Positions 1-64,000 of a stretch of DNA of 64,000 bases are shown here, piece after piece. The stretch comes from Auanema rhodensis (Eukaryota; Animalia; Nematoda). Each line of letters starts with the position of its first letter. Position 1 is the stretch's first letter. The position numbers were made by a program, and so were the translations under genes. The stretch lies in assembly GCA_964057225.1 (NCBI GenBank), contig OZ059899.1, positions 15,128,001 to 15,192,000 on the forward strand. The letters run 5' to 3'. Below the pieces are notes generated by a model that saw nothing but the letters and a program-made list of their open reading frames with translations, was not told the origin of the DNA and made no database searches.

Positions 1-1435
1 CATACATATACTTCTAAACATTGTAATGATCTTTTATACATATGCACACAACTACATGAAGAAGAAGCACACACAAGCTTTCAACTCATTTTCCATCTTT
101 GTCGTCATTTTCTCTCTCTCTCTCTCTACCTCTCTCTCTCTCTCTCATTTCTTTGGCATCTTCTCCATTTTCCTTCTAGATGTCAGTCCAAAATTTTTCG
201 TTTTAATTTCGATGCATATTCAACAAAAAAAATGAAAAGAATGATATTTCTATCGTCTGCTCAAGTAAATATCTTTTGATTTTCTTTCGAAATAGAGTAT
301 AATTTAGCTTTAGATGTACATGAACGTACTTCGTACTGTGATCAAAGTAATACAAGTTTTTCCTTGCAAAGCTTTTCCTCTTTTTTTTCTCAAAAATCTA
401 CTCGTTTTCTTCTTTTTCCTCTTCATCTTTTTCATCTTCTTTGCTTCTTCTGGTCATTTATTCAAATCCAAACTCAGTTGAGTTGAGCTATTGCCATAGC
501 AGATATACATCCATATCCTTTTCTCCTGTTTTTTCTTTGAATTACGTCGTTGAAATAAAGCAAAAAAACGTTTTTTTACTTATTTCCATCACATCTAATT
601 CTCATAAATATTTCTAATTTTTCAACTTATTTTCCAATTGAGTAGATGAGAGAAAATGATTTTCTATGTAATAGCTTAAGGGCTAACAGCTCTGATAGAT
701 AGATGATGTCCTGTATGTTCGTGACGACAATACTGATGCTGAAGCCTTTTCTTCAGTTTTTTACTTGCAAATTAACATTCATGTATAATACTTATTTGAA
801 TTGAGCTAAGTCTTGGCTACTCTTTTCTCTCTTTCTCTTTCTCTCTCTCTATATCTCTCTCTCTGTTTCTATTTTCGTCTAATATCTTCTCTCATCGTTC
901 AGTAAAAAACTCATGTTTCTTCTTAGTCAGCCGAATCTGAGAGAGAAATGAAAGTGGTATGCAGGCATATGAGAGAATGAGAAAAAGACGTAACTATTGA
1001 AAGAGAATGAGACAAACTGACTGAGATAAGGAGGGAGAGAATGCCACAGAGTTGAGGAAAACGCTTCCGAGGACATATATGGCCTAAAGCGAACAGTCCC
1101 CGGAGGCCAAGTCGATGCTAGTGCTGCCAGCCATCCGACGGCTGTTTTTCCTTTTCAGCTTTTCACTCTCTCTCTCTCTTCGACTTCTTCGTCCTCGTCG
1201 TCTTCTTCTTCGTCTTGCATTTACACGTCTTCATTGCCTAGATTTCTTCACTCTTATCCTGACTTTCACGTATATTCTCATTTACATTTATGATATTTGG
1301 AAAAGCTATATGACTATATTCAAAACTTGAGGAATTCATATTGAAAATGAGTGATCTGGTCTATCTAGAATTCGCCAGATTCTCAATGATTAGCTTTAGT
1401 TCTAGCATCAAGGAAGTGCCAATACAAGAGAAACT

Positions 1436-1478
<43 letters not shown>

Positions 1479-2259
1479 AGAAGAGAATAGTTAGAAGCTC
1501 TGATCATTCAGATCATAGGACATGTAGCATCTCTGTGTTTATAGCATTGATGAGAAGTAGCTTAAGAGTAGAAAAAAACCATTTTAATTCAGAAATGATA
1601 GAGAGACACGACGATAGAAAGAATTTGAATACGATAGAGAGAATGAGATATCGAGAGAGTGAAGACGAGGAAGATGAGAGAGAGATCCTTTCTCATCCAA
1701 TGTTCTCCAGAAACAGCAATACTTCTAGGTTTTTCTCTCTTGCCGAAGTTCTATTGAAGCTCTTCTAATTCGATTGTTCCTTCCAATTGTTTTGCTATAT
1801 TCACAATCTTTTCTTCGTTTTCCTCGTTTTAGCATCTTTCCCTCTCTTCCAATGTCTCATTCTCTCTATCATCTTGTCTCTTTTCCTCTTCTCTCCTGCT
1901 TGTCATATTGTCTTAAACGAGAGAAACATAGACGAAATCCTTCCGATTTCCTTTTTTCGTTTTCGGCCCAATCCGTTGATCCAACGCCTTAACACCCTCC
2001 ATCGGCCTTCTGCATTCGTTTTGGTCTGCTAAGCCTTGTACTAGACTAGGTCTATCATATTTCCTTCTGGAATTGAAGAATCTCTTTACGATCTTTGCCA
2101 TATATTAGCTTTGCCTGTATGACGACATCATGGTCAAAGAGCTTGAGATCTGGAATTTCTCCCAGCAGAAAGCAACATTCAAAGGTAAAACAGTGTCAAC
2201 ACTAGTCTGTAGTAGGTGAAAGAGGTTGACTGTTCGATCTCCCTTTGTCTCTCTCTCTA

Positions 2260-2293
<34 letters not shown>

Positions 2294-4113
2294 TATCACT
2301 CTCTATCTCTCATCTCTTCGTTTTTAAGTTGAAAGCAGAAAAATAATTTTAAATTTATTTCAATATGTAGAATTATGTTTTGTGTTCATCTTCCTGTCAT
2401 CTTTTCCATCATCCCACACATTGTGCTTCCTACTATGCCCTTTTCAGTGCCACTTTCTCTGTCACTTTTTTTTCTTTTCTTCCGCTTTTTCTTCTTCTGT
2501 GTAATTGATCTTTCAATGCTCAGCAGGTTTTCATGTGACCTCATCTGAAAGGATCGTTTTCGTGAGCTCATTTCAGCCATTTTTTCACCAAAATTCAATT
2601 GAAAATATCATTTTGATTTCACCAAAAATCGCTGTTTACCAGATGTAAACTCATAGATATATACATGTAATTCTTCATCAACATGAAATCGAGGAAGTAT
2701 TATCATCTTAAAGGACATTTTGATGAACTAGATCGTCCTTTGAACCATAATCATTTGGCTTCCTTCGTTAGACATCCATTTTTGTGGTCCAAGTGAGAAG
2801 AGGAGGGAGGAATGTCATTTTTTTTTTAAAAAACGAAGAATCTTCAGCATTTTCTCTCAAACAAACGCTTAATCAAGCAAATTGTTGATATATGAATGAA
2901 ACTATTTCTCTTTCAGCTTAATTCATTTTCTTTATAATTGTTGAAATATGTTTACGTGAACATTTCACGTAAAGTTGTATTGAAGTTGATGAATTAAGTT
3001 GAAAGTTTATATATTGAATTCTATTAAGAACATAACAGAATAAGTATTTGATTTGTGATAATCAGGATGTTGCATTGTCTTAATATAGCATGTTTGGAGA
3101 AATCATGAAGAAGCTGCTGAAAAGGAATTCCGATGCATAAGAAGAAGAAGAAAGAGAGAGAGAGGGAAGGACTTGGAAATTTGTATGAAAAGAGAATCTA
3201 AAGCTATTACAAGGTTAAGCAAGCTTTTTTCTATATTTTGTTATTCAAGTTGAAACACAAGTTTGAAGATGTCTATGTATAATTAGTGTTAAGCATGTAA
3301 AAGAACAAATTAATTTCATAAGAGATGAATTAAACTTAGAAAGAGAGAGAGAGGGAGAGAGAGAGAGAGAGAGGATGTTGAAGAGAAAGAGAGATAGTAC
3401 AATGATTATGATTGAATAGGTTGATGGCTGATCACGGTAGAAGTTGCGAAGAGCAAGAAAGGGTCGAAAGGATGCTATCGTCGCCGACAATTGTTGTCTC
3501 TTTGTCTTTGGTTGTCGGCCATTCAGAAGAGTATAGAAAGGGTCCTTCTCATATTTTTTTGGATAAATGCCAATCAATCAGAAGAAGCTGATAGAAGTCG
3601 TTGATATATTAGGCATATATGAGAGTTTATAGAGAAGCAGACGAGATGAAACTTCAATTTTTCTTCTCTTTATTTCATATTTGGTCACATTCATGTATGT
3701 ACATGCTTCATCCTTTCTCAAAAATCCTTTTGAAATAATTTGAAAAATTTTTTCGTTTCAAAACTAATTAATCAATTATCATATTCTCTATTCATTTCAT
3801 TTTATTTCAATTGTTTTCAACTTCAAATGACCTATTTCATTGAATTTGTAAAAAAACATTTTCCACTTTTCTGAAACATTTCATATTTATACAAGAAATA
3901 CCCTAAAGCACTATATATTCTCTTCATCATATTTCTTCCCTCAGGCTATAAACCAAGATCTTCCTTTGACTGACTGACTGACTTTCTTATTCTTCCTTGA
4001 AACGTGCTAACTGGATTACACCATTAGCATATCATCATATACACTAGCACGTGGCAATACGTGAACTGTCATCTTTCACGATTTCTCGCACTAGCCGGTT
4101 GTTTTTCTTTCTT

Positions 4114-4152
<39 letters not shown>

Positions 4153-5846
4153 CTCTCTATTCATATTATGCTTATAGCATTTTTACATAATTTTTGTGAT
4201 TTTGGTTAACATCTAGCAATGAGCGAAAGAGGAATAGCTACTCCAATGGGACCAGTTATTCTAATTGCTTGAGCCAATAATACTAAATCTCTTCTCACAC
4301 GGCCACACACATGCTTATTCCCTCTATTACATCTCGTATCTCTCTCTATCTATTTCTCTTTATTCATCTGTCTATGAATGGTTGAGAGTAATGACGAAAT
4401 ATCTTGATACTCCACAGAGCAGCAAGTCTACCAAACTTGACGGGGCTTACCCATAATCACACTGTGTGCAACAGATGCGTAAGCTTGAAATATCGTCAAG
4501 CTAGTGTCCCTTGCCGATTTCAGAAGTTTTTTTTTTCGTTATTTTCTTATCTCATATTGTCCAGCGTTTTTCAGTTCATACCACTCTAATCCTCTATCCT
4601 TTCCGATTTCCTTTCCCTCTTTCCTATTCTGTCTCTTATTTCTTTTAGATTTTTCGAACAACAAGTGTGAAAATCAGTGTCATATCAGCTTGTCTGTTCG
4701 GCCGTCAACCACAAGTTTAGCCAGTTGAATAGTCGTCGACGCCAAAGAGCTGGATAGCTAGCAACAGATGCAACAAGCTTCTCACTCTGATTCAAACTCA
4801 CACATTCAGTTATCTCTCTTTCTTTCTCTCGCTCTCTCTCTCTCACACACACACACATTTTTTCTGTTGGCTACCATACTTGCTATTTATGGTTCGAGCT
4901 CAGCCTTCTGGCAGAATCACCATGCTCAAGCACAAGCAGTATCATAGCAAGTAAAGCATAACAGCTTGGAGCCATCCATCGTTCGTCTGAATCCTGCTCT
5001 ACTGCAGTCAGATGATTCAACAAGCTTACAACTTTGCGTCCGAATTCCGACCGTTATCCTCATTCGTCTTTTCGTGTGGAACATCTGATGATATGTGCCA
5101 TGGCTAGCTACATACACACATATACATGGATATATCTATATATCTTTTTCTATCTTTCATCTTCTAACTATGTGCATATAGTATATCAGGCAAAAATATT
5201 CTCATATATCTATGATAAGACGTAAAATCTATTAAATCCTTTTAACTATATCTCTCAACTAACTATTTGCACTGAGAAAAACATATCTCAGCTTCAGTTG
5301 TTAGAACTGCAGTCTTCATATATCACCAATGTATTAAGCCTGACCGGAAATGACATTTCCGGTAATGTTTTGATGCTGTTCATCAAGCCAGGAATGTTGT
5401 TCCGAACCCATAACCATAAGCCGTTTAGCTTGTGTGGTACATTACCCATCATCACAGATCATAGTTGTATCATTACAAAGTTTTTTTTCTGGATCATTAT
5501 CGTTGACGATTGCTTGCCATCATCATCATCTTCATCATTGTCGTCGGCAATGTTGGCATTAACGAACATTTCCAAATCGTAGATGCTTGTTCATGCTTCA
5601 TACAACTATCAACATCATATCATTATGTTAGAACGTAGCATGTCAATAGAGTTCTGATGTCGATAGTACGTGACATTGTGTCATATATAGTAAGAGAGAG
5701 AAACAGAGTGCTCAACAGCTCATTTTCTGCGCTTCTTTTTCTGCTTGAAGCACAGCATAGCTTCAATTCCATCTAAACAAGTCTAATTGGATGAAACTTC
5801 TGTGGTAGTGGTCGTGATGGGTCCTGGGACGAAAATCCTTTGCTTT

Positions 5847-5849
<3 letters not shown>

Positions 5850-5913
<64 letters not shown>

Positions 5914-6136
5914 CCTATCTCTCTCTCTCTTTCTTTCTCCCTCTCTTACTATATCCGTTTTTCTATCATATTCTATTCAGAGTTTACCTAACTCATTTCA
6001 GCTTATCCGTATGAAATCCTGCCTCTATTCCTCATTTTGCCTCCACGTTTCTTGTGAAAGCTTCAGAATATACAAATGCATATTCTCTTATCAATTCATC
6101 TTTTTTTCTCTCAGTTCTCAATTCACAAACATTTTA

Positions 6137-6196
<60 letters not shown>

Positions 6197-6205
6197 CTCT
6201 CTCTT
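5850..6205. repeat. (CT)n microsatellite tracts (representative)
   Basis: Long CT runs at about 5850-5930 and 6141-6205. Similar (CT)/(AG) tracts at about 1438-1476, 17316-17350, 18777-18832, 19741-19805, 23822-23864, 26451-26496 and 27428-27458. Confidence 0.95.
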
Positions 6206-6580
6206 TCTGTATATCCTTATTCTGTTTCTGATTATTTGCTCAACCAACATGAGAGTAACACAGACTTTTTAACATCTACATGTTTAATTCCTTTTTGAAA
6301 ATTGGATTCTATTTCTGCTGCATCTCTCGTCGGACGAATCATCCTTGTCCTCATCCCCGTTCACAACTCTTATTTCTTGTCCTTTACGTCAATATCATCA
6401 TCATACTTACCATATTTTCACCTTCCGTATGTTTCAAGAGAATATTTGGGAAAACCATTACTTCTAAAGCACTTCCTCATCCATTTCCTTCATCAGTCTG
6501 TCCTTTTTCCATCCAAATTCACCGTACTCTTTAATATATGCATCTATAACATTACCTCATTTCAGAATCGTTCTCTCTTA

Positions 6581-7525
6581 ATGTCACAGCCACGTGCTGT
6601 ACACATGCTCGACGTACCCGATGGCGCTCCTAGATGTGACGGTGGAGCATGTCGTGGAGGTTGGAAAGAACACGCATGGAGGTATGTTCCCTTACAACTT
6701 GAACAAAACAAAAAATATTTGAAAAATCAAGAAAATAGAGTTCACGTGACCATTCACGTGAACTTTAAATTTTGAAAAACATATATAACATGACAAGACA
6801 TGAGTATATTGGTTGGATAACTTGTCATTCAAATCAAAAAAAAAAAAAGTTCATTTGAATGTTGTAAGACAACAATGATCGGTTGTTCTTTCTTTTTTTC
6901 TTCTTTTTTTGTTAAGAAAATAAGAAAGAAAGATGAAGGGAAATATTATCTTTCTTATTCATATATAATCCAACAAAAACGTAATAATCTCAATTTCCCT
7001 CGCAATAGAATGACAACAAAATTTGAAAAAAAAAAAAATTTTTTTTTTCGTGCCTCATTGAGTGTATATGCGTGTTGGGTTCAGACACACTTTTCTTTAT
7101 ATTTCACACATGTTTTGGTCAAAATTATAGTATTTTCTTGGAAATATATGTATATACATATAGTTAGTTAGTTAGTTAGTTAGATATATACATATATGTT
7201 TAATTTAAAGAATTAAGTATTGTATATACTAATATTATAATAATAATTTAGATTTATTGATTGAAATTATTAAAATTATAAATAATTGACTTTGATTAGA
7301 TTAGGCTTTTCCTTTGACTTTTTTTAAACTATATCTTTATATGATATATTAACATTTCCGCAAAATTAAATCGAATTTTCTTGTAGAAAACAGAAAAGTT
7401 TGTAACGATGCAACTTAAAACTTGAAATTGTTGGTTGTTAATGAGCAGCAGAAATATAATGATGATGATGATCATGTTGGTACTAAGAGAAATCTGGGAA
7501 AAATGGATAGAACATCAAATAATAC

Positions 7526-7558
<33 letters not shown>

Positions 7559-10500
7559 GAGAGAGATGGACAAGGGGTAAGATTAGAGAGAGAAGATGAC
7601 CAATTTAAGAGACAGAGCAACGAATAAGAGAAGAGAATTTGAATGACAACTTCCGTTGTATTTCGTGTTAATAGCTGCTGATTCAGATGACCAGACAAGA
7701 TTTTCTTTCAAACATTCCCTTCGTCTATCTCACTGTCTGAATGTTGTGATCTAGCTCAATTGGTTCAAAGCTTTTCAGTTCATCTCATGAGAAAGAACTC
7801 TCAATAGATTTTCCTGTACATGCTTTAGTTTATTACGAAAGAACATCATGCTTCTCCTTCTTCTTCTTCTATTTTGCATTTTTTTTAGTTTAAGGACTTC
7901 TATCATCAGGTTGTAACTGAAGAAATGGAAAGAGAATCTTGTTTTTCCTTTCTTCCTCATCTTCATTCACTTTCTGAAGCGTAGATTTGAGTGAAGGTAT
8001 TATTTACTTTGAGTCTACTCTTGCTTTAGTAGATAACAATCCGATTTATCACTTCTATATCCATGTGCCTATTGGTCTTCTGTATGAATCATCTGCCCCA
8101 TATCGTTGCCGAATATATGTGATGACGAATGATCTGTCGGCACAATATACCAGGACATGCCTGAATCCCCCTGAGGCAATAAAATGACTCTTTTGTCTCT
8201 TGAAAGGTTCCGTCTTCAACATTACATATCTGCAACTTCATTCTATATACGCAGCAGGTTTTTTGGGCTTCAAATGCCGTCTGAAACGTTCATGCTTTCC
8301 GGATTCATCATGATTGCCATCATGCATCTGTTCCATATATCACTCAGCTATTTGCGTTTTCTCGCTGGCAACATCGTCCAGATTTGCGTGCTTTTCCTCA
8401 TCAGACACGAACTGACGTCTCTGTTTGGAACCAATGCGGCTTCTTCAGCCTTCTGACCTTCATTACGATCGATCTACAACTTCTTGACGGAATGCTTCCA
8501 GCCCCTACGGATTAGGTCCAGCATAGTCTGTTTCTATAACCTAATCCCTTTCCCGAAGGCTCTTAGCTTGTTCGTCTTCGTTTATATGTATGAACGTGTG
8601 CTCCAGTCTCAGAAATGGAGCAGTTTTTTCCTGGAAATTTCGGAAGAAATTCACAACAACTCCTCCAATTTCCAACTTTACTTTATTGTTTATTTAGATA
8701 AAAGAAGAATCATCCTCTAAGCTAATCCTATGCCATGTATATCATCTGTTTCTAACTCTTCCATTTGTCGTTTTTCTTCTTCTTTTTCCTAAATTTGTTT
8801 ATTTATTTTATAAAAAAAAAGTTCTTTTCTCAACATCCATAAATGACTCATTCTTTCAACTTCATCTTCCAAATTTCTCGCCATTTCCTGTAAATTATAT
8901 ACAATTGGTCATTTAGTCATTTATATTTCGTGATTTTATTGCAGTTCTCCTCATAAAAATGCTGGAAAAATGCTGGAAAAATGATAATATTCAAAATTTT
9001 CTACTTTTTCTTTTCTTCTTTAAAGTTTTTGTTTCTTTGTTTGTAAAATTCTTATTGTTTAAACTGACCCAATGGTTTGATGTTAGATCTTATTTCCTTT
9101 AAAAGCATCAGTTACATCATTTTCCCATATTGGTCTCCGCTTTCTATTCAACGTCTTCATAAATCTACATCGTCGTTTTCCTCGTCATCTTCTATTTTTC
9201 GTTTATCGTCCACTGTTTCGATGACTGCCTTTCGGCCATTCTATTACATTAAAGAAAGTTTGTCGTCACACAAAACCAAATCTGGACGAGTAGCAGAAGC
9301 TCGTGTAGACTCAGACTGATTCTGCGATGTGCGCTTCTTCCGACTCTTCTCGCACGTTTCTCACTCTATTTCTCTCTCTTTCTCTCTAATTCTCTCTCCT
9401 ATTCTTTGATTCACATCATCTTTTTCGATCACTACAGATGTCATAAAGACCCCACCCTATCCTTCTATACCAATCTCCCGCCCTCCCACCCTCTTTTAGC
9501 CGTCGTTAGATAGATACCACAGACCATTGTTGTCTCTCATCTCCGGATTTGTTGATGGCTGTGATGATGATGAACATGGTGGTACTGAATGAGCTAATGT
9601 ACACGAAAGTTCCGTTTACTAGTCATTAGCAGAGTATCACCTATGATCATCATCCGTGCCACTCCGTTAACAGTTCCTGAGAAGCTGCGCCGAACACGAC
9701 CATCATGATTCAGATGGCATAACGCGAAAATTCTCACGCACATCCTCTCACATACTTGTATTTTCTTTTCTTCTCTCTTGTATTCGTTATGTTCCTCACT
9801 TTAGCTGTCAACTCGTCATGCAGCTTTCCGATCATCATATTCGATTATCAACATCAGACACGTCATGTACTACCCCCACCCCCCTTCCATCTCATTTCCT
9901 GTACCTCTCACCCCACTTGTTCACGCGTTCTGCCATTCGTTTTTCCCAATTTTTATCATTTGATGCAAATTTTTTCATTTCATTTATGTCAATGTTCCCT
10001 CATGATCTATATTATTTGCAAATGTTTCCTTCACATCTGTGAGATTCCTCGAGATATCTGGTGAACCCTGACGCCTTTACTTCCAGATTTTCTTCTGCAT
10101 CTTCGTCATATCAATTTTTTTTTCGTATTTTCCCCGAAATTCATCTCGATTGGCTTTGTTTTTATGTTTTCGTATACTTTTTTTTCTGCTCTTTCTCTTC
10201 ATCTATTTCACTCTTTCAAGCACTTTAATATTATAATTCAGTTTTTACCTTTGAAGCGTCAAGTTTCTCAGATTTGTAGAACAAGCTTAATGCACTTTGC
10301 CCATATTCACAAAACAATTAAACAAATGTTTTCAAACAAACTTTGTTTTTTTTTTTTCAAATTTTAACGATTTCTTTTAGAAATTCTATCATTAATATAA
10401 TATTATAAATAATATAAAACAACCATTCATTCAAAGAAAAAAAAGAAAAATGAATATGTTTCACGTGAAAAACTATACTAATATTCTAATTTTCACGTGA

Positions 10501-13500
10501 AAATAAAAATATTTTAAATTAAAACATATAATATTTTAAAGTTTTTAACTATATGTATATAGTTTAATAAATTAAATCATATTCATTAACATAATTATCT
10601 TTTTTTTTCAATTTTCTTCCTCAAAATTGATTGTTTTCTTCAAAGGTTTTTTCTATTTTTCTCTCTTTCTCTCTCTCTCATCAGCATTCTTTCGTTTGTC
10701 TCAATCGATGAATTTTGAAGGCTAGTTAGGAAAAGATCGTCTGAAATCTGATGCCATCAGAAGAAAAAAGAATGAAAAAGAAATTGTGGAACAATAAACG
10801 AGTGATGATGAGAAGAGGAAAATGTGAGCAAAAACTGCTGTTTATGAGGTTTTGAACATGACGTTGTACCTGCGGAACGTTTTGTGTTCCAACTTTTTTT
10901 TCTGTTTTCTTGTAAGAAAAAACCTTTTTTTTCGAACCATTTGTCTCTGTTCCGGTGTGCTTCTGAGATTACAAGCAGAAATATACTGATAATCATGTAG
11001 AGCATGCTTGTTATGCAAGCTGATCTTGTGGAAAGCTTTGAATTTTGACAACAAGTTTATACCGGTCAACTGACTGTTTCAAGTTTATTTGATTCAGTTT
11101 AATATGATCATACATGTTTATCAATGACTTCTATAAATTAATTCTCTCTCTCTCTTTCCCTCTCCCTCTCTCTCTCTCTTTCTCTCTAGCTCTCCCTCTC
11201 TAGCTCTCTTTCTAGCTCTCTCTCTAGCAGCTTGTATGTGTATGTGATGCTGATTTTCATCTGGTTGTATCTTTGTCTTGCTCAGCTTTCACATCTCTCT
11301 TGGGAGATATTCTGACTGATGTCATACAAGGTCAGATAAGACATTCTCTTTTCCGACCTCTGTCTCTCGCTTATTCTATCTGCTTTTCTCTTCTATTTTC
11401 TTGTTCTTTTCTTGAAATCTTAAACATGAGAAAGGGTTCATGTTTTCCTTTTTCTTACTACTTCTTCGAAGTGCTTCCCACGAGCAAGTAGAGTATATAA
11501 CCTCTTAACTTCAAAATTACCCAAAGTATGACGCCCGCTCTTTCAACGATTAAAATATTTTGGAAAATATTAATCGAAATTGCACTGATATAGCCCCATA
11601 TTATAGTTGATTACCTCATATTCACATAGTTAACACAATAGAATAATATACATATTTATAGTTAATAGGCTATTTGCAACTGTTTGTCTTACTTTCATAC
11701 TTTACTTCTTCATATCTCCTCTCTCTCTCTCTCTCTTTTTTTCTCCCTTATCTTACTAACTTGATGGCAAAGGCTGCCTGAGGGCATGTGTTATGTGTCA
11801 CATCAACCTTCACTACGTTACTCTCTATCTCTTACAATCTCTTAATATCTAAATGAATCATTTAGTCCCTCGTTAAGTTTATCTTGCGCTCTCTCCTTAA
11901 CATCATCCTCATTACGTAAAAATTTGTGTGTCTTTGAGCATTACACTAGTTCGTTTTCTCTCTCTCTCTCTCTCTCTCTGTTAAATTCCCTTTTTATACA
12001 TCACTCTCTCTCTTTATTTTTCTTTCTTTCTGTCCCTGTACATCTCTCTCTTTCTCACACAATCTCTCCTTATTTCTCTTTATGTTTGTGTGAGAAGTAC
12101 TGAGAAGGGTAATTAGCCTCCCTCTTTGCTTCATTGATGTCTTCTCTTATCTTCAAAAGATAAAGAAATAGATTAGAAGATATCAGAGCAACCAGAATAG
12201 AAAGAGCAAAGCAAAATATCAGAAGAAAGAGAGAAACAAAGGTTTAGAGATTAAGAGAGAGAGAAGGAGAGAGAGAGAGAGAATGCTCAAGACAACGAGG
12301 TAATTCTGAATTCAACGGATAAACGTAACGAATACTGCTGTGAGAGATAGAGAATGGAGAAACACGCCTGTCGTCTGTGATGACTTCTTCAGGTGTCCAT
12401 CTTTCGAACTTCTCTCTTTAAATGAAACAAAAACAAATAAACAGCCTTATAATAACATCTGAACTAATCGCCAGCTGGAGGATTTTTTTTCAAAAAAAAA
12501 AGTTTTTTCTTCATTCTCAACAAATGTGCCAACAATTTGTCCGTCTGTCTGAGCTACTGATGGATGAAGAATCTGTCAGCAGTTCGATGACGTCGGCTTT
12601 ACTTCTCATCAGCCAGCTACTTCGTTAATCTTCTGAAAGATGATGCGGACAGAGATGCTGCTTCAGGTGACACGTCGAAGCTTCAGTTCGCCGACTGCTT
12701 ATATTAACTGCCATTGACGCTGTTTCACTGTTTCGCAAAAGCCAAGAAATTGAATTCGAAATATTCGAGTCCGCTTTCATGCCAAGTTGAGCCGTGAGAA
12801 GAATGAAGCATCGAGCGCAGGAAAACGTTCCCAGACAGCCCTCGTTAAGCATACGAAGACGGTTCGTCAGGCTGGATGAGCATCATCAAGCTGACGACAT
12901 AAAGTTATCCTATCTATCTTTAGACAAAAGCCGAAGCATATACAACCGGCAAAAGCATAGCAAAGCATATGCTGATGTCGCCAAATGATGAAGAAAAATT
13001 CAAATGTCATAGCAAATGTAGTCATCAGATGACGTCGATAATGCTGATGATGTAAATTCTCATTTTTTTTGTCGTCGTTGTCGTTTGAAATAGAAACGAT
13101 GAGATCTTGTTTACGTTCAAAAAAATATATTTTTGAGAAACAGATGACAACCTATATAACAATATACGACAAAAATGTAAAGAAATAGCTTTGACATATT
13201 CTGAAGGCACAACGACGTGCGTTGACGATCGTTGAAGTATTTGATGCTGCTGCTGTACATCCTAACCAAAGAAGAGGAAGCTATCTCAACTATTTTCTTC
13301 AACAAAGTAAAAATATACAATTTATGTGTTTAAACCTGAATTTATAAATAAAAGTACAATATAGTTAAATAAAATTAATTTATTTAACAGATAATTAACA
13401 CCTTCATATCATGAGGTCATATGGCTGATGATTAAATGAAAACGATTGGAGATCAAGCTTCTTGTGTTTTTGTTTTTTCTGCTTCTCTTCATTTAAATTA

Positions 13501-15022
13501 TTAGTCTCTTGCTCTCTCTTTCGTCTCTCTCTCTCTCTATCTCCCAAATCTACACTCGTTTTCAATATCTTCTCACTCTGTTTCCCTCTCAATCTCTGAG
13601 CAATATGACTTCCAGCATCTACTTCAAGTTCTTAGTCAGTCCCACCCTCCCCCCACCCCTTTCTCCAGTTTGATCATCAGCTGCCGTCTCAATGTCTGAT
13701 TCTCTCCGAAATTTCAATGCTAACTAACTGGTTGGCGCAGACGGCTGACTCCGCCTACCCAGCGTCCGGCGGCAAGGCTGGGGTACAAGGAGGCTTCTAA
13801 CGCCGTTGCACGTCGTCGTCGTTGTTGTCATCGTTGTCGTCGTTATCATTACTCAGGATTCTCGTACGACATCTAGATATATTCAAACTGTGTAATCAAC
13901 TAATCAACGATTATTTCGTTTTAACTATCACGTGATCAAGCTAAGCTATTCCTTGTCTTCGTAAGTCTATTGACTCGTCGTCAAGACGCTTCACCCTATT
14001 CACCTATGATGGATTTCTTTTTACGGCCTGTAACATCAAGTTCACGTAAAAAAGCAGCGGCTGCTGCTGCAGCCGCCGCAGCTAAAACGGTACAATCTCC
14101 AACCTCATCCTGTCCCTCAACTCATCCAACAGCTCAGCCGACGACGTCAACAGGCTCTTCCAAATCTGAATTACCTATGTCGCCTCCTTCACTAAAGAAG
14201 AATGGCTCATTCTCTAATAGAGGTCCACTGACCACAAACATATCAGCCCGAACGGCGAACGGTTCCACGAAATCTGGAGCACGTAACCGTGTTGGAGTCA
14301 ATTCAACATCAACCCCCAGGGTTCAAGCCGATATAGCCGTGTAAGGAATTTTGTTTTCATTTATTTTTTTTTGTTTTTTTCGATTTGTCATATGCATCAT
14401 GTCTCTTTATTTTGCTATTTTTGTGTCGATCTCAGTGTCATTCCTCCCTCCCCGTCCTCACCCCCCAATTAAAATTTGATTTCAAATAAGGAAGTGAAAG
14501 ATGTAGTCATGTTCATATGTCAGAAGTTTGATCAGAAAAGCTGGTGCCAAAAGCAAACTTTCGAATAACATGATCTACACACCATGTCATCCTTCAGTTT
14601 TTCCTTGTCTCTAATCCAAACTCATTTAAATTGCCAGTTGTTTCTTCTGCTTCTTCTTGCTTTTCTTCTTCTTTCCCTTTTTGTCGTCATCATCTACTTT
14701 AGCTCTTCCACTCATCTAGTATCATCATCATCAGTATCCTCACTACTCTCCTTGTACCCACATCAGTAGCAACCCTTTAACATCTAACACCACCACTATG
14801 TATCTACAAGCCAGAGATCATTAGTCATCTTTTCCATTGGCTTTGTATTATGAAGTTCATCATCATTTTTTTTCTTGAAACTTGTCCTTGTGTGTCATGT
14901 AATCGATAATATTTAAGTTATTTTTGATCTTTTATTTTCATCGGCTCTATTACATTCTCTTAACTATTCATTCTATTTCATTCTTGTACCCCTCTAACCC
15001 TCTATAACTCCCTCTCTCTCTT

Positions 15023-15060
<38 letters not shown>

Positions 15061-16230
15061 CTTCTCTCTATTTTTCTCTTTTTTTTTTGAGGAAAATTTT
15101 TGATTGCCAAACTAACATTGGTTGTATGTCCTTTTGGATCTAAATTAGCCAATTTCTCTTCGACATGCCCGTATAGATAGTAGACCATGAACACACACAT
15201 ATACATATACACATAAGATGATTTTTATTCGGATCCCTGTTCTTATTGTGTTTTGACATTGAAGCTTTAAGCTGCAAAAAAGAAATGACATTCACAAGCT
15301 TGTTCATCAGCTTTTTACTTTGTTTCCAGATGGAAGAAAGAAGTAGAGTAAAGGTATGTAGACTTCTGAAACCAAAAAAAAAACAAAAATTTGAGAGAAA
15401 AAATGAATATTACAGCTGAAATATGAAGTAAAACAACCACAAATACTATGATCAATTTACCATTCGTAATCGTTTTTGTTAATGTTTTTTGCTTTGAAAA
15501 AGAATTTTTTCCATTTACTTGCGTTGATCCTCTTCCATTTTCTGAAGTGGACGTTCGTTCTTCCACGATGTCAAAATGTACATAATTGAAAAGTTTCTTT
15601 GTCAAAGATTTCTCGTTGTGTATAGAGGCTGTCACCATTTTATTCTCTTTTCCTTTTGCTTTCTCCCTCTCTCTCTCTTTCTCTCCCTCTCACTCCCTCT
15701 CTCTCTATCTTAAACCTTTCTTCTCACCTTAAAAACTGTTATTTTAGCCTGAGGGAAATAACAGCTCTAAAACTATAATGTATCGTATTTTTTTTGCAAA
15801 TTTCGCACTTCATTTTCATTTGCTTCATCCAAATTCAATTGAAATGTAGAAATATCTTAACTAATACTATCTTTTTTTCTTTTCAATGAAGCACTTTCTC
15901 TTCTGCATTATCATCTTCATCTCCTTTTTTTTTCTTAATTTCAACTCCAACAACTACAGTTTTCGCTTTCTTTTCACAAGTTCATCTTGATATCTCACAA
16001 CAACTTAATCAGCTTTACAGCTTGATTCAACTCATAAATCCTTCATAACAAGCAAAAATTCCAAAAAAAAAAACTTGAAAATTGTTTTGTTGAGAGTATA
16101 ACATCTTGCGTTATTGATACAGCAGTGGTCGTCAGTTGTTTCTCCGAATATGGAATCATTGTCAGTTTTGGGTCGTCAGTGACCTATTCTATCCGAAAGC
16201 CTCATCCCTCTGTATTTCTTTATTTCTCTT

Positions 16231-16261
<31 letters not shown>

Positions 16262-17312
16262 TGTTCTCATTTGCTCACTTGGACTCTATATCTTTCTTTG
16301 ACTCGTCGAGGGCGTTGATTGCCAGGCTTCATCCGGCTTCTCATCGCCATCGTCTTACTCTCACACTGCCCCTCGGGAAGCTGTGGGGTTGTGAACCGAA
16401 GGAATAATATATACATATATCTATATATATAAAGAGAGACAAATAGAGAGAAATAGATAGAGAGAGAGAGAGATGTAAGAAGAAATATGCAGAGATACAG
16501 ATAGTGTAGTTGAAGGAGCAAGATTTTGCTATTCCGATGTCCACAATATCATCAACAAACTATTTATAATCCAAATGATGACGCAATTTCGGCCTCGTAT
16601 TGTATTGGCAAGAAAAGAATTTTTCCTCTTTTTTTTTGGTCTTGAAAAGATACCATGTATTCATGTGATGACAAGAATTTACAGCTTGTATTTCTCCAGA
16701 AGCCTAAGTGTACTCGACAATGCTCATCTCGCAAACACAATTAGCTAGTTGAAGCTCGAGGTTGTAGTTTTTTGCCGACAAAAAGCTTCATGGAACTCAT
16801 CTGAACTCAAGGTCTTTCTCCCCTTTTCTCTGTTCTACTGCCCCTCTTTCTCTCTCTTTCACTCTCTCTATGTTCAGAATATTCTAACCTCTTGTTGAGA
16901 ATTAGTAAAACAACTAATGTCATCAAAGAAAAGAATTTTTTTTCATTCAATTGATTTAAAATACCAAACTCTCACATACTTTTATTCTTTTCAAAGTTTT
17001 TTGCGATAATTACCGTCTTCACTCTCATCTCTCCCTCTCTCTCTCTCTCTCTATTTTTCTCTGTACATCTTAATGATTTTATTTTTAGTAACTTTGAACA
17101 TAACAAACAAAGTACTTTTCTGATAATTTCCTTTATCACAATTATTATAAAAATAGATTTTACTTCAAATTTATTTCAATTTATATAACTAACTATATAT
17201 AAATATATATATAGTTAGCACTGAATTTCATATATAATTTATAAAAAAATTTATAAACAAATTGAGTTTTCTTGACAACTGAACCACCACATAGAGAGGG
17301 ACAGACACATAA

Positions 17313-17358
<46 letters not shown>

Positions 17359-18773
17359 GGAGGGGAGCCATATATAGTCGTCAAAACTGAAATTTCTGGT
17401 CAATAAATGGTCATATTAATGATGAAAAGCATACACCACCATGACCACCACTACCAGCTCTACTTACTACCAACACCAACAATCTACTCCCCCTCTTTTC
17501 CCTTCGGCTTCTCCTTTCCTTTCCTCTATCCTATCCTCTGTCACACCCGACCACCCTACTAGCTAGCTAACACAGCTCTACCAGCAGTAGCAGTTAGCAG
17601 TAGTACACATACACATAGCCTTCTGGATTCTGGAGAGGACATATTCGATTTGCCATATGATATATGAAACCAACACTTATCCCTTACCTAACGATGACGA
17701 TGAAAAGCATGAGATTTCGATGGTTTTCTTGGTGCCACATATACTTCTGAAAGCTAAAATAACCTCAAATTTGGTCCAATTTAGTCTTTGTTTCTCATTT
17801 TATTTACTAAATATGTAAGAGATTACTAAAGATTTGAATGCTTTATTTAGTTTCTCCCTCCTCTCCCCCTCTCTCTCTCTCAATTTGCTCTCTTAGCTTA
17901 CTCACTGTCTCACGACTCAAACTGCCATCAGTTTTCGTGGAGCCAAATAGCGGAATGGCCCTAAGGGTGTGAAACATAACTACAGCCTAATCTATTGAGC
18001 CAGTATAAAAATTGAAGAATGATGTTTGATTGCATAACCTCAAGACAAACTTTCAAATCTGAGAATCTGAAATTGGACTATGTTTGGTCAAACGACGACA
18101 TCGTATACTACTTGATGGGGAGGAGAAGAGCCATCATCCTTTCCTCCTTCGCTCCGTCCAGTCATCTTCTTCTTTCAAGCTCAGCTGTCCTGCTTTCCTT
18201 TATGGTTCTTCGTTCTGCTTATAGTTAAAAGCCTGTCGTTCCTCTATAAGGGGGTCTGCCGTGCTCACGGACTTCCGTTTCCGAACGTCTTCCGTTCATA
18301 CACATAGATTTCTAGTGTCCGTCTGATTCCCCCCATCATATGCTAGCGTAAATTGCCGGAGGCTAAATGGCAGAGAGAAAAAAAGGAAAGAAAAATCTTA
18401 AAAAGGAAAGAAAAAACGACGAAAAATATAGCCGGTCTGAACACCGTTCATATACTATAATTTTAGTTTCAGGGAGTAAGAATAAGACAAAATGTGAAAA
18501 AATAATAAAAATTTCGAAATCTTTTTTTTTCAAACTTTATCTCTTTCTCTCTCTCTCTTTCTCTCTCTCTCTTTCTCTCTCTTTCTCTCAATCTCTCTCT
18601 CTCTCGCGCTATTTTTTTGAAGGAATTGAATGTTGTATATTGGATAAAATGGTAAATTTGAAGTTCAAACGACCTAGTTCATAATATGAGTTCGAGACAA
18701 TATTATGAGTTGATGAAGAAAAAAGTTAGCGAAATTGAAAAATCGAGAAAGAGAGAATGAGAGAAAGAGACAG

Positions 18774-18837
<64 letters not shown>

Positions 18838-19738
18838 GTGTGTGTGTGTTTGAGCGATATTGTGAGTAAGATTGAAAACGCATACATCACAGGCAGAGTT
18901 AAACTTACAAACCATTGAACACAGATGTGTGAATATGACTGAGTGAAAGAGAATCGTCTGTCAGAATTTTGCCCTCCGGGTATAAACGTGTATGTAAAAA
19001 AACAGTCATTCATTATAATTGTATACACATGAATGTATATGGATGTGCTGTTGAGACAATGTCGTTAAGCTTCGTTTTCGGAGATGGATGAAACACGAAA
19101 CATACATTGAAATCACTGCCGTCTCATTATTCATCATGATTGTGATGACGTCGCAGAGCTTGTCTACATACAAGCTTGCACAAGCCGTCAATTCTGCATT
19201 GCCATACCAAGTTCAGTCAATCATATTGCCCTTGTTGTGTGCTTGACAGCCGTTAGAAAGCTGAGACACACGTACGAATGCTCCAAAACTATGATCAGAT
19301 TTTGGTTTTTTGTCATTTTTTCTGGCGATGGAACAAAAAAAACTTCTTTTTTCTCATCGAAGAAAGCAATAAAAAGCTTCTAGCTTTTCGTGAGCTAATG
19401 AAAACACTGCGAGAGGAAAAAGAAAAAGTCCGGAAGATATAACTCTGATCTTCTCTTCTCAGTTATTCTCTTTCCTTCACACTTTTTATCTTCGTTTTGG
19501 GGGTCAAGTTGAGAAGCCAGTGGGCAGCTGCTGTTGCACTCAATTCATCATGGTTCTCACCAGCTTGCTGCTACATACATGCATCTCATCAGTCCATTTC
19601 ATCAGCAAAAAATTTGAAATAGTGACTGGTCATGATGCTATGGCTACTGCTACTGGTCATGATGAAGATGAAAAGCTATAGAAGCATACATGTTCATATT
19701 CAAATGGAAAATGATTGTTAATGGTTCTGGAGGGTACT

Positions 19739-19809
<71 letters not shown>

Positions 19810-22800
19810 AATTTTTTTGCTTCTTCTCTCCCCAAGAAGAAACAGAGCTGATGTTGACGAATTCAACAAAACAGAAGCAAAAATTGGATAATTACTCTAT
19901 CTCTTTTCACAAATCTCTCTCTTAAATATATACTATATCATATAAGTTTTTCTTTTGTTTTGAAATATTTCCATTTATCTTTTTCCTGATATTGATATTT
20001 CATCAAAATCTCTTTTCTTTCGCGCATTTTCATCAGTAATTTTTCTTTTTTTCACTTTAGTTTTCATCAACAAATAATTTGAAAAAGAAAAAAACAGAAC
20101 AAAAAATAAAAAAACTAATTAGAAAACGTAAAACATGAGATTTTGAATCAATGGTATAGTTGGCTTGCGTGAACTTTCACGTGAATCAGACAGTTGACAC
20201 AGTTGGCTTACGTGAACTTTCACGTCAATCACTTTTATTTTGCTTTCCTATATAGACTAAATCTAACATTCAGCTTGTTTGTTGTTTACAAACATTTTTT
20301 TGTTGATTTTTCTTTCCCTAACTTTATTCTTGTTTGGAAAATTTGAATGAAAAAAAAAGAAAAATTGCAAGTTGATTGCATCATTGAGAACATTTTTCTT
20401 GAAGTTTTTTGCATTGAAAAGCTTTGATTATAGTTGTAACTTATTCGTTTCTTGGTCTTTTCATTCTTTTGCTCTTTTTCTCTTCGAATTTTTCAAAGTT
20501 TAGTCAAATCCTAATTGACTTGAATCTATCCAATATCTAGCTACAAATGGCTTTGTGATGTGATAGATAATCGTCTTTGCAATGCCCTCTGACTGCATTG
20601 TTCCTTCAAATCTCTCAATTATCTCTTTCTCTGTCTCTCTTTCTTTTTCTCTCTCTTTCTCTAGCTCTTATAGCGATGCATTTGATCATTTTTTGCAAAA
20701 AAAAATCCAAATTTTCTCAAATTGAATAAGCAAATTAAGAATAAAAAACTTCCTCTACTTCCGACCCTTCAATTTATAAAAAATAAGGGAAAATCTTCTA
20801 TTTTTGCTTCTAAATAAATTTTTATTCATTTTTCTAAATATAAAATGTGTATCCAATTATACAAGAAGCAATTTTAAATTTAATTATTATTTTAAAATCT
20901 TCTTTAACTCACTGTTAATGAGCAAACTTTGAACCAGATGTTTGAATGAATATACTATATAGTTAGTGAATATATAGAATTTGAAGGGATATAAAGAGAG
21001 AATCTTAAAAGATTTTTATGAGAAAAGTATGGAAAATCTCAAGTACAATGAGCTTTATCTTTCATCTTCTTCTGGAAAACTTATAGTTCAGTTTTGTTCA
21101 ATCTATTACTTTTCATTTTGTAATATGATTCGTGTTCCTTTTTCATTTTTTTTTTTTGGCAAAAAAAGGCTATGATATCTAATTACTTCACCTGTTACAT
21201 CTTCTATATAGACTAATAATTCTACTAAATATAGATCAAAAAATATTATATTATATGTATATAATATATAATTGAAATTGAAATTTGTTTGATGAATTTA
21301 GTCAGAAAATATGAAGATTTACTCTGAAAAGTTCATGGCAATACATGTATAGACAAGACATATATCATAAAGATTTCAAAAGAAAAACAGTTTAACCGAT
21401 TATTGAAATGACACTATCAATAAGATAAGATGTATAGTATTATGTATATACAATACTCCCTTAGGGCATATTTCTATTTCTTTTATACATTTGTCCTCTG
21501 AATCTATATTCAAAAATAAAGTTCAACAGATGAACTTTCTTTCCTTCTTTTAGTTTCAAAGAAACTATTTCAAAAAATGCTTATTTTATGAATAATGGGT
21601 AATATATATTATAATAAAATTGGTTAAAATCAGTTAAAATCAGTTGAAGTCAGTTGAAGTCAGTTGAAGTCAGTTGAAGTCAGTTGAAATCAGTTGAAGT
21701 CAGTTGAATTCAGTTGAAATCCATGATATCATCATCATCTTCTTCTTCTTCTTCTTCTTCAAATATTTTCATTTTTCTTTCTACCAACGGGTATCTATAG
21801 TGGTTGACTGAACCAATATTTCAGTCTTGTATTCAAAGTAACGCAGGCTTCACTAATACGATTTCATCCGATTTTGGAATTTTTGAATATAAAAAACGGA
21901 TTTGTCATCTTTATTTTCATATTTTTCATTGAATTTCAATCGATATTCATAGATTTTTGTTGTTTTTTTTATAAAAATTACTTGAAATTCACCGAATATC
22001 TTTCGTTTCTTTCTTCTTTTTTGGAAATTTTTGTTGAAAAGATGACCAACATGATCAACAAAATTCTAAAAATTCTTTCTAACCTTTCTACTTTGTGAAA
22101 TTCTCTGTTCAGAAAAGGCATGATCAGTTTGTACGAATAGAGAGAGAGAGAGAATGGGTGAGAGAGAGCTTTAGGTGTACGTCAGAGAAAGATGATGGAA
22201 GTGTTAGAAGCGGAAGCATGGCTGGATTGCTTTGCTTTCGTTGAGCACGCTGATTCAGAACAAACGGTTAGAAAACTGGAGAGAAAACGAAATTGAAACT
22301 GAAACGAAGTACAAGGGGATTCAGTTGAGAGGATGGAAAAGATTCAAAGGAAATGAATTGATATCACGTAACTCCGAGGATAATTATCTTCTACAAATTG
22401 CTGTTTCTTTCATGAAATTTCATCAGAATTTGGCAAAAAAACGGATGAAAACAAGGAAACTTTGATGACTTGATGGATTCATCTCTCTCTCTTTCTTCAT
22501 CTCTTTCTGTCTCTCTTTCTCTCTCAATCTCTCTCTCTCTCATTCTCTCTTTATCTCTAAGAAAGAACTACATGTATGTCTGGCCAACTCATATGCAGCC
22601 TTTCTCCACCCTTTCATCTAACATGTTGCAGTATGTTGGTTCAATCGTTTCTTAACTTCTTGACAGTAGAAAAGACAAGAAAAAGACGATAAAGAGTACA
22701 TACAACAATGGAGGGACAAAACGATGCTTGGTAGTTACAAGTAATGTCGAAATCCCTTGAGACTGTTTCGGAATCATAGAAAGAAGCAGCATATAACGAA

Positions 22801-23818
22801 AGAATAGCTAAAGAATATGCAATCTGTAGAGACCGCAAGAGAGATTCAGAGGATGAAGGAAGCAGAAGATTGAGAACGAGGGTGAGCCAGTAAATTTCTT
22901 TGTATTTCCATCACTTCTCAATGTCTTTTGTCTTCTGACTTTCCACGGCCATCCTCATCTTCGCTCCTCGTCCTCGTCATCGTCTCTATTGCCTGAAAGA
23001 CAGCACCTTCTACGTCTGGTTCGCTTCGACTTACCGTTCCATCTGAATTCTATTAACTATATATTTATGCTAATATTTTACACTTGTAAGCAAACTAACT
23101 AACATCAAAATTGGTGATCAAAAGCAGATTCGACTGTTTTCACGGCTTATGAAGCCATTCATAAAGTTTTTTCCAGGACTACTGTGAGTGACATTAACTC
23201 CAAAACTTGAATAAAAGTAAAAAACTTGAAAACTTGGATATGTTTGTGTTTTGTTTTGCACTTATCTTCTAATTCTTTTCCATTTTTCTTTTAAAAAGTA
23301 AAAGTTGACCGAATCATGTCAATGGTTTGAGAAGCTTTGCGGAATTGTGTCATCTGTACGAGCGCTTATGTCATTCATGATATTCAGATGAGAAAAGAAT
23401 GTAAATTCACGTCGACATCGTTGTCGCCGTTGTATGTAACTACATGACGCTCGTGCAGGCAGTCTTGTTCTTTCTTCCAGCTCATAGCTAAAGTATTCCC
23501 TGGTGATCTTTCTCCATGTTGAAACTGAGCTTTTCCTTGCTTTTCTCAGCCTCTTTCTCTTCCTTCTTCTCTCATTCTAACCCTCTATCTCATAGATATT
23601 ATATGTTATAGTTAGATGTAAAAGCTGAAAAAGCTACAAAGCAATACAGAGATGAGACTGAAACAACTCAAATACTTTAAAAGTCGGGTATTTGTCTTTT
23701 GTCGATACATTCTATGAATAAGAGTAGCTTCTCCAGTACTGCCTTAACCATTCGGGTGGCACATATCATAGCTGGACTAAGCGGAATGATAGAAGAGAAG
23801 GAAGAAACAGCAACATGC

Positions 23819-23867
<49 letters not shown>

Positions 23868-26446
23868 ATTCCCTCCCTCTCTTATTCCTTTTCCTTTTCT
23901 AAGATTTTCACTATAAAAAGCCCTCTGGACAGCCCATATCAAGTGACATCTTCTAGGCTTGTAGGCTCTTTCATCTGTGGCCTCATAAGCAATCCGATGC
24001 CTGTCTTTCCCTCAAGGCTTTACTCAATGACTTTCATTGTATTTGATTCATTATTTTTGTAATTTTTTGTTTTTTTTTCCTACATAATCAATAAAAAACA
24101 AAAGAATTGACAAGCTGACCAGAAGCTCAAGCTGTTCATAATCAGCTTATCCACCACTCAACTCACATGTCAAGCTGTTGATGGAAAATCAACCTTCAAC
24201 TCAAAAACATTTATAAAAACTTCTTTAAAATTTTCCTCAAAAGAAAATTCAGAATTTACCTGATTTTATTTCAGAAAAGTGTGTGTACACTGCAAATGTG
24301 ACAAAGCCGAACACGAGTTACCACCGAATCAAGTTGTCAACGTATACGAGAGGCTTGGAATCAAACCACCACGTATGTATTTCTTTATAATTTATAAATT
24401 ATAAAATAATCAATAAATATACATATATGTAATCAATATGTTATAGCAAATATGCCCGTGAGTTCTGGACCAAGAGATGACTCACCTGGATCAGTAAGCC
24501 ATGGATATGCCTGGGTACCTCCTGGCTTAAATCGCAAGAAGGTTCGTTTCCAGTGTCATATTTCAATTTTTCAAACTTTTCTGTCTTTCAATTTTCAAAA
24601 ATAAAAGAGAAAAAAGGGAAAAAAAAGAATTTGAAGAAGAAAACAAAAAAAAAGAAACATAATCAGCTGTTTGTTTCTACAAGTATTCAGCACCTTAAAA
24701 TCCCCTGAGGCATCTATATGATATGTCAAGTTGAAAGTGAAAAAGTCTTGTCTGAATTCATTTTAGAATTCAGCTGCACTCAAAATATTTTTATTTTTCT
24801 AAAAAAAAATTATTTTTCAAATCATATCAAGATTTGGTGGGAATTTTGAGCTTAACGAACATTTATATATAAACTTGACACGTGAAACTTTACGTCAAAT
24901 TACTTACCGGACTTGTTGCAATGCGAGATCAATTTGTTTAATTTATCTTAAATTTTCCTTAAACTTGTTCCGTATATCATTTAGTTTCACTTTCGTTTTT
25001 TTAACATTTTTTAAATTTCTATTTACTTATCAACGACACGACAAGATTGTTACCGTTAAATTGGTTGTTAACATGAGGAAGAAGGAGGAGCTTCAAGAAG
25101 TACAGTCAGCCTTGTAGTTGTATCATCTAGAGATTCTTTTCATCTGTGGCGTACATCAGTTGCTGTTGTCTTCACGTAACGTACAACGTGCGTAAACTCC
25201 ATAACTGCTCCCAGATTCGTTAATTCGTATTCGGAAGATTCTGAAGCTTTAAAGATCAGATACAGTTATTATACTTCATCTTAAAAATTCTATTCACTGC
25301 TATTATTACGTAATTTACCTTAACTATGTGTTTTCTAACTGAAAATATGTGGTCGGATCCATTGATGATCAGTTTTATGAACCAAGCTGCACGATGGTTT
25401 GCTCCAACCTCATTATCAGCACGTCGATGGATCTATTACAATGAAAATTATAATAATTATAATAATTATACTAAATATAAAAAATATAAAGAAGTAATTT
25501 TAATTTTAAAAAATTAAAAATTAAAATATAAATTATTGATTTTTTTAAATTTCAGGTTGAAGACTATATGTCCCAACTACCTAACCATATGGTACCACGT
25601 TTGAATTCATCTGGAGAAAAGTATCGTGAAAAACAGTTGATAAACCAACTTCCACGTCATGATTTCTCAGTTGCATACTGTCGTCATCTAGGAACAACTC
25701 CCGAGAAGAAGGTACATCTTCAACTTTCTAAGTTTTAAGCTTTAATCTCATAATATTTTAGGTTTATGAAGAATTTATCAATGCTCGTAATGAAATAGCT
25801 CTTGATATTGGTTATGTATCAGCTAGTGTATCCAAAGCAATGGTTAGTTATTTCTTTTTTAATATTATCATTTTGCCAATTATATACAAATAGTTGAAGA
25901 AGCATTAGATTGTCATTTCATGAAGCTCAAATGCTCTTTCGTCATTTCAAATACATCTTCATTGATTCGATTTATTTAATTCTTCTTTCTCCCATTCAAA
26001 ATCATTTTTTCATCCGATTATCGTAATTAAAATCATCATGAAACTGCTACCGAAGACCATTCTCAACGTTTGTTTTTGAGATTAAAATCGGAATATTCAT
26101 TTTCATCTGTATCCTATGTGCTGTTCCTGTTCTTGTCTGTCTGTCTGTCGGTCTGTCTGTATGCTCCTCCTGCTCATCATCGTTGTCTTCGTGAGATTTT
26201 CCTGAAATGAACTTTTCAATAACAGAAAAGTCATCACCATCTCATGGTGAACTTCAATTTGCTTCCACGACAACGACAGATGAAGTAAAGACGCTGATCA
26301 TCTTTCCGATTCCGTGGAAATGAACGAACACCGACAGACTAGTTCAATGAATCAGAACAGCAAATTTCGTTGTTTTCGTTTGACTATCCTTTTCACTTGT
26401 TTGCCCTTTCAGGCTTACAACTCTGTTCCTATTTGGTATAGGCTTA

Positions 26447-26501
<55 letters not shown>

Positions 26502-27424
26502 TGATTGGGAAAAGATCAAAGTTGAAAGTTCTAATTGTATGAATATTCACTTCATATTTTCTATTTTTAGTAATCTCTTTTTCTAAAAAAATGTTGAAAT
26601 ATTCAGAAATAAAATTTATTTTCCTATTTTCTACTACTATTTCAATATTTTTTTGCATTTTCTAACATTAGAATGGTCATTTCATTCAATGACACTATGA
26701 AATGTAAATTCTCATATTTCATCTAAGAAAATTCATCTCATTTCTTATTATTTAGTATATATAACTAACTATATAACTATATAATATATTTAAAATTATT
26801 TCAGGAATGTCATAAATGCCGAGGAGTTTTACCTAAAAATGAAATGGCTGTAGTTGCTCCAAAGTTTGGTGATTCTACCGGATGGCATCCAGCTTGTTTC
26901 ACTTGTGCTACCTGTGAACAGGTTTGATATTTCAATTTCTTTTTTTAAATTTTAAATTTAAATTGTAAATTTTTCATAAAAAAAAGTAAAAAGATGTATT
27001 TAGAAAGAGATAAAGAAAGACAAAAAACTATTTACAAATGATTTTGTATTTGTTTAACACATTTTCAAAGAAAATTTTCATTTTTGCAACAATCACCCTT
27101 TCTATTTAATTTTAAAATTTAAAGAAAAAACATTTTATCATTCTATTATGAAATACAAAAATAATATGGAAAAGTAGTCTGATTCTTTAAAAATCAAAAA
27201 ATTTGGGAACAAACAGCCTCTAGTATTACGTCATTTCAGCTACTTGTGGATTTAACTTATTGTATCAAAGATAATGAAATTTACTGTGAAAGACACTATG
27301 CTGAATTACATAAACCTCGTTGTGCTGCATGTGATGAGGTCAGTTACATTCATATAATTCAAATACTTTGAATATAATCACGTTCTAAAGGAGAAAAATT
27401 ATCTTTTTTTTACAAATTAAGATG

Positions 27425-27461
<37 letters not shown>

Positions 27462-27600
27462 CATCCTCGTATTTCATATTACTACTACTTATACATAACT
27501 AACATTCTTCTTTTTTGTTTTGTTTCGAAGGTTTAAAGAAGAAAAAAATAATTTTTAATTTACACAAACGTATCACTTACACACATTCATACATACTCAC

Positions 27601-27633
<33 letters not shown>

Positions 27634-28604
27634 AAGAGAGATACATAGTTTAAGTTCTTTTCTAAAATTAAATTCAATTCAAAAATTTTATCTTAAATAA
27701 TATATTTCTTTATTTAATTTTAATTAAATACATATGATATTATTAGACATTGTTAATATTATAAACTAAAATCCATATATACTATATATATATATAGTTA
27801 TTTACTTAATTATAATATATAATATATAATAGTTTACATAAACTATATTAATTATATAACCTTTTTTATTATATTAAATATCTAAAATACATACATATTC
27901 AATCATCTACTTACCTTTAAACCTTTAGCTTATAACACCTCTACCCCCCCCCCTTCACAATCCTCTATCATTCTTTTCATAGTTTTTTCTATTTTAAACT
28001 TTTAGTTTCTGATAATAATTTGTTTGTTCTTCAAGTTTTTTTTGGAAATTTCACGTCAGTTTTCACGTTGTTATTGATTTTAAGCTAATAATTTTTTTTT
28101 AGTTTATATAAGCATATACAATGTTTTAGCCTTTTTTCCTGTTTCTTCACCCTCTTTCAGCCCGTTTACCTCTCTCTTGCCATTTGATTCATGTCGTTTT
28201 CGAAGCACATGCATCTCTGAATCAGGCATATACATATATATGATGAGCAATTTCACGAAAACTTGAAAATCAAAGTTTATTGTCGCCTTGTGATGTAACC
28301 ATCATTGCTTTTTCAACTTCTTTTCATTCTATTCAAACTTAAAATGATGAAGCTTCAACTTAACTGAAGACACTTTTTTTTCTTCGCCTTTCACTTATCC
28401 ATTAACCAATTTTATCATCAAAAACATCAACCTTTTTCATTCATTTTCATCTTTTTATTTGTGTTTATATAACATAAGATACATGATGGCATTTATGTCC
28501 TATCATCATTACATCACATGGCATCTTAGATAGTTCAAAAGGTGAACGGCAAACAACTTCTCTCACCTTTTCTCCTAGTCTTCTACTCCACTCCTTTTAC
28601 CCTT

Positions 28605-28646
<42 letters not shown>

Positions 28647-31600
28647 CGTCTCTATATATCTTTTCCTTTAAATTACATCTTCTCTTCATGTTGTTCTTGC
28701 GGAAAAAAAATGATGTTCGAATAGCATTTCTTTATGATTCTTCCTTTCTTGAGCTCATTCTTACTTGCTCCCCTCGGGGCACATTAGCTTCTCCTATATC
28801 TGGTCTTCAGCTCACATTCTGAAGCAACTACTCCGCAATCTTCATCTCTGTTCATCAACGTAGGCAGACAGAAAAATATTCCGACAGTCGTTTTCGCATA
28901 TCATCTGCCTCATTTTGTCATTTTTCCTCTTTGATGCTCTTTTTTTCATTCTTTACTTTCACTTTCTACCTTTCTTTATCTCAGCTGATTTTTTTTTCTT
29001 GTCATTTGCCTTATCAGCTCAACTATTACCGTCATTTAGAACTATAAATATGATTGTTCATCTAGCTCTGATTCACATCAACCCTCAGATTTGTTTGTTT
29101 TTTTTCAAATTTTTAAGATTAAAAGTATATAAACGTTATTATATATTACAAATTATTATTATTTCAATTAAACATCTTTCTAAATTTCTATTTTATTGAT
29201 TTTCTTATTTCAAATCTTTCAAATTAAATGAAATTTACATATTTCACGTAAAATTCACGTGAGCTAAACTCACGTGAAACGTTATTTCATGTAGCAAATG
29301 TACGATGAACGGTTTTGTTTTTTGCTATTTTTCATCCAATAAAAATCTCGTTTTTTTAATTTTTTTGCACTTTCTTTCACTTTCTACACTCAATTTCAAA
29401 TTATTTGTACTTGTTAGCTCAACCGATTTGTCTACTTACATCTCATAGCCAACACCATACTCACATCAATCGAATTCAGATACTATCAATTGAAATGTAA
29501 TTTTGTTCGAAAAATCGTGTCAATCGTCTCACAGCCGGACACTGCCACATGCTCTTCCGCCTCACTTACCTAATTTGCCCTGCAGTCGGTTCGACGCACG
29601 ATTCTGATGCCGTCCCGACAACGACGTTAATCTATCTCATAGCTTCGACTAGATGACGTTGTGACGTGAAAACTGAAATCGCGGCAGATTCCGCAATTGC
29701 CACTTCATCCTTTCAAGAATATTGTTCGATTTCTAATCTGTCTACCAAGCATATGCTCATTACACGATCTAAATGTACTCCTATTTCAACCAAAATTTTG
29801 ATTAATTTCTATTAAAAATCTGTCCAATGATCTTCATCCTTGTCATTGCAAAATCACTATCGTTGTCCTATTCGTATTCCTTCCTCACATTTTTTCCTTT
29901 CAAATATTTTCCTCACTCCACGCTTTTCTTCTCTCTCTCTCTCTCTCTCTCTCTCCGGACACTTTTTCTCTCTATTCTTCTCACCTCTTTCTATATTCTA
30001 TTTCTCTTGTTTTTTTCCTTCATTTCTCTTTCAAATTTCTAATCTCTCTCAGTGAGAGTGGCCAACGATGACGAAGGTAAAAGCTGTGAGCAGCAAAAGA
30101 TTGCTGATGGGGGTGGCAGATGAGATATTACAGCCAATGTCTTGGTTGCTGTGTGCTCGACTTCGCCTTTTCTCTTTCATCAACAGATCTTAACTTCAAA
30201 CTTCACATAATACATCAATAGAAGTCGATTTGAATAATGAAAGTCACAAAGAGTGTCAAACTAGAGAAATAGGAAGAGAGCGATTGCGAGAGAGAGGGAG
30301 AGAGAGAAAGAGCGAGGTAGATAGAATGAACCATATCCTCTCAACCTGTTCTACTTAAACCTTTTTTCATATATTTTACTTAAACTTCTCATCTGTTATA
30401 ACCATTCTTTTCTTAACTGTTTCTCTCTTATTATTCTTTTTTTAATTTAAAAATTCAAATTCATTAGTTTAAAGCGACGTGACAAATGATAAACCGAAAA
30501 TATTTGGGAGAAACGGCCAAACCTCATACACCACCAGCGTTGCGGCCACTCTACAACTAGCACAACTACCACCACCACCGCCACCTTCAACTCGTCATGT
30601 TCGCCTTAACTATCCTGAACATTTTCATTTTTTTTATTTTAAAATTCAGAATATTTAATGATTTCTATATGTCTATCTCTTGTACATTGAAACATCAAGT
30701 ATGCAGTACGGATTATGCTTCTTTGAACAAATGAAATCCTTCACAATCAACTTCTCATTGGAAATTTGAAAAAATGTTCAAAGAAAGATGATTTCTTTTG
30801 CCTTAAGCCTTCAGACGTTCGTTTGTCTAATCTTTTTCTGTTCCGTTTCATCCATTAATTCTTTCTTTCTACCTGTGTTGCCTTAGGCAATAGGTCTCCT
30901 AATTTCTTTTTTCTCTCACATCCTCATCTTGTTGACCCTCCCCCTCCTACAGCTTCCGTTAACTATAGCCTGTCAATTTTTCTTTTTCAAATCTTTTCAT
31001 TTCAACATCTTTTATCTTTTTTTTAAAAATGTTCAACATCAACTTCTACTATATAGATATGCACATACTTTAACCCTACTTGATTGAATCCATAGATCGT
31101 TAAAACCATAGCCACAAGCTGTGTTTGAATCAACTCTCCTCACTCACACATGTTTCTACCAACGAAACGTCAGCTGAGTCTCTTCCTTCTCATTTCTCTC
31201 TAGCTTTATCCTCCTTTCCTTCGTCTTCTTTTTCATGTCAGTTTCCTTCTTCTTTGCTCTTTCCTCATTCACGTAGTTGTAGTTCTTAATCTCCATTCGT
31301 CTATTCCAAATCTTTAATTCTCCCATTACCTTCATCACATTTTGTTTTTGTTCGCTTAATTCTCTTGAAGCCGTCTAAGTGGACCTCAACCTTTTTGATT
31401 CCAAACGTCAACTTCAGAATTACCGTGCTCTTTGTCATCTTCTACGTCTTCTCTATCGTCTATTTTCTCGTCCTCATCATCGTTCATGATGTCGTCGACA
31501 TCATTGTCATTGTCATATAGGCAGACTTCTTTAGAATCACTGGTCTTCTCTGTATATCCTATCCATGCAACGCAACTGATAGACACACAGACATTCCCCT

Positions 31601-34600
31601 CAGACTTCCAGCAATGCCGGCGACGTGCATATGCCCCCCAGGGGTTGCTGATCCTGTGCTTTCCATCTTCTCAGTTTCTTTCTGCTTCTTTGTCTTCCTT
31701 TCGTTTTCTACTTCCTTTTCCTTACATAGGCATCAACTTCAAATCTCGCATCTTGCTCATGTTCAAATCTCAAAAAGCAAAATAGAGTATAAGGTCTTCT
31801 CTCAGCACACCCAGTAAAACATGCTTTGCACCACACAACGCCAAAAGCTGCCTCAAAGTGCCAGCTGTTGCTCATTGCCTTTCCATCTCTTATTTGCTCC
31901 TTGGCCACTCATTCTTTGTTCCAACGTTTCTTCTACTTTTCACCTTTTACCTAAATCATCATCTACCCTTTGCCTCTTTCTTCACTGCCTCACCCATACT
32001 CTTTCTCCCTCTTCTACGTTGAGTCTATCTCCTCCTGTGCCCTCCTTCATTCTTCACTCTCTCATCTATAGTCATGTCTTATTCAAAGTTATAACACTCT
32101 GTAGTCATTGACTAAACTACTAACTGACTACCTTTAAGAATTCAGTAAAGCTTATGCTTCGATTCATAACCTGAGGTCAACTAAACTTTAAATGTTTTTC
32201 TCGCTGGGTTCTTACTCTCTTTATCCACTCTCTCTCTTTCTCTTCCTCTCTCTCTCTCTCTCTCTGTCTCTTTCAATTTCTCTCTTTATTCTTATTTTTG
32301 CCATAATATCCCTTCCAGAAGTTTTCTTATTTCTCACCTGTTGTGAAATTGTTTCGTTGTTATTTCCTCTCCTTACTTTTCAATTTTTTGCTTGACCAAT
32401 TCATTTTTCCTTTTCCATACACCTATATATGCTGCTGTTTTCTCAACTTATAAACTGAATTCACTTCATACCTTGGTTGTTGTTGCTTTCACTACCAATC
32501 TGTATGACTTCAACTTCAAGTTTTATTTTTTAAAAAATAAAATCTGTTGATCTTTCTCAACTCATGCTTTTCACTTAATCTCTCTCACCCTCTTTGCTCT
32601 TCTCTCTCTCTTCTTCTCTTCTCTCAATATTACAATCTTATCTTCATCTGATTGTCTTTTAACTCATACTCATGCCATTAAATCCAACATTCTAAGCATT
32701 ATCAACCTCAAAAGCTTGTTCACCTTCTATCGTCGTGGAACTGCTTCAAACCAAATTATCATACATGTTATACTCGCAATCAATGTATCAATTATCAGTT
32801 TCAAGCTTTTCCATCATCATAGAGCGCAAACGTTTTTGTGACTGTCAGCACCATCATCAACAACGCTATCCACCATGTCTTTCCCATAGCTTCCTTGTCG
32901 TTGACGTTGTCATCATTGTCCTTCTGTTGTTAATACTTTAAGCCTTCAGAAGTTCTACACATCATGTCCATCAAGACGCCGTCTTAATTCCATTATAAAC
33001 GTTTCTGTACTTCATGTTGATATACATACATTTTACACTGACTGGGTGTCTTCCTCCCACCTAACCTCCCACCTTTCCACTAATTTCAAGCTTAACAACA
33101 TCAAACATATGCTCAAACAATTTCACCAATTAACTTTAATTATGCTAACTATAACAACCGTTTTCTTCTTTTCTACATTGCTTACATTCACATAAATCTG
33201 CCATATTCACTATTACCAATTCTATGTTTCGTTTTTTTTGCTGCTTTACATCTTTCTTTTTCTTTTTTTTTGTGAATTTGTGAGCAATTCCTCCAGTTTC
33301 CAACTGTGCCCTCGTCCTCTCTTTTGTCTTTTTTCTTGCTTCAATCCAACATCTTCAAACACAGCTTTTCGTTATATCCTAAATATATTTATATACTTTT
33401 CAACATCTTCTTTTTCTCCAACTTTACCACATTTCTGGTTGGAAAAAGTGTGAAATATCCGTACATATCCTCATCTCTAAACTAGCTTAACTGCACTTCT
33501 CTCATCCAAAACATTTCTTTTGTTAAATTAAAAGCATTTTTCTCGAAAAAAAAAACAAAAAAATCCTTACAAATAATTTTCATTCAGAGAACTAATCATC
33601 TACTATTTCAGCTAATCTTTGCCGGTGAATATACAAAAGCTATGAATAAGGATTGGCACAGTGACCATTTTTGTTGTTGGCAATGTGACCAAACATTAAC
33701 CGGCCAGAGGTATGAAATGCTGTTTTCAGCTGTTTTTTTTTTGTTTTTTTTTCATGAAAAATACTTCCATTCCTTATTTCTTTTATGTATTTGTGAAACT
33801 GAAACAATAAGATAGAAATCAAAACGAGAAGCTGCGAAAAGCTGCAAATCAGTGAAATAATCTGATGCGCATTGCCAGCAATAGCAGCAGCACTAGCATC
33901 AGAAGCTAGCCAGCAAAAGCAGCAACAGCAGCTTCGCTCAACAAAGCAGAAGACGTCATTGTCGACGACTTTAACCGACCTCTTCACAATTCTTCAGTTC
34001 GTTATGTTGAAATAATCTGCCTCGCATCAATCAATCCAAACTCCTTAGGGAATAAGCATATCTTTTGATTATTGTTTCGAACTCTGGCTATATATATCCG
34101 CCTTCCATTGAATGAAGCATCATTTTTTCTTGTTCAAACATAGAAAACTTCGAATAAGAAGAAGAAAACACAAGGAAATTGATGATGATGATGATGAAGA
34201 AGGAGAGAGAAAGGAAAACTTGGAAGTGGTGGGGGGAGAGAGAGATGTTATTGTTTTTATGATTTTGTGTTTCAACAAGTAAAAATGATGAAAAATCGTT
34301 TAGAAGAGAGAAGTTAAAATAAAGTTTTTTTTAAAAATGCTGTAATAACAATGCTTATTATCTAAGTTTTTGAGCATTTTCATAATCTTTATTTAAGTTT
34401 AATATATTATATAATTTATTCTTTTTCAGATATATAATGCGAGAAGAACAGCCATATTGCATCAAGTGCTATGAGGATGTTTTCGCTAATCAGTGTGATG
34501 AATGTGCTAAGCCAATCGGAATCGATTCTAAGGTTTGTTACTACAACATCATCTCATTGAATTATTTCTCAAAAATCTGAACTATGAACGTGAGCTACGA

Positions 34601-37097
34601 TTAGATTTCCTGTAGCTTACAACTTATAATCGATGTTTCAAGCTGCCTACTGACATCAGGTGTCTTGTCTTCATGTTTACCATGTCATGATGACCGATCT
34701 GGCTGTCATTGTGCTATGCATGCTTCAAAAAGATGGCATTCAAGCTTTAAGTTGATATATCCTGAAACTTTAAAAGTTGGAGTAAACAACAAAAACAAGA
34801 TTGTGTATGACGTCAGTATTTGTTGAGTAACAAAGCATTAACTTCCTATTTCTTATCATGCCATTGTCTTCCGTCAAAGGACACCTCCGAGACTTAACAC
34901 CCACAGATGTTCCTTCAAATCACCGTTTTTTTCCAGTTTAAGCATGCATATGTTCAATCATATACTTAAGGGTGTGGGACAGAAATTCTTTTTGGAACTT
35001 CAAGAAAGGCTATCTGCCCTTCTATCTATCTTGATGTCGAGACATCTATGTCTCATCATCAAACTTCAGATTTAGTTTCTCTAATTCTCTCGTCTCAACC
35101 TTCTGACGTCAGACAAACGACTTATAGCGTGATGTCATCGAGAATTCAATGAAAATTGTCTTTAGAAAACGCATCATTCCAGAGAATAACTTCAGATTCC
35201 AATCTGTCTCTCTCTCCCTCTCTCCCTCTCTCTGATTGTATAAGACACTTGTGGATTCACCATACTTCTTTGTGAAATCAGAATGCACTAACATCAGAAG
35301 CCAGTATACACTTTACTGTCAGGATTAGGGGCTTACATACGGCGTTAGAACAGTGTTGAACGAACATCACTCGTGTACACATATTAGACTAACTAATCAA
35401 CAGCACTTTGTAGCAGAGGATCATCTGTTTACCCTTTATTACAGTGTTTTTCAACATTTTTTGTTGAACTTTTAGTGCCAAGACACAATCAGTGTCAACT
35501 CGTCGTTGACTCTATTGTCATCAGAATTGTCCGTTTAGCATCTGATGACAATGTCTGCTTCCAAATCACACCTATTCAGACCTAAGGTTCTACCTTTTTC
35601 TACTTTCAGCAATTACCTTTTAGCACTTATATGTATGCATGTGTAAATATAGATTCTGTATAGTTATAACTAAGTTCTCAAAAGCATTATTGCAACTTTG
35701 TAATGATTTTACTTAAAGTTGTCTACATTAACATCTCCTGGTGATTCTATTCAATATGCTGCTGTATAGCACAACATCATGTTTAGAATATTATGAAATA
35801 TCTCCCATAATTATCCTCTTGTTAGACAAAAAAAAAACAGTTTCATAGCTTAGAAAACCCCTTTTGTATATAATATTTCAACTTCAACATGCTATTCAGT
35901 CAGTCAGCATATTTGAGTGAATAACATATATATAACTAACAACAAAATTATGCGAAAGATGCTTGAAATTCATAGTAAATCATAAAATAAAATGAGAAAT
36001 GCTAATCTGTACTGCCTTTCATACAAACTTTTTCGTTTTAGGATTTATCATATAAGGATAAGCATTGGCATGAGCAATGCTTTTTATGTAACATGTGCAA
36101 GATATCTCTAGTAGATATGCCGTTCGGAAGCAAAAACGATCGTATATTCTGCTCAAACTGCTATGATCAAGCATTTGCTACACGATGTGATGGCTGTAAC
36201 GAAATTTTCCGTGCAGGTATAGTTAAATATTTAATTTATCTATATAACAATATATTTAATTTTCTTCTTATTAAGGTATGAAAAAGATGGAATATAAGGG
36301 TAAACAATGGCATGATAAATGCTTCTGTTGTGCATTATGTAAAAATCCCATTGGAACAAAATCATTTATTCCTAAAAACGAAGATGTCTATTGTGGATCT
36401 TGCTATGAAGAAAAGTTTGCTACAAGATGTAATAAATGTAAAAAGGTAAATTTTTATTTTAATTACTATATACACGTGTTATTTGACGTGTTATTCCACG
36501 TGTTATTAATTTACGTGACTTTCACGTGAAATAAACGTGACGCTCACGTGTTTTTCATTTTAAAAAAAAGTAATACTGAGCGGTTGATTGTATTTTTATT
36601 TAATAATATTATGATGATGATTCTATGAATAATCTTTTTACAGGTTATAACTACTGGTGGTGTAACATATAAGAATGAGCCATGGCATCGCGAGTGTTTC
36701 TGCTGCACACACTGTAATGCTAGCTTAGCTGGACAACGTTTTACCAGTAAGGATGAGAAACCATATTGTGCTAATTGTTATGGAGAACTCTTTGCTAAGC
36801 GATGTAATGCATGTACCAAGCCTATTACCGGTACGTTTTTCGTTATTTCAATCTATTGAGATGCTGTATTGGCATCATCTCTAATTGAAACGAACTGAAT
36901 ATATAACTGAATATGATTATCTTGTAGGCATTGGCGGAGCTAAGTTCATCTCTTTCGAGGATCGACATTGGCATAATGACTGTTTCATGTGCGCTCAATG
37001 TACAACATCACTCGTTGGTAAAGGCTTCATCACAGACGGCACAGACATCTTGTGTCCGGAATGTGCTAAAGCTCGACTCATGGCAGCTAATTCATGA
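6581..37097 (+). CDS. lim-9: PET domain + six LIM domain protein (LIM-9 / Limpet / FHL2-testin family), 549 aa
   Basis: Hand-spliced GT-AG exons 6581-6681, 24275-24372, 24447-24541, 25556-25711, 25762-25842, 26805-26921, 27240-27338, 33612-33709, 34430-34532, 36042-36216, 36276-36445, 36644-36830, 36928-37097 total 1650 nt in one frame. Product has an N-terminal Cys/His motif ([19 protein letters not shown]), a PET domain (GYAWVPPGL...QLPRHD) and six LIM domains ([48 protein letters not shown]). TTTCAG ends at 6565, 15 nt before the ATG. Confidence 0.93.
14006..14340 (+). CDS. lim-9: Candidate alternative first coding exon of lim-9 (Ala/Ser/Thr-rich N-terminus)
   Basis: GC-richer [30 protein letters not shown]...QADIA ends GCC GT|gtaagg. 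This phase-2 donor matches the phase-2 acceptor at 24275. Confidence 0.7.
21621..21720. repeat. 10-bp minisatellite (CAGTTGAAGT)n, about 10 units
   Basis: tggttaaaat, cagttaaaat, cagttgaagt x4, cagttgaaat, cagttgaagt, cagttgaatt, cagttgaaat, read directly. Confidence 0.95.
25347..25493 (+). CDS. lim-9: Candidate internal alternative first exon of lim-9
   Basis: [31 protein letters not shown]...KYKE ends GAA|gtaatt (phase 0). A 62-nt intron then joins it in frame to the 25556 exon (VEDYMSQLP). Confidence 0.5.
36471..36552. repeat. Degenerate 11-12 bp ACGTG-core tandem repeat; largest member of a dispersed family
   Basis: Seven ACGTG cores at 36474, 36486, 36498, 36513, 36524, 36535 and 36546, inside a lim-9 intron. 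Confidence 0.85.
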
Positions 37098-38522
37098 CCA
37101 AAAAGCCGACAGATAATAACTCATAACTTGTCAAAATTTTTAAAACATACTTCTCATACTTAAATCACAAACTATTATATAATATTATCATTAAATCCAT
37201 GAATATATATATATATATATATATTCATGGGACAACACATGAAGCAATCGTTGACGATTGGCTTATCATCACACATACTCCAGCTTGTCCTCCACCTTTC
37301 CCTCTGCTGTCGTGGTTGTTGCTGAATTGTCTGGAGAACAGCTACTTTCCTAATACTTCACGTTGTCAAAGTTTTTCCCATTTGTATCGCAGCACTATAC
37401 TGAAGCACCGCGATCTTTCTACTACTTGTTTCTTATATTATCTTTCTTAACTATATATTATATATTATATTATAATGTTTTCCATACAAACACATTCGTC
37501 TTCTTTTCATTTTTCCCTCTTTCCCTCGTTTCTTCTGAAAACTCCTGTCTTCAACCAAACAACTTCTATATGCTGTCTTTACTCTTAGACAATCTTTTAT
37601 CATCTGGAATGGTTATACCACACTAGATTACGCTCAAATACATGGAAAAGCTTTTTTTTAAACTCTTTTCAAAGCCTTGACTCGCCCAGTCTGCTCATTT
37701 TTATAGAATATTTGATTGTCTTCAAAACGATTGTCAACTAAAAGCATCTAAATTCTTCAATTTTCTGTATTAAACCCAGCTCTTTTACTTTTCCATCGCA
37801 TTCGCTCTATCTCGTCTCAAGATTTTGGATTATCTTGTGCTCTCAAATTTTATATTTTTAAGTTAATTTGCTTCAATAGCTTGAGCAACTAAAAAACAAA
37901 TTCAAAGCTTGAGAGCAGATAGATGAATATGGTATTGTATGGCTGATCATGAAAAATGAAGGGAAAAGACAGAAAAGCAAAAGGAACGCCCAAGGAATGG
38001 GACGAAACCTTCGTTAGAGCAAAATTCCGGTGCAGTCCTATCAAATGCCTTTTGTTTAGCTGCAGTTTGACCAAAAAAGTGTATGGTTTAACCCTTAACC
38101 CTCTAAACTTAGTATGTTTAACTTAGCCTAATCAAGGGTATCAGCGCTATCCATCTAGTCACTTGTCGTTATTCATTTGTATTTTCGTTGTCCGCTTTGC
38201 CCATCGCAATTTCCACAAAAAGGAGAAACGGATCTGGCTGCTTTTCCCTCTCTCTCACTCTCCCTCTTTTCTCTCTCTTAGTCACTCTTGAAAATGCCTG
38301 TAAACATCGAAAACCTAGCTTCATCACCATTTTGCATTAAGGGCAAGCTCTTCCTAGAACATATAATGTATATAATAATCCCTGCTTTCTTATCTTCTTC
38401 ATCGTCTCCCTCTTCTTATGATTCAGTTCTAAATCAGAGACACTGATTAGTTATGAACCTTTTAGACTTTATATGTGTGTCTGTTTCTTATCTATTCATA
38501 TTGAATTCGTCATTTTAAATTG

Positions 38523-38528
38523 AATAAA
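38523..38528 (+). terminator. Probable polyadenylation signal of lim-9 (implies a ~1.45-kb 3' UTR)
   Basis: AATAAA at the end of the U-rich stretch after the 37097 stop, just before the convergent lpd-6 3' end. Confidence 0.5.
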
Positions 38529-38819
38529 TTGCATTTATGTTGTCTTATCTAGTACTCTTTGAAAGAAAAGGAATTCAGAAAATGCACGAAAGAGAAAGAA
38601 CATCAAAGATTGACTTCATACAAATATGAAAAGCGATAACATCTCAAGAATAAGTACAAAATCTCCCGAAGGAAAATAGAGAGCTTGTGGCTCATAACAA
38701 CAACAACAATAACCATACAACAAAACGCAAACTACGCTGCGTAAAGTAACAAGCAAACGTAACAAAACAATTATTTTAAAATTTTAAAAAATCAAAAAAT
38801 AAGACCCAGGGTCTCTCAT

Positions 38820-41363
38820 TTATCGGCTGTAATCTAAGCTCCTGCCACCGCGGTCACCTCCACGACCACCTCTGAAGCCTCCACCACCTCGGCCACCTCT
38901 GAAGCCTCCACCTCCTCTGCCACCTCTGAAGTCGCCACCTCCACGACCACCTCTGAAGCCTCCACCGCCTCGACCACCACCGAAACCGCCACCGTCACGT
39001 CCTCTGAAGCCTCCGCCACCGTCACGTCCTCTGAATCCTCCGCCACCGTCACGTCCTCTGAAGCCTCCACCACCACGGCCGCCTCTGAAGTCTCCGCCGT
39101 CACGTCCTCTGAAGCCTCCTCCGCCTCGGCCTCCTCTGAAGTCTCCGCCGTCACGTCCTCTGAAGCCTCCACCACCACGACCTCTGAAGCCTCCACGGAA
39201 GTCTCCACCACCACTATCACGACCTCTGAAGCCACCACGGAAGTCTCCACCGCCTCGGCCACCACGGAAGTCTCCACCGCCTCGGCCACCACGGAAGCCA
39301 CCGCTATTTCGACGGAATCGCTTTCCAGAATCATCGCCGTCTTCATCATCGTCACCGCGGTATCCACGTCTTTTGAAACCGTAACTACCGCCTCCTTCTT
39401 CTTGCTGCTTCTCTTCACTGAAAAGGCAGAATAAATAAAATCAGAAACCATTCAATCTAACCGCTCTCGGTTCATAGCAATTTCCCTGTCTTTTTCACGC
39501 TGGTTCTCGATATCTTCAGCCTGTCCTGTAGCTGCAGCTTGCTGTCTAGCAGCCTTCTCAACAATAGTCTTGACTTCAGCTTCCTAGAATTCAGAATTAA
39601 ATACGAAATGAGGAGCTCTAGTACGAAAACAAACCTCTCTGTCCTGGCTCTCTTTAACGGCGGTCAAGCGACGCACAATTCTATGAGTCTCATCTTTTTC
39701 CTTTTGCTTCTTGATTTTTCTAAAATTAAGAAACACAAATAAAGCAAAATAAGAGAAATACATACTTCAAGACTTGAGCCTTCTTACGAGTAGCCAAAAT
39801 TTCTTCGTTGCTCTTGTCAATGTATTTATGATACAATACCTCTCCCTCATCAATTCCTTCTTCGATTTTAAGCAATTCCAAAGTAATTCTAGGACCAATT
39901 TCCATAAGTCTATAATATAACAGAATAGATTTCATAATAAGCGTCAATTATTACCTAACATTACTTTTCTGTCCAGTGATGCAGCCACCCTTTGCATTAA
40001 TATCTTGTGGCAATTCTACTTCCTGTTGTTCTCCTTCAAATTCACTCTCACTAAGTTGTCCAGGACTGAAATAAGAAAAATCTAATTTTTTTAGAAGAAC
40101 GATGAAAGTCGTTATAAAGGAATTTAGCAAAACAATTTAAAAAATAAACAAGAATTAGCATAAAAGAAAATCGTATTATAGTATGGTTAATTCAAAAACA
40201 TAGATCTTGTATCTTAAGAATTTCATAACTCAAACGCACTTCAAGAAGAAATCGGAAATGTCCTTGTAGCGAGAAAGATCGGGCACAGCTTTTGTTGTTA
40301 ATTTTTCAGCTTTCAATATTTTCTTTGTAGATTTACTGAGACCTGTTGCAACAACACGCAGGGCACTGAAATTTTCAATAGCTTTTAGGTAAACGAATGT
40401 ATTCTCTTACTAATGGCGGATATCGACAGTATCATCTTCCTCATTATAATTAACCATTAAACATCTTTTTACAGTTCGTAGATTAATCTGTGAAATGGAA
40501 CAAGTGATTAAACAAAATAAAGAAGAAGAATTTTACCGTATCAACATTAAGACTTGGAAACATATTCTGAATAAACGTTTGAGCTAATTGTAAATGTCTT
40601 TTCTCTTTATTGAATCCATTCATAACTACTAAGGGGAGACGTTGGAACAATTGTTCATAAATTACAGGCCTTTTTTGGGCTGATAATATATGTCGGGCGA
40701 TTGAATATTGTTTAACTGAAAAAAATTTAATATTCATTTTCCAATTACCAATAAACAGTAATAAATATTCGTACCTCTAAAAGTCAAAGTAGGTCCCTGA
40801 GAAAACCTCATCATTCTAAGTTGTACTGAAGTATCACCAAGTGTTAAAACCATCATATTCGTAACTCCAAGAACAGCTCCATTTACCAGAAAATCTTTAA
40901 TATTGTTATTCTTTCTTATCTGAAAATACAAAATTAGGTAAACTATTTGTATTTTAATATCACTTTCAAGCCTAAAGCAGTATTAGGAGCCATAATATTA
41001 CGTAGATCCCGTTCTAATGCTCTAACATATTTTCCTACTTTGCCACGATGAATAACAAGTGTATGAGGCTGGCTGCAAATTTAAATAAAATATTGTATCC
41101 TTACAAAAAAAAATAACTACATACCGAGCCAACTCCTTTTCTCTCAGATCAGCCGCTGTCTGCTTTTTCAGTTTTTCAATTTCCTTCTCTTGCTGATCCA
41201 AAATATCTCCATCTTCTTTCTTGGAAGCTCTCTGAATAAATTGCAAATTAATTATTAGTTATACCTCAATAAAAAAAACCTTAGATTTTCTGGCTTGGCC
41301 TATACCAAGTCTACCTTTGGCTGAAGCTTTAGCTGCCTTTGATCTACCCTTCTTACGAACCAT
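38820..41363 (-). CDS. lpd-6: Peter Pan / Ssf1 Brix-domain ribosome biogenesis factor with long C-terminal RGG/GAR tail
   Basis: Multi-exon minus-strand gene starting MVRKKGRSKAAK. Contains PHTLVIHRGKVG, NNIKDFLVNGAVLGVT, QGPTLTF, QNMFPSLNV, VPDLSRYKDISDF and RLMEIGPRITLELLKIEEG (Brix signature). Last exon has GGFRGGRGG/GGFRGRDGG repeats and ends RSLDYSR-TAA. Confidence 0.9.
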
Positions 41364-41719
41364 TTTCTATAATAAAATATTTGTAATTAAAAATCTAATA
41401 AAATAAATTTAAATTTAAACGAAAATTTTCATAAATATTATGCAATAAGTATAGTGGGTAGAGAAGCAGTTTTTTCTGCAATTGCGTATCTAACTTCATA
41501 GCTGCCCTGGATTATCGATATTCGTCCATCTCTGGCAGTATTTTTTGGCGTCTTCTGTTTTTTCGCATACATTTACTGATCTTGTTTTTTTGAATTTCAA
41601 TTTTTTTCAACAACTCATGAATTATTCATGTTGATAAAAAACTGCCTGACAATATTAGATAATCACGTGCTATAGCGAAAGTTGAAATATTGATTCAATT
41701 TAACTTGCAGTGTGTAAGC
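41364..41719. promoter_or_regulatory. Bidirectional promoter region lpd-6 / rbm-5
   Basis: 356 bp between divergent ATGs. Contains TATCGATA palindrome (41513-41520), TTTTGGCG (~41542) and TCACGTG (41663-41669); TTGCAG acceptor ends at 41710. Confidence 0.55.
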
Positions 41720-44700
41720 ATGATGCCCTGGTATGAGCATGATACAAGGGGAGAACCCAGTAATTCTTCACAGGTTTTCATCTAAAATATTTATATTCAA
41801 AAAGTATATTGTTAATTCAGGGAGGTTTCGGAAATTATTATCATGGGAAAGCCCGACCGTACTATAACTGTGGATTTAAAGATGAATTACCAGAATCAAC
41901 TGTTTATAAAAGTTACATGCGGTAAGAAAAATTATTTTCGCTATGCTTTAGTTATTATTCCGTCCCTTGTTATTTCATGTTTTCATATTATTCTTATTCT
42001 GTTATCTAACTTTTGTCATATATTTATTCTCATAAATATGAGTTTTTGGGTAAAAAGCATCTTTCTACAGTGATCATCAAAGCGGACATATTCGTTCACG
42101 TTCTAGAAGTCATAGTAGGGGAAGAAGGAGCAGAACTCGCAGTCGGAGTAGAAGTCGAGATAGAGACCGAAGGCGGTACAGAGGCTCGTATTATTGCCCT
42201 CTTATGCTTTCTCATTTAAACGTTGAAAAGATTTTTAATATTTAAGGGCGTAGTCGGTCGCGTTCGCGATCTCGCAGACGATCTAGGTCTCGCAGCAGAA
42301 GCAGGGTATTTGCGAATGCATTGAGCATAGTAACATTTGACAATGAATTGAAATTGTAGGGGGAAGATCATGGTTTGCTACCTGTGAATAAACTTCATCT
42401 TGTCAATTTACCCTCTGACGTTGACCGATCTATGGTAGGGACAACTTTCTTGTGTTGGAAGTTTTGTCTCGGGGTTTTCGATATACCAATACTAATTCTC
42501 TAACACTACAGATTGCCAACGTTTTGGCTTCCTCTGGATTTCATCCTGATGACATAAGAGTTGTTCACAAGAATTATGATAAAGGTAAGACACAAGTTGA
42601 CCAAAGGAAATACGGTTGGTTTACTTGCTTGAATGGTCTTGACATCGAGGTTTCATTCCCACATGACTTTTCATGTGTTTTGTTTGCGCCTTGTTGTTAC
42701 CGTTCGTATTTTTCAAAAGCCCGAACGAAGAGCAATAAGTTCTCAAAAGTTGAAAACTTGTATCAAATCTGATTGGTGCACGCTACAGGTGCCCCACGTT
42801 CCTTTGGCTTTATCGACTTTTCGGACGCGTCCACAGCCGCAAAATGGATGGGAATGTCTAAGGTTGAAATCATTGTTTTTTTTAAATTTTAGTTTCAGCT
42901 TGTATGTGAACACAGGTAAAATGACCCTTCTGTGCTTATTGTTTCTTGTTCACTTTTCTAATAATAACTAAAGCATGATAGCGAGATTTTCCTAACTTCT
43001 TGGTGATGAAACATCTCGCTTTTTTAGGGCTGGCTGGTCTTGAACGACGGTCGTCGAGTCTCTGTTCAATATGCTCGAGGTGATCAAGGAAATCGAGCTA
43101 GGAAATCTGCGCAAGATTGGAGTTGTTCCAACGTAAACCATTCATATTGTTTAACTCTTTATATGGGATGTCTTTAGTGTTCGGCGCAAAATTTTTTCAA
43201 AAGAGAAGCATGTTATAAGTGTGATACGGATAAAAACCAATCAATTGAAATGGAAAGACAGGGGATTCATATGGTTGGAACTGTGCCTTGCGATAGTAAT
43301 ACTCAAACAATTCTTCACATAATTAAAACTTTTTTTTTTCAGCTTTGTTAATAAGATCTCTTCCTCCCGGTGTTACAACAAATGCAATTTTTGACGGGTT
43401 ACGGAATAATACAAATTTAACTAATATAATTCAAGTCAATCTGTCTGATGCTAAGCAATATGCTTATATTCAAATGAAATCTATTGAAGAAGCAACTTTA
43501 TTAGTTAATTCTTCTTATAAATTTCCTTTGAAAATCATGTCTTGCGATGGTATATTCTTCTTTTTTTTCTCCTCAATATTATTTTTTTCTAGTTATACTT
43601 ACTTACTCCCGATATCCTTTAAACCAACTTTTGAAGCAATTGAACGATCTCCAACGAAACATTGCTATGGATCCTCTACCCCCTGTTATGGGTGCTGGAC
43701 CTGGTGCGTTTCTGAGTTTTTAATAATAATATGGGTTTACTTTCAGTATCTGGAGCTGAAGTAGCTCAGGCTGCTATTATGAGACAAAGACAAGGAGGTC
43801 CAATGGTTAGTATAAACTTCTTCTTACGATTTTTATATTGTTTATTAACAGGGTACCAATCAAATGGCGCACATGATGAATCCTAATTTCTCCATGGGTG
43901 GATCTTCTGGATTTTCCGTTCCTCCTCCAAATATGGGAATGCTACCTATCAATACAAATATCCCCCCTCCAATGTTGCAACAATCTCAAGTCATGGCACC
44001 AACTGTTGATCCAACTCAGACAAGAGGAATCATTGGTATCGTGCCAACCCCTCGTGGCGTGCTGTCAAAATATAGTGAGAATCATATAATTTATTCTATA
44101 TTCAAAATTATCGTTCAGTCATTCCAAACCCGATGACTTTTATGCATGACGCTACCAGCGGCTATTTTATGGATCCCATAACCAATTTCTACTATGATCC
44201 TAAAACTACTTATTATTTCAACAATGAAACTCAGGAATGGACGTACTGGGATACTACGTACCAAACATATATGCCTGTTCAAACAGCAGTAAGTGTTCTC
44301 ATGTTTAAAGAAGAATTTCATTTTTTGTTTTCAGGATGAATCAAGCCAAGCAGCTGCATCTCAAGAAAAAGAAGATAAGAAAAAGGAAGATAATAATGGA
44401 CCAGTTAGAACATTTTCGTGAAGAAATATTATTTATATCTTAATATTCAGAAATCTGCTGCTCAAGTTAATAAAGAAATGGCAAAGTGGGCTAAGAAGCA
44501 AGAGAAGCAAAAACTTCAATTCTCCATGAAACCACTTGTAAAACCATTGGAGACTAAGAGTGCCTTCGATCAACAACCGACTACATCTACACCTACAGGC
44601 GTTGTTTCTGAGGTCAAAATGATGGAAAGAACTAAGGTTAATTCTAGAGTTTCAAGATGTTTAATATATATTCGCTGCAGAATCCACTGACACCGGATGA

Positions 44701-45583
44701 AGGAAATTCACCGGATAATCCCGAAAGATCTCCCGTCCGAAAAGTTTCGGATGCTTCTGTTTCTAATGAATCCATCACTGTATCCTCTGAACCTACTCAA
44801 CCTTTGCAATCATTGGAAGAAAAATTAGAAATAATGGAAAGAGCATTGGTTGATGAAGGAAAGAAGATGTGTTTGTTGTGCAAGCGCGCTTTTCCTAGTG
44901 TTGATGTACTTCGTAAACATGTTGATAAGAGTGATCTCCATAAGGTGTCCAATTTTTTAAAATCTGTCACTAACATATCCTTTTTAGAAAAATTTGGAAG
45001 CCAAGAGAGCTGAATGGGGAATACATACAAACCAAATGAAAAATTCGGGTCCACCAGCTAGTGAGCCAGATGCTGCATATAATGCTTTACTTGCCTCGAA
45101 CAGCTTGGTAGGATTTCCTCAGAAAACAGTTTATCGCGATCGAGCAAAGGAACGAAGAAAGCAGTACGGAATTGATGGAAGTAAGATGCTTCCTTAATTC
45201 TGAGAATACAATAAAATGTTTAGGTTTTGCAAGAGATGACCGCGACCGCGACCACGATGATAACGATGACCGCGTACGAAAAGAAGCTGATACTGCCATT
45301 AAACGACCATTAGATTCTTTCGGTATCGGAGGAAAGTTGCTGAAAAGTATGGGATGGAGAGAAGGAGAAGGAGTAGGAAAACATGGCCAAGGTTTCATTA
45401 AAAGAAAGTTGTGTAGTATTTAATTCAATTGTTGTAGGAATTGTGAATCCAATTGAAGCTGAAAGACGTGTTGCCGGAGCTGGATTGGGATCACACGGTT
45501 CAAAAATCACACATGGTGCTGAAGCTAGCCACAAAGAAAGAGTTCGAGCGTCATTCTACAACAGATATCGTGAAATGGAGTAG
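41720..45583 (+). CDS. rbm-5: RBM5/RBM10-family splicing regulator
   Basis: Multi-exon gene with, in order: RS-rich N-terminus, RRM1 (LHLVNLP...PRSFGFIDF), RanBP2 zinc finger (DWSCSNCSAQNFFKREACYKC), RRM2, OCRE (DATSGYFMDPITNFYYDPKTTYYFN), C2H2 finger (CLLCKRAFPSVDVLRKHVDKSDLH), G-patch (GIGGKLLKSMGWREGEGVGKHGQGI). TAG stop at 45581-45583. Confidence 0.92.
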
Positions 45584-46036
45584 TATGATCTGATCGCTTA
45601 TACGAGTATTTTTCCGAAATTTTTATTACTTTATACAGTTTTTGTTACAAACTAAGTAAATATTTTAAAATATCTTGGTGTTATTGAAATTTGTGATGAT
45701 ATGCTTGATCTGAAAATGGGTTAATAACACTCACGAATATAAATATTTAGTTGAACCTGCTATAGGAAGTTTAACATATTTCATTTCTGCATGAGTTCGG
45801 TGCAACACAATAGTTTGACAAATTAAAAGAAAACATGCTATTACAATAGTAATTACTCCCATTCTAATATAATCATCAAGAAAAGATTCTCTGTAAATTT
45901 CTTTTCATTTGTTGCTACTTTACCGAACTAACATAAAACAGTGCATAACCACAGCCGATAGCTAAAAACAACAAACAGAAAATGAGAAGTTAATTTGAAT
46001 TATTTTCACTTTATATACATAAAACATGTGATGTGA

Positions 46037-46494
46037 TCAGCGTTGCGGTAAAAAGGGTATTCCTTCAGAGCATGTTGTTCCATATTTTCGATGTTTAGGT
46101 GTCACCGTTTTGAGATTAGGAATTTTTTTTTTCTTGATAGGGTTTATCTTAGGTGTTGCTAAAACGGACATCTCAGTTTCACAGTTTCTAAAACTTACGC
46201 AACGAAAGATACGACGAATATTGTCTCGATTTTGTTAACTCTAACCTAGCGACATCTGAATCACCGACTTCAGACTTATTTATTATATATCTATCAACAC
46301 ACCTAGTGCTTTGGATTTCTCCGCGAATTTGAAAAGATCGATTGTTTGAGACAATACAGATATTATTGTTAAGCAACCAATGAACACAGTGGATATTAAT
46401 CCCACTAAACGTAAATCTTGCAGACTATCGCTAAAATACCATGTATCCCAGCCATATAATGTAAAACGTACATAACGCAGGTTTGCACAACCAT
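46037..46494 (-). CDS. Uncharacterised 109-aa single-transmembrane microprotein (4 exons)
   Basis: Exons 46494-46472, 46430-46303, 46255-46199, 46158-46037 (330 nt) joined by 41-, 47- and 40-nt GT-AG introns, all phase-consistent. Hydrophobic segment LVGLISTVFIGCLTIISVL followed by a basic tail. Confidence 0.65.
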
Positions 46495-46633
46495 TTCCCA
46501 CAAAAAATTATTTCAAAATGAAATCCATTTTGCAAATTTCCCAAACTCAACAAGAAGTCAAGCATCCCAATAATTATTAAAAGAATATAACAACCATTTA
46601 CATCTTCACCAAAACAATAACAATTAGGAAGAC

Positions 46634-47551
46634 TTAGATCATTTTCCTGAGGAGCTTGTTGATCTGATCCTCTCTGTTTCCGAAGTCTCCACCCTCGACG
46701 AAGTGGTTGGTCTTCTTAGTCCATCCTCCGCTGGGGTTGTTGAGCTTGAAGGGCCAGAGGAAGTTGGTGGCCTGCTTGAAGTGTGGTCCAACATTAAGGA
46801 TCTCGTGAACAAGATCTTCAGTACAGATGATATCGTGCTTGCCTTAAAGAATTACTATTGAAAATTCCAATTGAAAAAACATACCAAGAGCCTTCTCGAT
46901 AATCTCGTTGTCAGTGATTGGAATACGGCGTCCGTTAACCTTAGCATATCCTCTCTTGTAGACCAAGTCGTGGACGGACTTAAGGTTGGGGTATCCCCAT
47001 GCAACGTATGGCTCGATGATACGGAGAAGTGGAAGGGTAGCCTTGTTCAACTTGACAAAGACTCCGTTGTTGATCTGACGAAGACGGAGGAGTTGGAGGG
47101 CCTGAAATACAACTTTTTAAAAAAGTTAACAATTTAATGATATACCTTTCTTGGTCTTGGGTGGAGTTGGTTGATACCTCTGATTCTGATAACAAAGGCA
47201 AGCTTTGGCTGTTCAGGTACATAGATATCTCCCTTCTTCAAAGCATCACGCTTCATTCTAGCGAGATCCTTCTGGGCATCTCTGTGCTCACGGATGAATT
47301 TCTCAGCACGCTTGAAGATAGCGGCGGTCTTTTCCTTGTTCTTCTGAACAATTAGGAAAAGTTCATAGTCTTTCATATCTGAAAACTTACAGCGCTGAGC
47401 TTGACCTTCTGTTGAATAGCCTTAGCTCTGATTTCAGAGCGTTGCTTTCTTCTCTTCAAAACGGTCTCAGGAACCTGGGGAAGTTTCTTCCTAAACAAAT
47501 TTTAAAGTAAAACAAAGTCAAACTAAGTAAATATAAAACTTACTCGACCAT
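46634..47551 (-). CDS. rpl-7: 60S ribosomal protein L7 (uL30)
   Basis: [18 protein letters not shown]-type N-terminus, then [36 protein letters not shown] and [43 protein letters not shown]. Short introns; biased codon usage. Confidence 0.97.
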
Positions 47552-48217
47552 AGTTAAGTCGTGGTACCCTAAAATTAAAAAATATACTAATATTCTTCAA
47601 AGACAATAAAATAATTAAGAGAATTAATGACAAACTGTTTTGAACTTTTAAATTATCTACAAGAACTGAAATTGTGCTGTAGATTACTTAACGCAAAATC
47701 GATACACAATCTTACTTAAACAAAACACATCTTCTGTCACTATCAAAAGCTTTAAAAATACTTCAAATCTCCGGAAAAAATATATAAAAAAGCTTCATAA
47801 TAGATAGAAATTTAGGCCAAAAGATGTAAAGAATTTGGGGGAATCACATTGGCACAGTTCCTCTCATGATTGTAAGGGTTTTCGTTGCGAGAATCCAAAG
47901 GACGCGCGAGCAGTCACGCGTTGCGGGTCAAACAGAAATTGACGTGGACAGACTCGTATGATACCTGTGTCCTGTCCACTAAAGTTTTCTGACGTAATTT
48001 TTATTGTATAATATTTATTATAACTATTAATTATATTTATTAATGGTAAAAAATAGATCAAAGCTAGATCATACTATATATTTGAACATTGTGAAATGTT
48101 TTAGAAAACCAATCTGTAAACAGTATTAGTCATCGTTTGTTCACGCATTTCAACATTTATTCGCATTGATATTATTTGTCGCTGTGATAATAATAATCAT
48201 TTTGTTAATTTTTCAGG
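47552..48217. promoter_or_regulatory. Bidirectional promoter rpl-7 / rab-11.1
   Basis: Divergent genes around a CpG-rich core at about 47880-47950 (TTGCGAGA, GACGCGCGAG, CACGCGTTGCG). Acceptors lie directly upstream of both ATGs (TTTTAG near 47569 on minus; TTTCAG ending 48216), consistent with trans-splice sites. Confidence 0.6.
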
Positions 48218-49027
<810 letters not shown>

Positions 49028-49381
49028 TCACGAGTCTCGCTGCCTTGATCAATAAAGATCATATATAACGCTTTTCGGGCCCATCTTTTGGTGTGAGGTT
49101 TATTTGTGCTTTTCTCGGTTGTAACTGTGATCTGAACTTGGGTTTATCTCGAGAACAGAAATTGCCCAAATTCGCAATTTTATTCATAATCGAACATTTT
49201 ACGTTGTTTAATCTTGGGCGTGATTGTGATGAATTGTGCTCATACTGCTTAGTACGTTCCTCGTGTTCTTATTATGCTTTTTTTGAGACTATAATGTTTC
49301 GATTCATTCACATTTGTATAATATAATATTCGACCTATTCAAACGTTTTAATTTATTTTAGCATGATTTCTTTCTTATATT

Positions 49382-49481
49382 GATAAAGATTTTCTAAATA
49401 TTTGTTTTAAAGTGATTCGATATTCGATTTGAATACTTTGAGCCTTAGACAACACAATATTATTCATGAAACAGCTTTCAG
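49382..49481 (+). promoter_or_regulatory. Putative operon intercistronic region (PAS, Ur element, trans-splice acceptor)
   Basis: GATAAA 49382-49387; hairpin TATTC-GATTT-GAATA 49421-49435 overlapping TACTTT (UAYYUU) 49434-49439; TTTCAG ending 49481, 1 nt before the ATG at 49483. Confidence 0.55.
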
Positions 49482-49482
49482 A

Positions 49483-52400
49483 ATGACGAATGCTTGTCGT
49501 TCAAATGTACAAAGTTCGGAGAAGGGGCCATCTACCAGTCCACAGAAGATACAAAAGGAAGATAAGTCGCCAAGTAGAAAACGAAAACCTCGGGAATCTA
49601 GTCCCGATCCTGCCTATGAAGCAAGCTCATCTCGCCCCAAACGGAATGCACGGAAAAGCGTTCTGTTATCCAGTGGAGATTTTGAGGTTTTTTCTGGTCT
49701 AGAAGTTTAAATAGACAGTACTATTGAAGGTATTCTATCCTGGTGTGAAAACAGAAGCTCCTGACTCTGAAGAGCCAGAGACGTCAGTTCAACCCAGTGT
49801 AGCATCCCCTAGTGTGTCTCAGCCAGTGAAACAAAGACGGTTGAGGAGTGACGTAGCTGAGAAGTCTGATATTGAAGTAGATGTAGAAGGTGTTGTAGAT
49901 GATACAGAGTTTAAACGGGATGAGAACCCATTAGATGTAAGGGACGCCGTTAGTCTGTGGAATTATCGATTTTTCAGATAACGGGCACAGAGGTTGATGT
50001 TGAAGTAGAAGCTATGTCGAATATAGATGAAAATAATGAGGATATGATGATTACATTAAAAGAATCATATAGTGATACGGAATATAACGAAGATGACGAT
50101 ATTCCTCCCCGATTAGAAAAAATAAAAGGGGTTCCGTACGTAACTAATGTCATGAAATTACATAACCAATACGCTTTCAGAGAAGCAAAAAGAAAAAGAG
50201 GGCGCCCTCGTAAGTATCCCGTTGGTCAAACTCCGTTTCGTAGAACTGCAACTCTTCCCAGACCTCGACAATCTATGGGAAGACCTCCAGGATTTCCTAG
50301 AAATAAATACACTTACGACAAACCAATCACCAAAACAGAAGCTGAAAAAATTAATTCTTTTAATGTTAAACTGGTTCGTATCTAAAAGTCAAAAAATCAG
50401 TACATCATCTTATTTATAGTTTGAAGATGAAATTGGCGTCACTGAACACGGCGATGTGTACGCCACTGTTATTCCCGGTTGTTTATCCTATTTACTTCGT
50501 AAGGAAAGAATAATTGACCTTTTAACCAACCGTAATGAAATTAATGCTATGTGAGTAATCCTACTGTAATTTTCAATCGAACTCTACTCGTTTCCAGACG
50601 GCAACAAGGTTGGATGTCTCGAAAATCCCCTAGATTGCCACCTCTTGTTACTACTAAAGCGTGTTTTGCTTTTTACGTGGAGGGCGCTGCTGTGACCTCT
50701 ATCAGAGACTTGTCTAGTGATGATCTCAAACCTTGGACTTCTTCCGGTATGTTTTCAAGTGCATCACCGAATTAGTAGAACTGTTATAGTGAGCGATCCA
50801 TGTGAAGGAGAACCCGTAATAAAACCTAACGTGCGGAAACATGCGATTATGCGCCAAGGTGCTCGCCTTGTACCTTCCAAAGGTGATCCGAGAACCGCCG
50901 ATATCCATTTAACCGAATATAGTGCTTGGTTACCCAGATGTCTGCGTTTAAGGAAAAAAGTAAAATCAATATAAGTAAAGAGATCATTAACCCACCTCAT
51001 TTACAGATTTTCTATCTTGCCCGCAATGGCCACATTATTGGAAACGTTTTAATCTTATATGACTTCACCACTTCTGGTGATATCCCAGTTTTGCTAAATA
51101 TTGTACACGGAAACGAAGCATTCCGAACTCAAACGAACGATGAAGAGTTTGAGAAGGGTCATCTTCTTTTTGTAGGTGACAACGAAGATCCGGTTAGTTT
51201 TCTTCTTTGTCTTACAACTTTATGTTTTGATTGGGCGCGTCAGCATTTCATATCTGACTAGGTGCACGATTGTCTGTTGAGTCAACAGTATTAGACTGTG
51301 CCTGGTGTACTTGTTTGTTTAATGATGTTACAAACTAAGAAAAATTCAATTAAATATGTATAACAGATTATATTGCAAATGCAATAATTTCAGTTTATGG
51401 AAGAAATTGTTCCTGGACCCAGGAATGAGCGATTTCTCCAAGTTAAACCTGATAAGTATGGTTGGACTAATAATAAAAAGTTATTACTAAAATATTTAAT
51501 AAATGAGCCTTCACTATTGTAAGTCGGGAAATGGCATAGCTATTGTTAACAATTCACATACTAGGGATCAATCAGGATTTTTAAACCAGCGTATTCCTTA
51601 TCTACCTCCTCTAATTGAAACTAGAGGTGTTTTTGTCTATTTTGCGCCATCAGCAATGGTAGCTGACCAAATTCACTTTACTGGTGACGGGCTTTCGCCG
51701 TGGACATTCCAAGGTTTGTTTGTGCTTAGTTTTAATTGTTTACAATTTCCGTTTATAGGGGCGTCTGTGAATCATCGTGTTCGTACAGTTAAACGAGCGC
51801 TTTGTCAAAATTCACAAGGAGTTTTTGAAACTACAAAGGAAGATTGGCAGACAACTGGACTTGCTTTGGTTGAGACGATCACTATTTTATGTCGTTGTCC
51901 ACGGTTACGCAAAAGAGTAATGATCCATAGTTATGTTCAAAATTAATCTTAAAATTGATAGATTCTTTATGTACAAAGGCAAAATAGTGTTGTTATTGGC
52001 TATGTTTGCTTTATATATGAATACATGAGAGAAGGACCAATTCCTGAAATTATCAAATCTAATCCTAAAGCTGGATCTTTACTGTCTCCAGACGCTTTAG
52101 GACCTTTGGTTAGAGTTACTCGAATTTTGATATGTTTATAATATTCCTTATAGTTGCATCACCGTGATCATGCAGAGTTTACTCGACGCAAGCAAGATAC
52201 AAGTTCTAATACTGATGAAATGGTGGATGTTGAAGAATTAGTAGAAGAAGAAGTTGTTCAAGATGACATGCATGAGCAAGACACGACAATCGACCGGAGG
52301 GGCATGGAATACGCTCGAATGGAAGATGTGGGTGTTAGGAATTTTTTACAATACTTATTAGTGATCGATTTAATTTAGTATGAAGAGCTCCCTGAGGACA

Positions 52401-55281
52401 GTTTGGATGGTGGCTGGGATACTGAATTCGATGAAGATCTACTGACGACTCAGGAAAACCCAATGCCGTTCTTTGATGGTATCAGGCAATTAGAATCCGG
52501 GCATACGTATTTAACTGTTCGCCATAAGAGAATCGCTAGTAATATGGAGACTATTCTTGAGTACATTGCCAATTCAAACTTTGTGTATGTTTAGCAACTT
52601 TTTTGCTGAATGTAATTCATTTTTCTTGCAGCGATGAAAAGGGTTTGATGAACACGAGCAAACCAACTCATCCTCCATTGGTTCGCAATGCCAGAGCCTA
52701 TGTCTTCTTTGTAGCTGCCAACGCTGTATTCCCACATGATATTAATCGGGACGACTTTTCTCCTTGGTCTGCCAATGCAACTCGTTAGTTCTTGGTTGAT
52801 TAGAATCATATATTTATTATTTTAGCTGAAAACCCAACATGTTATCGTTCCAAAGTAAGAAAAGTGGGTGTTCTCTGTGATCCTAAAACAGGTCATTTCA
52901 CGCTACAAGATGGTGATTACAAATTGTATCCTTATCATCTTGTTGCCTTGTACAGCATACACCCAAAAGAAGCTAGACTAAGAAAGAGGGTTTGCAAATG
53001 ATTATAAGTGTAATAAACTTTAAATTGAGTTTAGATAACTTATCTGATGGATACAGATACAAAAATGATTGTTAGTCATGTTATGATAATGTATGATTTC
53101 AACACAGAGGGACCTATACCTCATATCAGTGGACCTTACGGTAAACGTAGTGTTCGTCGAAGAGGCTTGAGACGATTGGTAATAATTGTTGAACACCTTT
53201 TGCTATATTTTGTGTTCAGGGACATGACACTCATATTGATGACGTACTAGATGATGTGTCAGAAACTTCTGAATCAGAAAAAGAAAGCCCGGTTTGTTTT
53301 ACATAACTGAGATGAATGATATTAATGAAAATGTTTTAGTTTTCTGCTGGAATGCAACTTACCCCAGAGAGTGCAATTTATTTGCCGTTGGCTAACGTTG
53401 AAGATTTCTGGACAGATCGTAATAGAATTCTTCACTTCTTGGTTAATCGCCCTCATCTTCTGTAAGGATAAATGGGATAAAGCGAACACTCTTGATGTTT
53501 CAGTGAATCAATGGGATGCCTCAATACACGAGTTCCAATGTTCCCTCCTTTGATTGCCGAGAGAGGTGCTTTTGCTTTCTTCATGGATGGAAGTGAAGTG
53601 GATGTCCGCAATTTAACATGTGATGGGCTTGGCCCATGGTCAGAAAATTTACATTTGAGTAATGGTTCGTCTTTTGCCAGATGATTTTATTAACTCTCCT
53701 ATTGCAGGTAGCATAATGTGCCGTAGACCAAAATCTTGCCGAGTACCACTTGGCCTTAACAGAGATGGACACCTTAGAGTCATTAAGGGTAAACGGCCAA
53801 CTGAAGTAAGCGAATTCACAATGCATATATATGCGGCTACTCTCCCGCGTTTGACAAGATTAAAGAAAAAGGTATGTTGTTTTTCTAAGTTGGTAATTTA
53901 TATGCGAACTTTATAGGTTTACTATTTATCTAAGGATGGCGTTCAATTTGGTCATTCTTTGATTATTTATAACTATGACCAGGAAGGAGAATTACCGCAA
54001 GCGGTAAATTTCTCAAAGTAATTTATCATTGAAAAACATTTTTCTGCTTTAGGTTGCTCATGGAAACTCTGTTCATGCTGATAACGTTTACATTCGCTTA
54101 CCACCGTCACTAAAGGAAGATGCTCGAAAAATGTTGCACACGTTGTCTCCACAAGAAACTGCTAAACAACTATCTGATCGACATGGAATCCCTGTGAATG
54201 CTAGATCTGTAAGTCAATGCTCCAAATTTGTTGGGAAAATGTTTGAAAATTTAAAGATCTATAACGTCAAACGCGAAATGAATCGTTCTGTAATACCAAT
54301 GGGTCAACGGGGTGATATGAGGTATGAAGTGAAGGTCGACGGATCATTCCACGAGCTCGAAGATTCAATGGCTGATTATGTTCCTGACTGGATGTCTGAT
54401 AGAAGGCATGAATCTGTAAGTTATTAATTAATAAGGCTGTATTGAAATGTAAAATTTAGGAGCCAATAGTCACTGTTCCGGCAATGGATCTTCAAACTGT
54501 TGAAGTTGGAACTGTTAGAAGAGCAACTAGACAAGTTCGAAAGGTATAGGATTAACGAGTATTAACATGTTTGCAATATTTCAGAATGGAGTTTCCAATA
54601 CAGGAGTCGCTCCTAGAGCTCATCAAACTGAACAGATCTTCAGATATGTCAGTAACATGTTGACCACTAGATCCGATAACGAAACTTTTGATGCTATATG
54701 GAGGACATTGGTGCAGAAAAATGAAACCAGAATACTGAAAAACATTAAAAAAGTAATTATTGCAAGAAAATATTGAAATTTAATTTACTAATTCAGGATT
54801 TTGGGGTCGAAATTGTGGCAGAGCGGAGCTCGAGGAATGGAGATACGATTGAAGTTCGCGTCACTAACGCAGTTATGGATGAATCTGTAATGCAAGAACA
54901 AATATTAGAAGGCGAAATTGTAGAAGAAGAAGTAATTAATGAAGAAGATATTTTGGGAGAGGTTTCTAACCATGATAGAGTTTTCAGTTAATAGTAAGTA
55001 ACTTGTTTCAGGTTGTACTGGATACAACATTAGAAGACCCACATCAAATTTCATCGCACGAGATGGATACTCATCCTCATAATATCGAACCACACTGTGT
55101 AGCTACGATGGAAGATCATAGGGGTCACGATTTATCCGCGATGCCTACTCATGAACCGCCTGTTTTAATGCCCGAAGCTTCTGATTTGATTGCTTCAAAA
55201 GAAGAAAGTGGCGACTCTGGGAGCCAAGAAAAGCCTGCTATCGACGAAGAACCCACAATATCCAGGAATATGGAAATGTGA
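49483..55281 (+). CDS. Uncharacterised AT-hook protein (roughly 1,450 aa, estimated) with four tandem ~165-aa repeats; putative DNA-binding
   Basis: Many short GT-AG introns join the ORF-track fragments into one frame from MTNACRSN to ISRNMEM*. AT-hook KRKRGRPRKYP near 50190. Four repeats share PxxPPL...F/Y-F...DxLxPW[TS]...RL[RK]K[KR]-[IV]xY[LV]...Y[DEN][FY]xxxGx[IL]P. Acidic linkers separate the repeats. Confidence 0.85.
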
Positions 55282-56653
55282 ATTTCCTGATACTCATACT
55301 CATAAAGAAGTGCTTATTGGTCATCAACATGTAGTTTGTGTTTTAATTGTATATGGCTTAGGTTCTATAATTTTCAATCTGAAAGTATCATATTCAATAA
55401 GATCACCACGTGTGCTATTCAGCTAATAATATTTCTGCTTTTCTATAGGTTGATATATATCAGGCATTTCGCATGTACAACATCCATTTCTCTAAAAAAA
55501 TCTTCCGATCTCCGTGTACATAACTTTGAGTAATCAATCACGTTGTTGTATGTTATTTGTTATGTCATGAAGTTACAACTGCTTGATTGTTTTTGATAAA
55601 ATTATAAAATACCCAAACTTGATATTTGGGTTGTCTTCTACTGGGTAGAAGAAGCCTTTTCGACTTAAAGAAAAACTTTTGTTTAAAGGACGTCTTAAGC
55701 TAATTGTGGCTGACGTAAGCTTTGAAGCAGAACCGTACCAAACGGCGGTCCCCCGTCGAGTTTTCCAACCTTTGTTAATGTGTTGGCTAGATATATTCTC
55801 ATGAATGCTTCTGCTGGTTTGAAAACTTAATCGCTTTAATATATAGGAATGTGAATGTGAAGTATTTCATTTTCTACAAAGTAGATTGTATCTGTAAGCT
55901 TAGTATTTCAACATGTTGGTTCTATTTGAGGTCAACGATATTAGACAAGAATGTTATTAAGGAAGATTTTTATTTAGATATCAGAGGTTTCTGATCTACA
56001 GGAAGCAGGAGCGACTCAGGATCTTGTAATAAACATACTACTACTCTACTACTAGCTGTGAAAACCTGAAGCCTTTGAGGTGAATTATAGGACTTAAATA
56101 TTATAAGATTGTTCAACTAAAAAGAAAGAGTTTACCAATGAGCGAACCGTACTAAACGGCTTTTAAAAATGTGGGCAGACATCTACGTTTAATGATTGTT
56201 TGCATGTTTACAATTGAATATTCTATCTTGAAAACATTTTACGGTACACATGTATTTAGTAAGTGTTAGGCGTCTATTAATCTATTAATAATAATCTAAG
56301 TTTGTAAATTACCAAAATCTCAGTTGGATGCTCAGCTTTAGATATAACTAACCAGCTAGCTTCTGCTTTTTGCATCTTCCATATTCGAGATATGAATGTG
56401 TGATATTAACGCCTGTTGCCTGTTGCCTCAAAGCCCAATATGTGTGACAACTGTAATATCTCAAGATGACAACACGTTCTCACATCACTACCGTCATCGT
56501 CGTCACTTTCATTCCACACATTGTCTTCTTGATTTTCATCCTCAATCGACACATGCAGGCTTGCCCGAATTATGAAACTGACTGTTTGAAGGCGGATATA
56601 TGAACAGTAATCGGCCTGAGGCGGAGTCATATCAAGATATCCGCCGCTGGGCA

Positions 56654-56661
56654 TATATAAA
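56654..56661 (+). promoter_or_regulatory. TATA box of collagen gene
   Basis: TATATAAA about 35 nt upstream of the ATG at 56697, with no acceptor in between. Confidence 0.6.
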
Positions 56662-56696
56662 CCTCAGAAAGTTATAATTTTTGTTTCGAAGCAACG

Positions 56697-58255
56697 ATGA
56701 AGGACGATCCACTCGTCGTAGACGAGGATCTCCTCGCTGAGATGAAAGTTTTCCGCAGGTTAGTATTGTTTTTAATTTTCTGAACTTACTTGTGTATATG
56801 AAATATTTGAATCTAAGCACGTATCTTATTCCTATTTGCATACGTGTGATCACGTCACGTCTGCCAGCTATCATTTTCTCATTTTATTTTTTTTAAACGC
56901 TGACTGGTTGTGTTACGATTCAATCTTTTTCACTTTTCAATTATTTTTTTCCTTTACAGATCTGCTTTTGGTGCTGTAGTCTTGTCTACTGTAACGATAT
57001 TAGGATGTATAGTACTTATTCCTATTGCATATCAAAATGTGCAGCGCTTACATACCACACTTCTGGATGATGTTCATTTCTGCCAGATGAGAAATCGTGA
57101 TCTATGGAGTAGTATCTTCATAGGGGATCATTCTCGTCTCAAGCGTTCTGTAGAATATCTAAGCGAACAACCAGAAGGAAAATGGCTATTTGGTCACTTC
57201 ATTACATCTAAACCTCAGTGAGTAATAATTATCTATGCATCAATCAAGAATTTCGACTTTATGACCTACTATTTTGACATTTCATTTAATGTTTATTTTA
57301 TGACATTCTTTAGAATTTTTTTGAAGTTTCTTAATTTTAGCCGGAATCGTCGTCAAGACGGTAAATACCCAACTCCTGAAGGCGCTGCTTATCCAGCCGC
57401 TCCTGAAGTTGGAGGCGCTTCTTACCCTGCTCCTGCTCCTGCTCCTGCTCCAGCTCCCAGCTCATATCCAACTCCTGAAATTGCCGTAAGAAAAGCATAG
57501 CACTGATCTTTTGATGCATTATATTATACTTTTCAGGCCGCTCCAGAAGAAAATATGTGTTGTGGTTGTACAGTTGGACCACCCGGTCCACCAGGAGATG
57601 CTGGATCTGATGGAGATGATGGTAAAGATGGTAACCCAGGACCTGATGGAACTCCAGGATCTGGTAAGTTCATATGAAATATTTCCTTTATGAAAATATT
57701 TTTAACAGATGGTGCAAGTTCTGGTGGTGATGGCTATTCTGAAGGAGCCGGAGCACCTACTTGTGTTCGTGAATGCCCACCCGGACCACCAGGACCACCG
57801 GGAAGCCCCGGAGAAAAAGGTGCTCGCGGATATCCTGGAGACATGGGAGAACCAGGAGCACAAGGAAAGCCAGGAGAGAAGGGACCACCAGGACGAATGG
57901 GACCACCAGGACCACCAGGATATCCCGGACGTCCAGGAGAGAAGGGAGACGATGGAAAGAGCATTCCCGGAAACGCCCCACCAGGCCCACCAGGACGTCC
58001 AGGAGAAATGGGACTTGCTGGACCACCAGGACCACCCGGAGAAAAAGGAAAGCAAGGCGGGCCCGGACCACAAGGACCAACAGGTGACCAAGGAAACCCA
58101 GGTTAGTAAATAATACGATATAAAAAAATATTTATTTACTTATAGGACCTTACGGTAAGCCTGGTCCACCAGGAAGTGAAGGCATGGAAGGAGCTCCAGG
58201 ACCAAAAGGAGGATGCGATCACTGCCCACCACCCCGTACTCCACCTGGATACTAA
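56697..58255 (+). CDS. Nematode cuticle collagen, 364 aa
   Basis: Exons 56697-56758, 56960-57217, 57341-57485, 57537-57663, 57709-58101, 58146-58255 (1095 nt). Has an N-terminal TM/Col_cuticle_N region, RLKR and RNRR sites, [13 protein letters not shown], Gly-X-Y blocks and C-terminal [15 protein letters not shown]. Confidence 0.95.
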
Positions 58256-58476
58256 TAGTTATGCAGATTTCTTGGTAATCATGCTGTGCAATTTTCAAAC
58301 TGTTGTTTTCCTAACACGAGGCATCATTTATCTCACAATGTATTTATTGAAGGTTAATATTTATTTCAAATGTTATATAAAGTGTGTAATTCTAAAAAAT
58401 TAGAACAATACTTGTTGTGTTTACTAGGAAGAAATGTGAATTCTACAGTATTTCAAAGTTTCAATTCAGTTTGATC

Positions 58477-59377
58477 TTATTGATCTCCAGAAACGGCTTT
58501 GTCAATGTATTGTTTGAACTCTGAAAATGAGATTCTTGTACAGAAAGCAAAGAAAACATTGTGATAACAATATTAAAGTGTGTCTACTAATTTTTTTGGA
58601 GCTATTGGACTTACGATTCCAATCAAAATCATTCTTCAAGAAATTCTCGTCAAAAAGATATACGAAGTTTTGCCACTTTTCTGATCGTCAAGTGCAAATA
58701 GCGAGATCCCAGAGAATAAAATAAACACTCGTTTTCACAAATCGCCTCCGTGAGCTCTTCAGATATTGAAAAAGCAGGTCGTTCCCAACTTTTACAATCC
58801 TTTTGCACATTTTGTACAAGAACATTGAAAAAGTATTATTGGTTTCATCAAATCATAAGTTTTTTAGAGGTTTTTTTGCCAAACCAAACAAAACAATTCA
58901 AAAACTGAATATACCTTCGTAACTGATCTTACAGTCACCATCCTTATCAGCATTCTTAACAACATTGATGAGGAATTTCAAGTTAGCTTTGAAAGCAGGA
59001 TCCGTTTGTTCACTCTAAAAAAAACAAAATGATAAATACATAGAGAAACTTAAGCTGGATATTCACAAGCAGGTCAAGAGATATGCACTTTATGTATGAT
59101 AGTCAAACAGATAAACTCGAAAAAAATGAATGAATATCACTTGAACAATGAAACTGAACATAGCTATAAGTTATGAACTATATTTCATTCAAAATATAAA
59201 ACTGTCGAATGGAACTCACTTTGTCGGCTCCAAGAAGCATGCAGATGATGTCATCCTTGCTTATGAATCCAGACATATCTTTGTCATGCTTGTTAAACAT
59301 TTCTCTCAGATCATGTTCTAAAAAGTAGGCCCAATATGTGAAAGAAAAACAGTTAAAATCTTACCCCAAGTAGCCAT
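58477..59377 (-). CDS. Small two-EF-hand calcium-binding protein, 84 aa
   Basis: Exons 59377-59365, 59317-59220, 59014-58915, 58520-58477 (255 nt) give MATWEHDLREMFNKHDKDMSGFISKDDIICMLLGADKSEQTDPAFKANLKFLINVVKNADKDGDCKISYEEFKQYIDKAVSGDQ. EF loops are DKDMSGFISKDD and DKDGDCKISYEE. Confidence 0.88.
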
Positions 59378-59753
59378 TATGATAGACCAGTGTACGCAAA
59401 CGCAGACTACTAAGCTTACCGAAGGTAGAAGGAGGAGGGATCTACAAGAGCCCAGAGGTGGAGCTATCTCAACGAGCGCTAGCCACCCTCATCAAAAACC
59501 AATAGAAGCTCTTCTAGCTGAACATTGTCACACGGCTCATTACTGCACTTCTTGTATCCCTTACTATTCCGACAATACTAACCTTTTAGTTTACCCGTGA
59601 AAAGAAAACATGAAATTGAATGATCAAAATACTAGTTAAATCATAATATTGTTTCAAATATTGTGAGTATCTTTGTATGAAGTTTGCAGTTTCCAATAGA
59701 AGTAATAAAGAATAGAATATTTCATAACAATTTATGATACCAACAAAAACAAT

Positions 59754-60509
59754 TTAGAAGATTGGATCGGGGAACTCGAACACAACATCTTTTCCAGTAA
59801 GCTTTCTGTAGACGGAGGAGAAGACGTCAACCTTGTGCTCAACATTGCATTGCTGGGACTTATCGAGGTGGACCTACAAAATCATAATAGGTTCTCATGT
59901 TAATCAATAAAAGACAAAAATAAAATACAAACCTTGTGAACTTTCTTTCCATCGAGCTTAACTCTGATTCTTCTTCCAACGACTTCAGCGGGGAAGACCA
60001 TCTCGTCGAGCCAGGCATCGTGAACGGCGGTAAGAGTTCTGGAGCGTGGTCTCTTTTGCTTTTGTGGCTTAGCCTTAGATCCTCTCATTGGCTTGGGAAG
60101 AATTCTTCTCTATAATTAATGTAAATATAATACAAGAAAAAGCTAGAAACAAACCTTGGCAAGAACAAGAACATGCTTTCCTCCGAATTTCTTCTCAAGT
60201 TCACGGACAACTCTAGTCTGGATCTTGTGGAATTGCTTGAGTTGTGGGACTGGGACGTAGACAATGATGACGGATTTGTTTCCTACGTCAATTTCCTAAA
60301 AAAAAAATTTTTAATTAAAGCAAGACTAATCGAAAAAAAATAAAAATAAATAATTGAGCACTTACTTTGACTCCAACAATGTAGAGCTCACGAAGTTGGG
60401 CCTTGATATCAGAGGTGGCCTCGAGCTCAACGAGGGCCTGGGAGACTTGCTTCTCCAGCTCAGAAGGAGCGGAGTTGTCGGCTTTCAACAACTTTCCTAT
60501 TACGACCAT
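59754..60509 (-). CDS. rps-7: 40S ribosomal protein S7 (eS7), 193 aa
   Basis: Exons 60509-60366, 60295-60155, 60109-59933, 59873-59754. Contains [46 protein letters not shown] and [15 protein letters not shown]. Confidence 0.97.
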
Positions 60510-63500
60510 CCTTTAACCCAGTTGAACACTAAAACTAAAATTGAAATACTAAACTTGAATTATAAAAACACAAATTAAATCCGAACGAAAATATTATAAC
60601 AGATCTTAAAATGAGGCATTGAGGCTTAGAATAACTTGATCATTAAAAAATGAAGGTATCACACTATTTTATACACAATACCCTGTTTAGCTAAACAAGT
60701 TCTTATCGTAAAAATTAACAAAATTTCGACAACAATTATAGTAAACGACGAAAAAACGTTAAAATCCCAAAAGATCTCTAAATGTGTCTATGGAAAATAT
60801 AGACGTACGATAGCACAGAAAGAAGAAACAGGGTGATCGCGTCGGGACCTTTTCAGCGCAGCGAGTTTATTACTAGCGCTAATACCAAAAAAAAGGAAAA
60901 AGTACAATTAGCTTTGATTGATATAGATGTATCTAATGATTTTAATTATTTAGAGGGTTGAGGGAATGATTACTTGATTTAATATGTATTAAGAAAAAAA
61001 TATAATTGCTATGGTGATTTATTTATTTTTCTATTTTAAAGAGTTGTAGTAAAAAAAGTTTTTTCATATTTAAATAATAGTTTTCATGGCTTATATAAAG
61101 GATGATGAGAATAAAATTTTTTTCATAGGATGCTGTTCTGCAGCATTGTCTGAGTAAAAGTTGAAACGTGCATAATACTTCAAAATGCATGTTGTTCGGC
61201 CTAGTGATACGAGGTTCAGCTGAAGTTTTAAGCTTTCCTGAATACCTGATTTGGTAGAAAAAACTTTCTATTCATTTTTTACTTCTAGTTTGGTGAGTGT
61301 CGAATTGTATTAGTTCTTATCTTTTGTTTCCTATGCCATGTATGCTTATACTTTGCATTATTGGTAGGTACGTCTTAAGTTTAGAAAATGATTTTTTCAC
61401 TGCTATGCTCGTTTATCTATTGTTTTTCTTTTCTGAATACACGTCAGACTAATGAAGTTTTACTATATTTAACTTTTAAGTAAAGTAGCTCTGTTATGTG
61501 TTTGTTGCTTTTAGTTGTTTGAAAATTCAATAAATGAATTGCAACCAGTCGTTACGTCAGTTATGATCAAAATGATATGTTTGCATATGGTGGATTTAGT
61601 CGGCTGTCTCATATGTTGCAACGTTTGTTTAATTCACGCAACGCTAAGGCATTTACTGGTATCACCCCAAATGTAAGGAATTGTAAAACTTACTGGCTAT
61701 TCATTACATTTAGCCTAACATTGGGAGTGCTGACCAAATGTGGAAAAAGAGCTTAGAGGACAGTTGATGAATGCCATTGTACTACATTTCCCAAAGAGTC
61801 AAGCTCTTCCATATTTGACATGTTTTAGCGGATATCTAAGAATTATCGTCTTTAGACGGCAGTTTTATTTGATTCTTCACCCATATATTCGTAACAATTA
61901 GCCAAAGGTTCATTTTAGCTTTTTCGCGAAAAAGTATTCGTATTAGGAATTCTTATCGTGAATCTTCTTTAATTGAAATGAGATTTGTTTTTGTTATGAT
62001 AGTAGAGATTCTTTATTTTAACTTTTTTTTCCTATTCAAGCAGGTGTGCTGTGACGCTATCTTGCTCTGAAAAAAGATTCTAGCATATAAAACGCATATT
62101 TTCTTCCAGAAAAATATAATTTTTGCATAATAACTAGCTAGAAGAGATTTTAGAAATTGGCTATTTTATTTTGTTTTTGTCTGTAAACATCAAGAGATCA
62201 CGTTTTAGTTTTGAATGAAAAATACATGTAATACAATGTATTCAATGTACTGCATTTCAATATTTTTCATCTTCTGTTGGCTAAGCTTTAGTTTTGAATC
62301 TGCTTTTTACTGTGACCAGTGCATATATCCACTTGGGATGAGCCTTGGGAAGTTTATAATCAAGTTTGTTGTATACTCTCAATTCCATTTGATATATTGA
62401 TTCAATTTTGTCTTTTCTGCCACACTCAATGAACATCTTCAAATATACAAGTAGCAAATTAAATGATATCTTGGAAGCTTTGATCTCAAATTAAGGTTTT
62501 GAACCATCTCCCAGATCACTTCTCTTTGTCTTGAAATTTCATTATATTTGTGATGTGTAGCATTCTTCTGAGCAGTGATGATGGACGTTTGCCAAAAAAA
62601 AGATTTTGCTGCCATCAAAAACTTATTATGGATTTTGAATATTAATAATCACAGTATTTATATGAAAATACGTTTTTTGCTTTTATATACATACATATTC
62701 CGCTTTTTAATGATGCTGAACCCACAAATCCGCCGCATGTTAGCCTGCAATTGCTCAGAATTAATTCTCAGAAAACCTTAGTGGTATCAGTTCTCTTGTT
62801 GTTTTCAAACTCGACTTGTCAGGTTATTAGTTTTTGCAGTAGGAATATGACTAATATGAGCAGGTCGAAGAAAAAAGGCTTGACTGAAGTGTAGGAGGGA
62901 GGGAAGAGGGTGGAGAGGAGACGTAAGATCACGTTATGCTTTCAGACGACACGAGAACTAAGTTCATGCACATCATTCATGTGGAAGATTTTGAGCAATT
63001 TCGTTAAAAAAAACGTCCAAGTGAAACGATGAGGTGATGAGAATATTTTTGAACAAACTACTACTAGCATGAAAGTTCGGCTGAAGAGACAAGACTGAGC
63101 AATTTGGATGGTAAATTGAAAGCAATCTTTTCGCAGCTTTTTATGCTCCGGATTTTGATTGAACTCTCCGAAAAAGGAGAGTTCTAACATCCCCTTGTCT
63201 TCTTTTCCGGTTTTATAGACCTTCTGATCTAATAGATTCATTGTTCATCATTGTTCTTCAGTTTTTTTTCAAACTCAGCTAAAACAATAAGCTCTATGTT
63301 ATTTAAAGTAAAGTCTTATTATTTTTTGATATATCTGAAAAGATTCATATAGAAATTCATGTTTCTCCTCTATTCACAATTTGGGTAGATACGTTCAGTT
63401 CACACCACTGAGACTGTCTTTGTTCTCCAATTGTTTCAACGAAGTAAGAAGAATTTTTCCCCCAAAAAGATCCTTTGTGTGTTTCAGCACCTCGTTGTTA

Positions 63501-64000
63501 TGAGCCGTTCTGCCTGGCCTTTATGGCTCCAAGCATGCCTCAGGGCACAGAGGATTTCTTCTTCTTGAATTCGGAAGTAGTAAGAGAGAAAAAGTTGAGT
63601 TATACAAGGAATACACGATGTCAGAATAGTGTCAACATGCTTCTTTCGTCATAAAAGAATATTTGAGAATTTGACAGTTTGAAACAGCTTCTTCTGTTTT
63701 CCTTAACTTCTTATTTCGTTAATAGCTTTTCTGAATTTCTTTCACTCTTCCATCATACATAGCCATTAGATTTAACTACGATTGTCCTTTGAGTTTTGAG
63801 AATCGTGGTGGATAGCTTTTCACTACTTCCTTGAGTTTACCAAAAATAATATGAATCCAATCCACTCCGCTCGTCCTCTTCGTTTGCTTTTTAACGCATG
63901 AGCCATACGTGAATTTCACGTGAACTTGCCTTTTCTTTTTCTACGCCTTGGATCGTAAAACCGGTTGCACTAGTTTTGTCTTGCTGACTTAAATTGAATT

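Follow-up and report, generated by a model that had tools for sequence, protein, structure and literature searches.

The locus analysed here lies in a 64-kb stretch of nematode DNA, referred to as the window in its full length, and raises the question of what kind of protein combines an AT-hook with one domain repeated four times in tandem and whether, as an initial annotation proposed, this protein descends from a domesticated transposon. Our data describe a real, conserved nematode gene that likely encodes a nuclear DNA-binding protein. With a probability of about 0.6, it is the single-copy rhabditid orthologue of Caenorhabditis elegans NP_001293167 and NP_510349/Q93520 and functions as a nuclear multivalent DNA-binding factor; for nuclear location, DNA binding and the mode of recognition we infer what appears most likely from the evidence given below.

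The reading frame of the manual gene model is open throughout, starting with the ATG at 49483, immediately 5' of which a tttcag acceptor is located, and ending with the stop codon at 55279-55281. Introns are 41-51 nt long, apart from one of 201 nt. The exon junctions were compared with those of orthologues, and residues 1-1392 align with the strongylid orthologues from Ancylostoma (P0026) and Haemonchus (P0072) at about 49% identity. An intron-rich host gene had initially been placed at 50190-54290 and a gene with 27 exons is indeed found there, but it extends further on both sides, to 49483-55281. The window's own protein was absent from the protein collections looked through. Four RNA runs were indexed with 0.62 of the words of the locus, which would be about the share expected from exons only, but no contig from these runs could be placed on the locus. 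The following features were assigned:

49483..55281, + strand, whole coding region (27 exons, 1487 aa; manual GT-AG model)
49624..49668, + strand, N-terminal basic motif SSSRPKRNARKSVLL (aa 48-62; kept in most of 25 aligned relatives)
50188..50214, + strand, AT-hook core KRKRGRPRK (aa 208-216; R-G-R-P amid basic residues)
50368..51111, + strand, DUF7747 repeat 1 (aa 268-454; exons 4-7; pI 9.1; Pfam PF24927 matches, profile envelopes)
51187..52069, + strand, DUF7747 repeat 2 (aa 480-661; exons 8-11; pI 9.2; profile envelopes)
52070..52462, + strand, acidic linker (aa 662-760; pI 4.05; contains the conserved GGWDTEFDEDLL patch)
52463..53145, + strand, DUF7747 repeat 3 (aa 761-943; exons 13-16; pI 9.0; Pfam PF24927, profile envelopes)
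53286..54070, + strand, DUF7747 repeat 4 (aa 977-1160; exons 17-22; pI 8.7; Pfam PF24927, profile envelopes)
54071..54283, + strand, basic three-helix HTH-like module (aa 1161-1215; pI 9.7)
54609..54817, + strand, C-terminal helical module ETFDAIW..L..KNE.R.L..I..DFGVEI (conserved across the family)
54818..55278, + strand, acidic C-terminal tail (pI 4.2; weakly conserved)

All three motif blocks from which four repeats had initially been recognised are present in the spliced protein. PPL is located at residues 327, 537, 815 and 1033 (window positions 50638, 51605, 52672 and 53544), D[DG]xxPW[TS] ends at residues 360, 570, 847 and 1065, and RL[RK]K[KR] is found at residues 415, 621, 902 and 1121, followed, past an intron, by an I/V-x-Y-[LV] strand, to which the initial annotation had already spliced this block in the way that the gene model does. 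VHGN after repeat 1 was encountered as described, and so were AHGNSVHADNVYIRLP and SPQETAKQL...NARS/IYNVKR after repeat 4, where the HTH-like tail corresponds to the basic three-helix module, interrupted by an in-frame intron of 48 nt (54209-54256).

The repeats of about 185 residues each are copies of the Pfam domain DUF7747 (PF24927). Single exon pieces match this domain at E 8e-8 to 1e-30, with an E of 1.2e-30 for repeat 2 on the ORF 51503-51946, and nine exon pieces score 32.7-107.1 bits against the DUF7747 HMM, for which the gathering cut-off is 25 bits. Using a family profile, four complete copies were detected in the spliced model, and a six-frame scan of the 64-kb window gave pieces solely at 50420-54018 on the + strand; the matches lie far beyond chance. 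Pairwise identity among the four repeats of the window amounts to 26-31%, and each repeat consists of four exons with identical intron phases 0,2,1,0. Because these phases recur in every one of the tandem copies, the quadruplication of one domain that had been proposed is a genomic duplication at the exon level. Between species, repeats of the same index are 43-50% identical and repeats of different index only 25-28%, which indicates that the quadruplication is old and that each copy is separately constrained. Invariant across 71 repeats are P56, P57, D82, W87, R145 and Y167; the spacing from D82 to W87 is D-x(4)-W, mostly DGLxPW, and little or no variation is seen in the D...W pair and a basic RLRKK strand.

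With regard to the remaining parts of the protein, the AT-hook that had been noticed before has a canonical core. However, Pfam AT_hook gave only 14.1 bits (E 0.043) on the window pieces, under the cut-off of 17.4 bits, and therefore the assignment is made by the motif and not by the HMM. RGRP is kept in about 80-90% of 25 relatives. The N-terminal basic motif might serve in nuclear localisation or docking. Apart from DUF7747 and AT_hook, Pfam gave only a sub-threshold match to RFX5_DNA_bdg (E 0.0091) with the window pieces. The four repeats and the HTH-like module are basic (pI 8.7-9.7), whereas the linkers are acidic.

Among 1.84 billion representative proteins, 21 matches to the DUF7747 family were found, in rhabditid nematodes and Steinernema alone, and no member was detected outside nematodes. 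The relatives are NP_001293167/8 (chromosome I) and NP_510349/Q93520 (chromosome X; presumably F16B12.6) from C. elegans, as well as members from strongylids, Pristionchus, Mesorhabditis and Steinernema. All full-length relatives have four copies as well, orthologues scoring 390-735 bits against DUF7747 in four or five stretches, and a Pfam analysis of seven full-length relatives revealed DUF7747 and nothing else. UniRef labels such as OTU, ULP_PROTEASE, SET, RRM or SWIB 'domain-containing' were disregarded, as they came without any supporting Pfam match. The window protein aligns with its relatives end to end at 43-50% identity and shares with them the N-terminal RPKRNARKSVL motif, the four DUF7747 domains, the HTH-like tail, the C-terminal helical module and, in the case of most members, the AT-hook. 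The latter is retained in the window protein and present in the C. elegans chromosome X protein (P0089), whereas it is missing in the chromosome I protein (P0044). In contrast to the chromosome I and chromosome X pair of C. elegans, the window species has one gene; as the duplication lies within Caenorhabditis, the window gene is co-orthologous to both Caenorhabditis paralogues. The family tree agrees with the species phylogeny, the gene neighbourhood is conserved, and strongylid orthologues are 87-96% identical across the domain region. In the literature searched, there was no paper on the DUF7747 domain and no functional study or experiment on any family member.

Structural models were built from orthologous repeats, not from the window's own spliced sequence. 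For repeat 4 of Ancylostoma, AlphaFold2 gave a model with a pLDDT of 93.2 and a pTM of 0.89, and repeat 4 of C. elegans, modelled with its tail, reached a pLDDT of 85.9. In the repeat model, a helix is followed by a five-stranded antiparallel sheet. Its best neighbours among solved structures were Ssr4, GCM, WOPR, NAC and then WRKY, with the N-terminal domain of Ssr4 as top PDB neighbour, and in a second, independent model (C. elegans repeat 4, other alignment) the same five were the only beta-domain matches among the top rows. Within the WRKY/GCM1 clan (CL0274, as widened by Holm, 2022; PMC9252788), Ssr4, WOPR, NAC and CG-1 make up the subgroup that lacks zinc, in which DNA is read by the face of the beta-sheet and a recognition loop that is stabilised by D-x(3)-W (PMC9252788). 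The known members of this subgroup are the nearest to our model, and in 71 repeats no Cys or His, as would be needed for the zinc ligands of WRKY, GCM or FAR1, occurs in invariant or near-invariant columns. In contrast to the D-x(3)-W of the subgroup, D82 and W87 of DUF7747 form a D-x(4)-W, which is longer by one residue. Foldseek searches with both models against the PDB returned no relevant match (best E 0.03; thioesterase and lipocalin rows with TM<0.3 and an rmsd of 8-19 A), and sequence profile searches of the PDB with repeat and tail yielded noise only. As predicted from the models, the repeated domain falls in the CG-1/WOPR/Ssr4/NAC fold subgroup of the WRKY/GCM1 clan, and it is a new family inside a known fold group.

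A resemblance to CG-1 had been part of the initial annotation, and it stands by predicted fold but not by sequence. The best neighbour in the ESM-Atlas was a CAMTA cluster with PF03859 CG-1 (TM 0.50 over 119 residues, 3.3 A; one search with predicted models on both sides), the remaining rows having a TM of 0.32-0.39. CG-1 was not recovered with the composite model of repeat 4 plus HTH (TM <=0.34), which we attribute to the two-domain query. By sequence, Pfam CG-1 (PF03859) matched none of the 71 repeats at E<=10. For a comparison with hhalign, CG-1 sequences were collected with a short degenerate nucleotide pattern encoding W[RK]K[KR]KDGKT and checked by Pfam CG-1 at E<=1e-50, and 8 of the 120 fetched loci were used (five plant-like and three arthropod-like transcripts). 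Five of the fetched loci carried RKDGYCW. DUF7747 aligned with these eight verified domains with a probability of 0.9% and a P of 0.059, which is not significant; the score was reached by 13/200 column shuffles and, by repeat type, by 0/50 for R3, 2/50 for R1, 7/50 for R4 and 14/50 for R2. In this weak alignment, D and W of the CG-1 DG..W are paired with D82 and W87, which are invariant, and the tyrosine of YYAHGE is opposite the conserved Y of L.eY.A.LPR, whereas other positions are unreliable. In CAMTA3, DNA binding requires W26, W75, H88, YY102/103, W118 and Y132 (PMC10417383).

Both CG-1 and DUF7747 are zinc-free, and their elements are colinear: an N-terminal helix, P..PP..G with a hydrophobic strand, DG..W, an aromatic strand, a basic R[RK][KC].Y[WY]L strand and a hydrophobic ..V.Y strand. 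DUF7747 differs by its D-x(4)-W, where CG-1 has D-x(3)-W, by a longer insert from W to the basic strand, by an additional N-terminal strand and by its occurrence in four tandem copies, and, unlike CAMTAs, DUF7747 proteins have no TIG, ankyrin or IQ regions. We put forward only tentatively, with the odds somewhat against it, that DUF7747 and CG-1 are truly homologous, though very diverged. If so, the family would be the first known case of four CG-1-type DNA-binding domains arrayed in tandem, and C. elegans and parasitic strongylids would possess an unrecognised, sequence-specific class of transcription factors that reads long composite or repeated DNA sites jointly with the AT-hook and the HTH.

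The proposed origin from a domesticated transposon fared less well. According to it, a Mutator-like transposase (MULE/IS256 type) would be the source of repeat and HTH, both derived from its DNA-binding N-terminal region, and the WRKY/GCM1 clan does include the DNA-binding domains of MULE and FAR1 (Babu et al., 2006, as cited in PMC9252788). Also, the FAR1 DNA-binding domain was the sole named lead in a language-model search of the Atlas, and, of ten Atlas rows obtained with the composite model, three belonged to IS256/Transposase_mut/MULE clusters. However, the FAR1 score of 0.75 is under the chance level of the tool, as are the scores of 0.77-0.78 for Mucoromycota hypotheticals in the same search, and C. 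elegans repeat 3 did not give the lead again; the transposase rows reached a TM of just 0.22-0.32, and Myb, SANT, homeodomain and TEAD match the same helices just as well. Neither window pieces nor seven full-length relatives nor, at E<=10, 71 repeats matched MULE, Transposase_mut, DBD_Tnp_Mut, FAR1, SWIM or any DDE core (PF10551, PF00872), the sole transposon-related matches being to isolated single members (Transposase_29, E 0.022; THAP9_C, E 0.21). Invariant zinc-finger Cys or His residues are lacking, and terminal inverted repeats were not found; the region 47-58 kb has just three short AT-rich inverted pairs of 18-21 nt, none of which bounds the gene. The conserved neighbourhood and the agreement of gene tree and species tree likewise speak against such an origin, which we regard as highly improbable; the link to Mutator DNA-binding domains is only common membership of a very broad clan.

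Two other explanations accept the gene as such and question what the repeats do or resemble. DUF7747 might have the same fold without binding DNA, its copies being modules for scaffolding or protein interaction within a chromatin complex, with DNA contacted by AT-hook and HTH alone. The model for this is the N-terminal domain of Ssr4 from SWI/SNF and RSC, for which no strong electrostatic sign of DNA binding was reported (Holm, 2022; PMC9252788). However, each of the four repeats has a basic pI (8.7-9.2), their D...W pair and basic RLRKK strand are at least nearly invariant, they are accompanied by two other DNA-binding elements, and CG-1, their best Atlas neighbour, binds DNA, so that we consider this explanation unlikely. 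More doubtful is that the likeness to CG-1, WOPR and NAC reflects chance convergence of a small helix-plus-antiparallel-sheet and that DUF7747 is an unrelated, nematode-specific fold.

If, as we favour, the window gene encodes a nuclear multivalent DNA-binding factor, each basic DUF7747 domain would fold as a zinc-free CG-1/WOPR/Ssr4/NAC helix-plus-beta-sheet, with the D-x(4)-W, the basic loop that follows and the basic RLRKK strand as candidate DNA-reading elements. The AT-hook would add a minor-groove contact on AT-rich DNA, the C-terminal three-helix module might give one more DNA contact, and activation or regulation may be the task of the acidic linkers. That the four domains have diverged differently and keep a fixed order suggests that long composite or repeated sites are recognised. 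Nematodes have other multi-domain DNA binders composed of repeated THAP or non-zinc-finger modules, such as HIM-17 with six THAP domains; in these chromatin-associated proteins, too, one DNA-binding fold is present several times, although the fold is a different one.

Transcription-factor catalogues presumably list the F16B12.6 family, and C. elegans work appears to treat it as a transcription factor solely for its AT-hook. About 750 of some 1500 residues belong to a strongly conserved fourfold domain that was so far unexplained. The fold placement leads to the hypothesis that every repeat is a beta-sheet DNA reader, in which the D and W of D-x(4)-W and the RLRKK strand would be the key residues, and it would extend a fold group so far described from plants, fungi and CAMTAs by a metazoan branch specific to one lineage. 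As the family is kept in hookworms and Haemonchus and none was found beyond nematodes, it may interest parasitologists. A C. elegans data set on expression along embryonic lineages, from which regulatory networks were inferred, includes F16B12.6 as a reporter gene (PMC11318059). The AT-hook factor ATTF-6 (NAR 2025) was considered as the C. elegans chromosome I orthologue and rejected, as its start MDEDIAE and its end ...PIKPTTLPPSS, both taken from CRISPR donors, occur in no DUF7747 protein. The gene attf-5 is located at X:0.79 Mb in C. elegans.

Open frames connected at GT-AG sites gave a predicted gene model on the + strand, comprising 27 exons and encoding 1487 amino acids with its start codon (ATG) at 49483 and its stop codon (TGA) at 55279-55281, within a window that is eukaryotic, intron-rich and has a G+C content of about 37%. 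The ATG abuts an upstream tttcag acceptor, and introns measure 41-51 nt, the sole long one (201 nt; 51193-51393) lying between DUF7747 repeats 1 and 2. Residues 1-1392 of the predicted protein align with proteins of Ancylostoma ceylanicum (P0026) and Haemonchus contortus (P0072) at about 49% identity, Caenorhabditis proteins are 36-46% identical to the predicted protein, and the doubtful junctions of exons 1/2 and 16/17 are consistent with the orthologues. Four RNA runs, indexed with 62% of words, yielded no contig.

Genes surrounding the DUF7747 gene
46600-47400, - strand, rpl-7-like exons, upstream
within 48000-49483, + strand, rab-11-like gene, upstream, last coding piece ending at about 49027, some 450 nt before the ATG
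56900-58200 (ORF 57690-58106), + strand, cuticle collagen gene with Gly-Pro-Pro repeats, downstream
59900-60510, - strand, rps-7-like gene, downstream

The rab-11-like and DUF7747 genes may belong to one operon, in which trans-splicing would take place at 49482. In Caenorhabditis auriculariae a gene model (P0047) fuses the DUF7747 orthologue to a collagen, which suggests a mis-merged model and a conserved collagen neighbourhood.

The initial annotation had proposed four tandem repeats in an intron-rich gene, recognizable by three motif blocks, and all of these blocks were found in place in the predicted spliced protein. The repeats correspond to Pfam family DUF7747 (PF24927), which matched single exon pieces with E values of 8e-8 to 1e-30; in a six-frame scan of the whole 64-kb window such pieces were confined to 50420-54018 on the + strand. 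The family profile delimits four complete copies.

DUF7747 repeats in the predicted protein
aa 268-454, + strand, repeat 1, complete copy
aa 480-661, + strand, repeat 2, complete copy
aa 761-943, + strand, repeat 3, complete copy
aa 977-1160, + strand, repeat 4, complete copy

Each repeat is encoded by four exons of similar lengths with intron phases 0,2,1,0, and the quadruplication therefore arose at the genomic level. Identity among the four repeats is 26-31%. In a set of 15 proteins with four repeats each, identity is 43-50% between repeats of the same index and 25-28% between those of different index, indicating that the array predates the divergence of these nematodes and that each copy is separately conserved. 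Every one of the four copies is basic (pI 8.7-9.2). When 71 repeats were aligned, a D and a W (DGLxPW) proved invariant, followed by a basic loop and then by a nearly invariant RLRKK strand.

Outside the repeats, an N-terminal motif, SSSRPKRNARKSVLL, is conserved in the family, and the AT-hook noticed earlier has the canonical core KRKRGRPRK, retained in most relatives. Two segments are acidic (pI ~4), namely the stretch linking repeat 2 to repeat 3 and the C-terminal end. Repeat 4 is followed by a basic module (pI 9.7) with the conserved pattern Y.RLPP.[IV]R[DE]E..LL...P.EVAK.L...G..V....LY..RR, which had no sequence match in Pfam or PDB. For this module, described earlier as HTH-like, three confident helices are predicted in a model of the C. 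elegans orthologue, and we call it a putative generic three-helix HTH-like module. The 48-nt intron at 54209-54256 within this module is in frame and stop-free, and its retention would add 16 residues; splicing is the expected form because orthologues lack such an insert. A conserved helical module (ETFDAIW...KNE.R.L...FGVEI) lies farther downstream.

With repeat 2 as query, HMMER found 21 matches in all when run exhaustively against 1.84 billion representative proteins. One of the 21, the bacterial cadherin-like protein P0014 (E 4.6e-12), was taken as spurious because it had no DUF7747 match in a later profile search, and the remaining named matches came exclusively from nematodes. DUF7747 was found in Strongylida (Ancylostoma, Necator, Haemonchus, Nippostrongylus and others), Heterorhabditis, Caenorhabditis, Diploscapter, Pristionchus, Mesorhabditis and Steinernema hermaphroditum. 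The domain region of strongylid orthologues is 87-96% identical, and nearly all full-length members carry four copies. In a maximum-likelihood tree (quick search) the window gene is sister to Heterorhabditis plus Strongylida, and the duplication behind the two Caenorhabditis paralogue groups falls within Caenorhabditis.

For structure models, orthologous repeats were folded in place of the window's own. The first model, computed from the 71-repeat alignment headed by Ancylostoma repeat 4, reached a pLDDT of 93.2 and a pTM of 0.89, and consists of an N-terminal strand followed by three short helices and an antiparallel sheet. Foldseek with this model found no match in the PDB. In an ESM-Atlas shape search, a CAMTA cluster carrying Pfam CG-1, the CAMTA DNA-binding domain, was the sole row at TM 0.50 (119 residues, 3.3 Å), every other row ranging from 0.32 to 0.39. 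The D-to-W spacing of DUF7747 is one residue wider than the D-x(3)-W of the CG-1/WOPR subgroup.

The likeness to CG-1 suggested by the initial annotation thus stood at the level of fold but not of sequence, where Pfam matches to CG-1, FAR1, WRKY and all MULE models were absent from the 71 repeats at a cut-off as lenient as E<=10. As a comparison set, metagenome contigs were scanned with a short, degenerate nucleotide pattern encoding W[RK]K[KR]KDGKT, and eight spliced transcripts with a complete CG-1 domain were chosen, 112 other CG-1 loci being left out; all eight were confirmed by Pfam CG-1 at E<=1e-50. The hhalign comparison of DUF7747 with these eight domains is colinear over 97 columns and places D on D and W on W; it is not significant (probability 0.9%, P 0.059), and 13 of 200 column-shuffled controls scored as high. 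By repeat type, shuffles reached the score in 0/50 (R3), 2/50 (R1), 7/50 (R4) and 14/50 (R2) cases. The motif resemblance noted initially agrees with the structural match but is statistically not established.

Beyond the demonstrated gene structure, domain content, conservation and predicted fold with its neighbours, we infer, with a probability of roughly 60%, that the protein is a nuclear, multivalent DNA-binding factor, in which four basic CG-1-like beta-sheet readers would be combined with the AT-hook, the three-helix module and acidic linkers of a regulatory kind. The leading alternative, which we regard as unlikely, is a scaffold role without DNA binding, as in Ssr4, a member of the zinc-free CG-1/WOPR/Ssr4/NAC subgroup. 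That the resemblance of folds arose by chance appears distinctly improbable.

A domesticated transposon protein, as originally envisaged, is very improbable. DDE core, MuDR/FAR1 DNA-binding domain and SWIM finger were not found in window pieces, relatives or repeats, no zinc ligand is conserved among the 71 repeats, and our search at the gene, like the initial inspection, found no terminal inverted repeats. FAR1 did appear at 0.75 in a language-model search without recurring, IS256/MULE rows at TM 0.22-0.32 in ESM-Atlas, and transposase HTHs among many HTH matches; all of these leads were at or below chance level, so that any tie to Mutator is limited to the broad WRKY/GCM1 clan. Against such an origin, the gene tracks the species tree and is flanked by rab-11/rpl-7 upstream and collagen/rps-7 downstream, and its adjacency to the collagen gene may be conserved. 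Overall, the initial observation is confirmed and its interpretation partly supported.

Pfam already lists the family as a DUF, and its C. elegans members are uncharacterised; new here is the putative, model-based placement of the domain in the CG-1/WOPR/NAC fold group. The C. elegans members are NP_001293167/8 on chromosome I, NP_510349/Q93520 on X, whose orthologue is called 'Protein F16B12.6' in a Haemonchus annotation, and NP_502820 (P0018) on chromosome IV, which with 110 aa is limited to the N-terminal half of a single DUF7747 domain and may be a fragment or pseudogene-like relic. None of the papers searched mentions DUF7747 or these accessions; in them, F16B12.6 serves only as a lineage reporter gene (PMC11318059) and an in-situ probe. 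ATTF-6, a published AT-hook factor from C. elegans chromosome I, is a different protein from the family member. A divergent relative from C. tropicalis (P0083, A0A1I7TAE6) combines two DUF7747 copies with Pfam PF25100 ('Wsv526'), and in the C. japonica model P0057 a reverse-transcriptase/endonuclease element (PF00078, PF03372) either interrupts the gene or is fused to it.
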